Assembly (NCBI GenBank): GCA_002011125.2
Contig: MTMF02000009.1
Location: 1,032,989 to 1,096,988, forward strand
Length of the DNA stretch: 64,000 nt
Direction of reading: 5' to 3'
DNA from: Candidatus Hydrothermarchaeum profundi
GTDB taxonomy: Archaea > Hydrothermarchaeota > Hydrothermarchaeia > Hydrothermarchaeales > Hydrothermarchaeaceae
The stretch's first letter is position 1. The number at the start of each line of letters is the position of its first letter. A model generated the notes under the pieces. That model saw only the letters and a program-made list of their open reading frames with translations, made no database searches and was not told the DNA's origin. The translations under genes were made by a program, and so were the position numbers. Positions 1 to 64,000 of this stretch are shown piece by piece.

Positions 1-108
1 TAAATTCCTAAATCTGTGTGATTATTGCTTTTTCCCTAAAAAATATAAGGAATTTAATTGGATTTTCTATCAATTCTTAGGTATTAGATCTTTTTTAAGA
101 TAAAAAGG

Positions 109-459
109 TTAGGATAAAAGAAGTTTTAGTGCTAGAATAAATAGTATTGCAACAAATAGTATTTTAAAAGCTTCGTCCGGGATCTTTTCTACTAATCTTG
201 CCCCAATCTGTGCACCAATTATTCCTCCAACCCCTAATAGTACTCCTACCTTAAAATCGACGTGTAAGAGGCTTTTGTGAGCTAATAATGCTGAAAGCGA
301 TATCAGCAAAATTACAACGAAGGAGGTTCCCACAGCTTTACTCGGAGAGTATCCTAAAATAATAAGAAAGGGTACTACTAAGAATCCTCCTCCCAAGCCT
401 GTGAACGCTGCTCCAACTCCAACAAGCATCCCTAAAACTATTAAAGCAAGTGGGTTCAT
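109..459 (-). CDS. half-size TauE/SafE (TSUP) family membrane transporter
   Basis: Hydrophobic ORF with GLGGGFLVVP, AVGTS and GAQIGA motifs. ATG at 459 (MNPLALIV) is preferred over the track start at 507, which abuts tldD. Confidence 0.8.
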   Translation of the reverse strand: MNPLALIVLGMLVGVGAAFTGLGGGFLVVPFLIILGYSPSKAVGTSFVVILLISLSALLAHKSLLHVDFKVGVLLGVGGIIGAQIGARLVEKIPDEAFKILFVAILFILALKLLLS

Positions 460-510
460 ACATATAAAATCTATTAGCGATATTTGAGTTTTTTGGCGGC
501 GTGACATTAG

Positions 511-1860
511 ATGGACATAGATAAACTAAAAAAGATACTGGAAATCCCTGCTAAATTTGTAGATATCACTATCCAAGAGTCTCAGGAAAATCAGATAATA
601 CTAAGAGACGGTATAGCTAAGGACTTGACTTCCGGAGATGCTTTTGGTATTGGTATAAGAGTATTAGATAACGGATGGGGATTTGCATCTACTAATTCTC
701 CAGAAAATATAGACGAAATAACAGAGAAAGCAAGAAAAATGGCAGCAATCGGGGAGAAAATAAAGTATGATGAGAGAGATCCAATAACAGACAACGTAAG
801 AGTCAAATCTAAAGTTGACCCAGTTAATGTAGATTTAGAGGAAAAAAGAGAGATTCTTCACAGATGTGAGGAAGCAGTAAGGGAATATAAAGAGGTAGTA
901 AGTTCGACCCTTGCATATATCGATTCAAAAAGCATTTTTCACTATTTAAACTCTGAGGGAAGTGATATTAGATCAGAATATACTAGAGTAGGTATTTTTA
1001 CAACTGTTTATGCCAAAAAAAATGGAAAAATCCAAGTGGGCTCTGAGAGATTAGGTGCCACAGGTGGGTTAGAATACCTTAAAGGAGCTGAAGAAAAATC
1101 CAAAAAGGCGGCAGAGAAAGCCTTGCGTTTACTAGATGCTGAGGAAGCACCCAGTGGTGTTTTCAGGGTAGTTTTAGATCCGCTGCTGACAGGGGTCTTC
1201 ATACATGAAGCTTTAGGACATGCGATGGAAGCGGATCACGTTATAAATGGCGAGTCAATACTGGAAGGAAAACTCGGGAGCATTATAGCCAGCAGCCTCG
1301 TTACGGTCTATGATGACCCTACTATTGAAGGATCCTTTGGTTTTTATTTTTATGATTCTGAGGGAGTTAGAGGTGAAAGAAAAGCGGTATTAGAGAAAGG
1401 AATTTTTAAAAGGCTTTTGCAATCCCGAGAAACCGCAAGTAAGTTGGGAGATACACCTACGGGTAATGCTAGATCTCAAAATTATAGTCATTTCCCTATA
1501 CCAAGGATGAGCAACACTTACGTGGAGAAAGGCGATATGAGTTTTGAGGAAATGATAGAGGATATCAAATATGGAGTTTACCTTCGAGGCTCAAAAGGGG
1601 GGGAGGTAGACACGGTAAGAGGTGTATTCCAGTTTAGTGCTGAAGAGGGTTTCATAATCCGAAATGGAAAACTCGCTGAGCCTATACGAGATGTTGCTTT
1701 ATCTGGAGAAACTCTGAAAATTCTTAAGAATATAGACGCTGTAGGCAATGATGAGTTAGAGTTGCATATAGGGTTCTGCGGTAAAGCATCCCAATCGGTA
1801 CCAGTAGGTGATGGAGGTCCTCATATTAGGACAACTGCTACTGTTGGAGGGACAAAATGA
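511..1860 (+). CDS. tldD: TldD metalloprotease subunit
   Basis: HEALGH zinc motif, PRMSNT and C-terminal GFCGK...VPVGDGGPH. Confidence 0.92.
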   Translation: MDIDKLKKILEIPAKFVDITIQESQENQIILRDGIAKDLTSGDAFGIGIRVLDNGWGFASTNSPENIDEITEKARKMAAIGEKIKYDERDPITDNVRVKSKVDPVNVDLEEKREILHRCEEAVREYKEVVSSTLAYIDSKSIFHYLNSEGSDIRSEYTRVGIFTTVYAKKNGKIQVGSERLGATGGLEYLKGAEEKSKKAAEKALRLLDAEEAPSGVFRVVLDPLLTGVFIHEALGHAMEADHVINGESILEGKLGSIIASSLVTVYDDPTIEGSFGFYFYDSEGVRGERKAVLEKGIFKRLLQSRETASKLGDTPTGNARSQNYSHFPIPRMSNTYVEKGDMSFEEMIEDIKYGVYLRGSKGGEVDTVRGVFQFSAEEGFIIRNGKLAEPIRDVALSGETLKILKNIDAVGNDELELHIGFCGKASQSVPVGDGGPHIRTTATVGGTK

Positions 1861-3116
1861 TTGAAGTTGATAATGCGTTAAACATTCTATCAAAGATCGC
1901 AGATGGAGGAGAGATTTATTTTACTGATACTAAAAGCAAAAAAATTGAGATAAAAAAAGGTAAGATAGAGACCTTAAAAGAGACCTATTCTTCAGGATAT
2001 AGCATAAGAGTAATAAAGAACAATAGAATGGGCTTCACTTTTTCGAATGAGCTAAAAGAAGGCATTATAGAAAAAGCTTTAAACGTAGCTAAAATTGCCG
2101 AGGAAGACAAATATCTCTCATTCCCGGAAAAGCAAGTATACCCAAATGTAAAAGGGCTATACGATAAAAGTATAAGGGATATTGATATAATCGAACTCAA
2201 AGATTTCGTAGAGCAGCTCATTGATCCATGCAAAAAAAATAAAGTTATGCCTACTAGTGGGAGCATCGCTTTTTATACCTCGGAAACTAGGATATGGAAT
2301 ACTAATGGAGTTAAGGGAGAAGAAAAGGGAACAGTTGTTACCTGCTTCCTTAGTACTGTGGCTAAAAATAAAGAATCGGCAAGTGGCTTTTATTACGATG
2401 CCTCTAGGTCTTTGGACTTAGATTTCCATAAAATAGGTGAAGAGGCAACACGTCTAGCAATTGATTCCCTACATGCGAAGAGGATGGGTACAAAAGATGT
2501 CAACTTAATCCTTAAACCTCAGGCGGTTAGTGAACTTTTAGAAAATGTTTTTATACCTTCATTTAGCGCTGATAATGTTCAAAGGAATCGGTCCTTTTTA
2601 CAAGGAAAGTTGGGTCATAGATTATTTTCACCTATAAATATAGTCGACGATGGTACACTCAAGTCTGGGCTAATGAGCGGCAAATTTGACTCTGAGGGTG
2701 TTAGAATGCAGAAGACACCTCTCGTAGAGAAGGGGATATTAAAAGGATACTTATATGATACATATACCGCAAATAAGGGTAATACACATAGTACTGGGAA
2801 TGCGGATAGGAACTCCTATTCTACTCCGGTTAAAATAGATTCCACAAATTTTATAATATCCGGTGAGGGAGGAATAGGAGAGGGCTTAGTAGTCCATGGG
2901 TTAATCGGTGCCCACACAGCTAACTCGGTTACAGGCGATTTCTCTACGGAAACTAGGAATGCTTTTCTAAATGGAGTGCCAATAAAAAAAGCTATAATCT
3001 CAGGAAATATCTTTGACCTTTTAAACAGGGTGGAGGGGGTAGGTAAGGATTACATGCAAGTGTCTTCTCTCGTTTCACCTTCCATTGAGTTCTCTAAAGT
3101 TAGAGTCGTAGGCTGA
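1857..3116 (+). CDS. pmbA: PmbA/TldE subunit
   Basis: FDSEG, STGNA and NSVTGDFS motifs, no HExxxH; ATGA overlap with tldD. Confidence 0.9.
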   Translation: MIEVDNALNILSKIADGGEIYFTDTKSKKIEIKKGKIETLKETYSSGYSIRVIKNNRMGFTFSNELKEGIIEKALNVAKIAEEDKYLSFPEKQVYPNVKGLYDKSIRDIDIIELKDFVEQLIDPCKKNKVMPTSGSIAFYTSETRIWNTNGVKGEEKGTVVTCFLSTVAKNKESASGFYYDASRSLDLDFHKIGEEATRLAIDSLHAKRMGTKDVNLILKPQAVSELLENVFIPSFSADNVQRNRSFLQGKLGHRLFSPINIVDDGTLKSGLMSGKFDSEGVRMQKTPLVEKGILKGYLYDTYTANKGNTHSTGNADRNSYSTPVKIDSTNFIISGEGGIGEGLVVHGLIGAHTANSVTGDFSTETRNAFLNGVPIKKAIISGNIFDLLNRVEGVGKDYMQVSSLVSPSIEFSKVRVVG

Positions 3117-3146
3117 TTTTAAACGTTATCACTATATGAGAATTAT

Positions 3147-4232
3147 ATGCACTGGCTTATCCGCCCGGACTCGGTTCATGCATTAGAAGATGAAGGAGTA
3201 AAAAAAGCTCTAGGAAGGTATGTCGAGGTATCTAAAAATAAAAAACTAGCAAAGTTTATAATCACAAAAACCATACCGATTGATGTGGATCTTAGTTCTT
3301 CAGATGAAGAACTGTGGAAGGCGCATGAAACGATCATTAAAGATTTTAAAAAACTTGAAAAGGAACATGACAATAAAGACATTAAACAACTTAAATTCCC
3401 AACTAAATCTCTATTAGATCTTAAGATTGAACTTGCAAAAAGAATTCTCAATAAATGTAGGTTTTGCGAGAGGAAATGTGGGGTAAACAGATTTGAAAAG
3501 AAGAGGGGATTCTGCAATTTAGATATTCAGAGCCGTTTATCTTCAGAGTTCCTTCACATGGGTGAAGAAGCATGTTTAGTGCCTTCTCATACCTTGTTTT
3601 TTATCGGATGTTCTTTTTATTGTGTTTTCTGCCAGAATTGGACTATCTCCCGGCATGTTGAAAAGGGATTGCCTGTTACCGGTTCTGACTTAGCAAAGAT
3701 GGTGAAGAAAAGACGCTTAATGGAGGGAAGTAGGAACGTTAACTTAGTCGGGGGATCACCTACCCCTAATACTCATATTATCTTAGAGATGTTAAGGGAA
3801 CTCGATGTGAACATCCCAGTGGTATGGAATTCTAATATGTATATGACTATGGACACCATGAAATTACTAAATGGGTGCGTGGACGTATACTTAGCTGATT
3901 TTAAGTATGGAAATAATAATTGTGCTGAGCGACTCTCTAAAATAAAAAATTATTGGGAAGTTACTACTAGAAACCACTTAGTAGCAAAAAAACAAGCAGA
4001 ATTACTTATCCGTCATTTAGTACTTCCAAATCATATTGAATGCTGTACGAAACCTATTATTGAATGGATAGCCAAAAATTTTGATAATAAAGTTAGAGTT
4101 AATATTATGGCTCAGTATAGACCCGAGTTTGAGGCTTTTAAGATACCGGATATAAATAGAAGAGTTATGGCGGAGGAAATGGAGAGAGCTTTTAATATAG
4201 CCCGAGATAATGGCTTAACAAATCTAGATTAA
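3147..4232 (+). CDS. radical SAM protein, PflX-like (PFL-activating-enzyme related)
   Basis: CRFCERKCGVNR auxiliary motif, CSFYCVFCQN radical SAM motif, DFKYGNNNCA, IRHLVLPNH, MAQYRP. Confidence 0.85.
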   Translation: MHWLIRPDSVHALEDEGVKKALGRYVEVSKNKKLAKFIITKTIPIDVDLSSSDEELWKAHETIIKDFKKLEKEHDNKDIKQLKFPTKSLLDLKIELAKRILNKCRFCERKCGVNRFEKKRGFCNLDIQSRLSSEFLHMGEEACLVPSHTLFFIGCSFYCVFCQNWTISRHVEKGLPVTGSDLAKMVKKRRLMEGSRNVNLVGGSPTPNTHIILEMLRELDVNIPVVWNSNMYMTMDTMKLLNGCVDVYLADFKYGNNNCAERLSKIKNYWEVTTRNHLVAKKQAELLIRHLVLPNHIECCTKPIIEWIAKNFDNKVRVNIMAQYRPEFEAFKIPDINRRVMAEEMERAFNIARDNGLTNLD

Positions 4233-4308
4233 AATTTAAATCAGAATAAGCTTTTCAGACTTTTCCCAAACCAAAAAAATAATATTTAAAAGGGAACTTG
4301 ATGGTATC

Positions 4309-5928
4309 ATGGTAAAAGAAACTCTGTTTTGGGCTGACCAGAAGGCAGAGGAAATCATAAACAGAAAGAAGTTTCACTTTATAGACAAACAAATACCAGA
4401 ATTTAAAAAATATACTGTTAAAACATCTGCGTCAATATCAGGGGTCCTACATATAGGTAGATTAAGCGATACAATAAGGGGGGATTCTGTTGTAGTGGCT
4501 TTAAGAGATATAGGATTGCCTGCTGAGCTTATCTGGGTTGCTGAGGATATGGATCCTCTAAGAAAAATACCCAAAGAAGTTCCTAAGCATTTAGAAGATT
4601 ACATCGGAGTGCCGGTTATAGATGTCCCAGATCCATGGGGTTGCCATGCTTCCTATGCGGAACATCATATTGGCAAATACAGAGAAGTACTCCAAGAATT
4701 TTCATCTACCGAGATTATTAGCTATTCCATGAGCGAGGAGTATAAAAAAGGCAAATTTAGGCCTTATATTAGGAAGATGCTGGACAAGATTGATGAGGTT
4801 TTGGTTATTCAAAATAAGTATAGACAAAAACCTCTTCAAAGCGGTTGGAGTCCCTTTACTCCAGTTTGTAAGAACTGTGGAAAAATAATAACACCGAAAA
4901 TACTAGGGTTTAGGGAGGGAAAAATACTATATAGATGTGAGGATTACTCTTTCGAGAAAAAAATTGCTCGGGGATGCAATTATGAGGGCGTTTGCGACCC
5001 CTTAAAGGATAGGGGGAAGCTTATGTGGAAAGGGGAATGGGCAGCTCAATGGGCTAGATGGAAAATTGCGGCTGAAGGAGCAGGAAAAGAATATGTAGTA
5101 CCACAAAGTGCATGGTGGGTAAATGGCGAGCTTGTAGAAAAGATTTTAGATTTTCCTATGCCGGTACCCATTTTTTATGAGCATATAATGATAGATGGTC
5201 AGAAAATGAGTGCATCGTTAGGAAATGTTATATATCCCCATGAATGGCTTGAAGTTGCTCCGCCTGAATTACTGAGATTTTTTTATAACAAAAAATTGAT
5301 GAAGACTAGAAGTTTTTCATGGGACTATCTACCTAGGCTTTACGACGAATATGATTTTCATGCTAGGGCTTATTTCGGTTTGGAGAAAATAGGGAGTGAG
5401 AAAGAATCCAAGAACATTAGAAGACTTTATGAATTTTCCCAGTTAAGAGAAATTAAAAAGCCTGTGCCTCTACCTTTTTCGCATGCTGTCATAGTTTCAC
5501 AGATTTTTAAGAGCGAAGATGCGTTAATTGCTAGTCTAAAGCGTTCTGGTCATTATTCTGCGGAAGTTCATGATTTAATAATTGAGCGATTAAAGATGGC
5601 TAAAAAATGGGCTGAGAAATATGCTCCCGAGGAGATGAAAATCACGCTAGATTTCGACTCTACTGAAATTAGATCAAAACTCTCCGAAAAGCAAAAAAAT
5701 TTGATGAAAGAACTTTTAGAATGGCTAAAAGAGGGGGATAGGAGACGAGAAGAAATCCATCAACGGATTTATGAAATTGGTAAAAAAGTAGATCTTACTC
5801 CCGCAGAGTCTTTTCAAGCCGTTTATCTTTCCCTTCTAGGTAAAAATCGGGGGCCGCGGGCGGGTACACTAATAGCATCTCTAGACAGGGAGTGGGTGCT
5901 AAAAAAGATATCCGCAGTAGTCGAATAG
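4309..5928 (+). CDS. lysS: class I lysyl-tRNA synthetase
   Basis: N-terminal FWAD, SGVLHIG (HIGH), KMSAS (KMSKS), Cys motifs and GPRAG anticodon-binding domain. Confidence 0.95.
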   Translation: MVKETLFWADQKAEEIINRKKFHFIDKQIPEFKKYTVKTSASISGVLHIGRLSDTIRGDSVVVALRDIGLPAELIWVAEDMDPLRKIPKEVPKHLEDYIGVPVIDVPDPWGCHASYAEHHIGKYREVLQEFSSTEIISYSMSEEYKKGKFRPYIRKMLDKIDEVLVIQNKYRQKPLQSGWSPFTPVCKNCGKIITPKILGFREGKILYRCEDYSFEKKIARGCNYEGVCDPLKDRGKLMWKGEWAAQWARWKIAAEGAGKEYVVPQSAWWVNGELVEKILDFPMPVPIFYEHIMIDGQKMSASLGNVIYPHEWLEVAPPELLRFFYNKKLMKTRSFSWDYLPRLYDEYDFHARAYFGLEKIGSEKESKNIRRLYEFSQLREIKKPVPLPFSHAVIVSQIFKSEDALIASLKRSGHYSAEVHDLIIERLKMAKKWAEKYAPEEMKITLDFDSTEIRSKLSEKQKNLMKELLEWLKEGDRRREEIHQRIYEIGKKVDLTPAESFQAVYLSLLGKNRGPRAGTLIASLDREWVLKKISAVVE

Positions 5929-5929
5929 C

Positions 5930-6118
5930 TTACCTTTTCCACTCCATATAAACGGGGCACAGGATACACTCACTAGGAGGATTATTTTTGTCCTCTATTA
6001 CAGGAGGGCATTCTGGATAGCTCCCAGGGCAGTTGGGGTATTTCCCCTTGATTTTTTGCCATGCTAATTCGGCCTCACTCTTACGTTTTGGGGGCTTTTT
6101 TCTCTGTTTTCTAGTCAT
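5930..6118 (-). CDS. small basic protein with four Cys (CPGSYPEC...CILC)
   Basis: ORF between lysS and the GDT1 gene. TATA-like sequence at 6141-6150 favours the ATG at 6118 over 6142. Confidence 0.65.
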   Translation of the reverse strand: MTRKQRKKPPKRKSEAELAWQKIKGKYPNCPGSYPECPPVIEDKNNPPSECILCPVYMEWKR

Positions 6119-6216
6119 TACATAAAAAAATGAAGAGGGCATATATAATAGTTTAGGTTTTTTGACACCTTTCTAAAAGCCTTTCATTTTGATGTTAAAA
6201 AATTTCTCAAGAAGAT

Positions 6217-6786
6217 GTGGATTTAACGTTATTTACATCTACATATATCCTGATTGCATTAGCTGAAATTGGCGATAAAACGCAATTATTGGGTATCGCA
6301 CTTGCATCTAGATATAGGGCTAAAACTGTACTATTAGGAATGGCTGTATCTACCTCTTTTCTTATGCTCTTGGCGGTCGCTGTCGGCCAACTTTTATATC
6401 GCTTTTTACCGATGAATTTTGTTTATCTATCCAGTGGAATATTCTTTATCTTTTTCGGGTTATTGATATTAAAAAGCGGTGGAGAAGAGAAAGTTAAAGG
6501 ACTAAGTATACGTTTATCCCCCGTGATAGCAGTTTTTCTAACTTTTTTATTAGCAGAACTCGGCGATAAGACGCAGCTTGCTGTAATACCATTGGCAGCC
6601 ACATCTTCGTCTGTATTCTCAATATGGTCTGGTGCGACGTTAGGCATGGTAACTGTTAATGGGGCAGGTATTTTTGTAGGTAATAAAATAAAGGAAATAA
6701 TTTCAGAAAGTTATGTAAAGAAAATTGCCGCTGCCTTATTCTTTATTTTCGGGGTGCTCTTTATTTATAAGTCACTTTTTTCCTAG
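6217..6786 (+). CDS. TMEM165/GDT1 (UPF0016) family Ca2+/Mn2+ transporter
   Basis: Two copies of the signature AE(I/L)GDKTQL. Confidence 0.93.
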   Translation: MDLTLFTSTYILIALAEIGDKTQLLGIALASRYRAKTVLLGMAVSTSFLMLLAVAVGQLLYRFLPMNFVYLSSGIFFIFFGLLILKSGGEEKVKGLSIRLSPVIAVFLTFLLAELGDKTQLAVIPLAATSSSVFSIWSGATLGMVTVNGAGIFVGNKIKEIISESYVKKIAAALFFIFGVLFIYKSLFS

Positions 6787-6796
6787 CAAAATAATC

Positions 6797-7111
6797 TTAT
6801 TCGAATAATTCTTCTTTTATCCAATCCATATACTCCTTTTTTCCTCGGAGTATAGGTACAGCTATAACTTCAGGATTCTCGTATGAGTGTAGTTCACCAA
6901 CTCGTTTGAATATATCTTCTAATTTTCTTTCTGTTGTCTTCAATATTAGCATCGCTTCTGCGCTTTCCTCTATTTCCCCTTTCCACCAATAGTGGGACTT
7001 CACACTTTCAATAACATTTGCACATGCGGCTAGTCTCTCTTTAACTAATGTTTTTCCAATGTGCTCTGCTTCAGAGGAGTCTGATGCTGTTATAAAGACT
7101 AGAATAACCAT
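6797..7111 (-). CDS. cutA: divalent-cation tolerance protein CutA
   Basis: RLAACAN, SHYWWKG and HSYENPE motifs. Confidence 0.93.
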   Translation of the reverse strand: MVILVFITASDSSEAEHIGKTLVKERLAACANVIESVKSHYWWKGEIEESAEAMLILKTTERKLEDIFKRVGELHSYENPEVIAVPILRGKKEYMDWIKEELFE

Positions 7112-7152
7112 ATGCTTTTAATTGATTATGATGTTATAAAAAATATTCTAAG

Positions 7153-8286
7153 ATGGTTGTAATGTCAAAATTGTATATACTAGCAGGTCTTATACTAATC
7201 TCGTGGGTCATTATAATACGACTGGAGAAAATGGGAAAGTTAAACGCAGAGAGACATTTCATTTTCCTTCTTTTAAGAACTGAACGTGGTAAGGAGTTTA
7301 TAGAACGTGTCTCTAGGTTTGGGTTCTGGCCTTTTATCTCCACATTAGGCGTAGTTATTTCCCTCCTAGGCATGGCGTTCGTAATATTCTCTCTCGGATA
7401 CGCTATTTATTCAACTTACTTTTTGAAAACAAAAATTGAGGGAGCAACTCTAGTGATACCAGGAGTAACCATACCCTTTTGGTATGGTATAATAGGATTA
7501 ATAACGGTATTAGTTGTTCATGAAGTTAGCCATGGAATTATTGCTAGGAGCGAGAATATCTCAATTAAAAATTTGGGGGCAGTTTTATTTGCAATTATAC
7601 CAATAGGGGCTTTCGTTGAACCTGATGAAGAGGAACTTAATAGAAAGCCAAGAATCTCAAAGCTGAGAGTCTACTCTGCTGGCTCCTTTGGGAATATAGT
7701 TCTAGCTATTATAGCTTTCTTTACGTTCGTAGCTTTCTCTAGTCAGGTATTCGACCCCAGTACTATACAAATAATAGATGTAGCTAAAGGGTCGCCAGCA
7801 GATGGAGTATTAGAAGAGGGAATGGTTATATTGAGAATAAATGGAGAAGAAATTTCCTCTACGAATGACTTTATGACGGTTGCTAGAGAAATTGAGCCTG
7901 GAGAAACCATTTCTATTGAGACTGATAAAGGAAACTTTTTGGTGAATGCAGGAAAACGAAAAGACCATCCCAGTAGAGGGTTTATAGGAATCAGGGTACA
8001 TAGCGCTGTAAAAGAAGGATTATCAAAGATAGTTGATATTGGCGTACTTTTATTTATTTCCGGGTCTCTCCAATGGATATTTTTCCTTAATCAAGGTATT
8101 GGACTTATTAATTTAGCACCGATTCACTTTGGCGTAGCAGCTACTGATGGCCATCATATCCTAAAAGAAATTATCTCGCACTTTGTAGGGGAAGCAAGGG
8201 CAGAAAAAGTTGCTATTTTTATATCAACCACTACTCTTCTTATACTTCTCTTTACAATAATAGGTCCTACTCCAACGGCAGCTTAA
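7153..8286 (+). CDS. site-2 protease (M50) with PDZ domain
   Basis: HEVSHG, GAFVEP, AGSFGN, PDZ segment (GSPADG) and NLAP...DGHH. Confidence 0.92.
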   Translation: MVVMSKLYILAGLILISWVIIIRLEKMGKLNAERHFIFLLLRTERGKEFIERVSRFGFWPFISTLGVVISLLGMAFVIFSLGYAIYSTYFLKTKIEGATLVIPGVTIPFWYGIIGLITVLVVHEVSHGIIARSENISIKNLGAVLFAIIPIGAFVEPDEEELNRKPRISKLRVYSAGSFGNIVLAIIAFFTFVAFSSQVFDPSTIQIIDVAKGSPADGVLEEGMVILRINGEEISSTNDFMTVAREIEPGETISIETDKGNFLVNAGKRKDHPSRGFIGIRVHSAVKEGLSKIVDIGVLLFISGSLQWIFFLNQGIGLINLAPIHFGVAATDGHHILKEIISHFVGEARAEKVAIFISTTTLLILLFTIIGPTPTAA

Positions 8287-8297
8287 GGTGGAGGAGT

Positions 8298-8867
8298 ATG
8301 GACCGAGAAATAAAGAGGCAATTAATACATGCATCTGGGGCTCTCCTGAGCGTATTTATAATAAGAGTCGATTGGTACTTTTCTGCTATTTTTTTAGGAT
8401 TTCTTCTGATATTCTCATATGCGATTGCTTTAGGATATACGAAGGGTATACGTGTACCCGTGCTTGCTCAACTTATTGATATGTCAGAAAGACCAGAAGT
8501 CATAAAAGTTAAGCCTGCTAAAGGGGCTCTTTGCTTCTTTCTTGGGATATTTCTCACAATTTTAATTTTTCAAAATAGAGAAATCGGAGCTAGTGCAGTG
8601 GTGATTTTAGCTATAGGAGATTCTTTTTCAACTCTAATAGGGAAGAAATTCGGTGCTCATAGGCTTCCCTATAATACTGAAAAGTCGGTGGAGGGAAGTT
8701 TGGCTTTTTTGATATCAGCTTATTTTGCTGCTTTACTAATTATGCCGCCTATTTTAGCTGCGGCTAGTGTGGCGGTCGGAGCACTTGCGGAGTCTATACC
8801 CTCAAGGGTCGATGATAACATTACGATACCTCTTTCTTCAGGGTTAGTGATGTATCTTGCGCAGTGA
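8298..8867 (+). CDS. dolichol/polyprenol (phytol) kinase family membrane protein
   Basis: RQLIH, GDSFSTLIGKKFG, KSVEGS and DDNITIP motifs. Confidence 0.87.
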   Translation: MDREIKRQLIHASGALLSVFIIRVDWYFSAIFLGFLLIFSYAIALGYTKGIRVPVLAQLIDMSERPEVIKVKPAKGALCFFLGIFLTILIFQNREIGASAVVILAIGDSFSTLIGKKFGAHRLPYNTEKSVEGSLAFLISAYFAALLIMPPILAAASVAVGALAESIPSRVDDNITIPLSSGLVMYLAQ

Positions 8868-9590
8868 GGAAGTGATTCTTTTTATGCATCCTTTGACATC
8901 GCTTGTTCTCTCAACTACAGTTCCGGTGACTACTATATCCGCTCCAGATTTAGCTACATTATAAGCATCTTCTTCGGTCTTTATACCGCCGCCTACGATG
9001 AGTGGTATATCTATCACTTTTTTCACTTCAGTGATCATTTTCTCTGGGACATGCTCATCAGCTCCAGATCCGGCCTCCAAATATACCAACTGCATACCAA
9101 AATACTGAGCTGCTAGAGCATATCCACAAGCACGCTCATGGTCACTTCTTGATATAAGGTCAGCGGCCCCTACTTTACCAACTGCACCTCCTGGCTCTAC
9201 TATTATGTAGCCCATTGGTATTGGTTCTATCCCTATTTTTCTTATTATGGGAGCACCCATTGCTTGGGCACCTGTAATGAAATAGGGGTTTCTAGAATTA
9301 AGCAAACTCATGAAAAAAATTGCATCCGCGTTAGGTGAAATGCCAGATATATCGCCTGGAAATAGTATTATTGGTAAGTCTGTTACCCCTTTTATTTCTC
9401 TAACTGTAGTATCTAAGTATTCCTCAGATATTCCCCTCGAACCACCTATCATAAATCCTTTAGTTCCCCCTTCGGCTGCTTCTTTAGCGATCTTTGAGGC
9501 TCTCTTAGACGTTTGCTTGTCGGGGTCTATCAATGTTAGATGTATAGGATTTCTTTTTATTTCTTTGCGAAGATATTCTAAAACTCTCAT
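8844..9590 (-). CDS. geranylgeranylglyceryl phosphate synthase (GGGPS/PcrB family)
   Basis: HLTLIDPDK, MIGGS, FMSLLNS, YLEAGSGA, VGGGIK. Confidence 0.95.
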   Translation of the reverse strand: MRVLEYLRKEIKRNPIHLTLIDPDKQTSKRASKIAKEAAEGGTKGFMIGGSRGISEEYLDTTVREIKGVTDLPIILFPGDISGISPNADAIFFMSLLNSRNPYFITGAQAMGAPIIRKIGIEPIPMGYIIVEPGGAVGKVGAADLISRSDHERACGYALAAQYFGMQLVYLEAGSGADEHVPEKMITEVKKVIDIPLIVGGGIKTEEDAYNVAKSGADIVVTGTVVERTSDVKGCIKRITSSLRKIHH

Positions 9591-9591
9591 T

Positions 9592-9738
9592 TTATGCTTT
9601 TATCTCTTTTCTCTTTGGTCTGAGTGCTTTAGAACCGCATTTTCTGCATTTTTCTGCTTTCCAAGGGTTTTTTGCTTTACATTTTCTACAGATCTTTATG
9701 TGAAATAATCTTTTCTCTGCTTCTTGGAATCTTGCCAT
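9592..9738 (-). CDS. rpl40e: 50S ribosomal protein L40e (absent from ORF track, 48 aa)
   Basis: Manual translation [48 protein letters not shown]; lies between tsr3 and GGGPS. Confidence 0.95.
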
Positions 9739-10241
9739 AACTTAATCCACTCCTTTTCTTTTTTTATAACTTCCTCTTCATTTTTGGCTTGTGCGTAATC
9801 CTCTAACAATTCTCGGTTTAATTCTAAGAAAGATGGGCCCCATTTAAATTTTTGAAGAATGTTTTCCCCATATTCTGGGTATCCCAAGATATATAAAGCT
9901 GAGGCTAGAGATTCTACCGTTGAGAGTTTTTTTATTTTTCCATAGTTTATAGGGTTACCTGCGATTAGCAAGGGCAATACTCTGTCGTTATAGGGCTTTT
10001 TTAGTGTTCCAAAAACGTTGTAAGCTCTTTTCCATGAGCAATCTAATGCAACTAATCCGTGTTTCATATATCTCTTATCCTCTTTTGAGAGAACTTTATC
10101 TGCATAAGGATTGAGAATTATGGAATTCCTAGGTATTTTTGAGGGAGTGTAGAATACCTCTGCCAGTCTAAATTTTTTAAGCTTATTGGATGTACAAGCT
10201 TTCGGGTTGCATTGTTTAGCGTGATATATTAGTAATTTCAT
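9696..10241 (-). CDS. tsr3: SSU rRNA aminocarboxypropyltransferase Tsr3 (DUF367)
   Basis: [37 protein letters not shown]. Confidence 0.93.
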
Positions 10242-10300
10242 TCAGTCCCTCGGCTATTCGTTTTTTAGATAGAAAGGGAACCTAAACGCCTCTCCCCAGT

Positions 10301-10654
10301 TCACCATTCATCAATAGCCTTTTCTATATTATTTGTCCACGTCTGTAGAGTTTCACGTAGATTTCTCTTTATTTCATCTTTTTCTACAGGGGCATACTCG
10401 AATGCCCGGCCTCTAGTTCTCATCACCGGCTTACGATAAGCCATTCCATAGCTTACTAAATTCTGAAGTGCCCTCTGTACTAGGCTCCTACTTTTCCCTA
10501 TTCTCTTACTTATTTCATCTGGAGTCCCTGCTTTTTCAAGTAGAGAAGAGTATACGTCGACTTCAAGCTTTCTCAGACCCAATAAGCATTGTAGTACTGA
10601 TTCTATCGTCACTTTCTTAGAACAAATAAGACTTCTTGCTTCAATCATATTCAT
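10301..10654 (-). CDS. archaeal wHTH transcriptional regulator (TrmB-like)
   Basis: CLLGL...EVDVY, HTH KSRSLVQRALQNLV and wing RGRAFEY. Confidence 0.82.
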   Translation of the reverse strand: MNMIEARSLICSKKVTIESVLQCLLGLRKLEVDVYSSLLEKAGTPDEISKRIGKSRSLVQRALQNLVSYGMAYRKPVMRTRGRAFEYAPVEKDEIKRNLRETLQTWTNNIEKAIDEW

Positions 10655-10691
10655 AGATGTTGAACAGTAACGAAATAATATTATTATAGAA

Positions 10692-12662
10692 TTAATAGGA
10701 TTCGTCTATCCCCCATGCGTTTTTAACTATAGCGGGGATTAACTGAAGCGCAATTCCAGCACATAAAAGAATGCTTCCGATCCATATTAGTGATACCAGT
10801 GGAATTGTTTTTATAGAGATTAAAATCAGATTTGATTGATACCCATAAAAAACCACGTAAAAATCTACTATTCCCCTCAAGATCTTAACTTTTGGATATT
10901 GCCCATATCGAGCGTCATCGATGAATAAAGCTTTTTCCTCTCCTAGAGAGTTTTCACCAGCAATAATCTCAAATCTAACATATTGGTACCAGTTGCCTTT
11001 GACATTCTGAATGTCTAGACCATTTAATTTTATTTTGTGACCCCCAAAATCTTTCATGGTGCCGATTTCTTGAGGGTACTGAAAGACTAATCTATACTCC
11101 TTTTCAAAAACAGTACTTGTTACTACACCAATTATTATTAAAACCATGCCTAAGTGGATCAGTTGCGGTCCTATTCTTTTGATTATTCTTTTCATATTCC
11201 TTTGTTTAAGTATGGTAAAGACCCGATATCCAATTCCAAAAAGCGCGAATACTACGAAAAAAATAGAATAATTAAAATATTTTGTATGCACTGGGCCTAT
11301 TATACCTATCAAAAGGTTAATAATTACCGCTCCCCCAGCGAGTTTTAAAAGATGATCTTTCTTAATAGTGCCTAAAAGTAAACAGAAACCCGTTAAAAGT
11401 ACCGCAAAATCAATCAAGAGAAAGCACCACTTATTGAAGAATTCTTTAGTAGTAGGGATTTCAACTCCTTTAAGAATCTTCATTATAACAGGATAAGTTA
11501 AACCCCATAACAGGACAACTGATATCCCAATAAAGACTACAACTGCCAAATATTGGGCAGTCGATATGGAAATAGAAGGCTTCTTTTTTGATAGCTTTAT
11601 ATTCTTTCTAGAAAGTTCTCTAAGAACTAAAACAGAGGAAATTATTGTTGTGATAATTATAAAACTTGCTAAGTGGGGACCTACAGTAGTACTCGCATAT
11701 CCATGAACGGATTTAAGAATGCCACTACGGGTTATGAAAGTTGTATAAAACACAAATATTAATGTGAAAAGACCAAGAGCAGGCCCTAAAATCTCAAATT
11801 TTCTTCTTGTACGATACATATAGGAAGCATGCATAAACGCTGTTAAGCTTACCCATAATAGTAGAGAGGCAGTTTCTACAGGGTCCCACGTCCAGTAACC
11901 ACCATACGATAGTTCTTCGTATGCCCAGACCCCACCAATAGTGATACCTATCGTTAAAAAAAGCCATGAGAACCTAGCCCAGTATCTCGAGATTTCTTCC
12001 CAGTCGCCAGTTCTTTCTAGAAAGTATATTAGTGAGGCAGCAAAAGGTACGGTTAGTGTTGCATAAGCTATAAACACAATAGGAGGATGGAGAGCCATCC
12101 AAGGGCTCATTAAAAAGGGATTCAATCCATTACCATCTATGAATCCTCTTTTGGGATCGTATTTCCCAATTGACCGGTAGTAATTTAATATAGTATCAAG
12201 AGGGATATTATTTTTGATCGCATAATCTTCAAAGCTACTAATAGTAGTTTGGAATGGATTCAGCAAGTACACCATTGCTAAAAGGATTAATCCTATTGAT
12301 AATACGATAATACCTGTTTTTCTGCGAAATTTCTCCCTTTTTTTGATGAGTACTATAGATGATAATATAGTCGCCCATGCCCACAGCAGGAAAGTTCCTT
12401 CTTGGCCTGCCCAAACCGCAGATAACTTATATGGAAGCGGTGTATCAACGCTTGAGTGAGTAAAGACATAGTTGATGTTATAATTCGTAAAGAAATAATA
12501 GGTGAGAACTGATACCACTACGGTAATCAATATTCCCAAGAGATTAAACCCACTATAAATCAAAGGGTCATATTCTCGTTTCTTGGCTTCGCAATATATT
12601 GTTAAAAATAAAAGCCCAGAACCCAATATGAGGGAGAATATCAGTAGTACGTTGCCTATCAA
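10692..12662 (-). CDS. ccmF: cytochrome c maturation protein CcmF
   Basis: WAGQEGT, GLNPFL...HPP, GGYWTWDPVE (WWD domain), TRSGILKSVH, HLG. Confidence 0.92.
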   Translation of the reverse strand: MIGNVLLIFSLILGSGLLFLTIYCEAKKREYDPLIYSGFNLLGILITVVVSVLTYYFFTNYNINYVFTHSSVDTPLPYKLSAVWAGQEGTFLLWAWATILSSIVLIKKREKFRRKTGIIVLSIGLILLAMVYLLNPFQTTISSFEDYAIKNNIPLDTILNYYRSIGKYDPKRGFIDGNGLNPFLMSPWMALHPPIVFIAYATLTVPFAASLIYFLERTGDWEEISRYWARFSWLFLTIGITIGGVWAYEELSYGGYWTWDPVETASLLLWVSLTAFMHASYMYRTRRKFEILGPALGLFTLIFVFYTTFITRSGILKSVHGYASTTVGPHLASFIIITTIISSVLVLRELSRKNIKLSKKKPSISISTAQYLAVVVFIGISVVLLWGLTYPVIMKILKGVEIPTTKEFFNKWCFLLIDFAVLLTGFCLLLGTIKKDHLLKLAGGAVIINLLIGIIGPVHTKYFNYSIFFVVFALFGIGYRVFTILKQRNMKRIIKRIGPQLIHLGMVLIIIGVVTSTVFEKEYRLVFQYPQEIGTMKDFGGHKIKLNGLDIQNVKGNWYQYVRFEIIAGENSLGEEKALFIDDARYGQYPKVKILRGIVDFYVVFYGYQSNLILISIKTIPLVSLIWIGSILLCAGIALQLIPAIVKNAWGIDESY

Positions 12663-13315
12663 CTTACCAACGTCCCGCCGTGATTTTCACCTTTTATTGC
12701 TTTCTCTATACTCTCTAAGTTCCTACCATCTAGTACAATTGTTCTGATTTTATTTCTATGGATTATTTTTGCGGCTACCGGGTCAATGATTGTACTTAGA
12801 CCAGCCTTGTGAACTTGCTCTACAAGCTCAATAAGTTTTTCTGATTTTATTTCTTTTAGTTTTATTGCCGAAGGATTTTTCCTAGGATCAGAATCATAGA
12901 TGCCATCAACGTTTGTTGCATTAATCAATAAATCAGCTTTACATTTTGCCGCTATTTCTGCGGAAACTGCGTCAGTAGTCTGCCCCGGTTTTATTCCGCC
13001 TATTATAAAAATATCTGAGCATTTGATATTCAGGTCCTCTGGTATGTCCTTATATACTCCAAATGCAGCTGAGATTAACATTGCATTTAATCTAGTAGCT
13101 AGTATTCCACTCTTGTCGCAGTAATCTTCAGATGCTCCAAGTTCTCTTAATGCTTGAATGTACTCTCTAGCTATTGCTCCTCCTCCTACTACTACTTTTA
13201 TATCGTGACCTTCCGTAGTCAGTTTTTTTATTAGTTGTGAAAAATTTTTTATGTAGTTCACGTTGGGTTTAGGAGATGCTATAACGGATCCTCCAATGCT
13301 AATAACTACTTTCAT
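12659..13315 (-). CDS. pyrH: UMP kinase
   Basis: ISIGGS, VVGGGAIAREY, PGQTTDAV, NVDGIYDSDP. Confidence 0.95.
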   Translation of the reverse strand: MKVVISIGGSVIASPKPNVNYIKNFSQLIKKLTTEGHDIKVVVGGGAIAREYIQALRELGASEDYCDKSGILATRLNAMLISAAFGVYKDIPEDLNIKCSDIFIIGGIKPGQTTDAVSAEIAAKCKADLLINATNVDGIYDSDPRKNPSAIKLKEIKSEKLIELVEQVHKAGLSTIIDPVAAKIIHRNKIRTIVLDGRNLESIEKAIKGENHGGTLVS

Positions 13316-13393
13316 AGATCCTATGGAGTAAGTGGAAGATATTAAATATTACTCCAAAAATGTATTAATTGGCTACCACTAAGCATTTTTTAG

Positions 13394-14641
13394 TTGGTTG
13401 AGAATATGAAGAAAGCATCATCAGTAGAACTTCATAAATTAAAGAAAGAGCTGGAAAGGCTTGAGAGTAAAGTTGGTAAGGGTACAGAACTAGTCAGTTT
13501 ACATATTCCCCCCGATAAAAATCTAAATGATGTAATGTCACATATGAGAGATGAATATTCCCAGGCTAATAATATCAAATCAGCTAGAACTAGGAAAAAC
13601 GTCCAAGCCGCTTTAGAGGTAATAATGCAAAGACTTAAAATGATAAAACAAGTGCCTGAGAACGGACTAGTATTGTTAGTTGGAACAATCCCTCGAGGCA
13701 CAAAAGATAAAATGGAGGTTTATTTGATTCATCCTCCTGAAAAATTGCAGACGTATGTTTATCATTGTGATTCGAAATTTTATCTTGATCCACTTAAAGA
13801 AATGCTTGAGGAAAAAGGGTCATATGGTCTACTCGTATTAGATAGAGGCGAAGCTACCGTAGGACTTCTTAAGGGGAAAAATATTGAGGTTGTTAAAAGA
13901 ATTAGTTCTACGGTTCCAGGGAAGCATGGTAGAGGCGGTCAAAGCCAAAGAAGGTTTGAAAGGCTTATTGAGATAGCGGCGCATGAGTATTTCAAGAGAG
14001 TGGGAGAACATGCTAGTGAAGTTTTCATGAATACCCCTGATCTCAGAGGAGTAATTTTAGGGGGGCCTGGACCGACTAAAGAATTTTTTTATAATGAAGG
14101 ATATCTCCATCCAAAAGTACAAGAGAAGATATTAGGTGTTGTTGATACATCCTATACTGATGAATTTGGTATTAAGGAGTTAGTGAATAAGTCATCTGAA
14201 ATTTTTAAAGATTTAGAGATTACAAAGGAGAAAAACCTCGTTCAAAAGTTTCTTCAAGAAGTTGTCAAGGATAGAGGATTAGCTGCATATGGCGAGGAGG
14301 AAGTACGAAACTTACTCAAAATGGGAGCGGTTGATACCATCCTTTATTCAGAAGATTTAGAGTCGTTTAGAGTCAAGGTTAAATGCTCTAATTGTGACTA
14401 CTCTAACTTAGTTACTACTAAAGATATTAAGAAATTAGAAGAAGAACTCGTACAAGAACCTTGTCCGAAATGTAATGAAAATTCTTTGGAGATAGAGGAG
14501 TATACTAGTACCCTAGACTTATTAATTGATATTGCAGAATCTACAGGGGCTAAAGTTGAGGTCATATCCACAGATACCGAGGAGGGACAGCAACTTAAAG
14601 CATTTGGCGGTATAGCCGCCATATTAAGGTTTCGTCCTTAA
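13394..14641 (+). CDS. prf1: peptide chain release factor aRF1
   Basis: GTELVSL, NIKS, YHCD and GGQS motifs; actual start may be ATG at 13406. Confidence 0.97.
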   Translation: MVENMKKASSVELHKLKKELERLESKVGKGTELVSLHIPPDKNLNDVMSHMRDEYSQANNIKSARTRKNVQAALEVIMQRLKMIKQVPENGLVLLVGTIPRGTKDKMEVYLIHPPEKLQTYVYHCDSKFYLDPLKEMLEEKGSYGLLVLDRGEATVGLLKGKNIEVVKRISSTVPGKHGRGGQSQRRFERLIEIAAHEYFKRVGEHASEVFMNTPDLRGVILGGPGPTKEFFYNEGYLHPKVQEKILGVVDTSYTDEFGIKELVNKSSEIFKDLEITKEKNLVQKFLQEVVKDRGLAAYGEEEVRNLLKMGAVDTILYSEDLESFRVKVKCSNCDYSNLVTTKDIKKLEEELVQEPCPKCNENSLEIEEYTSTLDLLIDIAESTGAKVEVISTDTEEGQQLKAFGGIAAILRFRP

Positions 14642-14659
14642 AAGAGGAGTGAGAATTAT

Positions 14660-16327
14660 TTGTTTGATAAATTTATAAATCAAGCTAAAGGCGAGGTAGA
14701 TAGAGTTCTAGAAGAGAAAGGCATATCCAAGGAGATAGTATTTGAAGAGCCTATTGAAGAATTTGGAGATCTCTCTACTCCTATATGTTTTGAATTAGCT
14801 CCATTAATGAAAAAGTCTCCTAAAGTACTTGCAGAAGAACTTGCTGGTGATATGGAGGCCGGGGGATTTATCCGGGAGATAAAGCCTGTCAATGGGTATG
14901 TAAACTTTTATTTAAATTACGAAAAACTAACCCCACTTTTGCTTGAAAAAATTAAGTCAGAGAAGGATAATTATGGACGGGGAAAAGGAAAAGAAAAGAT
15001 AATTTTAGAATGCACTTCAGCCAACCCGGATGGCCCTCTACACATTGGTCATGCACGAAATGGAATAATAGGTGATACTTTAGCGAGAGTGATGAGATTT
15101 GCGGGATATGATGTGGAAACACAATATTATGTGAATGATATGGGAAAACAGTTGGCAGTAGTGGTATGGGGTCTAAGGAGGTTTAAGATAGATAGCAAGA
15201 AAAAGAAAGACCACGCTATTTCTGAGATCTATGTAAAAGCTACTAAAGTTTTAAATGAGAATCCAGAGTATGAAAGTGAGATATCCGGGCTAATGAAGGA
15301 CTATGAGCAGGGGACTAAAGAAGTAAAAAGTGAATTTGAATATGCTGCCAATTATTGTCTAGATGGAATCCGTGAGACGCTAGAAAGAATTAAGATAAAT
15401 ATCGATACTTATATTTGGGAAAGTTCTTTCCTGAGGGATTCTTCTGTTAGTAAAGCGTTGGAAAGATTGGGAAAAACGAAGTATCTAAAAAAGAATGATG
15501 TCCTCTATTTAGACCTATCTGAATTTGGAGTTGAAAAGGAACTAATCTTAACTAGGAAAGATGGGACGTCTCTGTATGTAACTAGGGATATAGCTTATCA
15601 CCTTTGGAAATCATCTAGAGGTTTAGTTGTAGATATATTTGGTGCAGATCATAAGCTGGTTTCAACCCAGTTATCGCTAGCTCTCAGAATATTGGGCGTA
15701 AAGCAACCTGAATTCGTGATATATGAATTTATATCGCTCCCTGGGGGGAAAATGTCTACTCGCAGAGGGATTTTTATTTCTTTGGATGAACTTTTAGATG
15801 AGAGTGCTGAAAGAGCATTAAGAGAAGTTAATAAGAGAAGGCCAAAGCTCAATGAGAGTTTGAAAGCTAAAATAGCTGAAAGTGTGGGTGTTGGAGCCGT
15901 AAGATTTAATGTTATAAAAATATCTCCAGAGAAACCTATTATTTTTAGATGGGAGGAGGCTTTGGATTTTGAGAGGCAGGGGTCTCCTTTTATCCAGTAT
16001 GCACATGCTAGGGCGTGTAGGATTCTTGAAAAAGCAGAGATTAAAGACTCTTATGAAGTTCCTTCCCTCTCATCTAATGAAAAGAAGCTTGTAAAGGTAC
16101 TCTCTAAATTCCCGGTCAAGGTTAGCGAGGCCGCTGAAAGTAGGCGTCCTCATATAATAGCTAATTATGCCCTAGAACTTGCAGACAGTTTTCACCGGTT
16201 TTATATGTTTGAACCAGTTCTAAAATCTGATAAAAAAGATTTTAGAGTACATTTAGTTTTAGCGAGCAAAATTGTTTTAGCTAATACCCTGAGTCTTTTG
16301 GGAATAGATCCTCTGGAAGAGATGTAA
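14660..16327 (+). CDS. argS: arginyl-tRNA synthetase
   Basis: SANPDGPLHIGHARN, KMSTRRG, QYAHAR; TTG start downstream of GAGGAG. Confidence 0.97.
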   Translation: MFDKFINQAKGEVDRVLEEKGISKEIVFEEPIEEFGDLSTPICFELAPLMKKSPKVLAEELAGDMEAGGFIREIKPVNGYVNFYLNYEKLTPLLLEKIKSEKDNYGRGKGKEKIILECTSANPDGPLHIGHARNGIIGDTLARVMRFAGYDVETQYYVNDMGKQLAVVVWGLRRFKIDSKKKKDHAISEIYVKATKVLNENPEYESEISGLMKDYEQGTKEVKSEFEYAANYCLDGIRETLERIKINIDTYIWESSFLRDSSVSKALERLGKTKYLKKNDVLYLDLSEFGVEKELILTRKDGTSLYVTRDIAYHLWKSSRGLVVDIFGADHKLVSTQLSLALRILGVKQPEFVIYEFISLPGGKMSTRRGIFISLDELLDESAERALREVNKRRPKLNESLKAKIAESVGVGAVRFNVIKISPEKPIIFRWEEALDFERQGSPFIQYAHARACRILEKAEIKDSYEVPSLSSNEKKLVKVLSKFPVKVSEAAESRRPHIIANYALELADSFHRFYMFEPVLKSDKKDFRVHLVLASKIVLANTLSLLGIDPLEEM

Positions 16328-16459
16328 CCCAATTGCCCCGATATGTAGGGTTATACCGACTCCTAGGAGCGTTAAAATTGCTATGGGGAGTTTTAATAAT
16401 ACCGCTGTTATCGTTAGTGGATATACCACAAAGAGAGTGAATTCAATAATCTTACTCAT
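16277..16459 (-). CDS. small hydrophobic protein (about 2 TM)
   Basis: 60-aa hydrophobic ORF with a TTTATAAA box about 25 bp upstream; overlaps the argS 3' end. Confidence 0.4.
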   Translation of the reverse strand: MSKIIEFTLFVVYPLTITAVLLKLPIAILTLLGVGITLHIGAIGLHLFQRIYSQKTQGIS

Positions 16460-16644
16460 AAATATATAGAGTATAATTCATTTTTATAAATTATAGATCT
16501 TTTGAAATGGCGAAATCATTTAAGTTCTGAGATAAAAATTCTCTATAATAGTTTGCTTCACCATATTTTTGTTGGAGAGTTTGTGACATTATTCGCAAGA
16601 ATCCACGTAAGATATTTATCTTTTTTTGCCTTTAGTGTTATTCC

Positions 16645-17001
16645 ATGGAGGACTACGGTAAAAGTCTCATGGATATACGGAGAGAGGAAAGAGAAAAGCT
16701 TAGGAGAATATTCTCCTTAATCTTGAGTGTTACTTCTATTGTGCTCGGTGCGGCTCTCGCTTATGTGGGATACTCGGAAGAGAGTTTGTTGGGTTTATTC
16801 TTTTATTTTCTTTTTGGTCTGGGCTTAGTTTTTGTAGGCTTCCAAATTTTTCTCATGGAAACTAAAGAAAAAACTAAGAAAGTCGAAAATAATCCACCTC
16901 AAGAACAACAAGAGAAGCCTGATGTTGATAAGTGCCCTCATTGTGGAGCGGATATAACTACGGCTGGAAAGTTTTGCGGAAGCTGTGGAAGGATGTTATG
17001 A
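16645..17001 (+). CDS. 2-TM membrane protein with C-terminal zinc ribbon
   Basis: Two TM segments, then CPHCGA...KFCGSCG. Confidence 0.8.
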   Translation: MEDYGKSLMDIRREEREKLRRIFSLILSVTSIVLGAALAYVGYSEESLLGLFFYFLFGLGLVFVGFQIFLMETKEKTKKVENNPPQEQQEKPDVDKCPHCGADITTAGKFCGSCGRML

Positions 17002-17787
17002 GAGAGCCTTAGCCGTTTTAAAAGCTCTTAAATAGCCATCTACCGAATTAGCTCTTGAGGTATCGATTAGACACTTATCAACTCCGACTATGGGGGCTCC
17101 ATAGCCTTTACCATTTCCTATAAAAACCAAAGTTCTAAAAATCAAGTTTCCTGTAATGCCATTTGGGGCTATTATAAAATTTGCTCCATCTTTAATGGCA
17201 TCTTCAATTAATATCGAGTAATTTTTAACATTTCTTAAGGAACTAGAGATAAACTCGGCTTCGTCTAATGTCTTGTCTACTAGAGCATGCCTACCGTAAT
17301 CCTGCTTCCTACCACCACTTAATATACCAATTCTAGGTGTTAATCCAAGTTTCATTAGAATCTTGGTGCCCTCACTAATCAGAAAGGTCTTATCCTCAAT
17401 GCTCCATCCCTCGTCTATACCAACCGGAGCAAGCATAAAGGATTTCCCTTCGGGGGATTCTAATATTGCTATTCTACTTATTTTAGTATTGAAAGCATTT
17501 TTAATTGCTTGGATGAAACGCTTCGCATCTCCTGATCCCCTTATTGCAACATCTACCCTTCCTTTTTTTACTAATTCAACTAAATAGTTCTCTACATTTT
17601 TGGATTCTACTACCTCCGTATTTACATTGCTAGAAAATTTTAGTGGGGTAACTACGGTTACCTCTCCCTCTATTTCTGCAGCCTCTATGATCTTATTTAC
17701 ATACCCCTCTCTTTCGATTCCTGCACCAATAGCTATTTTTACTTTTTTTGCTTGTGCAACTTTCTCCAAAGCCTTTATAATGTCCAT
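16996..17787 (-). CDS. mtxX: MtxX / methanogenesis marker 4 family (phosphotransacetylase-like fold)
   Basis: LAPVGIDEG, ILSGGR..DYGR, ILIEDA, GITGNLIFRTL and DTSR motifs. Confidence 0.88.
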   Translation of the reverse strand: MDIIKALEKVAQAKKVKIAIGAGIEREGYVNKIIEAAEIEGEVTVVTPLKFSSNVNTEVVESKNVENYLVELVKKGRVDVAIRGSGDAKRFIQAIKNAFNTKISRIAILESPEGKSFMLAPVGIDEGWSIEDKTFLISEGTKILMKLGLTPRIGILSGGRKQDYGRHALVDKTLDEAEFISSSLRNVKNYSILIEDAIKDGANFIIAPNGITGNLIFRTLVFIGNGKGYGAPIVGVDKCLIDTSRANSVDGYLRAFKTAKALS

Positions 17788-17866
17788 AACATAAATTTGT
17801 GAGATAATACTTTAAAAATTACTTATAGGAAAAAATAAATATCTACGACTTATTAAAGGAGAGAGG

Positions 17867-18637
17867 ATGCTAAGTAAGCTACTAAAGCCGATTTATTTTG
17901 TATATGAGGCAAAGCTGGAAAGAGATGTTAAGAAGGGGAAACTACCTCGTCACATAGCCATTATTATGGATGGGAATAGGAGGTTAGCAGAAAAAGTAGG
18001 TATTATGCCATGGGAAGGACATAGACTTGGGGCTCAAAAGTTAGAAGAAGTATTAGATTGGTGCATCGATTTAGGAATAAAAACCGTCACGGCATACGCT
18101 TTTTCCAATGAAAACTTTTATAGACCAAAAATAGAGAGAGAACGTCTTTTTGATTTGTTTGAGGAGTATTTTAACAAGGTTGCGGTAGACAAAAAAATAC
18201 ATAAAAATAAGGCTAGGGTTAAGGCTATTGGCAGGAAGGAGAAATTTCCTCCGAGAGTAAGAGAGGCGATAAGAAGGGCAGAGGAGGCTACTAAGGATTA
18301 TAATAATTTTCACCTAAATTTAGCTGTGGCGTATGGAGGAAGACAGGAGATAGTGGACGCTGTAAAATCTGTTGCATCTGATGTCAAGACCGGTAAACTA
18401 GAGATAAAAGATATCGATGAGAAGATAATAAGTAAAAATCTGTATACAAATGGCTTGCCTGACCCTGATCTAGTGATAAGGACTTCAGGTGAAGAAAGAA
18501 TCTCGGGATTTCTTTTGTGGCAAAGTGCCTATTCCGAGTTATACTTCTGCGAGAGTTATTGGCCAGGGTTTAGAAAGATCGATTTTTTGAGGGCTATTAG
18601 GACATTCCAGCAGAGAAAGAGGAGATTTGGAAGATAG
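17867..18637 (+). CDS. uppS: cis-prenyltransferase (undecaprenyl diphosphate synthase)
   Basis: HIAIIMDGNRR, YAFSNENF, YGGRQE, IRTSGEERISGFLLWQ. Confidence 0.96.
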   Translation: MLSKLLKPIYFVYEAKLERDVKKGKLPRHIAIIMDGNRRLAEKVGIMPWEGHRLGAQKLEEVLDWCIDLGIKTVTAYAFSNENFYRPKIERERLFDLFEEYFNKVAVDKKIHKNKARVKAIGRKEKFPPRVREAIRRAEEATKDYNNFHLNLAVAYGGRQEIVDAVKSVASDVKTGKLEIKDIDEKIISKNLYTNGLPDPDLVIRTSGEERISGFLLWQSAYSELYFCESYWPGFRKIDFLRAIRTFQQRKRRFGR

Positions 18638-18666
18638 GTTTATAAATATGCTTAATAAAGATATGA

Positions 18667-19122
18667 TTGAAGGCCATGAGGAAGGTAATTGCTCTAACAT
18701 TAATTGTTTGTTTTGTTTTAAATGTTAGCGGGTTATGGGGATATGAGAAGACATCTACAGTTTTAATGAAATTTGAGGACGGTACAGCTATTAATGCCGA
18801 GGTAGCTAGGGATAAAGCGAGAGGACTCATGTTTAGGGACTCTCTGAATGAGAATGAAGGAATGTTTTTTTCTTTCGATGAAATGGGGAAGTATGGTTTC
18901 TGGATGAAAAATATGAAGTTTCCTCTTGATATAATATGGCTTGATGAAAATTTCCGAGTCGTACATATAGAGGAAAATGTTCCCCCTTGTAATGACGAAT
19001 GTCCTACATATATTCCTGAGAGACCAGCAAAGTATGTACTTGAGGTTCAAGCAAATTTTGCAGTAGAACACTCAGTAGGACTAGGAGATAAAGTGTATGC
19101 AACCGAAGAAATTATTGCTTGA
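18667..19122 (+). CDS. DUF192 family exported protein
   Basis: RGLMFR, FWMKNMKFPLDIIW, YVLEV; N-terminal signal-like segment. Confidence 0.9.
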   Translation: MKAMRKVIALTLIVCFVLNVSGLWGYEKTSTVLMKFEDGTAINAEVARDKARGLMFRDSLNENEGMFFSFDEMGKYGFWMKNMKFPLDIIWLDENFRVVHIEENVPPCNDECPTYIPERPAKYVLEVQANFAVEHSVGLGDKVYATEEIIA

Positions 19123-19137
19123 ATGAGTATCTCGAAT

Positions 19138-19626
19138 TCATATCCTAACTATTCTTACATCCATCTCTTCGGTATCTAGCAAAGCCAAAGTTTTTTCTCC
19201 ACTTAGATAACCACAAAGCTCTCCGGGATTAGTCACTAGAGTACTTTCTACTCTTTTAACATCTGATTTATGTGTATGTCCAGTTATAACAACGTCATAA
19301 AGACCGCTCTTTATTAAGGCATTCGTAACTGCTTGAATAGTTCCGTGGTATACTACTATTTTTTTGCCATTATGTTTAATCTCTGCTAGTTCTTGTAGGG
19401 AAGCATTCATTTCAGAGAACTTCAGGGAGAGGAGTCTCTTTTCTCCGTCATTATTTCCATAAACTCCTATAAACTCTGCCTTCAGTTTACTAAATTCTGG
19501 CACAGTAAAGGGAGATATAATATCTCCGGCATGGATAACCAGATCCACTTTGTGCGAATTAAAATATTTTACTGCCTTCTTAATTGCATCTACATTATCA
19601 TGGCTGTCAGATAGAATCCCAATCAA
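19138..19626 (-). CDS. YfcE/MJ0936-like metallophosphoesterase
   Basis: SDSH, HAGD, GNND, GHTH, NPGE. Confidence 0.92.
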   Translation of the reverse strand: MIGILSDSHDNVDAIKKAVKYFNSHKVDLVIHAGDIISPFTVPEFSKLKAEFIGVYGNNDGEKRLLSLKFSEMNASLQELAEIKHNGKKIVVYHGTIQAVTNALIKSGLYDVVITGHTHKSDVKRVESTLVTNPGELCGYLSGEKTLALLDTEEMDVRIVRI

Positions 19627-19723
19627 CTATATCACCTTCTTTAATAGTGCATTATTTTTAAAAATAAGTTTTTGTAAGCCGTATATATTATACACTTGAG
19701 AATAGATGTAATTAGGTGTTAAA

Positions 19724-20854
19724 ATGTTTGCAAAACGCTTGGATTATATTGATATCTCAGGTATAAGAAAGATGTTTGAAATGGCTGGTGGGAGGGATAT
19801 TATTAATTTAGCTTTAGGGGAGCCGGATTTTCCTATACCTCCAGAGTCTAAAGAAGAAATCAAAAGAGCGATTGAAGAAGATTTTACTCATTACACTCCT
19901 AATAAAGGGATACTTGAGTTGCGTGAAGAACTAGCGAAGAAATTTGAAAATAGAGGTATTAAAACCGATCCTCAGCAAATTATAGTTACATCTGGAGCAT
20001 CCGAGGCTCTGTTCCTCGCTATTATGGCATTCGTAGATGTTAAAGATGAGGTCTTAATTCCAGACCCAGGTTTTGTATCTTTTAATCCAATGGTCAGATT
20101 GGCAGGGGGATTACCTATCTCTGTTCCTCTAAAGGAGGAAGACGGATTTGTAATAGATTTAGAGGAAGTAAAAAAAAGGATCAGTAAGAAAACGAAAATG
20201 CTCATAGTAAACTCGCCAAGTAATCCGACAGGGGCAGTATTTCCAAAAGAAACTATAAAAGGGTTAGCGGAAATATGCGAGGATTACAACATAATGGCGT
20301 TATCTGACGAAGTTTATGAAGATATTATTTATGAAGGAAAACACTATAGCGTTGGTCAATATACGGATAACTCGATAGTTGTAAGCGCTTTTTCTAAAAC
20401 TTATGCGATGACTGGACTGAGATTAGGCTATCTTAAAAGCACCAATGAAGCGGTAGAAGAAATGCTTAAAGTGCATCAGTATATTCAGGCAAGTACTTGT
20501 TCTCTATCCCAAGTGGCTGCGCTTGCTGCACTTAAGACTAAGGGTTTCGTAGAAGCGATGGTTAAGGTATTCAAGAAGCGTCGGGAGATCGCAGTGGATC
20601 TTCTAAATAAAATAGATGGAGTCACTTGTTCGCTTCCTAAGGGCGCATTTTATGTTTTCCCGAACTTTTCAAAATTCGGAAGATCCTCGGATTTATCGAT
20701 GGAGTTTCTTAAAGAAGCAAAGGTCATAACTACGCCGGGTACAGCATTTGGACAATACGGAGAAGGATTCATTAGATTTTCTTACGCGACTAGTGAAAAT
20801 AATATTTCAAAAGGGATTGAGAGGATCAGGAAATATTTATATTCTGTAAAATAA
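19724..20854 (+). CDS. PLP-dependent class I/II aminotransferase (aspartate aminotransferase-like)
   Basis: GEPDF, NSPSNPTG, SDEVY, FSKTYAMTGLRLG. Confidence 0.92.
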   Translation: MFAKRLDYIDISGIRKMFEMAGGRDIINLALGEPDFPIPPESKEEIKRAIEEDFTHYTPNKGILELREELAKKFENRGIKTDPQQIIVTSGASEALFLAIMAFVDVKDEVLIPDPGFVSFNPMVRLAGGLPISVPLKEEDGFVIDLEEVKKRISKKTKMLIVNSPSNPTGAVFPKETIKGLAEICEDYNIMALSDEVYEDIIYEGKHYSVGQYTDNSIVVSAFSKTYAMTGLRLGYLKSTNEAVEEMLKVHQYIQASTCSLSQVAALAALKTKGFVEAMVKVFKKRREIAVDLLNKIDGVTCSLPKGAFYVFPNFSKFGRSSDLSMEFLKEAKVITTPGTAFGQYGEGFIRFSYATSENNISKGIERIRKYLYSVK

Positions 20855-20879
20855 AAGTTGGCTGGAGGCTTGAATAATC

Positions 20880-21908
20880 ATGAAATTGTTACAAAAACTC
20901 TCAGAAGCTCATGGAGTTCCTGGAGCGGAGAGAGAAGTAAGAGAAATAATGGAAGAAGAGCTGTTGAAGTATTGCGATGAGGTTGAAGTAGATAATATGG
21001 GCAATCTTATAGCTAGGAAAGGGGATGGAGAAAAGAAAGTGATGTTGTCCGCACATATGGATGAGATTGGTCTAATTGTAAAGCATATAGACAAGGAGGG
21101 TTTTATCCGGTTCGCTTCCTTAGGCGGTATATTTGATCAAACACTACTCAATCAGAGGGTTATAATTCACAGTAAGAAGGGGAGGGTAACAGGTGTCATA
21201 GGCTCTAAGCCTCCGCATTTAATGGATGAAGAAGAAAGAAAAAAACCTGTTAAAGCAAAAGATATGTTTATAGACATAGGAGCGGCGGATAATAAAGATG
21301 CAGAGAAGATAGGAGTTTCTGTCGGGGATTATATAACACTTGAAAGAAGCTTTAAAAAACTTGGTAAAAAACTAGTCACAGGGAAAGCCTTTGATGATAG
21401 GATAGGATGTTATGCTCTCCTTGAGGTGATGAGAAGAGTAGATACGGATTGGTTAGTATATGCCGTAGGTACTACGCAGGAGGAGGTAGGATTAAAAGGT
21501 GCAAGGACCGCTGCTTATAAGATAACACCGGACTACGCTATAGTATTGGAAGTGACTACGACCGGGGATTACCCGGGTGTAAGGGAAGAGGAATCAGCTA
21601 ACAAAATAGGAAAAGGGCCGGCACTTACTCTTGTAGACGCAGGGGGGCGTGGTTTAATAACTCATCCTAAAGTCCGGGATTTGCTAATAACGACTGCTGA
21701 GGATAACAAAATCCCCTATCAATTGGAAGTTGGAGAGGGTGGAACTACTGATGCTAGTGTTATCCACCTTACAAAGGAGGGAATACCCTCCGGGGTTATA
21801 TCTGTACCAACGAGGTATATACATAGTCCTGTAGAAGTCGCTAGTGTGAAGGACATTGAGAATATGATCAAACTCGCAACCTTGAGCTTAAAAGTGGGAA
21901 TAAAATAA
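20880..21908 (+). CDS. M42 (TET/FrvX) aminopeptidase
   Basis: [32 protein letters not shown]. Confidence 0.93.
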
Positions 21909-21946
21909 CAAGGTTTTTATGTTCTGAAAATCTTTTTTGGCGTAAG

Positions 21947-22276
21947 GTGGGATTAATGAAACTAGGGATAATTATCTACTCTAATGATTCTGAAACTGTT
22001 TGGAATGCTTTTAGAGTTGGAAATTACGCTTTGCAGCAAGGTGATAGTGTTAGGGTTTTTCTACTTGGAAAAGGCGTCGAATGTGAGTCTTTAGACACCG
22101 TAGAATTCAAAATTAAGGAGCAAATGCAATCTTTTGTCGATAACGGAGGGGAAATACTTGCTTGCGGTACTTGCCTAAAAATTAGGAAAAAAGAGGCATC
22201 AGAGATCTGTCCTTTATCTACGTTGAAAGATTTGTATACAATAGTTAGTGAAAGCGATAAAATATTAACATTCTAA
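21947..22276 (+). CDS. DsrE-family sulfur-relay protein
   Basis: VWNAFR, VFLLGKGVE, ACGTCLKIR, CPLST. Confidence 0.85.
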   Translation: MGLMKLGIIIYSNDSETVWNAFRVGNYALQQGDSVRVFLLGKGVECESLDTVEFKIKEQMQSFVDNGGEILACGTCLKIRKKEASEICPLSTLKDLYTIVSESDKILTF

Positions 22277-22290
22277 TTTTGGGAGGTTAG

Positions 22291-23922
22291 ATGGGTCTAT
22301 TAAAGATATTGAGGGTTAATCTCTCAAAGGAAAGTATTAAGGAGGAAGAGATTGAACAGGGAGATTTCATTGGAGGCAGAGGCCTTGGAGTGTATATTGC
22401 ATCGCGGGAACTTGATCCTAAAGTCGAAGCGTTCTCTGAAGGCAATAAGATAATCATATCTAACGGCCCATTAGCGGGTACTTTAGTTCCCTTCAGTGGT
22501 AGATGTAATGTAACAAGTAAGTCGCCACTCACAGGTACCCTATTTAGTTCTAATGCGGGAGGGATGTTTAGTTATGAGCTCAGCAAGACAGGATATGATG
22601 TCATAATAATTGAAGGAAAATCTAATGACCCAGTATATTTGAAAGTAGGAGACGATTCACAGATAGTTAATGCCACAGAGATATGGGGGAAAACTGTTTT
22701 TGAAACTCTTGAGTTCTTTAAAAAAACAGGACTTGAAAAAGGGAAGGTAGCATGTATAGGGCCTGCTGGTGAAAATTTAGTGAGATTTGCGAATATAATG
22801 GTACAAGGCCACAGAGCATTCGGAAGGGGCGGTTTAGGTTCTGTTATGGGGTTCAAAAAGCTAAAGGCAGTTGTACTGGACGGTTCTCAACATAAGAAGA
22901 AGAAATTCGAGGAGTTAGCGAGAGAATTAAGAAAGAAAATCAAGAGAATCTCAAGTCCACTTAAAACGCAGGGGACATCGAACATATTAGCAATAATTCA
23001 AGAGATTAGGTCTCTTCCTACAAAGAACTTCCAGCATAAGGAGTTCGAAAATGCGGATATGATAAATGGGGATGCTCTCAGGAAATATACGCTCCGAAGT
23101 GATACATGTTATTCTTGTATTATAGCCTGCAAAAGGATTACTCGTAGCGAGAGATATGGTATAGTTACAGATGGTCCGGAGTATGAGACTCTTGCAGCTT
23201 TTGGGTCGTACATTTGCAACTATGATATCGAAAGCATAATCAAAGCTAATGATCTTTGCGATAATATGGGAATTGACACTATTTCTATGGGAAGCGCTAT
23301 CGCACATTTCATGGAGGCCTCTGGGAAGTGGGGCGATTATGAATTAGCCCACGAGCTGATAGTTAAAACTGCGTATAGAGATGGAATCGGAGATAAGCTC
23401 GCAGAGGGTTCAGCAAGATTTGCGAAAGATATGGGTATTGAGGCGATAGCAGTTAAAGGAATGGATCTTCCAGCATATCATCCTCAAGGTCTATATGGCC
23501 AGGGTTTAGCGTTTGTAACGAGTAATAGAGGGGCGGACCACCTATATTCCTCTTATTATCTAGAGGAATTAAAAAGGAAAGATAGAGAAGCTCTTTCTAA
23601 AGAGAAGATTCCTGAGATTATCGCTAATGAAAATAAAAATGCAATCCTTGATTCGCTCATATTATGCAAGTTTTCACGGAGGTTTTACTCTATTGAAGAT
23701 TTCTTAAAGCTATTATCCATTACAATGTCTAGAGATATCAGTGAAGAAGAATTTTATGAGATGGGAGGAAAAATTATCACAGAAGAGAGAAGGTTCAATT
23801 TTAAAGCTGGAATAACGAAGGAGGATGTCTTGCCAAGTAGGATTTCGATCCCGGGTTTAAAAGAGGCGTTAAGAGAATATTACCTCCTAAGAGGATGGGA
23901 CAAGGAGGGGGCCCCTAAGTGA
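22291..23922 (+). CDS. tungsten aldehyde:ferredoxin oxidoreductase family (compact, 543 aa)
   Basis: GGRGLG, KSPLTG, IGPAGE, GRGGLG, CYSCIIAC, GPEYET, NRGADH, DSLILCKF. Confidence 0.9.
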   Translation: MGLLKILRVNLSKESIKEEEIEQGDFIGGRGLGVYIASRELDPKVEAFSEGNKIIISNGPLAGTLVPFSGRCNVTSKSPLTGTLFSSNAGGMFSYELSKTGYDVIIIEGKSNDPVYLKVGDDSQIVNATEIWGKTVFETLEFFKKTGLEKGKVACIGPAGENLVRFANIMVQGHRAFGRGGLGSVMGFKKLKAVVLDGSQHKKKKFEELARELRKKIKRISSPLKTQGTSNILAIIQEIRSLPTKNFQHKEFENADMINGDALRKYTLRSDTCYSCIIACKRITRSERYGIVTDGPEYETLAAFGSYICNYDIESIIKANDLCDNMGIDTISMGSAIAHFMEASGKWGDYELAHELIVKTAYRDGIGDKLAEGSARFAKDMGIEAIAVKGMDLPAYHPQGLYGQGLAFVTSNRGADHLYSSYYLEELKRKDREALSKEKIPEIIANENKNAILDSLILCKFSRRFYSIEDFLKLLSITMSRDISEEEFYEMGGKIITEERRFNFKAGITKEDVLPSRISIPGLKEALREYYLLRGWDKEGAPK

Positions 23923-24826
23923 GCTTTTTTAAAATGTTATCTAAAGCTGTTAGAATTTCCTCATAGCCATCTCCCCAATGCACGGTATATCCTAGGTGGC
24001 CATTAATCATTAGGGGACCGGTTTTATTTTTCAAACAACATCTCGTTATAAAGTATCCATCCACTTTATGCTTTCTAGGGCAGATATTATAAAATATAAA
24101 TCTCTTGCCAGGGAAGTTCTCGCTGAATACTTCTTTGGATACTTTGCATCCTATTAGAACTATTTTATCATTCTTTACGTCAAATTTTTTATCTAGGAAA
24201 ACAACTTTTGAACCATTAAGTACTTCCGGTATTCCTGAAGCCGAGCAAGGGAGTACAAGAAGAGAAGGTCTAAATTTTTTAGTTAATTCTCTAGCAATTT
24301 TTAAAATATTTATTCTTTTAAATTTAAACGATACCGGTATATCAAGTTGTGTTTTTCGGATGGTCTTTAAACTTTCCAGTAGTCTTGAAGGGTAGGGAGG
24401 GACAACATCTATAACATTAATAGTAGGAACTTTTTCAGGGACTATAGCAAAGTTCACATGATCATATTTCCCGAAAAAAACGACCCCCTTTACTCTCTTT
24501 CTCCTAGCTATCTCATGGGCAACTGTAAGGATTTCTGAATTACTAAGCGGATTTATTTTACTGCGAATAATCGCAGTATCCTCTGCCTTTGAGAGAACTT
24601 CTATTCCTTCAACTTTTCTCATAAAGGAAAAATTATCATTCGTTTTATCCAAAGGCTCCTCTTTTCTAACTCTAATGATTGTTGCATTGTCCGTCTTTTT
24701 ATTATAAAGAACAAGATATTCTGAAGAGAAATATACTTTCTTGTTTCTTGCTATCTCTCGGATTTCACGTTCATCATTTAGGTCTTTTTCAACTTCAACT
24801 AGCCCTACCATTTTGCAATGGTGCAT
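23915..24826 (-). CDS. conserved hypothetical protein with scattered Cys (PC, GC, ICP, RCC) and VHWG; possible Fe-S protein
   Basis: Preferred ATG at 24826, preceded by GAGG and just after the radical SAM stop. HVNF, DVVPP.P and VHWG motifs resemble a methanogen-associated uncharacterised family (recollection). Confidence 0.75.
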   Translation of the reverse strand: MHHCKMVGLVEVEKDLNDEREIREIARNKKVYFSSEYLVLYNKKTDNATIIRVRKEEPLDKTNDNFSFMRKVEGIEVLSKAEDTAIIRSKINPLSNSEILTVAHEIARRKRVKGVVFFGKYDHVNFAIVPEKVPTINVIDVVPPYPSRLLESLKTIRKTQLDIPVSFKFKRINILKIARELTKKFRPSLLVLPCSASGIPEVLNGSKVVFLDKKFDVKNDKIVLIGCKVSKEVFSENFPGKRFIFYNICPRKHKVDGYFITRCCLKNKTGPLMINGHLGYTVHWGDGYEEILTALDNILKKLT

Positions 24827-24828
24827 AA

Positions 24829-25794
24829 TTAAACCTCTGTTGGAGATAATTGACAGGCAGAACAGAGCCCGCACATAGTCTTTCCAGTATATATGAGCCC
24901 GTAATTATTGAGTATCTCCTTCTGACTTCTAGAAAGAAATAATATTCTAGCTGCATTTGGTCTTTCTGCTTTTCCCATTGTTGCTTCTATTAATGGAGCA
25001 CTATTTCTCGGCATTGTAAGAGGTCTTAGATGCGCTATAACCCCTATAGACGTCAGTTCTTCCAGCCCTCTTATTACGGTAGAATCACTTTCTCCTAACC
25101 CTATTATCACATTGGAGAATACTTTACCCTCACCGAACGTATTTACTGCTTCTTTGAGATGGTGAAGAATATACTCTAAGGACTTATTTGGGCAGACTTT
25201 TCTCAGGATTTTATGATCGAAACTCTCAATATTATATTTTATCTCATCTACCCCTGCTTGGAATAGTTTTTCTGAGGCACCTTCAGCAGGGTAAATTGAA
25301 ACTCCAATTGGACAATTGAATTCCTCTCTTAACTCTTTAACGATATTCACCATTTTTTCTAACTCTAGTGAGGGGGTTAGGGGTATTCCGGAGGTTAAGG
25401 AAATAGCCTTTAGCATGGGATCAACAGCAGCATTCCTAACAATTTTAATGACATCCCGATTATCTCTTTTTGCCTTTAACTCGCAGAATTTACAGCCATA
25501 GTTACAGGAAGTACTAACCATTATGTAGGCCTGTTCTGGGCAGTGAGATAACGGCTTCTCAAGCCTGCACTCCAAAGTTCTATCACCTAAGAAAATCCGA
25601 TTTTTTCCATTTTCGTTCTTGATTTTTAATTGTGAATCTTTAGATAGTATCAGTCTGATTCTCTGTTTGCCCACTCTCGCGAATAGGGATGGAGCACCAG
25701 CACCTGGGCCTCCTGAACTTATAGAAAGCATTTTTGATGGTATTCCCTCAGCATGTATTTCCCCAATAGCTAGGAGTTCTGCCTTAGATATCAT
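24829..25794 (-). CDS. radical SAM enzyme with extra C-terminal CxxCxxC
   Basis: GPGAG, HCPEQAY, CNYGCKFC, NVIIGLGE, C-terminal MCGLCSAC. Confidence 0.88.
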   Translation of the reverse strand: MISKAELLAIGEIHAEGIPSKMLSISSGGPGAGAPSLFARVGKQRIRLILSKDSQLKIKNENGKNRIFLGDRTLECRLEKPLSHCPEQAYIMVSTSCNYGCKFCELKAKRDNRDVIKIVRNAAVDPMLKAISLTSGIPLTPSLELEKMVNIVKELREEFNCPIGVSIYPAEGASEKLFQAGVDEIKYNIESFDHKILRKVCPNKSLEYILHHLKEAVNTFGEGKVFSNVIIGLGESDSTVIRGLEELTSIGVIAHLRPLTMPRNSAPLIEATMGKAERPNAARILFLSRSQKEILNNYGLIYTGKTMCGLCSACQLSPTEV

Positions 25795-26681
25795 AGTTCT
25801 ACTCCTTCATCTGGATCATTATAAAATGCTATTGCCGCAGCAGAACCTATAAGTCCCCTTTCTCCGGTTATAGGATATAATTTTATATTACATTTTTCTG
25901 AGATATCGTAAACAGAATTTAAATTTACTAATCTCCTTTTTACAAGCTTCCCGTAATCTCTTATTTCTTTTTTTAACTCAAAATCATTTAAAACAGCCAT
26001 CCCCGTGTTTTCTGAAAGAGTATTTTTTTCGAGCATAAGCTCAAACTTTTTAATTAAACCATCCACATCATTTGTAGCAAATTCAACAGCAGTACTAGCA
26101 CAGTTCTGTGTTTTATAGGGATTTTTGGAATAAAGTTGAACTATGGAGTGATAAAGATAGCTTCCAATACCCTCTTTCTCTATCATTGAAGCTATATTGT
26201 GTGTAAGAGACCATGTTGCACCTTTATTCTGATTGTCTGTGTCATCCACACCTACAACAACTCTCTCTTTTCTCGGTAAAACAAGTTTAGCTCTTACAAG
26301 GCTACTTCCTCCAGGTTCTCCAATCATCTCAGCACTAATGACTCCTTTAGCTTTCTCTCTCGCCGCTATACCAACGCTGCTTCCCCCTAATCCACAATAA
26401 CCTATTTCAACGATTTTATCTTCGATAGATACACTTTCTATGCCAAAGGGTGAAATGCTGGGTTGGAGATTAACCGGTTTTTCACCGACTCTTAGCCTGA
26501 ATCTGTTTTGGGTACCCTCCCTCCTAGCATCTATAATTAAAGGAGAAGTCCTTTTAAGATGATATACTATCCATGCTGAACCCCCCTGTGTTGGTGACTC
26601 TTCGATTAAGTCGACAAATTTTGCAGTTTTATCGACTATCGCATCTATTCTGCTATAGGATACCGACCATTTATGATCCAT
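25791..26681 (-). CDS. methanogenesis marker protein 11-like (DUF1743; TiaS-like GxDDTD domain)
   Basis: RTSPLI, YCGLGG, VGVDDTD...GATW, VQLY..NPYKTQNC, GERGLIG. Confidence 0.8.
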   Translation of the reverse strand: MDHKWSVSYSRIDAIVDKTAKFVDLIEESPTQGGSAWIVYHLKRTSPLIIDARREGTQNRFRLRVGEKPVNLQPSISPFGIESVSIEDKIVEIGYCGLGGSSVGIAAREKAKGVISAEMIGEPGGSSLVRAKLVLPRKERVVVGVDDTDNQNKGATWSLTHNIASMIEKEGIGSYLYHSIVQLYSKNPYKTQNCASTAVEFATNDVDGLIKKFELMLEKNTLSENTGMAVLNDFELKKEIRDYGKLVKRRLVNLNSVYDISEKCNIKLYPITGERGLIGSAAAIAFYNDPDEGVEL

Positions 26682-26696
26682 ATAAATTATCCAATA

Positions 26697-28058
26697 TTAT
26701 ATGTCCAATCCCATATTCGCGATATCTGATTTAACCTCGCTCCAGATCTGTAGATAGTCTGATGAAGGCGATATCTCTTTAGGCGAGTAGCATTCTGTAA
26801 AACTTTTTCCCTCAGGTATCCTACCTTCCAGAAGATTGTCTTCATAACGATTTATAAGTTCATTTAACACATCGTTAGCTTCTTTAATATCTATCTTTGC
26901 AGCAACTTCGCTCACTTCCTTAGCAACTCTAGCTTCCATTCCAGTATAATAATCTGTTTTTGCCCCTTTTGTTGCACCAGAGCTGAATATCATGTCTGCT
27001 CCGCATAACGTATCAACAATAGTTTGGGCAGCGATTTCATAACATAACATATCAGTACAAGGTTCTCCTCCGGCCCAGATCCAATTGTCAACAATAATAT
27101 CGAATCTTTTTTTAACAGCTAGTAGGCTAGAAGCTAGTACCCATAATGTGCCCTTCTCCGTACTTGTAGAGGTTCTTATGCTTGAGGGGGATGTGCCTGA
27201 TGTTGTAGCTCCTAACAGATAGTCAAGTATTATTTCCGCTGTGCTTACTATCGCAGTTTCCTCTGGTCCTCCTATATACCCCACCATGGGGCACTGGCTG
27301 GCTTCTAATATAAGTTTATTATGTTTTATGTAATATAGTCTGTTTAATAGATTTATATCTATTTTTAGCTCGTTTAGAGGCGCTAGATTGAACATGTCAG
27401 TTTCTCTCATCCCCCCCGGCGAGTAGCCCGAATTTAGAGATACTGCCGAAGTTCCAGACATAGGGCCTACGATACATAAACCCGGTTTCTGTGCTTTCTT
27501 TATAGCTTCTCTGATCAACCTAACTTCATGTAATACGGCTCCCACTTCTATAGGAGTCCCTTTCTTTATGCTAAGATTGTGGTAGGTTGTAAGGCATCCT
27601 CCTATAATCCCATCTATTTCTTCTTTTGCGTAGCTATATAGAACATCTCGATATATATTCTCTGAAACAGGGCAACCACATACTCCGCCAACAATTAGGG
27701 GAGCTTTTTTCTCTCCTATTTTTCTGGCAGTGATGTCTCTAAGCTCTTCCCCACTGCCGATCGATACAGTTGAAGATGCGTCTTTTAATGCAGTATGAAT
27801 CTCTTTTTCATTGAATGTTACTCGAGTAGAGGTTATCCCAGAATACTGTAAACCCACTTCGCATAGCAAGTCTACAGCAGCATCGAAAAGATTTTTAGTC
27901 AAGTTTTCATCTGTAGGTATTATCTCTGAAGGAGTATATTGAATCTCGTATTCATTTTTCAGTTCGGCTGCTTTTTTTAGTAAAATCATATCAAAGTCTG
28001 TCTCTGAAATTTGTTCTCCTCCTTCACATCTATTCCAGAGTTCAATAGCACTCTCCAT
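26697..28058 (-). CDS. MtmB-family (monomethylamine:corrinoid methyltransferase-like) protein without pyrrolysine
   Basis: MtmB-like motifs LNELKID, GYIGGPEETAIV, PCTDM..YE.AAQ, YTGMEAR, PEGKSFTECY; uninterrupted ORF; GGAGGT SD upstream. Confidence 0.88.
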   Translation of the reverse strand: MESAIELWNRCEGGEQISETDFDMILLKKAAELKNEYEIQYTPSEIIPTDENLTKNLFDAAVDLLCEVGLQYSGITSTRVTFNEKEIHTALKDASSTVSIGSGEELRDITARKIGEKKAPLIVGGVCGCPVSENIYRDVLYSYAKEEIDGIIGGCLTTYHNLSIKKGTPIEVGAVLHEVRLIREAIKKAQKPGLCIVGPMSGTSAVSLNSGYSPGGMRETDMFNLAPLNELKIDINLLNRLYYIKHNKLILEASQCPMVGYIGGPEETAIVSTAEIILDYLLGATTSGTSPSSIRTSTSTEKGTLWVLASSLLAVKKRFDIIVDNWIWAGGEPCTDMLCYEIAAQTIVDTLCGADMIFSSGATKGAKTDYYTGMEARVAKEVSEVAAKIDIKEANDVLNELINRYEDNLLEGRIPEGKSFTECYSPKEISPSSDYLQIWSEVKSDIANMGLDI

Positions 28059-28179
28059 GATCGTACCTCCTATTCTTTTTTATGTGTAGAAGATATATAG
28101 TTCTATTTATTTAGAAGTTACGAAAAGAAGGAGAGGGCATGTTTAAATCCTTAGAGAAATACTCAATGCTAGACTATTA

Positions 28180-28779
28180 TTAATGTGTTGCGTGGTCGAC
28201 ATCTTCAGGGGCTGCTGGGATGTAGATAGCTCCTTCCTTATCTCCTATAATCTGACATAGTCCTTTATCAGTTAGATAGGCGGTGTAGGCTGATATGACT
28301 GCGTCGAGTTCATGATGGTTAGATTTATCCAAAAACCCGTTTGGGTCACTTATAACTCTACTTATTTCTCGTATCAGTATCTTTCTTCCTCCAGAACTTT
28401 TCTTATTTATTTTAGTAGCTATACCTAACCTTCTTCTAGTTGCGTAGGGATATACCTCGATGCATTTTATACCTCGTTTTGTGAGTTCCTTTAAGATATA
28501 AATACCTGTTTTGGTGAGTTTAGAAAAATTTTTAGCTCCTGGAGGAAGACAGGGTATGCCCATCTTAAGAAGTAGCTTATCGCATTTTCTCCAAGGGCCA
28601 TTAATAGGTGATGTTAGTGGTGCATCAATCCCTACGAGAACACACGAATACTCAATTGTTTTTCTAATTACCTCTTTTAAACTTAAAATGTCCAAATATA
28701 ATAGTTCTTTTTCTTCATTTATAAGCGCGAATCCAGATTTTTTCGTAGAAAGATCGATTCCTCCGTAGTTCCTTATCAT
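28180..28779 (-). CDS. DUF429 predicted nuclease (RNase H fold)
   Basis: GIDL, GIDAPL, RKCD, IEVYP, HELDAVISA. Confidence 0.87.
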   Translation of the reverse strand: MIRNYGGIDLSTKKSGFALINEEKELLYLDILSLKEVIRKTIEYSCVLVGIDAPLTSPINGPWRKCDKLLLKMGIPCLPPGAKNFSKLTKTGIYILKELTKRGIKCIEVYPYATRRRLGIATKINKKSSGGRKILIREISRVISDPNGFLDKSNHHELDAVISAYTAYLTDKGLCQIIGDKEGAIYIPAAPEDVDHATH

Positions 28780-28887
28780 ACACTTACTTTATACTTTATT
28801 AAATGAAATACATTGAGCTTCTAACTACCGCAAGGAACATCTAAAATATATCTGTGAGATATTTCATTAAGGAATTTTCACATTACT

Positions 28888-29523
28888 TTAACCTAATTGC
28901 TCAACAATACCTACGCTTATCAGAGCTTTAACAGGCTTATCTCCCACGGTTGTTATGCCCTTTTTGTCTATCATTATAACTGCGGCTAACGGGTTAGCAC
29001 CCTGTTCTTCTAAAAAATTTATAGTATCTTTTATTGTACTGCCGGTAGTAGCGATGTCGTCAACTATTATAACATTCTTTCCTTTTACGTCTGCGAAGTT
29101 TGATAGTAGAAATCCGGATTGGTTCTTCTCTTTTTCCCTTTCCGGCTCCCATAGATGTTTTTTTGGCCTAATTACGGCTAAGGATGCGCCCATTTGTTCA
29201 GCAATTGTAGTCGCAATAGGTACTCCGCTAACAGCTATACCTGCGATGACATCCGGATTAGGAAGATTATGTTCTTTTATAATACTCTTAATCAGCTCAA
29301 CTAAAGCACATGAAAGATTCTTTAAAATTAATGGATTAGAACCAACATTGCTCCAATCAATATAAATGTCCTTAGGAGCTTTCTTCTTTTCTTCGGCTTC
29401 ATGAGTAACTAGCCAAAGGGCAGTTTCTCTAGAGATATTTAGTTCATCTGCGATTTCTCCGGTAGTAAATCCCTTCTCTTTCAGTTCATGTGCTTTTTTC
29501 ATTAGGTCAGCGATATTTCTCAT
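28888..29523 (-). CDS. HTH-phosphoribosyltransferase-like protein (PyrE-like / GfcR family)
   Basis: N-terminal GEIADELNISRETALWL, PKDIYIDWS and IIVDDIATTGST PRT motif. Confidence 0.87.
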   Translation of the reverse strand: MRNIADLMKKAHELKEKGFTTGEIADELNISRETALWLVTHEAEEKKKAPKDIYIDWSNVGSNPLILKNLSCALVELIKSIIKEHNLPNPDVIAGIAVSGVPIATTIAEQMGASLAVIRPKKHLWEPEREKEKNQSGFLLSNFADVKGKNVIIVDDIATTGSTIKDTINFLEEQGANPLAAVIMIDKKGITTVGDKPVKALISVGIVEQLG

Positions 29524-29527
29524 AAGC

Positions 29528-30019
29528 TCACCCCCTTACAATCTTTAGCTCTGAACCACAAACATCGCATCTCCCTTTATAGCTTGCTGGGAATTTTTTG
29601 CCGCAGCCTTTACATATAGTTTTCCATCTAAAGACTTTTTTTATTCCCATCTCGGTTATTGGTTTGAACTCTATGTCCATAATAGATGCCATGTTCTGTA
29701 TGTCGTAATCGTCAGTAATTATAGTGACCTTCCTTCCTAGCCTCAGTAAATGCCGTGCTAATGCTAGTACTTTAATATCAGTTTTTGATAGAAGAGCGAT
29801 ATCCCCTGAGTTCAATGCTACTCTCTTAACTTCTTCACAACATTCTTTGGAGGGTTTTAATATCTTTAGACTTCCTTCTCGTATGCTTACATCCACTCTC
29901 AATTTAGTGTTCCTATTCTTAATTTCCTTTAAAACCTCTTTCACAGTAAAGCATTCTTCTTGATAAGGTCTGACTCCCCCAATCAAGGCAGAAGAATCAA
30001 GTATTAGAGCCTTCTTCAT
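29528..30019 (-). CDS. nob1: Nob1 PIN endoribonuclease
   Basis: LDSSA, LSKTD, TDDYDIQN, zinc ribbon CKGC...CDVCG. Confidence 0.92.
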   Translation of the reverse strand: MKKALILDSSALIGGVRPYQEECFTVKEVLKEIKNRNTKLRVDVSIREGSLKILKPSKECCEEVKRVALNSGDIALLSKTDIKVLALARHLLRLGRKVTIITDDYDIQNMASIMDIEFKPITEMGIKKVFRWKTICKGCGKKFPASYKGRCDVCGSELKIVRG

Positions 30020-30210
30020 TATTCTTCCTTCTTAAATATTAAACCCGAATAGTAAAGTACTAAGAATGGAAAAAGGAGGAAAAATCCTACGATGCCAAAT
30101 ACTACTATTGGGGTACTCTCTGTCCTCCATCCTTGAATTATGAAGAAAAGAGGAACAACGCCTGTGATTATAATGATTATAATTTCATAACCTTTCTCTA
30201 ATCTTCTCAT
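30019..30210 (-). CDS. small 2-TM membrane protein
   Basis: Hydrophobic ORF filling the gap between nadK and nob1 on the same strand. Confidence 0.65.
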   Translation of the reverse strand: MRRLEKGYEIIIIIITGVVPLFFIIQGWRTESTPIVVFGIVGFFLLFPFLVLYYSGLIFKKEE

Positions 30211-31009
30211 AGAAGTCTCCCCCTATTTTAACAAAATAGGCTTTACTTCCTGACAATGTTAATTTAGCTTCTCCTCCAGGAGGAAGTTTTCCAGCAAGTT
30301 CTCCATCAACAACTACCAGAGCCTCTTTTTTTGGCATAAGAGCCCTTACCTCTATTGTTGAATTCCTTGGAACTACCAACGAACGTATTCTAGATCTAAA
30401 AGGAGCAATAGGCGTAATCACGAAAGCACTGACTCTAGGATCTACGATAGGGCCGCCAGCAGACATAGAGTACGCAGTTGAACCGGTAGGCGTTGAGATG
30501 ATTACTCCATCCGACTTAATGTCATCTACTACCTGATCATTTACGGTTATTCTAAAATAAAGCATTTTAACTGGCAACGAAGTCATTATTACAACTTCGT
30601 TTAAGGCATCCCCCACCTTTTTATTGTTTACTTTAACACTTAATTTATCTTTTTTTTCTATAATAAAATTTCCTTCAAGGATTTTCTCCAGCGAACCTTT
30701 CCAATACTTGGGTGTTATTTCTGTTAAAAAACCCATAGTGCCGAAATTTATCCCAAATACAGGTATTTTCTTTCCCTTGATCAATGAAACAGTTTTTAGA
30801 ATGGTTCCATCCCCTCCAAGGGTGATAATAATATCAACATCCATGTCTTCAATCTTTCTAGATTCATGTTGTAGATCCATTTTCCCTGCGCTCCAGTCGT
30901 CAACGTATACCTCTATTCCCCTAGATGTCAGAAATTTGTATATTTCCCTGCCTAATGCTATCGAATCATTCAGGCTTTTCACTACTAATCCTATTTTTTT
31001 GATTATCAT
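30185..31009 (-). CDS. nadK: NAD kinase
   Basis: GGDGT, GTMGFL, ALNE, STPTGSTAYSMSAGGP. Confidence 0.95.
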   Translation of the reverse strand: MIIKKIGLVVKSLNDSIALGREIYKFLTSRGIEVYVDDWSAGKMDLQHESRKIEDMDVDIIITLGGDGTILKTVSLIKGKKIPVFGINFGTMGFLTEITPKYWKGSLEKILEGNFIIEKKDKLSVKVNNKKVGDALNEVVIMTSLPVKMLYFRITVNDQVVDDIKSDGVIISTPTGSTAYSMSAGGPIVDPRVSAFVITPIAPFRSRIRSLVVPRNSTIEVRALMPKKEALVVVDGELAGKLPPGGEAKLTLSGSKAYFVKIGGDFYEKIRERL

Positions 31010-31797
31010 TTCTTCAATAACCCCATAGTCTGTTCATATATCCTATTATTTGCCGCAGCTATAATTGAAATCCACTCCATCTTTAATATAGTGGTATTCA
31101 AAGGTGAACCGGATTCATTGCCAGTTATTCCCCCTGCTTCTTCTACTATAAGTTTACCTGCCGCGATATCAGTTACTCTCAGCTTTTTTCTTAAATCGAT
31201 GAAGGCATGATAGCTCCCTTTAGCTAGGTAGCATAGTTCTAATGAAACACATCCGAGGTTTCTTATTCTTTTCGGCTTCTCTAGTAACTTGTCAATCCCT
31301 TTAATACCGTGCTCAACATATAATCCTATTGTACTATCTTCTAGGTATTCTATAGAGGATGTGTTTATCTTTTTTCCATTCAACTTTGCTCCTTTACCTT
31401 TTGTAGCCTCAAAAGTATCACCAGTGATAATATTCTTCACTAGACCATATTCAATATCGCTGAGAGTAGCGTTATTCTTATAAGGCGCTAATGCTATGGA
31501 GACAGAAGCGAGAGGAATGCCGCAGATAGCGTTAAATGACCCATCAATAGGGTCTAAAAGGCATATATATTCTGGCCGATCTCCTAGCCTTATTCTTCCA
31601 GCTTCTTCTGATAAAATCTCAACGGGTACTCCTTCATTTTTAAGGAAATTAATAGCTGTATCTTCAGCTACCTTGTCGATTTTCCTTGTATACTGTCCTC
31701 CAGCACCTTTTTTTATTATCTCATTGGCGTTTTGTGTCCCGATCAAATATTGGACAGAGCTGCTGACAATCTCAGCCATTTTATAAATATCAATCAT
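31006..31797 (-). CDS. inositol monophosphatase/FBPase family (possible NADP phosphatase)
   Basis: ILSEE, LDPIDGS, RIRNLG, DIAAG..IVEEAGG. Confidence 0.9.
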   Translation of the reverse strand: MIDIYKMAEIVSSSVQYLIGTQNANEIIKKGAGGQYTRKIDKVAEDTAINFLKNEGVPVEILSEEAGRIRLGDRPEYICLLDPIDGSFNAICGIPLASVSIALAPYKNNATLSDIEYGLVKNIITGDTFEATKGKGAKLNGKKINTSSIEYLEDSTIGLYVEHGIKGIDKLLEKPKRIRNLGCVSLELCYLAKGSYHAFIDLRKKLRVTDIAAGKLIVEEAGGITGNESGSPLNTTILKMEWISIIAAANNRIYEQTMGLLKK

Positions 31798-31878
31798 ACT
31801 ATTTCACTTCAAAGAACTTTAAATACTGACAAACTATTTATATACCTCATCTTTTGGTATAAATAGTGGAGGTAAAAC

Positions 31879-32274
31879 ATGGCTACAAGAGTAATTGAAG
31901 TCAAGGAATGCAAAGTAGGAAAATATGTAATTATAGATGGAGAGCCATGCAAGATAATAAGCGTTCAAACAGCTAAGACTGGAAAACATGGGCATGCCAA
32001 GGCGAGAGTAGAGGGCATTGGCATTTTAGACAATGCAAAAAGAAGTTTCGTAGCTCCGGTAGAATCCAAAGTGGAAGCACCGGTGATAGAGAAAAAAGTT
32101 GGGCAGATCATCTCGATTGGGAAGGACGCAGTCCAACTTATGGATTTAGAATCCTATGAAACTTTTGAACTTCCGAAACCTAGAGAAGATGAATTAGAAG
32201 GCTCGCTTGTAGAAGGCGCTGAGGTGGAATATATACAAACTATGGGTAAGAGAAAAATAACGCGGGTTAGATAA
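31879..32274 (+). CDS. eif5a: translation factor aIF5A
   Basis: Hypusine loop KTGKHGHAK. Confidence 0.97.
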   Translation: MATRVIEVKECKVGKYVIIDGEPCKIISVQTAKTGKHGHAKARVEGIGILDNAKRSFVAPVESKVEAPVIEKKVGQIISIGKDAVQLMDLESYETFELPKPREDELEGSLVEGAEVEYIQTMGKRKITRVR

Positions 32275-32285
32275 GGTGCGTTTTA

Positions 32286-33167
32286 TTGTTTACAGCTCCC
32301 TTTACTTTTGGTAGGAGGGAACTCAGCCTAAAGGAGGCTAGGTATGCTGTAATTGGTATACCCTACGATAGTAGCCAGTCGTATAGGTCAGGCTCGAGAC
32401 ATGCGCCAGCAGCTATTCGAGAGGCTTCAAGAGAAATAGAGGATTATGATATATTAAGTGATTTTAATTTGCATGACTTAAAAATATGTGACCTAGGAGA
32501 TATAGATGTCTCGTTTGGGTACTTTGAAGAGACTGCGAGAGTGATAGAGGATACCATTAGAGATATTCTGAAACACGATGTTATTCCAGTATCTCTAGGT
32601 GGCGAGCATACGATATCCTATGGGGTTATTCGAGCATTTGATAAAAAGCCTTTTTATGTCGTCTTAGATGCGCATTTAGATTTTAGAGATGAATATCTTA
32701 ATAATAGGTTTTCACATGCATGCGTACTTAGGAGAATAGGCGAGTTAGTGGGTTTTAAAAATATGCTTGCAATCGGGGTTAGGAGTGGCTCGTTAGAAGA
32801 GATAAATGGGGCTAAAGAAGCAGGTTTAAACTTCATAGATTTTAATGAATGCGAAAATTCCGATTCAGTTCTGGATAAGATTTCTGGCATAGTATCAGAT
32901 AAAAATGTATATCTATCAATTGATATGGATGTTCTTGACCCTGTGGAGGCTAGAGGGGTGGGTAATCCTGAGCCTCTTGGTTTCTCCTATCGTGAATTGT
33001 TGGGATACCTTAGAGCATTAAGTAGTAGTTCTAGGTTAATTGGCGTGGACCTAGTGGAGATTTGTCCGCAGTATGATAGTTATACCCCTATATTGGGAGC
33101 AAAGCTTATTTTTAAAGTCTTGGAGGCGTTTGAACGTCAAAGCCAGCTTTCTTTAGGGAAGAAATAA
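32286..33167 (+). CDS. speB: agmatinase
   Basis: GGEHTI, DAHLD, SHAC, SIDMDVLDP; lies directly after aIF5A, the usual archaeal linkage. Confidence 0.93.
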   Translation: MFTAPFTFGRRELSLKEARYAVIGIPYDSSQSYRSGSRHAPAAIREASREIEDYDILSDFNLHDLKICDLGDIDVSFGYFEETARVIEDTIRDILKHDVIPVSLGGEHTISYGVIRAFDKKPFYVVLDAHLDFRDEYLNNRFSHACVLRRIGELVGFKNMLAIGVRSGSLEEINGAKEAGLNFIDFNECENSDSVLDKISGIVSDKNVYLSIDMDVLDPVEARGVGNPEPLGFSYRELLGYLRALSSSSRLIGVDLVEICPQYDSYTPILGAKLIFKVLEAFERQSQLSLGKK

Positions 33168-34323
33168 TTTTATCGGAATGTTCTTTCCCCCAAGTTTCAA
33201 CAAGTAACTCAATCCTTGCGTAGCCTACGGGTATGTCTAATCTAATTCTATCGTGATTCACAGTAACTACATTTGCCTTAAGTTTACTTATTAAGGATAA
33301 CATATTCTTTAGTTCTCCAGGTTCATCTTTCACAATAGTTCTTATGCTAAGGTACCTCCCCTCCTTTACGAGTCCCCTCTCTATTATCCTTGAAATCAGA
33401 TTAGTATCTATATTCCCTCCACTTAATATGATAGCTGTCTTTTTCCCACTACAGTTTATCTTTTGGTTTATGCACGCAGCTAATCCCGCTGCACCTGCAC
33501 CTTCTGCAATGAGTTTTGCTCGCTCTAATAATAGAAGAATTGCACCTGCGATCTCTTCTTCCGTGACCGTTACAATGCTGTCTACATATTTTTTAACGAA
33601 TTGAAAGGTTATCTTACCTGGAGTTTTAACTGCAATTCCGTCGGCTATTGTAGTTTCAGGCGGTATAGAACACATCTTACCCCTTTCTAGGCTCACTTTC
33701 ATTGATGGGGACTTCTCAGATTCCACTCCAATTATCTTGACCTCAGGATTTAGCTGTTTAATGGTGAAAGCAATCCCGGAAATCAAACCTCCTCCTCCGA
33801 CAGGTACCACTACTTGATGTACATCTGGAAGGGACTCTAATATTTCGAGACCTATTGTGCCGTGCCCTGCTATTATTTGCGGATCGTCAAATGCGTGTAT
33901 AAAAGTGTATCCTTTTTCTTTTTGTATCTCTGTAGCTCTATTATAAGCTTCTTCATATCCTCTACCATATAGTAGAACTTTAGCACCGTAATGCCTTGTA
34001 GCCAACACTTTTATTATCGGGGAAAACTCTGGCATTACTATAGTGGCTTTTACTCCCATAATTTTTGCAGCGTACGCTACTCCCTGTGCGTGGTTTCCTA
34101 AAGAGGCAGTAATCACTCCTACCTTCTTTGCATTTTCGGGTAGATTTGCTATTTTATTTAAAGCCCCTCGAATTTTGAAGGACCCGGTTTTTTGGAGGTT
34201 TTCTGTTTTAAGATAAATATCCCCACCGCATTTTTCAGTAAATGTTTTAGAGGGTTCTAATTTAGTTCGGTGTATCTTTCCTTCGAGTAACTTATTTGCT
34301 TCGTAGATATCCTCTAGTTTAAT
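33112..34323 (-). CDS. ilvA: threonine ammonia-lyase with ACT domain; probable ATT start
   Basis: The frame stays open 69 codons upstream of the track start (34116) and contains LKTENLQKTGSFKIRGA with the PLP lysine. No ATG/GTG/TTG occurs before the upstream in-frame TAG. Confidence 0.9.
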   Translation of the reverse strand: MKLEDIYEANKLLEGKIHRTKLEPSKTFTEKCGGDIYLKTENLQKTGSFKIRGALNKIANLPENAKKVGVITASLGNHAQGVAYAAKIMGVKATIVMPEFSPIIKVLATRHYGAKVLLYGRGYEEAYNRATEIQKEKGYTFIHAFDDPQIIAGHGTIGLEILESLPDVHQVVVPVGGGGLISGIAFTIKQLNPEVKIIGVESEKSPSMKVSLERGKMCSIPPETTIADGIAVKTPGKITFQFVKKYVDSIVTVTEEEIAGAILLLLERAKLIAEGAGAAGLAACINQKINCSGKKTAIILSGGNIDTNLISRIIERGLVKEGRYLSIRTIVKDEPGELKNMLSLISKLKANVVTVNHDRIRLDIPVGYARIELLVETWGKEHSDKIISSLKKAGFDVQTPPRL

Positions 34324-34367
34324 GCTAATCCCCTTCTAAAGTATTATAAAAAGGTATATAAAATAGT

Positions 34368-34649
34368 GTGGGAGAAGGAGTAAGAGTGACGGAAGTACTA
34401 GATGCATTGAAAATAGTAATAGGAATGGCGATACTCATATTAGGGCTATTGATTTTCTTTGAGTCAGGAGTTTTTTTAGACGCTACTCTAGCTATATTGG
34501 AGGCGGGTTACAATCCGAATGCCTTAGAAAATGCAATGCTGTTTGGTAAGGTGCATACTTATTCGGTAGTCCTAATATGCATTGGTATATTAATAACGGC
34601 TGACGGACTTCTGAGACCTCTTATAAGAGAGTTCTCAAGGAGACAATAA
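34368..34649 (+). CDS. hypothetical 2-TM membrane protein
   Basis: Hydrophobic ORF upstream of srp54; GGAG before an alternative GTG at 34386. Confidence 0.65.
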   Translation: MGEGVRVTEVLDALKIVIGMAILILGLLIFFESGVFLDATLAILEAGYNPNALENAMLFGKVHTYSVVLICIGILITADGLLRPLIREFSRRQ

Positions 34650-34689
34650 CCTTTTATTTTGGTAAATAGTACTTATCTTGAAGATTTAA

Positions 34690-36006
34690 ATGGTCTTAGA
34701 AAAATTAGGAGAAGCAATGACTGGGGTGGTTAGGAAGATATCCTTAGCCGCCTTAGTTGATGAAAGACTTGTAAAGGAGATAGTGAGAGATATACAAAGG
34801 GCTCTATTAAGCGCTGATGTTAATGTAAAGCTTGTAATGGAGCTTTCAAAGAAGATAGAAAGAAGAGCACTTAAAGAAAAACCCAAGCCTGGGCTTTCAA
34901 GAAAAGAACACACTCTAGCGATTCTCTATGAAGAGTTAGTTAACATTCTTGGACAGGGGCGGGAATGGAAGCCAGCACCGGGGAAGGTAATGCTTGTAGG
35001 ATTACAGGGCTCAGGAAAAACAACAACTACAGTAAAGCTTGCGCGATTTTATACGAAGTATGGTTTAAAGCCCTTTATTATCGCTGCAGATACTTATAGA
35101 CCTGCAGCATATGAGCAGATAATGCAGCTGGCTGAGCCACTGAATATAAAAGTATATGGAGACCCGAAAGCTAACGATCCCGTAGAAATCATAAAAAAAG
35201 GGCTAGAAAAACGAAAAGGTGACGTAGTAATAATTGATACGGCAGGGCGGCATAAGTCAGAAAAGGAACTTTTTGAAGAGATGAAGGCCATAGCAACCCT
35301 CGCAAAACCTGATGAGAAGCTCCTTGTGATAGACTCTACCATAGGGCAACAAGCTGGAGCACAGGCAAAGGCTTTTTCAGATGCTATAGGGATTACGGGG
35401 GTTATTTTAACAAAGTTAGATGGATCTGCGAAAGGAGGCGGAGCTCTCTCAGCCGTAGCTGAAACATCTTCTCCCGTAATGTTTGTTGGTACTGGAGAGA
35501 AAATCGAGGATTTTGAATTCTTCGATCCAAATAGGTTTATGTCTAGGCTTTTAGGTATGGGGGACTTAGCGAGTTTAATGGAAAAAGCGAGAGAGGTAGA
35601 AGAAGAGAAAGTCAGGGATATTTTGAAGGGAGAGTTCACACTAGTAGATCTTCAGTCTCAGATAGAGGCGATTAGAAAAATGGGTCCTCTTGGAAATCTC
35701 ATTAATATGATCCCCGGCATGGGTATGAGCATCCCTAAAGAAGCCCAGCGTGTGACTGAGGAAAAAATGAACAAGTTTTTAGTTATTATTAATTCTATGA
35801 CCAAAGAAGAGAAGTCTAAGCCAAAAATTATTGATTCTTCTAGAATAAGAAGAATAGCTAGAGGCTCAGGTACTAGACCAGAGGACGTTAAGGAATTGAT
35901 GAACTATTATAAGATGATGAAAAAAGCAATTAAGGGCTTCAAAAAAGGAGCTTTTGGAAGGAGGGTGCCAAGGGGTTTTGAAAAGATGTTAAAGACGTTA
36001 AGGTAG
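34690..36006 (+). CDS. srp54: signal recognition particle protein SRP54
   Basis: GLQGSGKTT, DTYRPAA, DTAGRH, TKLD, M-domain SRIRRIARGSG. Confidence 0.97.
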   Translation: MVLEKLGEAMTGVVRKISLAALVDERLVKEIVRDIQRALLSADVNVKLVMELSKKIERRALKEKPKPGLSRKEHTLAILYEELVNILGQGREWKPAPGKVMLVGLQGSGKTTTTVKLARFYTKYGLKPFIIAADTYRPAAYEQIMQLAEPLNIKVYGDPKANDPVEIIKKGLEKRKGDVVIIDTAGRHKSEKELFEEMKAIATLAKPDEKLLVIDSTIGQQAGAQAKAFSDAIGITGVILTKLDGSAKGGGALSAVAETSSPVMFVGTGEKIEDFEFFDPNRFMSRLLGMGDLASLMEKAREVEEEKVRDILKGEFTLVDLQSQIEAIRKMGPLGNLINMIPGMGMSIPKEAQRVTEEKMNKFLVIINSMTKEEKSKPKIIDSSRIRRIARGSGTRPEDVKELMNYYKMMKKAIKGFKKGAFGRRVPRGFEKMLKTLR

Positions 36007-36078
36007 AAAAAGAAAAATATATAAATATTGAAGAATAATCTTTTAAAAAATCGATTTCATTAGATTGGAGTAGGTCAC

Positions 36079-36378
36079 ATGGAAAGATCAAAAGGGTTTA
36101 GAAGTAAAACTAGGCATAAATTGAGGAAAAAACCTCGCGATAGAGGTAAGATACCTGTAACTAGGATGATTAGAGAATTTAACATCGGGGATAAAGTTCA
36201 TATAGTGATAGAGCCGAGTGTGCAAAAAGGGCAACCACATCCTAGGTTTCATGGAAAAACAGGAACTATAGTTGAAAAGAGAGGGAAATCTTACCTAGTT
36301 GAAGTATCTGATAACGATGCAAAAAAAATTGTTATTTCTGCTCCGGTACATCTCATCCCACAAGGTGGTAAAAAATGA
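36079..36378 (+). CDS. rpl21e: 50S ribosomal protein L21e
   Basis: SKGFRSKTR and KGQPHPRFHGKTG. Confidence 0.97.
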   Translation: MERSKGFRSKTRHKLRKKPRDRGKIPVTRMIREFNIGDKVHIVIEPSVQKGQPHPRFHGKTGTIVEKRGKSYLVEVSDNDAKKIVISAPVHLIPQGGKK

Positions 36379-36713
36379 TTGGGAAAAGGGTTGTAGAGGA
36401 GAGGCCTATTACGTTATCAGAAGCAAAGGCTCTCCTTGAAAAAAGAGCTGAAAGCGGTGGAGAGCTTAATTATGAACAGAAAACTAGTTTAGATTATCTG
36501 GCTAAGTTCTCTAAGCTCACTCCTGAACAATCAAGAAAAATAGTTGAGGATTTAGTGGCGAAGAGCGATAAAATTAAACCTGAAATTGCGGTAAAGATTG
36601 TAGACCTCCTGCCCAAAGATGAGGAAGACGTTAGAGCTATTTTTGCTAAGCAGAGATTTACTTTGACTAAGGAAGAGATTGAGGCTATCCTCGCTACTTT
36701 GCCAAAAGAGTAG
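36375..36713 (+). CDS. rpo4: RNA polymerase subunit F (Rpo4)
   Basis: MIGKRVVEE, LNYEQ, AVKIVDLLP; conserved position after rpl21e. Confidence 0.93.
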   Translation: MIGKRVVEERPITLSEAKALLEKRAESGGELNYEQKTSLDYLAKFSKLTPEQSRKIVEDLVAKSDKIKPEIAVKIVDLLPKDEEDVRAIFAKQRFTLTKEEIEAILATLPKE

Positions 36714-36723
36714 GGCGAATTTT

Positions 36724-37314
36724 ATGGGCATGGAGGAATATGCTATCATTTTGGATTATAGGCCTCACGGTCATCCAGAAGACTCTAGGCCGATTTATAA
36801 GCGAGAGCCAATAGCGTATGCCATAGGGGAGGATTATCTCACTTTAATAGAGTTGGTTCCCAAGAGAGGAGTTGAGCTTAAACCCCATGAAAGGGTCTAT
36901 ATAGGAAAAGAGGGGAGGGATAAGATTGATTATATAAAAAGAAGGATTACTGCCGATGAACTCACTGCAGCCGCCAAAAGCGAGCTTCCTTATGCCGTTG
37001 AAACCATTGTAAGCAAGAAAGAGAAGAAATTTGTTGATTTTTTTAACTCAGCGGGCCCTATTTCAACAAGGCTTCATCGTCTGGAATTACTCCCAGGCAT
37101 TGGTAAGAAACTAATGTGGGAGATATTAGAAGAAAGAAAAAAGAAACCCTTTGAGTCGTTTGAAGATATATCTAGGAGGATAAAATCCCTTCCCGATCCG
37201 AAAAAGTTGATAGTTAAGAGAATAGTTACCGAACTTGAGGATGAGGGTGAGAAACTAGGTAAACGAAAATATAAGTTATTTGTCTCTCCGCCTCCGGCGA
37301 GGAGAGAAAGGTGA
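36724..37314 (+). CDS. DUF655 family RNA-binding protein
   Basis: EEYAIILDY, FFNSAGPISTRLHRLELLPGIGKK; ATG 36724/36730 preferred over the track start. Confidence 0.9.
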   Translation: MGMEEYAIILDYRPHGHPEDSRPIYKREPIAYAIGEDYLTLIELVPKRGVELKPHERVYIGKEGRDKIDYIKRRITADELTAAAKSELPYAVETIVSKKEKKFVDFFNSAGPISTRLHRLELLPGIGKKLMWEILEERKKKPFESFEDISRRIKSLPDPKKLIVKRIVTELEDEGEKLGKRKYKLFVSPPPARRER

Positions 37315-38141
37315 ACTTGCTAGATGAAACAAAGCTACTTTTAAAGAAATACCATGTGCATTTAAAAGAACGTCTCGGACAGAATTTCATAGTTGATGAA
37401 GGAGCTGTAGAGAGGCAGATTCAGTATGCTAAGTTATGTAGGGATGATACAGTAATAGAATTTGGGGCAGGATTAGGGACGCTCACTAAAGTGCTTATTG
37501 AGAATTCTGGCAAAGTTATTGCAGTTGAAAAGGACTCCTTACTAGCAAAGATATTGAGGGACAGATTTACTCAGAAAAACCTAGAGGTTATAGAAGGAGA
37601 TGCTCTTAAAATAACTTGGCCCTCCTTTAACAAAACGGTTTCTAACATACCTTATAGCATCTCTTCTCCTCTGACTTTCAGAATATTAAAGAGCGATTTT
37701 GAGGTCGCAATACTGACATATCAGAAAGAGTTCGCTGAGAGATTAGTAGCTAAGCCTGGTACTCCAGATTATTCTCGACTTTCGATTGCAACGTACTATT
37801 ATGCAGACGCCGAGATTCTAGAAGTACTCCCTCCAAAATCTTTTTATCCTCCTCCTAAAGTAGACTCTGCAGTTGTAAAGCTAACTCCTAAAATAAAAAA
37901 GCCTTTTTCAGTTGATGAGGATTTCTTTCTTAATACGTTAAGGGGGCTTTTCGTGCATAAGAAAAAGACGGTAAAGAATGCTCTTTATCATTCTCGAGAG
38001 ATTTTTGGATTTAAGGACGGTAAAGAATGGAAAAAAATATTGAATACCTTTATTCCAGCATATTTATTGGAAAAGAGAGTTTTTATGCTTGATCCAGAGG
38101 AAGTGGCTGAGGTATGCAATATTTTAAAAGAAATGGTGTAA
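37311..38141 (+). CDS. rsmA: 16S rRNA adenine dimethyltransferase KsgA/Dim1
   Basis: LGQNF, EFGAGLG, SNIPYSISS, QKEFAERL, PPPKVDS. Confidence 0.95.
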   Translation: MNLLDETKLLLKKYHVHLKERLGQNFIVDEGAVERQIQYAKLCRDDTVIEFGAGLGTLTKVLIENSGKVIAVEKDSLLAKILRDRFTQKNLEVIEGDALKITWPSFNKTVSNIPYSISSPLTFRILKSDFEVAILTYQKEFAERLVAKPGTPDYSRLSIATYYYADAEILEVLPPKSFYPPPKVDSAVVKLTPKIKKPFSVDEDFFLNTLRGLFVHKKKTVKNALYHSREIFGFKDGKEWKKILNTFIPAYLLEKRVFMLDPEEVAEVCNILKEMV

Positions 38142-38707
38142 CCTATAGGTTCAAGGTATTCCCGGAAGTTTATCCTCCAAGTGATGATTCCTTTTTACTG
38201 GCAGAGAATTTTGAAGTAAAAAGAAATATGTCAGTTCTAGATATGGGAACAGGATGCGGTATTCAGGGAATTGTGGCATCAAATGAAGGTGCGGCGGTTA
38301 CAGCTTGCGATTTGAATAAGAAGGCCCTCTACTGTGCAAAATATAATGCAGAGCTTAATGGGGTTGAAATAAAGCTTGTACTTAGCGATCTTTTTTCTTC
38401 GATTGAAGGGTTATTTGATGTCATACTTTTCAATCCTCCTTACTTAATATCCGATTCTCAGGAACCAACTGACTTACTTAAGAAGGCATGGGATGGAGGA
38501 GCTGGGGGCAGAGAAGTTATTGATAGGTTCTTATTTGAGGTAGAGGATTATTTGAGTAAAAATGGGAGAATTTTTTTAGTACAATCTTCTCTAAACGACC
38601 TTGCCAGAACTTTAAGTTTGATCAAAGAAAAGGGGTTTAATGCCACTGTAAAAGCTGAAAAAAAGCTTTTTTTCGAGAGACTTTACCTTTTAGACATCTT
38701 TAAATAG
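38114..38707 (+). CDS. HemK2/PrmC-family methyltransferase
   Basis: VYPPSDDS, DMGTGCG, NPPY, WDGG.GGR. Confidence 0.9.
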   Translation: MQYFKRNGVTYRFKVFPEVYPPSDDSFLLAENFEVKRNMSVLDMGTGCGIQGIVASNEGAAVTACDLNKKALYCAKYNAELNGVEIKLVLSDLFSSIEGLFDVILFNPPYLISDSQEPTDLLKKAWDGGAGGREVIDRFLFEVEDYLSKNGRIFLVQSSLNDLARTLSLIKEKGFNATVKAEKKLFFERLYLLDIFK

Positions 38708-38759
38708 ATACAACTTATTATCAACCTTTTTCTAAAGTGAAAAAATTGAGTAGTAAAAA

Positions 38760-39527
38760 ATGGATAAAGAAACCTTTGACTTGATATACATGGAACTTAA
38801 TGACTCAAATATAACCACGTTAGCTGAAAAATATGGAGTAACTGAAGAAACACTTCAAGCAGTATTAAATTTAAAACTTGTAAGACAGAATAAGAGGCTC
38901 TATAGAGATGTTAAGAAAAATCCCGGGCATATACTAAGGCGTTGGAAGGAGGGTGCATCCCTACTAACTATATCTTCTGAGACCGGAGTTTCACCGGCAC
39001 TTACGGCGTTATATTTAATGAGGGAGATAGGATTTACAAAGAAGGAATCTAGGATGTACTTAAGAGATCCTGCGAGAATAAGAAACAACAGTAGGCTGAG
39101 ACAAGAGGTGAGTGAAGCAGTTGAAAAAGACTTTCTCTATTCGCCGCAAGCACATAAGTTGCAGATGGAGAGGGCGAAGCTTGGAGAAGAGATATTGGGA
39201 GAATGGCTAGCTGGGAACGGAGTCGTTTTCATAGAAAAGAATAATACAAATAAAAATCCTGATTTTCTTTTTGAGAATCCCTTTGTGTATAAGGGTAGAG
39301 AAACGTATTGGGCAGATAGCAAAGCAATTTTTGCAGATGAAAAGGAACATAAGAGGTATATATCCAAACAGTTTTCGAGTTATATAGAGTTGTTTGGTCC
39401 GGGAATAGTAGTCTACTGGTATGGCTTTGTAGATTCTATTCTTTTTCTACAACCTGAGATAGTAGTGATGGATTGTAAGTCGATCTCAAATCCTAAGATA
39501 GAAAAGCTCTTTGAAAAAATAAGATGA
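38760..39527 (+). CDS. C15orf41/CDIN1 (TPD-domain) PD-(D/E)xK nuclease-like protein
   Basis: Helical N-terminus, then NPDFL, WADSKA, QF..Y..LFGPGIVVYWYGF. Confidence 0.8.
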   Translation: MDKETFDLIYMELNDSNITTLAEKYGVTEETLQAVLNLKLVRQNKRLYRDVKKNPGHILRRWKEGASLLTISSETGVSPALTALYLMREIGFTKKESRMYLRDPARIRNNSRLRQEVSEAVEKDFLYSPQAHKLQMERAKLGEEILGEWLAGNGVVFIEKNNTNKNPDFLFENPFVYKGRETYWADSKAIFADEKEHKRYISKQFSSYIELFGPGIVVYWYGFVDSILFLQPEIVVMDCKSISNPKIEKLFEKIR

Positions 39528-39913
39528 AAGTTTATACCATAGGTTACTCTGGAAAGAGTCTTGAGAATTTTATCAAGGAATTAAAGAGAGAAGGCATAGA
39601 CATGGTAGTAGATATCCGCGCTTTCCCTACGTCAAAATATGAATCATTCAAAAAGGAAAATCTTAAAGCTTTTTTACATAGTGAAAAAATAGGATACATA
39701 CATATTCCAGAATTAGGAGGATTTAGAAAACCCTCCTATGAAGAGTATACAAAGACTGAGGAATTCAAAGTAGGTTTAAGGAAATTAATGAAAATAGCAA
39801 GTTCTAGTAATGCTGTGATAATGTGTTTAGAGAAAAATCCAAAGTCATGTCACAGGCGTTTTATTTCTAGCAGTCTCGAGTCATTGGGAGTTGAAGTAGT
39901 TCACTTGGTTTGA
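39524..39913 (+). CDS. DUF488 family protein
   Basis: YTIGYS, VDIR.FP.S, ELGG.R, MCLE...CHR. Confidence 0.9.
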   Translation: MKVYTIGYSGKSLENFIKELKREGIDMVVDIRAFPTSKYESFKKENLKAFLHSEKIGYIHIPELGGFRKPSYEEYTKTEEFKVGLRKLMKIASSSNAVIMCLEKNPKSCHRRFISSSLESLGVEVVHLV

Positions 39914-41028
39914 GAATTATGGATGAAGATATTTTTTATGATAGTCAGCTATTACTCAAAGCTATTGAGAGGGCAGATAGGATACACAGAGAGGTGCATG
40001 GTGACTATGTTACTCTAGAAAGAGCTCTTTTCCTCTCGTGGTGGTGCGATATAGGTGACTGCAGGTTTTGTTATATGTCAACTCAAAAACCAAGGCTGAA
40101 GGATCCTATTAAAGCAAGAAGAAAGCCTTGGAGTATTCTCGCAGAAGCAGAGCTTTGCAGTAGGATCGGGTGGAGAATAGAATTTTTATCAAGTGGTTAT
40201 GGCTCTTATGATGCCCCTGAAATTAAAGAGATAGCCGAAATGGTGGCTTTTGTTACTAGGAGGCCTGTCTGGCTTAATATAGGAGCCTTGAAAAAGGAAG
40301 AACTTGAAGTTTTTGGAGAAGAAATCTGCGGAGTTATAGGCTCAATTGAAACAATAAACGAGGAAATCCGCAGTAGAGTCTGCCCAAGTAAGCCTATACC
40401 GAGAATTATCGAAATGCTTGATGAGGCCAAGGATAAAGGATTAAAAACGGGTATAACGATCATCTTGGGGCTTGGAGAAACTATTGAGGATATTCCCCGG
40501 CTGATGGATTTCATATCTGATTTTAAGCTGGATAGAGTGACATATTACTCACTAAACCCTCATACAGGAACTATATTTGAGAATTCTCCATCTCCTGCTT
40601 CTCTTTATCAGGCAGGAGTCATTGCACTAACTAGAATAAATTTTCCGAAAATCGAGATCATTGGAGGCACTTGGGTAGACCAGCTTCCAAATATCGGCCC
40701 CATGCTTTTAGCTGGAGTCAATGGCCTGACTAAATATCCTTTATTTAATATATTTGGAAACAAATACGGTAAAAAGGTAGAGGAAGAAATAAAATTTGCT
40801 AACAGAAAAATAATCGGGACGTTTTCCGATATAGAGGTTTTAATGGGAAATAAAAAGCTTAATGAGAGTTCTGATCTATACCGGATGTTACCCGTTAAAG
40901 CTCCGAAAGTATCTAAGAGTGCCGTGGATAAAGTAAACTACTTTAGAGAGAGAATTGAGGATATGAAGGAAAACTATATAAAAGGAGTCCTCGGAAAGAC
41001 TTCAAGAAAGTCTACTAAAGTCTTTTAG
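39910..41028 (+). CDS. biotin-synthase-like radical SAM protein (Cx4Cx2C)
   Basis: [28 protein letters not shown]. Confidence 0.82.
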
Positions 41029-41048
41029 ACAAATACGGAGGTGGTACT

Positions 41049-42707
41049 TTGATACCAGCGCAAATGAGTGGTCAACCAATTTTGATCCTTAGAGAAGGGT
41101 CAGAGAGAACAAGAGGCAGAGATGCCCAGAGAATGAACATAACTGCGGCCCGCATAATAGCCGAGAGCGTGAAAACCACCCTTGGCCCTCGCGGGATGGA
41201 CAAAATGTTGGTTGATAGTATAGGTGACGTAGTGGTTACAAACGATGGCGTGACCATACTAAAGGAAATGGATGTTGAGCATCCTGCAGCAAAAATGATG
41301 GTGGAGGTTGCTAAAACCCAAGATGATGAGGTAGGTGATGGAACAACCTCGGCAGTTGTAATAGCTGGAGAGCTTCTTAAAAGAGCTGAAGCTCTAATAG
41401 ATCAAGAGATTCATCCGACAGTAGTTGCGGGGGGATATCGTCTCGCAGCTAGTAAGGCAACTGATATAATTAAGAAAATGGGGATCGATGTTTCTATTGA
41501 AGATGATGAGATCCTTAGACAAGTTGCTATGACTGCTATGACGGGTAAAGGAGCTGAGAAGGCTAAAGAATACTTAGCGGATTTAGTTGTCAAGGCAGTT
41601 AAAGCTGTAGCTGAAATTGAGGACGGGGAAATTTCTATTGACACAGATCATATAAAGATAGAGAAAAAAGTGGGAGGAGGAATAAAAGATACTGAGATTA
41701 TTCAAGGGATAGTTATCGATAAAGAGAGGGTTCATTCTTCTATGCCTCGCGTTGTTAAAAATGCTAAGATTCTACTTTTAAACACATCCCTTGAAGTAAA
41801 AAAAACAGAGTTTGATGCAAAGATACAGATCGCAGATCCAGAAAAGATGAAGGCCTTCTTAGATGAAGAGGAGCACATGTTAAGTAGCATGGTAAAACAG
41901 ATCAAAGACTCGGGCGCAGATGTAGTATTCTGTCAAAAGGGTATAGATGATCTAGCTCAGCATTACCTTGCTAAAGAGGGGATCTTTGCCGTTAGACGAG
42001 TAAAGAAGAGTGATATAGAGAAGCTTTCCAGAGCTACAGGTGCAGATATTATAACAAACTTAGAAGACCTCGAAGAAGAAAATCTTGGTTACGCTGGCGT
42101 TGTGGAAGAAGTGAAAATTAGCGACGATGAGATGGTGTTTGTTAGAGAGTGTAAAGATCCAAAGTCAGTGAGTATACTGGTAAGAGGGGGAACAGAACAC
42201 ATAGTTGATGAGTTGGAAAGGACCATTGAAGACTGTCTTGGGGTTGTACCTGCAGCTATATTGGATGGGAAAGTTTTAGCAGGTGGTGGTGCTCCAGAAA
42301 TTGAAATCGCTAAAGAATTAAGAACATATGCGAGGGCGATTGGAGGAAGAGAACAGCTTGCTATTGAGTCCTTCGCAGATTCTTTGGAGGTTATCCCAAG
42401 GTCGCTGGCGGAAAACGCAGGGCTAGATCCTATTGACATGCTCGTTAGTCTCAGGTCTAAACATGAGAAGAATGGTGAGAGATATGGCTTGGATGTCTAT
42501 AAGGGAGAGGTCAAAGATATGTTTAAAGAAGGTGTAATAGAACCCGTTCGAGTTAAGAAGCAAGCGATTGAAAGTGCAAGCGAGGCCGCTGTGATGATAC
42601 TCAGGATAGATGATGTCATACTGGCTTCTTCCTCCGACAAAGGTATGCCTTCTGGAGGAGCTGGCATGGGTGGCATGCCAGGAATGGGCGGAATGCCTCC
42701 AATGTAA
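41049..42707 (+). CDS. ths: thermosome (group II chaperonin) subunit
   Basis: [21 protein letters not shown]-rich C-terminal tail; GGAGGTGG SD. Confidence 0.97.
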
Positions 42708-43364
42708 CTAAAGGTTAATAAGACCTTTATGCAATGCGGTGCCTATTAGGGCACCTTTTATCCCCTTTTTTTCTAGTATAGGCAAGTCGTTTTCTCTAAT
42801 TCCTCCACCATAATACGCTTCAATCTCGTTAAAAGGAATTCTACTAAACAGATCAAAGTTGACTTTGAGAGTTCCAACAGAGGAAATGTTAAGAAAGATA
42901 AATCGGCTGAAACCTTTTTTATGTAAAATCTTAAATGCTTTGTAAGGCTCTTCGGGGAGAATTTTAGACAATACTTTCCCATTCTTAATATCCAGACTAA
43001 ATATACCCTTAGTATAATCTTCTAAGTTTTCAGCATCTTCGAAAGTCTCAGATCCCAGCACTATTTCTACATTTAGCTGTGATATCTCTTTATAGTCTCT
43101 CTTATTCCTTATCCCGGCATCTAGTATTACTTTTTTCTTCTCTGCTATTTTTCTAATTAAGTTTAAATCAGGATTCTTTTTCTCAATGCCATCTAAATCT
43201 GCAATGTATATTCTCTTGAATGGAAGATTTCTCGCTATTTCTATAGGGTTTGAACTCTTGGAGAATATTGTTTTGAGGTCTGTATATTTTTCTCTCTTGC
43301 CAGATTTACCAGAAACGGCTTTTCCTCTACGTATGTCTAACACAGGAATTATCTCCATGCACAA
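42708..43364 (-). CDS. HisA/HisF-related TIM-barrel protein (C1-cofactor-biosynthesis linked)
   Basis: IIPVLD...AV.GKSGKREKY, YIADLDGI, GGGIR, GTALHKG; divergent from mfnB. Confidence 0.82.
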   Translation of the reverse strand: MCMEIIPVLDIRRGKAVSGKSGKREKYTDLKTIFSKSSNPIEIARNLPFKRIYIADLDGIEKKNPDLNLIRKIAEKKKVILDAGIRNKRDYKEISQLNVEIVLGSETFEDAENLEDYTKGIFSLDIKNGKVLSKILPEEPYKAFKILHKKGFSRFIFLNISSVGTLKVNFDLFSRIPFNEIEAYYGGGIRENDLPILEKKGIKGALIGTALHKGLINL

Positions 43365-43397
43365 AATTTTAATACCTAGGTATTTTAATTTGGCGTT

Positions 43398-44090
43398 ATG
43401 AGGCTACTCATTAGTCCTATTGATGTTGAGGAAGCAGTTATAGCGGCGAGTGCAGGGGCGGATATAATCGATGTAAAAAACCCTCGTGAGGGCTCGTTAG
43501 GAGCTAACTTTCCATGGGTGATTAAACAGATAAGGGAAGCTTTACCTCCGAGAATTGAGGTGAGTGCGACCCTTGGTGACTTAGATTTTAAGCCAGGGAC
43601 AGCTGCATTGGCAGCTTTTGGCTTATCTTCTCTTGGAGTGGACTACATAAAAGCCGGATTATATGGTATGAAGAGTAGAGAGCAAGTTATTGAGATCTCA
43701 GAGAAGATTGCAAGATCTATTGAATCCAAGGCCAATCTGGTCTTGGCGGCATATGCGGATTATAAGGAGATAAATTCGATCTCTCCTATGATGCTGCCGG
43801 AGATTGCAGCGAAGGTAGGGGCCTATGGAGTGATGATTGATACAGCTCAAAAGAATGGTAGAACATTACTTGACCACCTTGAACTAGAGAAATTGGAAGA
43901 GTTTGTTAAACTCTCTAAAGATCTTGATTTAATGGTTGCTCTAGCTGGTTCACTAGGCTTTAGGGAGATATTAGAACTAAAGAAGGTGAAGCCCGACATA
44001 ATAGGTGTTAGAGGCTTGGTGTGTGATGGAGACAGAGTACGTGGAAGAATTTCAGAAGAAAAAGTTAGGCAACTGGTATCTATCCTCTAG
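43398..44090 (+). CDS. mfnB: (5-formylfuran-3-yl)methyl phosphate synthase, methanofuran biosynthesis
   Basis: LLISP, DIIDVKNPREGSLGANFPW, SATLGD, DYIK.G, ALAGSL, IIGVRG.VC. Confidence 0.93.
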   Translation: MRLLISPIDVEEAVIAASAGADIIDVKNPREGSLGANFPWVIKQIREALPPRIEVSATLGDLDFKPGTAALAAFGLSSLGVDYIKAGLYGMKSREQVIEISEKIARSIESKANLVLAAYADYKEINSISPMMLPEIAAKVGAYGVMIDTAQKNGRTLLDHLELEKLEEFVKLSKDLDLMVALAGSLGFREILELKKVKPDIIGVRGLVCDGDRVRGRISEEKVRQLVSIL

Positions 44091-44835
44091 AATAACCTGC
44101 CATATCTAGTGTAGCGTATCCAAAACCTTGACTTTTAACAATTTTAGATATCTCATTTCTTCTTTCTAGGATTCTCCTCATATCTTCGTCTGGCACTTCT
44201 ATCCTCAGAAGGGCGCCATGCGCTCTGGCCCTTACTCGGGGGAATCCTAGTTTTCTGATTTCATTCTCTATTATACGAAGCTTTTCTACGGCTCTTTTTG
44301 TTATATCGGTATAAGTTGGAAACCTCGTGGCTAGGCAGCTTTCTTGTCCCTCACTTTTTAAATTAAATCTTTTTGCTATTTCTCTTATTTCCTTCTTTTC
44401 CAATCCTATATCAAATAATGGTGCTAACACACCTTCCTCTTTCAATGCTACTAATGCTGCTTGGTAGTCTTTTATCGCTGACTTAGTTGTAGCATCTATC
44501 ACGTAATTATAGTCCTCCCTCCGCCTTATATCTTCTAGTGCTCTAAGAATCTCTTTTTTACAAATGTAACATCTCTCCGGCGAGTTCTCTGTGAAGACTT
44601 TGTCATCTAGGAGGTCTATCTTTACTACTTCATGCTTAAGCCCTAGAGCCTTTGCACTCTCTTTTATCTCTTCTAGGTTTCGAAGCATCCCATTGTCGAC
44701 AGTTACTGCTATGAACTGCTTCCCCATGTTTTTCATAAAACAAGCCAAAAATGAGCTGTCTAGACCTCCTGAGAATGCTAATACGAATTTATCCAAAGGC
44801 TTGAGAAACTCTTCCAGCTCTTCAAGCTTATCCAT
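44080..44835 (-). CDS. LarE-like PP-loop ATP-dependent sulfur transferase
   Basis: AFSGGLDS, ERCYICKK, SCLATRFP, VRARAHG...RIEV, TLDMAGY. Confidence 0.83.
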   Translation of the reverse strand: MDKLEELEEFLKPLDKFVLAFSGGLDSSFLACFMKNMGKQFIAVTVDNGMLRNLEEIKESAKALGLKHEVVKIDLLDDKVFTENSPERCYICKKEILRALEDIRRREDYNYVIDATTKSAIKDYQAALVALKEEGVLAPLFDIGLEKKEIREIAKRFNLKSEGQESCLATRFPTYTDITKRAVEKLRIIENEIRKLGFPRVRARAHGALLRIEVPDEDMRRILERRNEISKIVKSQGFGYATLDMAGYSRG

Positions 44836-44925
44836 GCCATTAGAGCAGTTTTATAACTTTGGTAATTAAATTTAATAGGAAAGTTAAAATAGAGTAAACT
44901 GGTTTAATGCTATATCGGTGGTAAA

Positions 44926-45195
44926 ATGGAACTCCCCTTTAATCTGAAGGATATAAAGCCGGGAACATTCTCCTACTTAACTAGGAGAAAGCTGGAAAAC
45001 AAGGAAGGTGAAGAGACAGGCGAGATCTTCCTATGGAAAAAAATCGATGAGGAAGAGTCGAGCTACATAATGAGATGCCCATTCTGCGAGGAAGAGCAGC
45101 AGGGGAGAGTCCTATTAAAAAAACGCCCTTATAGAGTAAAATGCTCATCCTGCGGGAGGACAGTGAATCTGCCAAAGCTAAATCCAAAAAAATGA
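44926..45195 (+). CDS. small zinc-ribbon protein
   Basis: CPFC...CSSCG; its stop overlaps the next start (ATGA). Confidence 0.75.
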   Translation: MELPFNLKDIKPGTFSYLTRRKLENKEGEETGEIFLWKKIDEEESSYIMRCPFCEEEQQGRVLLKKRPYRVKCSSCGRTVNLPKLNPKK

Positions 45196-46007
45196 GATTA
45201 AAAATCATAATAGTAATGTTGTTACTAGCCGGATGCTTATCCCAAGGCGGGCCTTCAGTGACTCCGCAGGCAACCGCTAAGGCAAGTATAGCTGGAGTAG
45301 AATATGGAGACAATGTGTCAGTGGACTTTATAGGTATCGTTAAAAGTACAGGAGAGGTTTTCGATACTACCGAAGAAGATATAGCGATGGACCCGAATAT
45401 TCCAAAGATAACCGGATTTGTGCCGAGGGAAAGCTATGAGCCACTTAGTTTTATAGTTGGTAGCGGAGAAATTATCCCAGAATTCGAGGAAGCTATTCTA
45501 GGCCTGAAAGAAGGTGAAGAAGCAACAATTGAACTGCCTCCGGAGAAGGCTTTTGGTGAAGTAGATCCAAATTTAATAGTCTCGTCTCCTAGGAATGCCG
45601 AGTTCAGCATAGTGGAAGAGGTCTCGCTCGAAAACTACGTTATGGCTATGAAGAAAGAGCCTATAGTAGGGGATATCGTTAATGTAACACCCTATTGGTC
45701 AACTGAAATAACTAATATCACAAATGGAACAGTCGTGCTTACTCATCTACCAGTTAATGATTCAATAGTTAAGACCGCCTATGGGCCCGCGAGAGTTACT
45801 ACTAATGGTACTACGATTTTTATGAGACTCTTACCGGAGATTAATACAACGGTATATAGTGTTTACGGGGGGATCGGAAAGATCATCGATTTTAATGAGA
45901 GCTTTGTCACGGTAGATTTCAACCACCCACTAGCTGGGGAGACTTTAATATTTAAAATAAAAGTGAGAAATATAATAAAGAAGTCGGAGACGATAGAAAC
46001 CTCATGA
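45192..46007 (+). CDS. FKBP/SlyD-type peptidyl-prolyl isomerase with lipoprotein signal
   Basis: MRLKIIIVMLLLAGC lipobox; GEVFDT, PLSFIVGSG, LPPEKAFG, VDFNHPLAG. ATG at 45192 preferred over track start 45141. Confidence 0.9.
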   Translation: MRLKIIIVMLLLAGCLSQGGPSVTPQATAKASIAGVEYGDNVSVDFIGIVKSTGEVFDTTEEDIAMDPNIPKITGFVPRESYEPLSFIVGSGEIIPEFEEAILGLKEGEEATIELPPEKAFGEVDPNLIVSSPRNAEFSIVEEVSLENYVMAMKKEPIVGDIVNVTPYWSTEITNITNGTVVLTHLPVNDSIVKTAYGPARVTTNGTTIFMRLLPEINTTVYSVYGGIGKIIDFNESFVTVDFNHPLAGETLIFKIKVRNIIKKSETIETS

Positions 46008-46010
46008 ACA

Positions 46011-46096
46011 GCGGGGGTGGTCGAGCTTGGCTAAGGCGCGGGACTCAAGATCCCGTGGACGTAGGTCCATCAAGGGTTCAAATCCCTTCCCCCGCA
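46011..46096 (+). tRNA. tRNA-Leu(CAA)
   Basis: Acceptor stem GCGGGGG/CCCCCGC plus discriminator A, anticodon stem CGGGA/TCCCG with loop CTCAAGA, long variable arm, T-loop GTTCAAATC; no encoded CCA and no intron. Confidence 0.96.
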
Positions 46097-46119
46097 TATC
46101 TTATTATCGCCCATCTGAG

Positions 46120-46184
46120 CATGATTCTTGCTTTTTTCTCGTAAATATCACCTAATTATCCCCATGCTTTAGACAAGAATCATG
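46120..46184. repeat. perfect 11-bp inverted repeat CATGATTCTTG...CAAGAATCATG
   Basis: Arms at 46120-46130 and 46174-46184 with a 43-bp spacer, just 3' of the tRNA. Confidence 0.7.
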
Positions 46185-46475
46185 AAAAAACAATACTAAC
46201 CCGGATAAAAGTGCCATTCGAGGCGAGGGATTTTTCTGATAAAGCTAATGTTCCTATCGATCCAGGAGGCATCAATAAAACGATTTGGGGTATATGAAGT
46301 TGCTCAACAGGGCAGTTTGAGCGAAAATGCCACGTGGTCAGAGCGGCTGAAAAGAGCAGAGAAAGACTGATGTCAGTAATTTCCTCAACCACCCGCCCTT
46401 AAATAGACAAATCATATAATAGAAGGCGCGCTAATAAGAAAATTTAATAAAAAATCTAAAATATAATTTGTAATA

Positions 46476-47795
46476 ATGAAAATTCCAAAATTATCAATAA
46501 TTATAATTGTGGTTGTAGTAGTTGGAATTGCCATTATTTTCAGTTCTAAATTTTTATTTGACCTGCAAAGACTATCTGAAAAAAGGTTCCAACCTGAATT
46601 TGAAAACCCCTTTGTTACCGGCTCAGAAGAATTAAAGTCCTGTTTGCGTAAAACTATTGGGGACAAAGCTTTTGAAGAAATTGCTCAGAATAAACGTCAA
46701 ATAACAAACACTGAAAGAAAAGATGTGGAAACCTGTTTTGAATTAGAAAGAGCCAGAAATGAAAACACACCAGCTCCTACCAAAGAATTTTTTGAGAGTG
46801 ACCTAGTTGATACGAGTCAATTGAGTCGCAACTATCCAGAATTTATTATATGCGAATATGTTTCTGAAATGGATGTCATTCCCATGGTTTTTGAGCTTGA
46901 AAAGTTCAAAGAAGCTGGCTTAAACACAATCTGTATTTATCTCACACCACCAAGGTACAGTCCTACTATGTCGCCAAAAGATAAAGAAGCTGAATGGCGA
47001 ATTCTTAAAATCAAATGGGCGGTTGGCAAGATAAAAAAGGCTGGTTTTGCTGTTTTATTGGATCAAGATGTAGGAGCTGGTTCCAAAGAAGGCGAATTGT
47101 TAGTAACCAAGGGTACATCTGATGAGTTGCTCTCAGAAATGGAAGATGAAAATCTTATGTGGGCAAGAGTGGCTGAAGAGTATAAAATTGAATATCTTTC
47201 ACCTTTTGGTGAAATTGAAGATAAACTTGACTGGTTTTTGGAAAAGGAAGGTTTAACAAAAGAAAAAAGGATCGCCAAAACTAATGAATGGCTCTCCCAA
47301 CTCGCACCAAAGCTAAGAGAGGTATATAAGGGCAGGCTTATCGCTCATTATGGCAAGTTATATCCGGAACTTGATCCAACGGGCTATGATTACTTCGGCA
47401 GTACTGTAGATATTGGTCCCTTAACTGATCCTACGGAACTTAATGAATTCCGCCAGATGATAAGAGATACCTATCAAGTAGCGCTTGCTTTAGAAGAAAG
47501 AACTAAGTCCGAGTGGATAATTCCAGAAATCTTTTTTGCCTATGAGGAGCTAAATGTTGGACCAGATATTCAAAAGAAATATGAAGAATATGGAGAGCAA
47601 TTAAAAGAACTTCAGGATGATTATTTCAGGATAACCTTTGAGGAAATTTTAAATCTTCCTCCAGAAAAAAGACCTAGAGGGGTTGAAACTGGTGGATATG
47701 TGCTTGACTTTGGTGGATATGGGCCAGTAACATTTTCACCATTAACTGACGAAGCACGTAGTGAGATTAAAAAGTTTCTCAGTCAAATAGAATGA
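46476..47795 (+). CDS. membrane-anchored/exported TIM-barrel protein, GH113-like
   Basis: N-terminal TM; WARVAEEYKIEYLSPFGE...LREVYKGRL and IIPE resemble GH113/GH-A clan motifs (by eye). Confidence 0.6.
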   Translation: MKIPKLSIIIIVVVVVGIAIIFSSKFLFDLQRLSEKRFQPEFENPFVTGSEELKSCLRKTIGDKAFEEIAQNKRQITNTERKDVETCFELERARNENTPAPTKEFFESDLVDTSQLSRNYPEFIICEYVSEMDVIPMVFELEKFKEAGLNTICIYLTPPRYSPTMSPKDKEAEWRILKIKWAVGKIKKAGFAVLLDQDVGAGSKEGELLVTKGTSDELLSEMEDENLMWARVAEEYKIEYLSPFGEIEDKLDWFLEKEGLTKEKRIAKTNEWLSQLAPKLREVYKGRLIAHYGKLYPELDPTGYDYFGSTVDIGPLTDPTELNEFRQMIRDTYQVALALEERTKSEWIIPEIFFAYEELNVGPDIQKKYEEYGEQLKELQDDYFRITFEEILNLPPEKRPRGVETGGYVLDFGGYGPVTFSPLTDEARSEIKKFLSQIE

Positions 47796-47857
47796 GTGTT
47801 ATAAAAGATTCATAATAATCTATCTTAAACATCAACCAATCAGAGTATGGCTTTAGA

Positions 47858-48799
47858 ATGAAAAAAAATCACAATCTCAGCTGTTATCATAGCTGTTATC
47901 ATAGTTGGGGTTATTCTTTCTCAAATCTGGGGTTTTCCAAACTATCCAGAAGAGCCGACCCTCAAACGGGCATTGCCCATATCTCTATACGACCTTAAGC
48001 GGGTTGCGAAGCACGCGAAAAAGTATTTGATTGAAAACTGCCTTTTACTCGCAGATGATTGGAACAGCAATAGCTTCTGATGATGGGAATGTTCCAATCC
48101 CATGTCCAAAAGATGGCTTTAGCCTAGAGTGGTGGGAAAAACATATGGACGAACTGGAAAGGTGGAATGTCTACAATGCAAGAACAGCAGAAGCAACAGG
48201 CGTTGATTACCTTCTCGTGCAACCAGCAATATCTGCTTATCCTGTTGAAGAATACAACAATGAGCAATATCCAAACTACAACCAAAGAATGAATGAAATC
48301 ATCAAAAAAATGAGAAACTACTACAGCAACAAATTGGTTGCGGAGATGGTGGGGTTGCCAGGAGTTGACACTACTTATTCCATAGATTACTGCATGGATG
48401 CAGATATTGTTTCAGCACGGTTGCAGGAATCCTGGGACAGAGTAAGTGTTTCAACTTCACAAGAAGAAGCTAACAGAATAATGGCAGAGGATGTGGACAA
48501 ATACAGTAGGGCATCTGAATTATCTGGCAAGCGTTTTATTATGCAACAACTCAGCGTAGGGAGTCTTGATTACCCTAACAATCCCAGCAAGGAGCAGATA
48601 GAAAACCACTGGGAAAGGCAGAAGAAGGTGCTGAATGCCTTCTTTAATGCGGCTAATGATAGAGACTGGATTGAAGGGATATAGCTGTTCCCATATAATT
48701 TTTTCGACTCAATAGAAAAAAATCGCCCCAGACTTCAGAGGAAAAACTGCAGATAAAATGGCCGCGGCCTGGACAAGGAAAATTTCACAAAAATTTTGA
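47858..48799 (+). pseudogene. frameshifted paralog of the GH113-like exported protein
   Basis: ATG 47858 then A8 run; frame-corrected signal MKKITISAVIIAVIIVGVIL; second shift near 48027-48030; track ORF 48031-48684 (ARTAEATGVDYL...MRNYYSNKL); premature TAG; tail APDFRGKTADKMAAAW ends at TGA 48799. Confidence 0.7.
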
Positions 48800-48949
48800 A
48801 TGTTTGCCTTAGGTGGCTCCTGATTGTACCTTAAAGCTACGTCACGTAAAAAAGACTTTTAACTTCTCTAGTTCAGACCCGAGTTTGTACCTATTTCCCC
48901 GCATCATTTATACTTTTTTGTAAAATAAGGCCAAATTCTATGTATAATC

Positions 48950-49730
48950 CATTCATGGAATTGGAAATCTAGCTCTAAAAGTAATCCTCAAAGCCAACAT
49001 GATCAAAATAAACACAGCGAGGTATACCATTCTATAGAAAACTACTGTCCCTCTTTATCAAGAAAGATATAGCGTTCCAACAAAAGCGAGGAATCCTACA
49101 TAAAAAGAGAGCCTAATAAAAATGGCGGTTGATCTGCCACAAGGATCAAAGCTACTAAAAAAATTCCAGAGAGCCCAGCGACTATCAAAATAGAATAGCT
49201 AATATGCATAACTCCCTTTTCAGGATTGAGAACCGAGGAAGTAAGGAGATAAAGTATTATAAAGAACAAAAGTAAGACACAAACATTAAAAATAGATTCT
49301 CAAACAAGCCTTTAAATCAGGCATAAACTGTGATTTAGTCATGATAATATATTATAGTGCTAAGCAATGGGAGAATCTCGTTAGGTTTTTACAAAAAAGT
49401 CTAATCATCTGATGAGGAGCTAAGTGCATTATCACTATACTAGGCTCTTTTGACGCAGGCTATTAAGATTTTAATCATATCCTTTTTATGCTAAAACTTA
49501 AAGATAACCCGAAATCTTATTTTGAGGGTTGTTTTTTTCGGAAAGAGATACTCCTATAAACCCCTACTTTTTGTTTAAGAATTGAAAGGTATTAGAAAAA
49601 GGTATTTTTTGGCTTAGATGAGAACCAAAAACTAGAATTGTCAGAGTTCCTTATGCTTGATGGTAACTCATTGTGCCCATAATCTCGTTAGAAACTGTTC
49701 AACTTCGAGTTCGGTCGGCTCTCTTATATG
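48950..49730 (+). mobile_element. highly degraded DDE transposase remnant (IS4 superfamily-like)
   Basis: No long ORF; fragments ILKQAFKSGINCDLVM, LRIERY*KKVFFGLDENQ and LCLMVTHCAHNLV resemble IS4/IS701-type motifs. Boundaries are approximate. Confidence 0.35.
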
Positions 49731-49986
49731 ATATTTTTCTAACAACTTTTTCCTATATTTTTGAAAGCTAATTTTATTACTTACCATAGGCTGTCCACAG
49801 TTAACTAATAGATTACTTTAATTCCCAAGTATTTTCGGTTTACGTGCGTGATTGTGGAGGTATACATATATGCACCTCTAGATTTTCATATAGAGTTGGA
49901 TTAACTATGCGTAGCTCACTAATTCAAAAAAATACAATATTCTGTTTCTAAAAACTATTAAAATCGATTTTTCTCAAAAACCGAAC

Positions 49987-50925
49987 TTACTTCTTCTTTT
50001 TTTCTTTTACTAGTTCAGATATAGTAGTGGCAGTAAAAACCTTCCCCTCGGGATGATAAATGTTTACAAGAGAACAATCAGACAATAAGTCTTCAAGAGA
50101 TTTTAATGCTTCTGGATGGCATGTAGCCCCGAGAGCGCAGGCAGAGGTTGCTCTTAATTCTTCCCTTGGGCTTCTTATAAGCTCCTTTAATTTTGGTACT
50201 GCATCCTTAATAAGTTCAGGCTCTTTCGTACCGATTAAGGCAAGAGCTTGGGCAACGTTTTCTTCAACAGGGGGAGAGCTATCTAAAAGCCTAATCAAAG
50301 TGGGTACGGCTTTCTTAACTAGCTCTGGGTTCTGGCTGCCTATTAGCCCCACGATATAGGCAGCGTTAATACGAACTACCTCGTTGTCATCTTCTAATGC
50401 TTTTATAAATTTATTTGCGTAGTCCAAAACCAGCGTAGGGTTTCCTTTGGCGAGTAACGCTAAAGCGCAGGCCGAGTTTGCTCTATAAATGTCCTCTCCT
50501 TTCTCAAAGGTTTTCAGTAAAAGAGGCACAGCATCCTTAACTAGTTCAGGATCATCCTCGCCTATTAGAGCTAATGCATAAGCCGCGTATCTACGTATGC
50601 CTAAGTGCTTTTCCTTTAGAAGTTCAATAATTTTTTTTACCTTAGATTTTATAGCGTCTGGCATAATCTCTGAAATTTGAGCTACTGCGAATATAGCGCT
50701 ATGACGAATTTCCACTTCTTCATCTTCAAGCAATTCTAATACATTAGGGACAATTGCTTCTAGTAAGAGGGGGTTCTCTTCTGCTAACCTACTCGCTACG
50801 TGAAGGGCCTTGATCTTATGTTCTTTGCTAGTACTAGCTAGAAGTTTTTTTAACTCTTCTAGGCGGCTTTCATTTTCCATTATTAGATTCACTATTTCTT
50901 CCTCAGATTTTTCTGACAGTTCCAT
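49987..50925 (-). CDS. HEAT-repeat protein
   Basis: Tandem repeats of R..AA.AL.LIG...PELVK.AVP.L..LL. Confidence 0.9.
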   Translation of the reverse strand: MELSEKSEEEIVNLIMENESRLEELKKLLASTSKEHKIKALHVASRLAEENPLLLEAIVPNVLELLEDEEVEIRHSAIFAVAQISEIMPDAIKSKVKKIIELLKEKHLGIRRYAAYALALIGEDDPELVKDAVPLLLKTFEKGEDIYRANSACALALLAKGNPTLVLDYANKFIKALEDDNEVVRINAAYIVGLIGSQNPELVKKAVPTLIRLLDSSPPVEENVAQALALIGTKEPELIKDAVPKLKELIRSPREELRATSACALGATCHPEALKSLEDLLSDCSLVNIYHPEGKVFTATTISELVKEKKKK

Positions 50926-50990
50926 AGATGAATAGAAAAAAATTAGCGAATGAAAAACTTATCATTAGGTAAAAATAGAGGGCTATAATC

Positions 50991-52235
50991 ATGAGAGTAC
51001 TACTAGTTCATCCATCTTTTCCCTATAAGGGTAGAGACCTTTTCCCTATCGGTCTGGGTTATTTGGCGTCAGTAATTAAAGATAGGGCAGAGATTTTAGT
51101 GATAGATGACCCGGTAGAGCCTTTTGATGCTGAGAAGGTTAAAAAATTCAGGCCAGATATTATTGGTATCTCCTCTACTACGCCGTCTTTTTCAAGAGCA
51201 GCTGAGATAATAGGTAAAATTAGAGCTCTAGGCATCGAAACTACCCTAGTAGTTGGAGGAGTCCATGCTACCTTTAGACCAGAAGATGCATTAGCAGCCG
51301 GGGCAGATATTGTTGTTAGGGGGGAAGGAGAGATAGCTTTTTCCAAGATAGTTGGAGGACATGATTTGTCTACGATAAGAGGAGTATCTTACAGCGATAA
51401 TGGGATAAAGCACAATCCCGATGAGAAGCTAATCGAGGACCTTGATAAAATACCTTACCCCGCCTATGAATTTTTTCCTATACACAGCTACGGTATAATG
51501 TCGATAGTTACTAGCAGGGGGTGCCCTTACTCCTGCACGTATTGCTCTGCCACAAGATTTTGGAGACATAAAGTAAGATTTCGATCTCCAAAGAATGTTA
51601 TCGGAGAGCTCGAGAAGATAGTTGAGTTAAACCATAAGAGGATTAAATTTATGGACAGTACCTTTACTTTGGACAAGGAGAGGGCAATTAAAATATGTGA
51701 GGGTATTATAGAGAAGGGACTCGATATAATATGGAGCTGTGAAACTAGGGCAGATCATTTAGATGACGAGCTATTACAAGCTCTTTCAGAAGCCGGATGT
51801 AATCTATTATGCATAGGAGTCGACTCGGGCTCTCAAGAGATACTAGATAAAAGCAAAAGGCGGATGAAAGTCTCTACGATTGTAGACGCTTTTGATAAGG
51901 CAAGGAAATATGGCATTAAAACAAGGGCATATGTAACTTTCGGGTTACCTGGAGAAAACAAGCAGTCACCAGAGACAACTATTAGGCTTTTAGAAAGGAT
52001 TAAACCAGGTCAAACGTTGCTATCCTTAGCAACCTCTTATCCTGGCACAGAGCTTTATGACGGGAAACATATAGATGTTCATCCCAGTTGGGTATCAAAA
52101 TTTCATGGTCATGGTTTAGGAGCTAAATTATATTTACCGGAAACTCTTAGTAAAAGGGATTACATAAGGCTTGCAGACTATATGTACAGGGAAGTAAAGA
52201 GAATAAATAGGCTTTCAAGTACCCAAGGTATCTAA
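50991..52235 (+). CDS. cobalamin-binding radical SAM protein (class B)
   Basis: PIGLGYLAS, VGGVHATF, VRGEGE, TSRGCPYSCTYC, FGLPGE. Confidence 0.92.
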   Translation: MRVLLVHPSFPYKGRDLFPIGLGYLASVIKDRAEILVIDDPVEPFDAEKVKKFRPDIIGISSTTPSFSRAAEIIGKIRALGIETTLVVGGVHATFRPEDALAAGADIVVRGEGEIAFSKIVGGHDLSTIRGVSYSDNGIKHNPDEKLIEDLDKIPYPAYEFFPIHSYGIMSIVTSRGCPYSCTYCSATRFWRHKVRFRSPKNVIGELEKIVELNHKRIKFMDSTFTLDKERAIKICEGIIEKGLDIIWSCETRADHLDDELLQALSEAGCNLLCIGVDSGSQEILDKSKRRMKVSTIVDAFDKARKYGIKTRAYVTFGLPGENKQSPETTIRLLERIKPGQTLLSLATSYPGTELYDGKHIDVHPSWVSKFHGHGLGAKLYLPETLSKRDYIRLADYMYREVKRINRLSSTQGI

Positions 52236-52298
52236 ATCTGCAGTGCACTTTGCATCAGAGATGTCGCAGTCTATTCTAAAATTTTAATGTCCTTATTC

Positions 52299-55200
52299 TT
52301 ATGAGAGTTCCTTTATCTTTTCCTCGATTTTTCGTAGCTTTTCCTGGTTTTTCTTTCTTAATTCAGTATAGGTCTTTCTTGATATCATGCCACTGCTATG
52401 TTGCTTCTTTAGGGTTTCTAACAGCTTCTTTATTCTCTCCTTTTCCCTTCTAAGTTCTATAAGCTCATCAGACATTTTTGGCGGGACATTCTGTGGTATA
52501 GTTGTAGAGGGCTTAGATTTTTTAGCAGGCTTCTGTTCAACTTTTCTAGGAGGACCTATCCGCATAGCAGTTTTCTCCGCAAAACTTTCAAATTTCTTGT
52601 ACCACTTCATGCCGAAGTATACAACGAGACCTATTGTGAGGATAAAGAAAAACGCAGTAATGCCAATCCACATGTATGGAGTCTCGGGAGTAGGAGTAGG
52701 CGTCTCTGTAGGAACAACTTTGACTACTTCTACAGGAGTAGCTTTATCGAGAATACTGTTAACCTGATCTATATATTTTAAGCATCTCTCTATAGATTCT
52801 AGTACTTTGGGATACTCGCCATTTTTCAGATACTCCTCCGCATTGAAAATTTCATTCGCAGCTTTATCTAGTAAATCTAAGGAGTTAGAAACATTTTTTC
52901 CCTCGCTTATTGCTTTGAATACTCTCCTCTCAACTGTTCTTAATCTTTCATTGGCAGCATCTATTTCAAATTCAAAAAGTTCCTGCTTTGAGTCAAAAAT
53001 ACGCAGAATAATATCCTTTTCATCTGTTGCTTCAGTTGAAACAACTTTAACGGTTAAAATTCTAGGACCTGGAGAAGCGTTTTGGGGAACCTTAATCTCT
53101 ATAAGGACATCAAATATATCTGCAGGAAGAAGTTCCGATGTTTGGTATTTTATCATCTCATACCAATCTTCAGGGATTCCGGTAAGACTAGCCTCAACCG
53201 AATGTAGGGTTTCAGTTCCAGAATTATTCACAGTGGCAACAAGATATACCCAGCCCCCTCTCTCTAATAAGATCTCTTCAGGATGAATATCTTCAATCTT
53301 GATTTCTGTTTTTTTGAGTATCTCCTCCTCTTCAGTAACTCCTCCACCACCGCCACCACCTATTATGGGTGGAGGCAATACTTCAGCAGCGCCTCCACTA
53401 ACAATCAAAGGGATCTCGGCAACGGCAGGTGGCTTCTCAGGGTCGTATATTACTGTTCCCCGTAGCGTATATTCCCCGGGATCTAACTCTACATTGGTGA
53501 AATTCCTCTCGAATCTAAGCTCTACTCCGGGTGGAGGATTTTTAACCGTCTCCGTATAACTATAAGACGTGCCTACGATTGTATAAGTAAGAGGCAGATC
53601 CTGGATATTCGGGTCTCCAAAATAAGTAAGCAAAATAGTGAAATCTGCATTATCTCCTTTATTTATTTCTATTTTACTCTCAGCAAACCTAATATCCGTT
53701 ACACCATATTTTATTCTGAATACTTCGATATCCCACGCCCTCATAGTACCTACCTTAACCTCAAGAAAAGCCAAATAAGAGTCGACTGCAGTATTACTCG
53801 GATTAAGGTCCTCGGTATACCTATATAAGCCGTCACTAACTTTTGTCATATTTCCGATCTCAAGCCTCCTCCACACATCATAGGTAGAATTCCTGATAAC
53901 TAAGGTTAAAGAATCAGGCTCAACTCCTAGACCCGTACCCGCGTCTAGTACTTGAACAGTTATTTCCATGGTTACATTTTCGGTTGTGCTTAGATAATAG
54001 GTAGGTTGTACTCCTATCTTCACAAACAAGCTTTGATATACATCGAAGAGCACTATCTCCTCAGCTTGGGACGCTCCATACCTTGCGGTACCTTCCAGTC
54101 TATATGTTCCCGGAGTCGCGTTAATATCTAATGGGATATCTGCTATCTTAGAGGGGCTAACTACATCTGTGAAGGTTGCATTATAGATTATGTTTCCATC
54201 AGGGTCTTTTAGGAGTAAAGAAACGTTAGCTCCATCTAGATATTGTCCATCAGCATTTTTTATCTCTCCCTTTACCGATACTGTATCGCCCGCCCTATAC
54301 GGTCCCCCAGGATATAAATCGAATTGCAATGCTCCGCCTTCTAATACTGTAAATGTATCTATCACAGTACTTGAAATCGGTCCATAATATGCGGTCGCTG
54401 TAACAATATATGTACCCGAAGTTGCATTATTAGGTAAGGTATACTCAGACTTATATGCTGGTCCAGGGATCAAAGTTGAATTTTCTTCGTATAAGATAGT
54501 GTTATCTAGTGATACTGTAACTGTGAGATAGTCAACCTGGAAGAGTTGATTGTCCTTAAGGACCGTGCTAAGTATCGTTACGTTTTCGCCTGGATAGTAT
54601 AAATCTCCTGCACTTGTATCAACCGATAAACTACCGACGAAAAATACCCCAGAATCATAAGCAAAGACATTCTGCCCAATATCTGTATAATTGACATCTA
54701 CACTCCAGTAATAGAATCCTTCTACGCCTGTAAACTTGAAGCTTGTTGAACTAATACCCTCTGAGGATGTAACTAAATATTTCGGCCAGCTTCCATCTAA
54801 CCCAAAGTGATTACCGCTTTCATTGTTTAGTAGAATATCAACGATTGCAGTCGCAGCCTCTATTGGTTCTCCTATAAGATCAGTTACATTGACTTGCATA
54901 CTGCCCGAGTCATCTGGTTCAAAAATAGTTGAGCTAGTGAGTACAGTGAGTCTGAGTTTTGCGAACACACTAAAGTTTTTTGCATCGGATTCTCCCCATC
55001 CTCCAGCAGAGTCTTGTGAGTATACTACTATAGTATAATTTCCTCTGAGTAGAGTATCCTGATAATTCGCAGTCCAATTTGAAGAGTTTTCAGGATCATT
55101 ATAAAGATCTATTTGGTGAATATTACCGAAAGAGTCTGTTATATTAGCTTTAACCCATTCGATTCCTTTGCCAATCCTATCCGTCAAGTTTGCTTTTATA

Positions 55201-58190
55201 GTAACTGAGCCATTTTGCTCTATAAGCTGTGGTGAGACTTCAAAATCAATTAAAGGTCCTAGTTCTACTCGTAGATATACCGAAATATTTTGTGAAGTAG
55301 GGATAGATCCTGCGTCAATAGCGTCTACAGTAAACACAGCTACATAAGTGTTCCCAGCGTTAGCGTCCTGGGTGTCAAATTGGATATTGAAAAGATGTGT
55401 TGAGCTGTTTTCGACTATAAAAGTTGTTTCATTAGGAAAGAGATATGCGCTTCCATTTCCAGATGAAGTAATGCTGAAGTTTATAGGTACATTTCCCGTG
55501 TTATTTATTTCCACTTCGCAGTTAAATATCTCTCCAGTTTTATTTGGCGGCGCGGCGTCTTCGCATATTTCGCGACTCAGCGTCCATGTTCTCGATTCAG
55601 GTACTTCCACACTAAGAATTATTGTATCTCTGCCATCTTCACTTGTATCGCTCGAATTGACTTCTACAATACCACTATAGTTTCCAGGAGGATATCCTTC
55701 TGGGATTGTAACATTTATCTCTACAGACTCAGAGGCTGCTGGATTTATCGATGCGAAATAATCAGGGTAAAGGGTTACATTGAATTCACTGCATACTACT
55801 CCAGAGCCACAGGAGGCATATACCTCTTCTACCTTGTAGTTTCCAATAGATTCTACTGTAAATGTTCCTACAGAACCTGAAGTGCCTTCCTGAATACTCG
55901 AGTATAGAAGGTCCTGTACTATATTTATTACGGGATTTTGAAGTACTTCCACTGTTAATGTATCTTGAGAATAACTTTCATTTCCATCGAAATTCATCCA
56001 CTCAGCTGTAGCATTTATGGTATAATTGCCGGGTGAGGTAGCAGCAGGTGCGGTTACCCTAATATCCTTGATACAAGGACTACTGCCCGGAAAAAGATCA
56101 GGGCAGTTAATTTTATTATCACTATAATTAGTACTCCATCCAGCTGAGCTGAATGAGATAGTAATATTGACTGAGGTAGCTGAACCCAGACCAGTATTTG
56201 TTACATTTACTTGGATGTCGAAGCTTTGATTATCGTTCTGAGTTATCCCATCAATATATGTGGTATTTGTGACAATACTCGTTTCGAGAGTAGTATTCTC
56301 AGCTTGATAGGTAGTGAAATTAACGGTTGAAGTGCCCGTATTGTTGCTTTTAGTAAGATTACAAGTTAAGTTCCATACTCCAACTTCGCTAGGAGATGAA
56401 TAGTTTATATAATATACTCCATTGTCGCTGTCAAACGATATATTATCTACTTCTGTCACCTTCGTGTATTCGGATGAATTATAATACTCGCAATACAAAT
56501 TTCCAAAAATTTTTGTGTCATTTCTATAGTTTTGAACTGTTACATTAGCCCTGAAAGTTGTTTGATTAACTAGGCCCACGTTATACGTCGGAGGCCAAAA
56601 GATAATTTCAATATTAAAAGTCTTAGAAAGATAAAAAGTGGTAGTAGTAGTGTTTAGCACTTGCCCATTGCTATTATAGACATACGCGGTTATTGTCCAA
56701 TTTCCTTCTACACTATCGGCCTGAAATGTATAAGTGTTAGAATAAACATTATCATTTGGAAGTTGGTCTCCGTGGGTTCCATCGTCATATAAAACTAAGG
56801 TTATATCATCGTTTGGGTTAGTAGTTCCCATATCTAACGTGGCATTTACAGAAGAGGTCTGGTTAAAATTATCCTCTGTGATATTCACAGTGATCAACGC
56901 AGTCTCATTTCTATTATAATATGGATAATCGGTTTTTACTTCAACACTTGCAGACCAGCTCTCAAGATTTCCCTGAGTTATTATGATGTTGTTTATTAGT
57001 CTATTTCTAAGTTCTAAAATAGGTTCATGGGATTCGATATCGTTAAAGTATATTACCGCTGTATCAGATATAGTATCTCCTTTTGAAAGGCTTTTTGACG
57101 AGAGATATATTCCAATTCTCGTATTGGAATCTTTGTTAGCGTAGTAATCCCCTCCGCTTTTATTTAAATTAATAACACCTATCCCTAAACCATTATCGAA
57201 AATTGAATAATAAGAATAGGGTTCGGTAGTAGTTCCCTGGATTTTATCAGGAGTTGGCGTGCCTATAGTAGACCTCCCTGTATCTAGAGCAAGAGCTGTA
57301 GTGTATGATCCTGATCCTCGAGAAATAGAATCGTTAGCCGTGAATCGCTGTTCGATTTTTATCCATTGATTATCCTCATAAAACACATATCTTTTTGTCA
57401 TGTTTCCTTTATTCGTATATTGTGGAGTAGTTTCCCCACTTGACCCCCATAATATTTCATCTCCTTCTTGTTCGATTATTTTCCTAATAGGGCCATCAGA
57501 TATAACCCTGAAGTTTTTCCTGAAATCATACTCATAATACTCGCCTGAAACACTACTATAGTAACGTATGTATTCTATTGGTAATTGGCTAGTAGGAGCA
57601 TTGAAGATAATCTCTCCGGTATCTCTTAATTTTGCAAAATACATACCAGCGGTCCTATTGAGATGGTTATAGGTATCTACTTTTATCTCTAACTTTGAGG
57701 TATTAACCCAGAACTCTTCCCCACTCTTGTTCACAAACGATAGTTCAGTGGTGTAGTTAGGAGGAGACTTTCCGTTTTCTATTGTATCAAAATAAATATA
57801 ATAATAATAGAGGGTGTTCTCAGTTCTGTTCCCTGACAAGAGCCAAACTACTTCACCTATAGCGTTTCCATTTGCATCATAGTTGGAATACTCATCAAAT
57901 TGACTTAGTATCCCCTCATTTAAGGAACCGCTGTCTTTAATAGACCCATTATCGTAATATTCTATTACTCTAATGGAATTATTATCAAAGGTTCCATTTA
58001 TTCCAAGAGATGAGAAATTTATAGGGTACTCTACAGGCCAATTAGTTCGGTTGTATGTTGATGTATTTACGATTATTCCAACCCGATAATGCCAACTCGA
58101 GTTCCACCATTCAAAGTTAGTGGCAGAGACATTTTCTAGGTTTAAAAATAAAATTACAGCAACAACTAATAATAGAGCTTTTTTGCTCAT
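52299..58190 (-). CDS. giant (1963 aa) membrane-anchored surface glycoprotein with Ig-like/CARDB-like repeats
   Basis: Signal peptide; WWNSSWHYR N-domain; LYDDGTHGD..ND.VYS Ca-binding-like loop; many N-x-S/T sequons; poly-Gly and PT linkers; C-terminal TM and basic cytoplasmic coiled coil. Confidence 0.88.
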   Translation of the reverse strand: MSKKALLLVVAVILFLNLENVSATNFEWWNSSWHYRVGIIVNTSTYNRTNWPVEYPINFSSLGINGTFDNNSIRVIEYYDNGSIKDSGSLNEGILSQFDEYSNYDANGNAIGEVVWLLSGNRTENTLYYYYIYFDTIENGKSPPNYTTELSFVNKSGEEFWVNTSKLEIKVDTYNHLNRTAGMYFAKLRDTGEIIFNAPTSQLPIEYIRYYSSVSGEYYEYDFRKNFRVISDGPIRKIIEQEGDEILWGSSGETTPQYTNKGNMTKRYVFYEDNQWIKIEQRFTANDSISRGSGSYTTALALDTGRSTIGTPTPDKIQGTTTEPYSYYSIFDNGLGIGVINLNKSGGDYYANKDSNTRIGIYLSSKSLSKGDTISDTAVIYFNDIESHEPILELRNRLINNIIITQGNLESWSASVEVKTDYPYYNRNETALITVNITEDNFNQTSSVNATLDMGTTNPNDDITLVLYDDGTHGDQLPNDNVYSNTYTFQADSVEGNWTITAYVYNSNGQVLNTTTTTFYLSKTFNIEIIFWPPTYNVGLVNQTTFRANVTVQNYRNDTKIFGNLYCEYYNSSEYTKVTEVDNISFDSDNGVYYINYSSPSEVGVWNLTCNLTKSNNTGTSTVNFTTYQAENTTLETSIVTNTTYIDGITQNDNQSFDIQVNVTNTGLGSATSVNITISFSSAGWSTNYSDNKINCPDLFPGSSPCIKDIRVTAPAATSPGNYTINATAEWMNFDGNESYSQDTLTVEVLQNPVINIVQDLLYSSIQEGTSGSVGTFTVESIGNYKVEEVYASCGSGVVCSEFNVTLYPDYFASINPAASESVEINVTIPEGYPPGNYSGIVEVNSSDTSEDGRDTIILSVEVPESRTWTLSREICEDAAPPNKTGEIFNCEVEINNTGNVPINFSITSSGNGSAYLFPNETTFIVENSSTHLFNIQFDTQDANAGNTYVAVFTVDAIDAGSIPTSQNISVYLRVELGPLIDFEVSPQLIEQNGSVTIKANLTDRIGKGIEWVKANITDSFGNIHQIDLYNDPENSSNWTANYQDTLLRGNYTIVVYSQDSAGGWGESDAKNFSVFAKLRLTVLTSSTIFEPDDSGSMQVNVTDLIGEPIEAATAIVDILLNNESGNHFGLDGSWPKYLVTSSEGISSTSFKFTGVEGFYYWSVDVNYTDIGQNVFAYDSGVFFVGSLSVDTSAGDLYYPGENVTILSTVLKDNQLFQVDYLTVTVSLDNTILYEENSTLIPGPAYKSEYTLPNNATSGTYIVTATAYYGPISSTVIDTFTVLEGGALQFDLYPGGPYRAGDTVSVKGEIKNADGQYLDGANVSLLLKDPDGNIIYNATFTDVVSPSKIADIPLDINATPGTYRLEGTARYGASQAEEIVLFDVYQSLFVKIGVQPTYYLSTTENVTMEITVQVLDAGTGLGVEPDSLTLVIRNSTYDVWRRLEIGNMTKVSDGLYRYTEDLNPSNTAVDSYLAFLEVKVGTMRAWDIEVFRIKYGVTDIRFAESKIEINKGDNADFTILLTYFGDPNIQDLPLTYTIVGTSYSYTETVKNPPPGVELRFERNFTNVELDPGEYTLRGTVIYDPEKPPAVAEIPLIVSGGAAEVLPPPIIGGGGGGGVTEEEEILKKTEIKIEDIHPEEILLERGGWVYLVATVNNSGTETLHSVEASLTGIPEDWYEMIKYQTSELLPADIFDVLIEIKVPQNASPGPRILTVKVVSTEATDEKDIILRIFDSKQELFEFEIDAANERLRTVERRVFKAISEGKNVSNSLDLLDKAANEIFNAEEYLKNGEYPKVLESIERCLKYIDQVNSILDKATPVEVVKVVPTETPTPTPETPYMWIGITAFFFILTIGLVVYFGMKWYKKFESFAEKTAMRIGPPRKVEQKPAKKSKPSTTIPQNVPPKMSDELIELRREKERIKKLLETLKKQHSSGMISRKTYTELRKKNQEKLRKIEEKIKELS

Positions 58191-58209
58191 TTCTTTTCTC
58201 CTGAATTAA

Positions 58210-58266
58210 TATATGTTGAGATATTATTATATGTTGAGCATATAAAGTAAATACACGTATATACTT
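58210..58266 (-). promoter_or_regulatory. promoter of the giant surface protein gene with direct repeat TATATGTTGAG x2
   Basis: Repeats at 58210-58220 and 58228-58238; minus-strand TTTATA box at about 58241-58246; box AAGTATATACGTGTAT at 58266-58251. Confidence 0.6.
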
Positions 58267-58283
58267 AGAATTTCTACAACCTT

Positions 58284-59294
58284 TTATTCTAAAATAATAA
58301 GAGTCACAATGCTTATGTTACGTTTAATATATTCAAATATCTCTCTTACATCGCTTATCAATTCTTTGATCGTGTGTTCTTCTGGTTTAACGACAATTTC
58401 TTTAACCTTTGCTACCCTTGTGAGAGCCTGTCTTTCTATTGGGGGGTTCTCCCCATAATTGGTAATTTCTCTTTCAGTTACATATAACTCCTTCATGGCA
58501 TCTTCTATTTCATCTAGAGTTTCTAGGGCTTTTTCTCTATTCTTAGTCCGCCATGCTTCAATTGATGCTCTGTGACACTCTAGTGCCTTTTCAAAGAAAT
58601 AAGCTATTTTTTCGTTATTTTTAGTATAATGAAAATCAATATTCGAGGAGAGTTTAGCCATATCCCTGAGATTCTCTACAAATAGAGTATAATATACAGG
58701 GTCTTTAGATTTAAGTTGCATGTCAGAAGACGCCTTTACGCTACTAGACGCTGCAATTAAATTTCTAACAAGAGTATAATACAGCTTATCGGTTTCTTGT
58801 ATTCTTTTTATAGTTTCCAGTTCAGAAGCATTATTCTCTTTATAGGCCGTTTTTAAGGATTTCAAATGGTTAGTAACTATTAACGAAAATCTACCTAATA
58901 TTTTCTTCAAAGGCATCGCTGTTCCGCCAAAATATTCTATAACAACTTTTTTTCCACTTGCTTCTGTGATCTCAAGTCCAGAGAGATTGCGTATTGTGTT
59001 ATATATCGTATCCATAATTTCTGGATCTATATTCCTATCCGAAGGTACTATTCTAATTATCTCGGCTCCATTTATATAGTGGTCAATAATACTCTTATCT
59101 AGGTGTCTACACCGGGTAATATCTACCTGAAGTCTCTTCGTCTTGGTAATTTTAGGCCTTAAAATCAGTTCTCCCGTCTGGAGTTCCTCTACTTCCACGA
59201 CCTTTCCTTTAGAAAGTTGGGCTTTCTCTACCCAAGGTTTAGGTAAGGATACTACCAGACTGGAATCCCCCATTTTTATGATCTTGCGTTCCAC
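58284..59294 (-). CDS. AbrB/SpoVT-PhoU-like archaeal regulator
   Basis: N-terminal ERKIIKMGDSSLVVSLPKPWV (AbrB), YING...LSGLEI, helical PhoU-like C-terminal part. Confidence 0.82.
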   Translation of the reverse strand: MERKIIKMGDSSLVVSLPKPWVEKAQLSKGKVVEVEELQTGELILRPKITKTKRLQVDITRCRHLDKSIIDHYINGAEIIRIVPSDRNIDPEIMDTIYNTIRNLSGLEITEASGKKVVIEYFGGTAMPLKKILGRFSLIVTNHLKSLKTAYKENNASELETIKRIQETDKLYYTLVRNLIAASSSVKASSDMQLKSKDPVYYTLFVENLRDMAKLSSNIDFHYTKNNEKIAYFFEKALECHRASIEAWRTKNREKALETLDEIEDAMKELYVTEREITNYGENPPIERQALTRVAKVKEIVVKPEEHTIKELISDVREIFEYIKRNISIVTLIILE

Positions 59295-59304
59295 AAAAAA
59301 TTAA

Positions 59305-59367
59305 AAGTATATACGTATATATAAAGTATTTCCAATATACATATAAAAATAGAATATCTCAATATAT
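59305..59367. promoter_or_regulatory. divergent promoter region carrying all three shared motifs of the locus
   Basis: AAGTATATACGTATAT (59305-59320), 29-mer (59317-59345) and AATATCTCAATATAT (59353-59367); each is matched at 58.2 kb or 61.1 kb. Confidence 0.6.
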
Positions 59368-59371
59368 TCAC

Positions 59372-59593
59372 ATGAAACTTTCCGAGGTAGATAAGAAAAT
59401 TTTAGATTTTTTAACGAGACATAATAACCATGGACTAGTTTCTACATATAAACTTGCAAAAGAAACAGGGATTTCATGGGCAACAGCGATTACACATTGT
59501 TACAAACTGAAGTCTTATGGATATATAGAGGGGAGGGCTGAAAAGCCTAAATATGGGGATAAGGATACAATGGTTTGGTGGATCCCTAAATAG
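59372..59593 (+). CDS. small winged-helix DNA-binding protein
   Basis: LSEVDKKILDFL...STYKLAKETGISWATAITHCYKLKSYGYI plus a wing ending VWWI. Confidence 0.85.
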   Translation: MKLSEVDKKILDFLTRHNNHGLVSTYKLAKETGISWATAITHCYKLKSYGYIEGRAEKPKYGDKDTMVWWIPK

Positions 59594-59597
59594 TTTT

Positions 59598-60353
59598 TTA
59601 TCTCAGTTTTCCCCCAGAGGCTAATGTAGTGTATAGTGGGGACCTGATCGAGAGCCCCTTGTCAGTTATATCATAAACTCTAATTTCTCTTGAATGAGGT
59701 ATCCATCTCATTTTGATAATCTGGATAGTATGAAGGTAATGGCTTAATTCTTCCGTATGATAACGGCTTAATAAAATTAGACCATCAGCTACGTATTCTG
59801 CGATACCATATTTTGTAGTTATACCATCTGGGGAAACTTCTGCAACTAATAGTGCGGTAGCACCTATCTCACTTATTATCCTCCGTAAGTTTAAAATTCG
59901 TGTCCGCCTTTCAAGCTCGCTCGTACAGACATCATTAAACTCGGTGATTGAATCAATTGCTATAATTTCTGCTTTGGAATTTTTGATAACTTTTGGCAAT
60001 TCTTCTAATGAACTCGAGTATAATCCTCCCGCACTTAAAATATCTGGGGAGAGGGTAGGTAAAGCGTCAGCAAGCTTAATGCTCGCAATTGTTAGGAGAT
60101 TTTTATCTATAAATTGTTTAAGATCCCATCCGAATCTAAAAGAATTGGTTATTATTGATTCCTCACTATCACTTGCACTTATGAATAAGCAGCGTCTACC
60201 CTCCGTTAGGTTAGCATGGATGAATTGTAGGGCACTTATCGTTTTTCCAGATCCTGCAGGCCCGGCTATCACTACCATTTGGCCAGGTAGAAAACCCCCC
60301 CCTAGCATGCTGTCTAAAACTTCATTACCCGTTGTTATCCTCTTCTCCCTCAT
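59598..60353 (-). CDS. single-domain KaiC/RAD55-family ATPase
   Basis: ITTG...LD.MLGGG, Walker A GPAGSGKT, Walker B IAIDSIT, EYVADGLILL, KMR. Confidence 0.92.
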   Translation of the reverse strand: MREKRITTGNEVLDSMLGGGFLPGQMVVIAGPAGSGKTISALQFIHANLTEGRRCLFISASDSEESIITNSFRFGWDLKQFIDKNLLTIASIKLADALPTLSPDILSAGGLYSSSLEELPKVIKNSKAEIIAIDSITEFNDVCTSELERRTRILNLRRIISEIGATALLVAEVSPDGITTKYGIAEYVADGLILLSRYHTEELSHYLHTIQIIKMRWIPHSREIRVYDITDKGLSIRSPLYTTLASGGKLR

Positions 60354-60889
60354 ATTGACCTCGCTATTAACGGTTCAATCTGTGTTCCCATTATCGCCTT
60401 TGGAGTAAAACCTACAAGCTTAACTGCTTTTTTTATTACCTCTTCTATCTGTTTATTTGTTTTCTTTTTTGATAACCTCGTGCTTAAGATATTTCCGTTA
60501 GAGTCATAAATAGTTAAAAGATGCTTTTTTTCTCCGTTTACAACAGTTATAGATTCATTAATATACCACGTATCTGAATGGGGCCTTAGTGTATAGGAGT
60601 TTATAAAATAAGAAAATTTCCTCGCCCAATTGTGAACTGTAACATGCGATACGTCTATTCCACAGCTTTTAAGATATTTTGAGACATCTCTGTAGGTTTT
60701 TTTATAACGGTAGTGGAGGATAAGTCCAAAAGTTATTATTGTGTTTGGAAATCTCATTTTGGAAAAGTAGGTATCAGTTTTTGAGGTAAATTGTTTGCCA
60801 CAAGAGGTGCACATATACCTTTGGTAACCTTTTCTATCTAACCCATTCCTTTTTACTAAATTAGAGTGACATCGTGGACAGAAAACCAT
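60350..60889 (-). CDS. IS6-transposase-derived protein (Zn ribbon + HTH + truncated, apparently inactive RNase H domain)
   Basis: CPRC...QRYMCTSCGKQF; TYRDVS...GIDVSHVTVHNW; WYINES instead of WxxDET; ends at 179 aa; ATGA overlap with the KaiC gene. Confidence 0.78.
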   Translation of the reverse strand: MVFCPRCHSNLVKRNGLDRKGYQRYMCTSCGKQFTSKTDTYFSKMRFPNTIITFGLILHYRYKKTYRDVSKYLKSCGIDVSHVTVHNWARKFSYFINSYTLRPHSDTWYINESITVVNGEKKHLLTIYDSNGNILSTRLSKKKTNKQIEEVIKKAVKLVGFTPKAIMGTQIEPLIARSI

Positions 60890-61101
60890 TTACTCTCATT
60901 TTTAATTAAAGTTGAGCGTACTATTTAAGGCTTTTTGTTAAGTTGTAGCATGCTATATGATCGTGGATAGCAAGATTATTAGTAAAAATAACATTCTATA
61001 ATTTAACAAACTAATAAAAATTTCAATTGATAGTGGATTATTCAGTTCAGTTCCTTTAATTAATACTAAAAAACATATCATAACTTAACAAATATATATC
61101 C

Positions 61102-61130
61102 ATATATATAGTATTTCCCATATACATATA
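61102..61130 (+). promoter_or_regulatory. second copy of the 29-bp motif
   Basis: ATATATATAGTATTTCCCATATACATATA, 27/29 identical to 59317-59345. Confidence 0.65.
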
Positions 61131-61356
61131 GATTTTCATAAGGAAAAAAATTACATGCACCCGGTAATAGACGAGGAGTTGAAAAAGGCCTTTAGAGGAG
61201 AGAAAAATATTGGCCCCAACTCGCTAATTAGGAACATCCTAAGCATTGTAATATTCTGTTGCAAACCAATTCAACAACTTTACTCGCGGCTATGTAAAGA
61301 CAGCATTAGAGTACGAAAATTGATTATTAAAATTAATTAGGCGGATTGGGGGTTTC

Positions 61357-64000
61357 ATGTCTAATTCCTCTAGGGAAAGGCCTGTATTGTCAGTATGGAT
61401 TCTACCGTTTATATTAGTTTTGACTATCCTCGCTTCATTAATGGCAAATTCACAAACGCAAGATGCGAATATAACAATACTCAATCCATATGAACATCCA
61501 AGATTGGGGGGAAACTGGACAATATACTTCACTACCACAGGAGAAGGAAGTCTATCGATCTATGATCACTCGTTCCCAGAGGAAGTCGAGTTTGTTGACC
61601 TTTATAAGAAGAAGAATAGTGAATGGAAAGTTGTTCCAGTAACTATCAATGATGATCTTATCCAAGCATATTGGGCATATTCTCAAGGAAAAGTTGTTTT
61701 TAAAGTTAAAACTCCTAAGAAACATATTCTTGAGATCCGATACGGTGAGCAAAAGGTATATGCTCATAATTTTGCTTCGCTTTCCGTAAATCTAAACGCT
61801 CCATCAAGAGTTCTTCGAGGGGATATCATAAACATCTCAGGGTACGCAATGAATCACAATTTATCTTCGGTTTATATTAACTACTCACTTCCAGAAGGGT
61901 TTGATATTATTTTTGGGGAGTCAAAAAAATACTGTGGAGGCTCTCCAATCTGTTGGAATAATATAACTATAAATACTTCTAGAGTCTCATTGGGAGAACA
62001 TGTTGTAAAATTAGAAGCCTGCTCATATGACATATGCGAATCTAATACTACTAAGTTAGTTATTGAAAATGTTAAAACTGTAGTAGGCGAGCCTTTACAG
62101 GGAAGGGCTATTATTGGTTTGCCAGTAGAGTGGAAGCAGGACTTCAATATATGGAACCCATCTTTAAGGAAGGTGTATAACTATACTCTTCCACTTCCAT
62201 TAGACGCTTTCGATATAAATGCGGGTAGTATAAGGGTAATAGATAATGTTCTACAGGAGATCGATGGAGGAGAAAACCTCTCTTTTTCTGTAAAATACTA
62301 TACTTCACCTCCTCTTCTAACCTCTGAAGATAAGTTACTTCTCCTCCAAGATCTCCTGCCTGATAACAGTATCGACATAAAAGTATACGAAGACGGAGTT
62401 CAATTGTTTAGTGCGTCTAATATTGACATGCTTAAAGAACTTCAATTAAAAGTGCCAGTAAAAGCGATAACAGTGTTTCAAAATTCTAGCGTAGCCTACG
62501 AGAATGTAGAGGTTAATGTGTCAGTTGAAGGAGTTCTACTTAAAAATAAAACAAAGTTAGAACCAATTAGAGCGGAATTATCAAATGGTAGCTTATTTTG
62601 GATAATTCCTCGACTTGAAAACAGCGAGACTTTTTACATTATTTCATCATATAATAAGTCTCAAGGAGAAGCTAGGGTTGGAGAAATTGTTCGATGGAGG
62701 CTAGATTTAGGTAAAAGGATAGTAGAGTACTCCACCCCATCACCAAAAATCCTAGAAACCGAGATACTAGAGAATGGAAAATGGAGTAAGGCAATTAACA
62801 TTAAGAGCGATGTTCTATTAGAGAATGTAACCGTAAATTCAACGATACCTGAAGTAAATTTCACTAAGGGTAAGAAACTAAAAATTAAACCCAAAAAAAG
62901 TTACTTCAAGGTAAATGAAAACCCGGAATTTGAAGTAGAAGTAGACACAAATATAAGTCTGATCTGGACGAATGGTACTACTCCTCTATTTAATGAAAGC
63001 ACCGACGTAACTAATGAAACATCGCATAGTGTAAGATTCTTAGATACGGATAATAATGGATTTAGTGACACTATTGTTTGGACTATTCCCTATCTAGATG
63101 AGCAAAATTACATAATCGAAAAAGATTCAGGGATAATTACTGCTGAAGTCGAGGATAGTCATGGAGTAAGAGCAGGAGTAAAGCCTAAGGTTATCAATGT
63201 AGGAGGAGGTAAATACAAACTTGAGATACCTTCAACTCGGGCTATTAAGCCAGGGTTATACAAGCTAGTAGTTGAAAGTAATGGGGAAAGAGAGGAGCTT
63301 TGGTTCCAGTGGGGATTAATCTCGATTAACACAGAAAAAGCTGTTTATCACCCAGACGAGGACGTAAAAATAATCATGGTTGTTTTGGATAAGGAAGGGC
63401 ATCTAGTATCTGGAGCAGATGTTAATCTGATTGTAAATCCTCCAATAGGACGCCCAACTACCTACTCTACTTCCGATAAAACAATTGTGGAAACCCAAAG
63501 AGGAATATATGAGGCAGTATATCGAGCAAGTCGCGAGGGAAATTATACCCTTTTTGCGTCCGTCAAAGCTCAGGATGTTGTGAGTTCTATAGACTCCTAC
63601 TTCACTGTTAGAGACTTTTATGAATTTGATATTTTGAGGAATATTCCTGTGACTATTGACCCAAGAGTTGGGCCGTTTAACTCTAGTATAAAAGTGATCT
63701 CTTATGTAGGCCATGGTACTCTAACTTTAAGAGAATACTTGCCAGCAGTGTTTGATGTAAATGCTGGTAATGCTATAATTAAAGAAGAGGGGGATACTAT
63801 TATCTTAGAATGGAAGAACCTTACAAATGGTTCTAAAGTGGTATATAAGTTCAATACGCCCTTTATATGGCCTTACTTATATATGATTGGTCCTGTTGAA
63901 ATTATTTATGATAATGGGACTTATGTTGAGGCAAGGCCTTGGATGCTTGCTGTTGATCCCTCAGAGGAAATATGTAATTGGTATGAAGATACCGTATCTT
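61357..64000 (+). CDS. second giant exported protein, >881 aa, runs off the window (absent from ORF track)
   Basis: Manual reading found no stop from ATG 61357 (GGGGG SD-like run upstream) to 64000; signal-like segment WILPFILVLTILASLMA; beta-rich domains; MG2-like INTEKAVYHPDEDVKIIMVVLDKEG; many sequons. Confidence 0.88.
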   Translation, partial: MSNSSRERPVLSVWILPFILVLTILASLMANSQTQDANITILNPYEHPRLGGNWTIYFTTTGEGSLSIYDHSFPEEVEFVDLYKKKNSEWKVVPVTINDDLIQAYWAYSQGKVVFKVKTPKKHILEIRYGEQKVYAHNFASLSVNLNAPSRVLRGDIINISGYAMNHNLSSVYINYSLPEGFDIIFGESKKYCGGSPICWNNITINTSRVSLGEHVVKLEACSYDICESNTTKLVIENVKTVVGEPLQGRAIIGLPVEWKQDFNIWNPSLRKVYNYTLPLPLDAFDINAGSIRVIDNVLQEIDGGENLSFSVKYYTSPPLLTSEDKLLLLQDLLPDNSIDIKVYEDGVQLFSASNIDMLKELQLKVPVKAITVFQNSSVAYENVEVNVSVEGVLLKNKTKLEPIRAELSNGSLFWIIPRLENSETFYIISSYNKSQGEARVGEIVRWRLDLGKRIVEYSTPSPKILETEILENGKWSKAINIKSDVLLENVTVNSTIPEVNFTKGKKLKIKPKKSYFKVNENPEFEVEVDTNISLIWTNGTTPLFNESTDVTNETSHSVRFLDTDNNGFSDTIVWTIPYLDEQNYIIEKDSGIITAEVEDSHGVRAGVKPKVINVGGGKYKLEIPSTRAIKPGLYKLVVESNGEREELWFQWGLISINTEKAVYHPDEDVKIIMVVLDKEGHLVSGADVNLIVNPPIGRPTTYSTSDKTIVETQRGIYEAVYRASREGNYTLFASVKAQDVVSSIDSYFTVRDFYEFDILRNIPVTIDPRVGPFNSSIKVISYVGHGTLTLREYLPAVFDVNAGNAIIKEEGDTIILEWKNLTNGSKVVYKFNTPFIWPYLYMIGPVEIIYDNGTYVEARPWMLAVDPSEEICNWYEDTVS

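Follow-up and report, generated by a model that had tools for sequence, protein, structure and literature searches.

The four minus-strand genes at positions 23915-28058 of the window (the whole 64-kb stretch of DNA that was analysed) form a tight string but are a patchwork and not one conserved pathway around an MtmB fold. On balance, the string is best read as two functional units that were brought side by side in this lineage, an MtmB-like methyltransferase and a thiol-forming module encoded by genes 2-4. The conserved units are the pair of a radical SAM enzyme with a DUF7714 protein, and the link of this pair to methanogenesis marker protein 11 (Mmp11). In other archaea the radical SAM-DUF7714 pair seems to replace a missing step in the synthesis of the lipoic acid cofactor.

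Organization of the four-gene string

28059-28179, minus strand, leader of the four-gene string (sequence reading)
26697-28058, minus strand, MtmB-like gene, 453 aa
25791-26681, minus strand, Mmp11, 296 aa
24829-25794, minus strand, radical SAM enzyme, 321 aa
23915-24826, minus strand, DUF7714 protein, 303 aa counted from the ATG at 24826
17867-18637, UppS, divergent from the Mmp4/MtxX homologue
16996-17787, minus strand, Mmp4/MtxX homologue, 263 aa, 44% identity to the Mmp4 of relative G027 (tblastn)

An earlier note on this DNA had described four co-directional minus-strand genes headed by a strong Shine-Dalgarno sequence, and the ORF coordinates agree: the first two genes are 15 nt apart, the second and third overlap by 4 nt (ATGA), the last two are separated by 2 nt, and a GGAGGT is found 6 nt upstream of the ATG of the MtmB-like gene. 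The leader, as read from the sequence, contains TATA-like AT-rich stretches, and the DUF7714 gene has alternative starts at a GTG (24874) and an ATG (24811). No terminator-like site was found on the minus strand between 23500 and 29000, both matches of the scan being on the plus strand. The motifs that had been pointed out were also recovered, namely VGVDDTD (GxDDTD) and YKTQNC in Mmp11, the extra C-terminal CxxCxxC of the radical SAM enzyme (MCGLCSAC) and several cysteines in the DUF7714 protein. The reported lack of adjacent MtmC, MtbA and RamA genes extends to the full window, where a Pfam scan of 61 ORFs, each 90 aa or longer, revealed no MtmC-type corrinoid protein and no URO-D/MtbA or RACo/RamA-type family; the sole B12-binding domain among these ORFs belongs to a B12-radical SAM protein (50991-52235).

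The MtmB-like gene

The first gene product matches the MtmB family (PF05369) with 355 bits over profile positions 4-450 of 450, and its reading frame contains no in-frame stop (UAG/pyrrolysine). That it is a non-pyrrolysine protein, as previously supposed, was confirmed by alignment with the true MtmB of the same genome, in which a valine falls at the Pyl (TAG) position; 13 relatives have V, L, I, S, E or T there. The protein probably belongs to the MT1 enzymes, corrinoid-dependent methyltransferases of the substrate:corrinoid type. A cognate MtmC gene is neither adjacent nor present in the 64-kb window; the genome encodes seven MtmC-like proteins at other loci. It also carries 9-10 URO-D type MT2 genes, RACo and the true Pyl MtmB, and no mcrA was found in it.

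A word-indexed search of 5.8 billion proteins yielded only 14 relatives of the MtmB-like protein. Genes found beside relatives encode a corrinoid protein with a permease, RACo, Mch/MttB, or MtrE/MtmC. The earlier note proposed that an MtmB-fold enzyme had joined the Fe-S/radical module in one pathway, a proposal it would have given up if the MtmB-like gene neighboured the other three only in this genome; within the reach of the collections searched, this is what the neighbourhood check found. Marker 11, the window-type radical SAM enzyme and DUF7714 occur in none of 35 loci of MtmB-like relatives (33-53% identity), and neither Mmp11 nor DUF7714 occurs anywhere in the two species genomes that have such a relative. 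Among 38 genomes searched from the phylum of the window, none but the window genome had the MtmB family, apart from one remote match, and no tblastn match to the MtmB-like protein was obtained in the eight Asgard loci (of those described below) that were compared with it. A single pathway of four genes, in which the MtmB-fold enzyme feeds a methyl group to, or acts on, the product of the Fe-S module (a new thiol as methyl acceptor, for example), is quite improbable against these distributions, even though only 15 nt, free of terminator-like sites on the minus strand, separate the gene from Mmp11, the genome has many methyl-transfer components yet no mcrA, and a related strain of about 96% identity from another study carries pieces of all four genes. 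The MtmB-like gene is probably a lineage-specific addition to the string.

The radical SAM enzyme and its DUF7714 partner

The radical SAM enzyme (Pfam PF04055) carries the motifs SCNYGCKFC (CX3CX2C), HCPEQA and a C-terminal CX2CX2C. Its best NCBIfam scores are all below threshold: 78.9 bits for variant_rSAM, 55-63 bits for the LipS2 model NF053743 (63 and 59.9 in two scorings; cut-off 270) and 60.2 bits for TIGR04043, the MSMEG_0568 family (cut-off 303.7). By these sequence comparisons it is a member of the LipS2-like/variant-rSAM superfamily. In a tree, it grouped with eight of ten Asgard orthologues (support 98/98) in a clade separate from canonical LipS2, and this pair-type clade was sister (83/67) to one containing the Mmp11-adjacent enzymes of relatives G027 and G018, which score 334 and 304 bits on TIGR04043 and have the C-terminal CX2CX2C in common with the pair-type enzymes. 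The ten orthologues are 34-38% identical to the window enzyme and contain all three motifs.

The last gene product matches PF24830 (DUF7714) with 194.1 bits (gathering threshold 25) and reaches 118.9-119.7 bits on NF052538, the XcbA family model, below its cut-off of 150; all 58 aligned DUF7714 relatives also match this model. Four cysteines (C194, C227, C249 and C263) are the same in all of 58 sequences, and C264 is almost invariant. A predicted model of high confidence (pLDDT 95.9) gave no convincing fold match in the PDB. From its sequence, DUF7714 is a distant XcbA-superfamily member and a Cys-rich Fe-S candidate. DUF7714 genes of relatives G012 and G018 adjoin NadA genes, in both cases with no window-type radical SAM gene.

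The pair in Asgard genomes

A profile of the window radical SAM enzyme matched exactly 10 of the 201 Asgard genomes sampled, hereafter the carriers. The radical SAM gene is followed by DUF7714, adjacent and in the same order, in all ten, and tblastn revealed one arrangement throughout: LplA, LipS1 (divergent), radical SAM, DUF7714. The two genes thus form a conserved pair. Three of the LipS1 genes were scored against NF053742 and gave 278-287 bits, above the cut-off of 230. This link of the pair to LipS1 and LplA is new. In lipoate synthesis, according to PMC9585515, LipS2 forms the terminal C8 thiol and LipS1 subsequently acts at C6. Canonical LipS2 scored above cut-off in 122 of the 201 genomes and LipA in 41, and neither did so in any carrier (one-sided Fisher p = 3e-8 with kinship ignored). 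The lack of both canonical LipS2 and LipA in all ten carriers suggests that the pair probably performs a LipS2-type terminal thiolation. A second LipS2-like paralogue is present in six carriers, with E-values from 2e-44 to 1e-64 and, where scores were listed, 215-219 bits, which is below cut-off; it could be the real substitute for LipS2 in these. The other four, G067, G077, G114 and G120, have the pair alone. The Fe-S/radical module of the earlier note, and a role for it of the cofactor type, are supported; its placement in one pathway built on an MtmB fold is not.

The setting of the window genome is different. A canonical LipA gene lies beside E1/E2, LplA-LplB is encoded at another locus than the string, and LipS1 was not found in the genome (best score 37.5 bits), so that the pair is not needed for ordinary lipoylation there and its target is probably something else.

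The XcbA relationship brings in another reading, that a thiol cofactor resembling CoM or CoB is built from an aldehyde by genes 2-4, with Mmp11 activating the carbonyl, sulfur being added and the XcbA-like protein reducing the thioaldehyde, for use by the MT2 methyltransferases of an MCR-less methylotroph. The only XcbA-family member assayed (PMC9457059) reduces a thioaldehyde in the synthesis of CoM; Mmp11, a marker of methanogens, scored above cut-off in both methanogen control genomes; and the window genome has its 9-10 URO-D MT2 genes though no ComA was found in it (97.65% complete). However, the score of DUF7714 does not reach the cut-off of the XcbA family, the neighbours of the Asgard pair are LipS1 and LplA rather than CoM or CoB genes, and, besides the lack of mcrA in the window genome, MCR alpha had no match in the 201 Asgard genomes, the ten carriers included. 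We regard this reading as rather doubtful.

Marker 11 and its link to the pair

The second gene product scored 322.4 bits on TIGR03280 (marker 11; cut-off 255.8) over positions 1-290 of 292. The earlier note knew of no assigned function for this family, and a literature search under its names is consistent with this, finding no paper apart from a locus-tag match. In comparisons of a predicted model (pLDDT 89.3) with the PDB, all nine matches at E <= 0.001 were to TiaS, over about 155 columns at an rmsd of 1.7-3.5 A. The C-terminal half of the modelled protein has the TCKD kinase fold of TiaS with an invariant GxDDTD motif (G144, D146, D147, T148 and D149 in all 14 sequences), and the N-terminal half had no clear match in the structure comparison. 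By both sequence and fold only the TCKD part aligns with TiaS, and the score on the TiaS model NF040849 is 29.6 bits (cut-off 600).

An Mmp11-like gene is present in nine of the ten Asgard carriers and in two of the 191 other Asgard genomes, counts that overstate independence if the carriers form one clade, as they may. It does not adjoin the pair (in G077 it is 47 kb away), and its neighbours are a CitG-like gene and genes of unknown function. In the phylum of the window, Mmp11 occurs in all three genomes with DUF7714; the control genome of M. jannaschii has Mmp11 and no DUF7714. In relatives G027 and G018 the order is radical SAM (TIGR04043), Mmp11, Mmp4 (TIGR03270), divergent from UppS, and the short contig of G029 contains Mmp11 and Mmp4 only.

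These arrangements raise the alternative that the unit is the radical SAM-DUF7714 pair only, with Mmp11 an unrelated neighbour placed there by a local rearrangement that separated it from Mmp4. In the relatives Mmp11 does accompany a different radical SAM enzyme and Mmp4 by UppS, the window Mmp4 has stayed beside UppS, 8 kb from Mmp11, and the Asgard Mmp11-like gene is not next to the pair. Against this, the ATGA overlap of Mmp11 with the radical SAM gene implies translational coupling, Mmp11-like genes co-occur with the pair in nine of ten Asgard carriers against two of the 191 other genomes, and the pair-type enzyme is the only candidate partner for Mmp11 in its own genome, since no TIGR04043-type radical SAM with a C-terminal CX2CX2C was found there. 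An unrelated Mmp11 is accordingly unlikely.

Proposed roles of the two units

Under the preferred reading of two juxtaposed units, we infer the chemistry, the roles of the partners and the substrate in the window genome as follows. The MtmB-like enzyme would methylate one of the seven corrinoid proteins of the genome from a methylated substrate, such as a quaternary amine, and would do so independently of the downstream genes. Mmp11, the radical SAM enzyme and DUF7714 would constitute the thiol-forming module, in which the radical SAM enzyme, having a C-terminal Cys cluster in addition to its SAM cluster, may insert sulfur into an acyl chain, at its terminal carbon, in the manner of LipS2. Its putative obligate partner, the XcbA-like Fe-S protein DUF7714, might either release or reduce a sulfur-bearing intermediate to give the free thiol, or re-supply a sacrificial cluster. 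Mmp11 would be a TiaS-type, ATP-using helper of the same reaction, activating the substrate or the sulfur.

A more general proposal, highly tentative and improbable in our estimation, is that Mmp11 makes up, together with a radical SAM enzyme of the LipS2-like kind and an Fe-S protein resembling XcbA, an ATP-assisted machine for terminal thiols on medium-chain acyl groups. If so, its product would be the 8-mercaptooctanoyl group of lipoate in those Asgard archaea that have no LipS2. In methanogens, working with the sister radical SAM enzyme and Mmp4, it would supply coenzyme B with its 7-mercaptoheptanoyl part, and in the MCR-less, Pyl-using methylotroph of the window it would yield an undescribed thiol. 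The presence of a corrinoid methyltransferase gene in the same putative operon would be accounted for by such a thiol.

Comparison with known systems

Among characterized methyltransferases, the non-Pyl MtmB homologue MtqB of Methanococcoides methylutens Q3c, a tetramethylammonium/choline:corrinoid methyltransferase (PMC13044021) whose clade has a conserved Met/Cys/aromatic pocket, resembles the MtmB-like protein in having an MtmB fold with no pyrrolysine and in belonging to a genome with many corrinoid proteins and MT2 enzymes. The MtmB-like gene, unlike that of MtqB, has no adjoining cognate corrinoid gene.

The archaeal lipoyl synthase made of the two proteins LipS1 and LipS2 (Thermococcus kodakarensis TK2109/TK2248; NF053742, NF053743) has CX3CX2C and extra conserved Cys residues (possibly for a second cluster) in common with the window radical SAM enzyme, and the Asgard orthologues of the latter occupy the position of LipS2 beside LipS1 and the lipoate-protein ligase. 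In contrast to LipS2, which has no such partner, the pair radical SAM enzyme is always found with DUF7714, and the window genome has LipA and lacks LipS1.

XcbA, the sulfoethanethioaldehyde reductase of bacterial coenzyme M synthesis in Xanthobacter autotrophicus Py2, contains a [2Fe-2S] cluster and converts a thioaldehyde into CoM, a primary thiol (PMC9457059). DUF7714 belongs to the same superfamily, is of the same size and keeps its cysteine set invariant, but it is partnered by a radical SAM enzyme and not by a PLP enzyme, and the window genome (97.65% complete) has neither ComA nor an XcbB-E context.

TiaS, the tRNA(Ile2) agmatidine synthetase (PDB 3amt, 3amu, 4rvz, 5xob), has the TCKD fold and GxDDTD motif of the C-terminal half of Mmp11, whereas Mmp11 lacks the tRNA-binding OB and zinc-ribbon domains and differs in its N-terminal domain, which is about 140 aa long.

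The uncharacterised TIGR04043-TIGR03280-TIGR03270 cluster has the Mmp11 family in common with the window, and its radical SAM enzyme, of the sister clade, has the same C-terminal CX2CX2C but a SAM-cluster motif of CX9CX2C in place of CX3CX2C. The window also has an Mmp4 gene, but away from Mmp11, and in its string the order of Mmp11 and the radical SAM gene is swapped and DUF7714 takes the place of Mmp4 as the third gene.

Organization of the four-gene string

Four co-directional minus-strand ORFs were recovered at 23915-28058 from ORF calls and the sequence itself, with the junctions described in the earlier note: genes 1 and 2 are 15 nt apart, genes 2 and 3 overlap by ATGA, and 2 nt precede the ATG of gene 4 (24826). 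The reported strong SD sequence, GGAGGT, is located 6 nt 5' of the first ATG, that of gene 1, and every motif quoted for these proteins was found in the sequence. Gene 4 has alternative starts at GTG 24874 and ATG 24811. A terminator scan found no terminator-like site on the minus strand of the four-gene region. The genes and their family matches are as follows.

Genes of the four-gene string and their family matches
26697-28058, minus strand: gene 1, MtmB-like protein (PF05369 MtmB, 355 bits)
25791-26681, minus strand: gene 2, methanogenesis marker protein 11, Mmp11 (TIGR03280, with TiaS TCKD domain; 322 bits, cut-off 255.8)
24829-25794, minus strand: gene 3, radical SAM protein (PF04055; NCBIfam matches sub-threshold only: variant_rSAM 78.9, LipS2 63 and TIGR04043 60 bits)
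23915-24826, minus strand: gene 4, DUF7714 protein (PF24830, 194 bits; NCBIfam XcbA family 119.7 bits, cut-off 150)

As had been remarked, no corrinoid protein, URO-D/MtbA or RACo/RamA-type gene is adjacent, and no window ORF matches any of these families. The window additionally holds MfnB (43398-44090; methanofuran synthesis), CcmF and archaeal housekeeping genes, as well as a B12-binding radical SAM gene (50991-52235) and a gene for a 1963-aa protein with NPCBM-associated and MG2 domains (52299-58190). Composition gave no sign of recent horizontal transfer: the four genes are similar to their neighbours in GC, GC3 and codon use. No RNA run was found to cover the region. DNA fragments in a run from another study matched 27 of 30 bins at ~96% identity, with one contig spanning the junction of genes 3 and 4; they come from a close strain and not from an independent lineage.

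The MtmB-like protein

Relatives of the gene 1 product are rare, with 14 found in a word-indexed search of 5.8 billion proteins. A Val of the window protein aligns with the Pyl position of the genome's own true MtmB, and the same position is V, L, I, S, E or T in 13 MtmB-like relatives. The relatives' loci (2 from species genomes and 33 from metagenome contigs) were searched by tblastn (E <= 1e-3), and Mmp11, the window radical SAM and DUF7714 were found in none of the 35; Mmp11 and DUF7714 are also absent from both species genomes that hold an MtmB-like relative. The neighbours of these relatives were instead of four kinds: a corrinoid protein with a permease; RACo; Mch, AFOR or MttB with methanopterin genes; and MtrE with MtmC and a Pyl MtmB. 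Across the 38 species genomes of this phylum in the collection, the MtmB family is confined to the present genome, bar one remote match. Membership of the MtmB-like gene in one pathway with genes 2 to 4, as proposed in the earlier note, thus lacks support in any collection searched; the part of that interpretation that stands is an undescribed Fe-S/radical module of cofactor type, without the MtmB fold as a member.

In 2026 MtqB, an MtmB homologue without Pyl, was shown to act as a tetramethylammonium/choline:corrinoid methyltransferase, according to passages of PMC13044021. We conclude that gene 1 probably encodes a methyltransferase of MtqB's general kind, which would have been added to the string ahead of Mmp11 in this lineage. 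For annotation, the lesson is that four genes packed this tightly can have come together recently, as a patchwork, and need not form a pathway. In three contexts on metagenome contigs (loci L010/L013, L011 and L027), an unannotated gene of ~200 aa, DUF6951 in L011, directly adjoins the non-Pyl MtmB-like gene, and weak homologues of it occur near the true mtm cluster of the present genome.

A conserved radical SAM-DUF7714 pair

Within the phylum, no close orthologue of gene 3 was found (34% identity at best), and DUF7714 was detected in three of 31 genomes searched, all three with Mmp11 and two of them with DUF7714 beside NadA genes. In locus L006 (G012:C3, 5602-10538) DUF7714 lies between two full-length NadA genes, near aspartate dehydrogenase and NadC; in L007 (G018) it is followed by a diverged NadA-like gene and AFOR. 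An AFOR gene also abuts DUF7714 in the window, convergently and with an 8-nt overlap.

In a sample of 201 Asgard genomes, drawn from the phylum to which a Baldrarchaeota locus belongs, DUF7714 was detected in 13. Where its neighbour is the window-type radical SAM enzyme, that enzyme is immediately upstream in 10 of 10 loci fetched; the other three loci fetched (G172, G178 and G184) have no such neighbour. The Asgard enzymes are 34-38% identical to that of the window, and CX3CX2C, HCPEQA and a C-terminal CX2CX2C are common to both. A profile of this radical SAM matched exactly the 10 carriers and none of the remaining sample; since it was built from those carriers, only the lack of matches in the other genomes is informative. 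Maximum-likelihood analysis of 25 radical SAM proteins placed the window enzyme with eight Asgard pair-type enzymes (support 98/98), in a clade that is sister (83/67) to a TIGR04043-like clade and apart from canonical LipS2 and LipS1. The radical SAM and DUF7714 are a conserved pair. A second TIGR04043-like radical SAM of the present genome (contig C9:1154330-1155337, 182 bits, CX8CX2C, no C-terminal Cys motif) adjoins an ABC transporter, a B12-radical SAM and an FmdE-like gene.

The DUF7714 superfamily is small, with 128 representative clusters at E <= 0.001 among 1.84 billion. All 58 aligned members match the XcbA family model, and four cysteines are invariant in this alignment. Passages of PMC9457059 describe Xanthobacter XcbA as carrying a [2Fe-2S] cluster and forming coenzyme M, which is a primary thiol, by reduction of sulfoethanethioaldehyde. 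The window DUF7714 was modelled with a pLDDT of 95.9. Among solved structures it had no convincing fold relative by Foldseek (best E 5e-3, TM about 0.2), and VIA-align gave a best Z of 7.4 to a generic alpha/beta domain; with matches this weak, no family can be named from structure. In the search for fusion proteins, none of the 128 representatives was found to exceed 387 aa.

Association of the pair with lipoyl-synthesis genes in Asgard genomes

The gene order LplA - LipS1 (divergent) - radical SAM - DUF7714 was found in all 10 Asgard pair loci, and LipS1, scored with NCBIfam in three of them, reached 278-287 bits (cut-off 230). Canonical LipS2 scored above cut-off in 122/201 genomes of the sample and LipA in 41/201, while each did so in 0/10 pair carriers (one-sided Fisher p = 3e-8, kinship ignored). 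A lipoyl synthase of two enzymes, LipS1/LipS2, has only recently been described in archaea. According to passages of PMC9585515, LipS2 inserts sulfur at the terminal C8 of the octanoyl group and LipS1 acts next, at C6. The pattern observed is the one expected if LipS2 had undergone non-orthologous displacement by the pair. In six of the 10 carriers, however, a LipS2-like paralogue is also present (E 2e-44 to 1e-64, below cut-off) and might perform the LipS2 step; the pair is the sole LipS2 candidate in four carriers (G067, G077, G114 and G120). This paralogue (375-400 aa, 215-260 bits) is widespread in the Asgard sample, often alongside canonical LipS2. What the analysis most usefully yields is a candidate to replace LipS2, namely the conserved radical SAM-DUF7714 pair. 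No LipS2 substitute was seen to be mentioned in the Asgard passages of PMC10332631, whose supplementary tables may list genomes with LipS1 only.

Methanogenesis marker protein 11

The Mmp11 model (pLDDT 89.3) gave nine structure matches at E <= 0.001, all to TiaS and over ~155 columns, and GxDDTD is invariant in 14 sequences. In two relatives (G027 and G018) a TIGR04043 radical SAM (CX9CX2C) is followed by Mmp11 and then Mmp4/MtxX, divergent from UppS, and a short contig of a third (G029) has Mmp11 followed by Mmp4 only. In the window, Mmp4 (16996-17787, minus strand) still adjoins UppS (17867-18637, plus strand) divergently, and Mmp11 is now found 5' of the pair. This Mmp4/MtxX is 44% identical by tblastn to the TIGR03270 protein of G027 and had no Pfam match at 1e-5. 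The C-terminal CX2CX2C is common to the Mmp11-adjacent and pair-type radical SAMs, whereas the genome's other TIGR04043-like enzyme is without it.

An Mmp11-like gene was detected in 11/201 Asgard genomes, nine of the 11 being pair carriers. These matches are full-length at 142-239 bits, below cut-off, and most have an N-terminal HTH. The gene does not adjoin the pair; in G077 it is 47 kb away, beside CitG-like and unknown genes. In loci L059, L061 and L069 (G077, G045 and G114) the proteins are 370-385 aa with a TrmB-type N-terminal HTH, and the conserved context is a CitG-like gene with family-less genes of 350-417 aa and ~225 aa. Since MCR alpha was unmatched in the 201 Asgard genomes, the link between Mmp11 and the pair is independent of MCR; MCR modification or maturation was set aside, MCR alpha being unmatched in the present genome as well. 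No Mmp11 fusion was found among longer proteins, which is weak evidence. Mmp11 is likely to be a helper of the pair. No paper was found under the names of marker 11 (TIGR03280) or of DUF7714.

The host genome and possible substrates of the module

The genome (2.19 Mb, 97.65% complete) looks like that of an MCR-less, pyrrolysine-using methylotroph. Two models detected no mcrA. A true MtmB with one in-frame TAG is located at C9:1885113-1886459, ~825 kb from the window, with three MtmC-like genes and a RACo-like gene around it (about C9:1878000-1900300). In total the genome has seven MtmC-like genes, RACo, Mch and 9-10 URO-D type methyltransferase (MT2) genes; MtrE was not found by tblastn. Methylamine methanogenesis was rejected for the string on the lack of a Pyl codon in gene 1, of an adjacent MtmC and of mcrA in the genome.

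Ordinary lipoylation is already covered in this genome, which encodes LipA, LplA-LplB and an E2 with a lipoyl domain. An operon-like string at C9:357684-361909 encodes LipA, E1 alpha, E1 beta and E2 of a 2-oxoacid dehydrogenase, and the LipA directly upstream of E1/E2 is canonical (CX4CX5C, CX3CX2C and RSSY motifs). Ordinary lipoyl synthesis is therefore probably not the role of the pair here, and was rejected on finding LipA beside E1/E2. Neither LipS1 nor GcvH was found in the genome, GcvH being present in three family relatives. On a less likely rival reading, Mmp11 and the pair would make a CoM- or CoB-like thiol in this organism. ComA was not found in the genome.

Comparison with known systems

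For methanogenesis marker 11, the operon provides a first working hypothesis, namely that it assists radical SAM enzymes that insert sulfur. A two-protein LipS2 substitute, if true, would be a further route to lipoate, one that combines a radical SAM enzyme of another clade with a relative of the CoM reductase XcbA, and it would widen the role of the XcbA family from making CoM to forming thiols more broadly.
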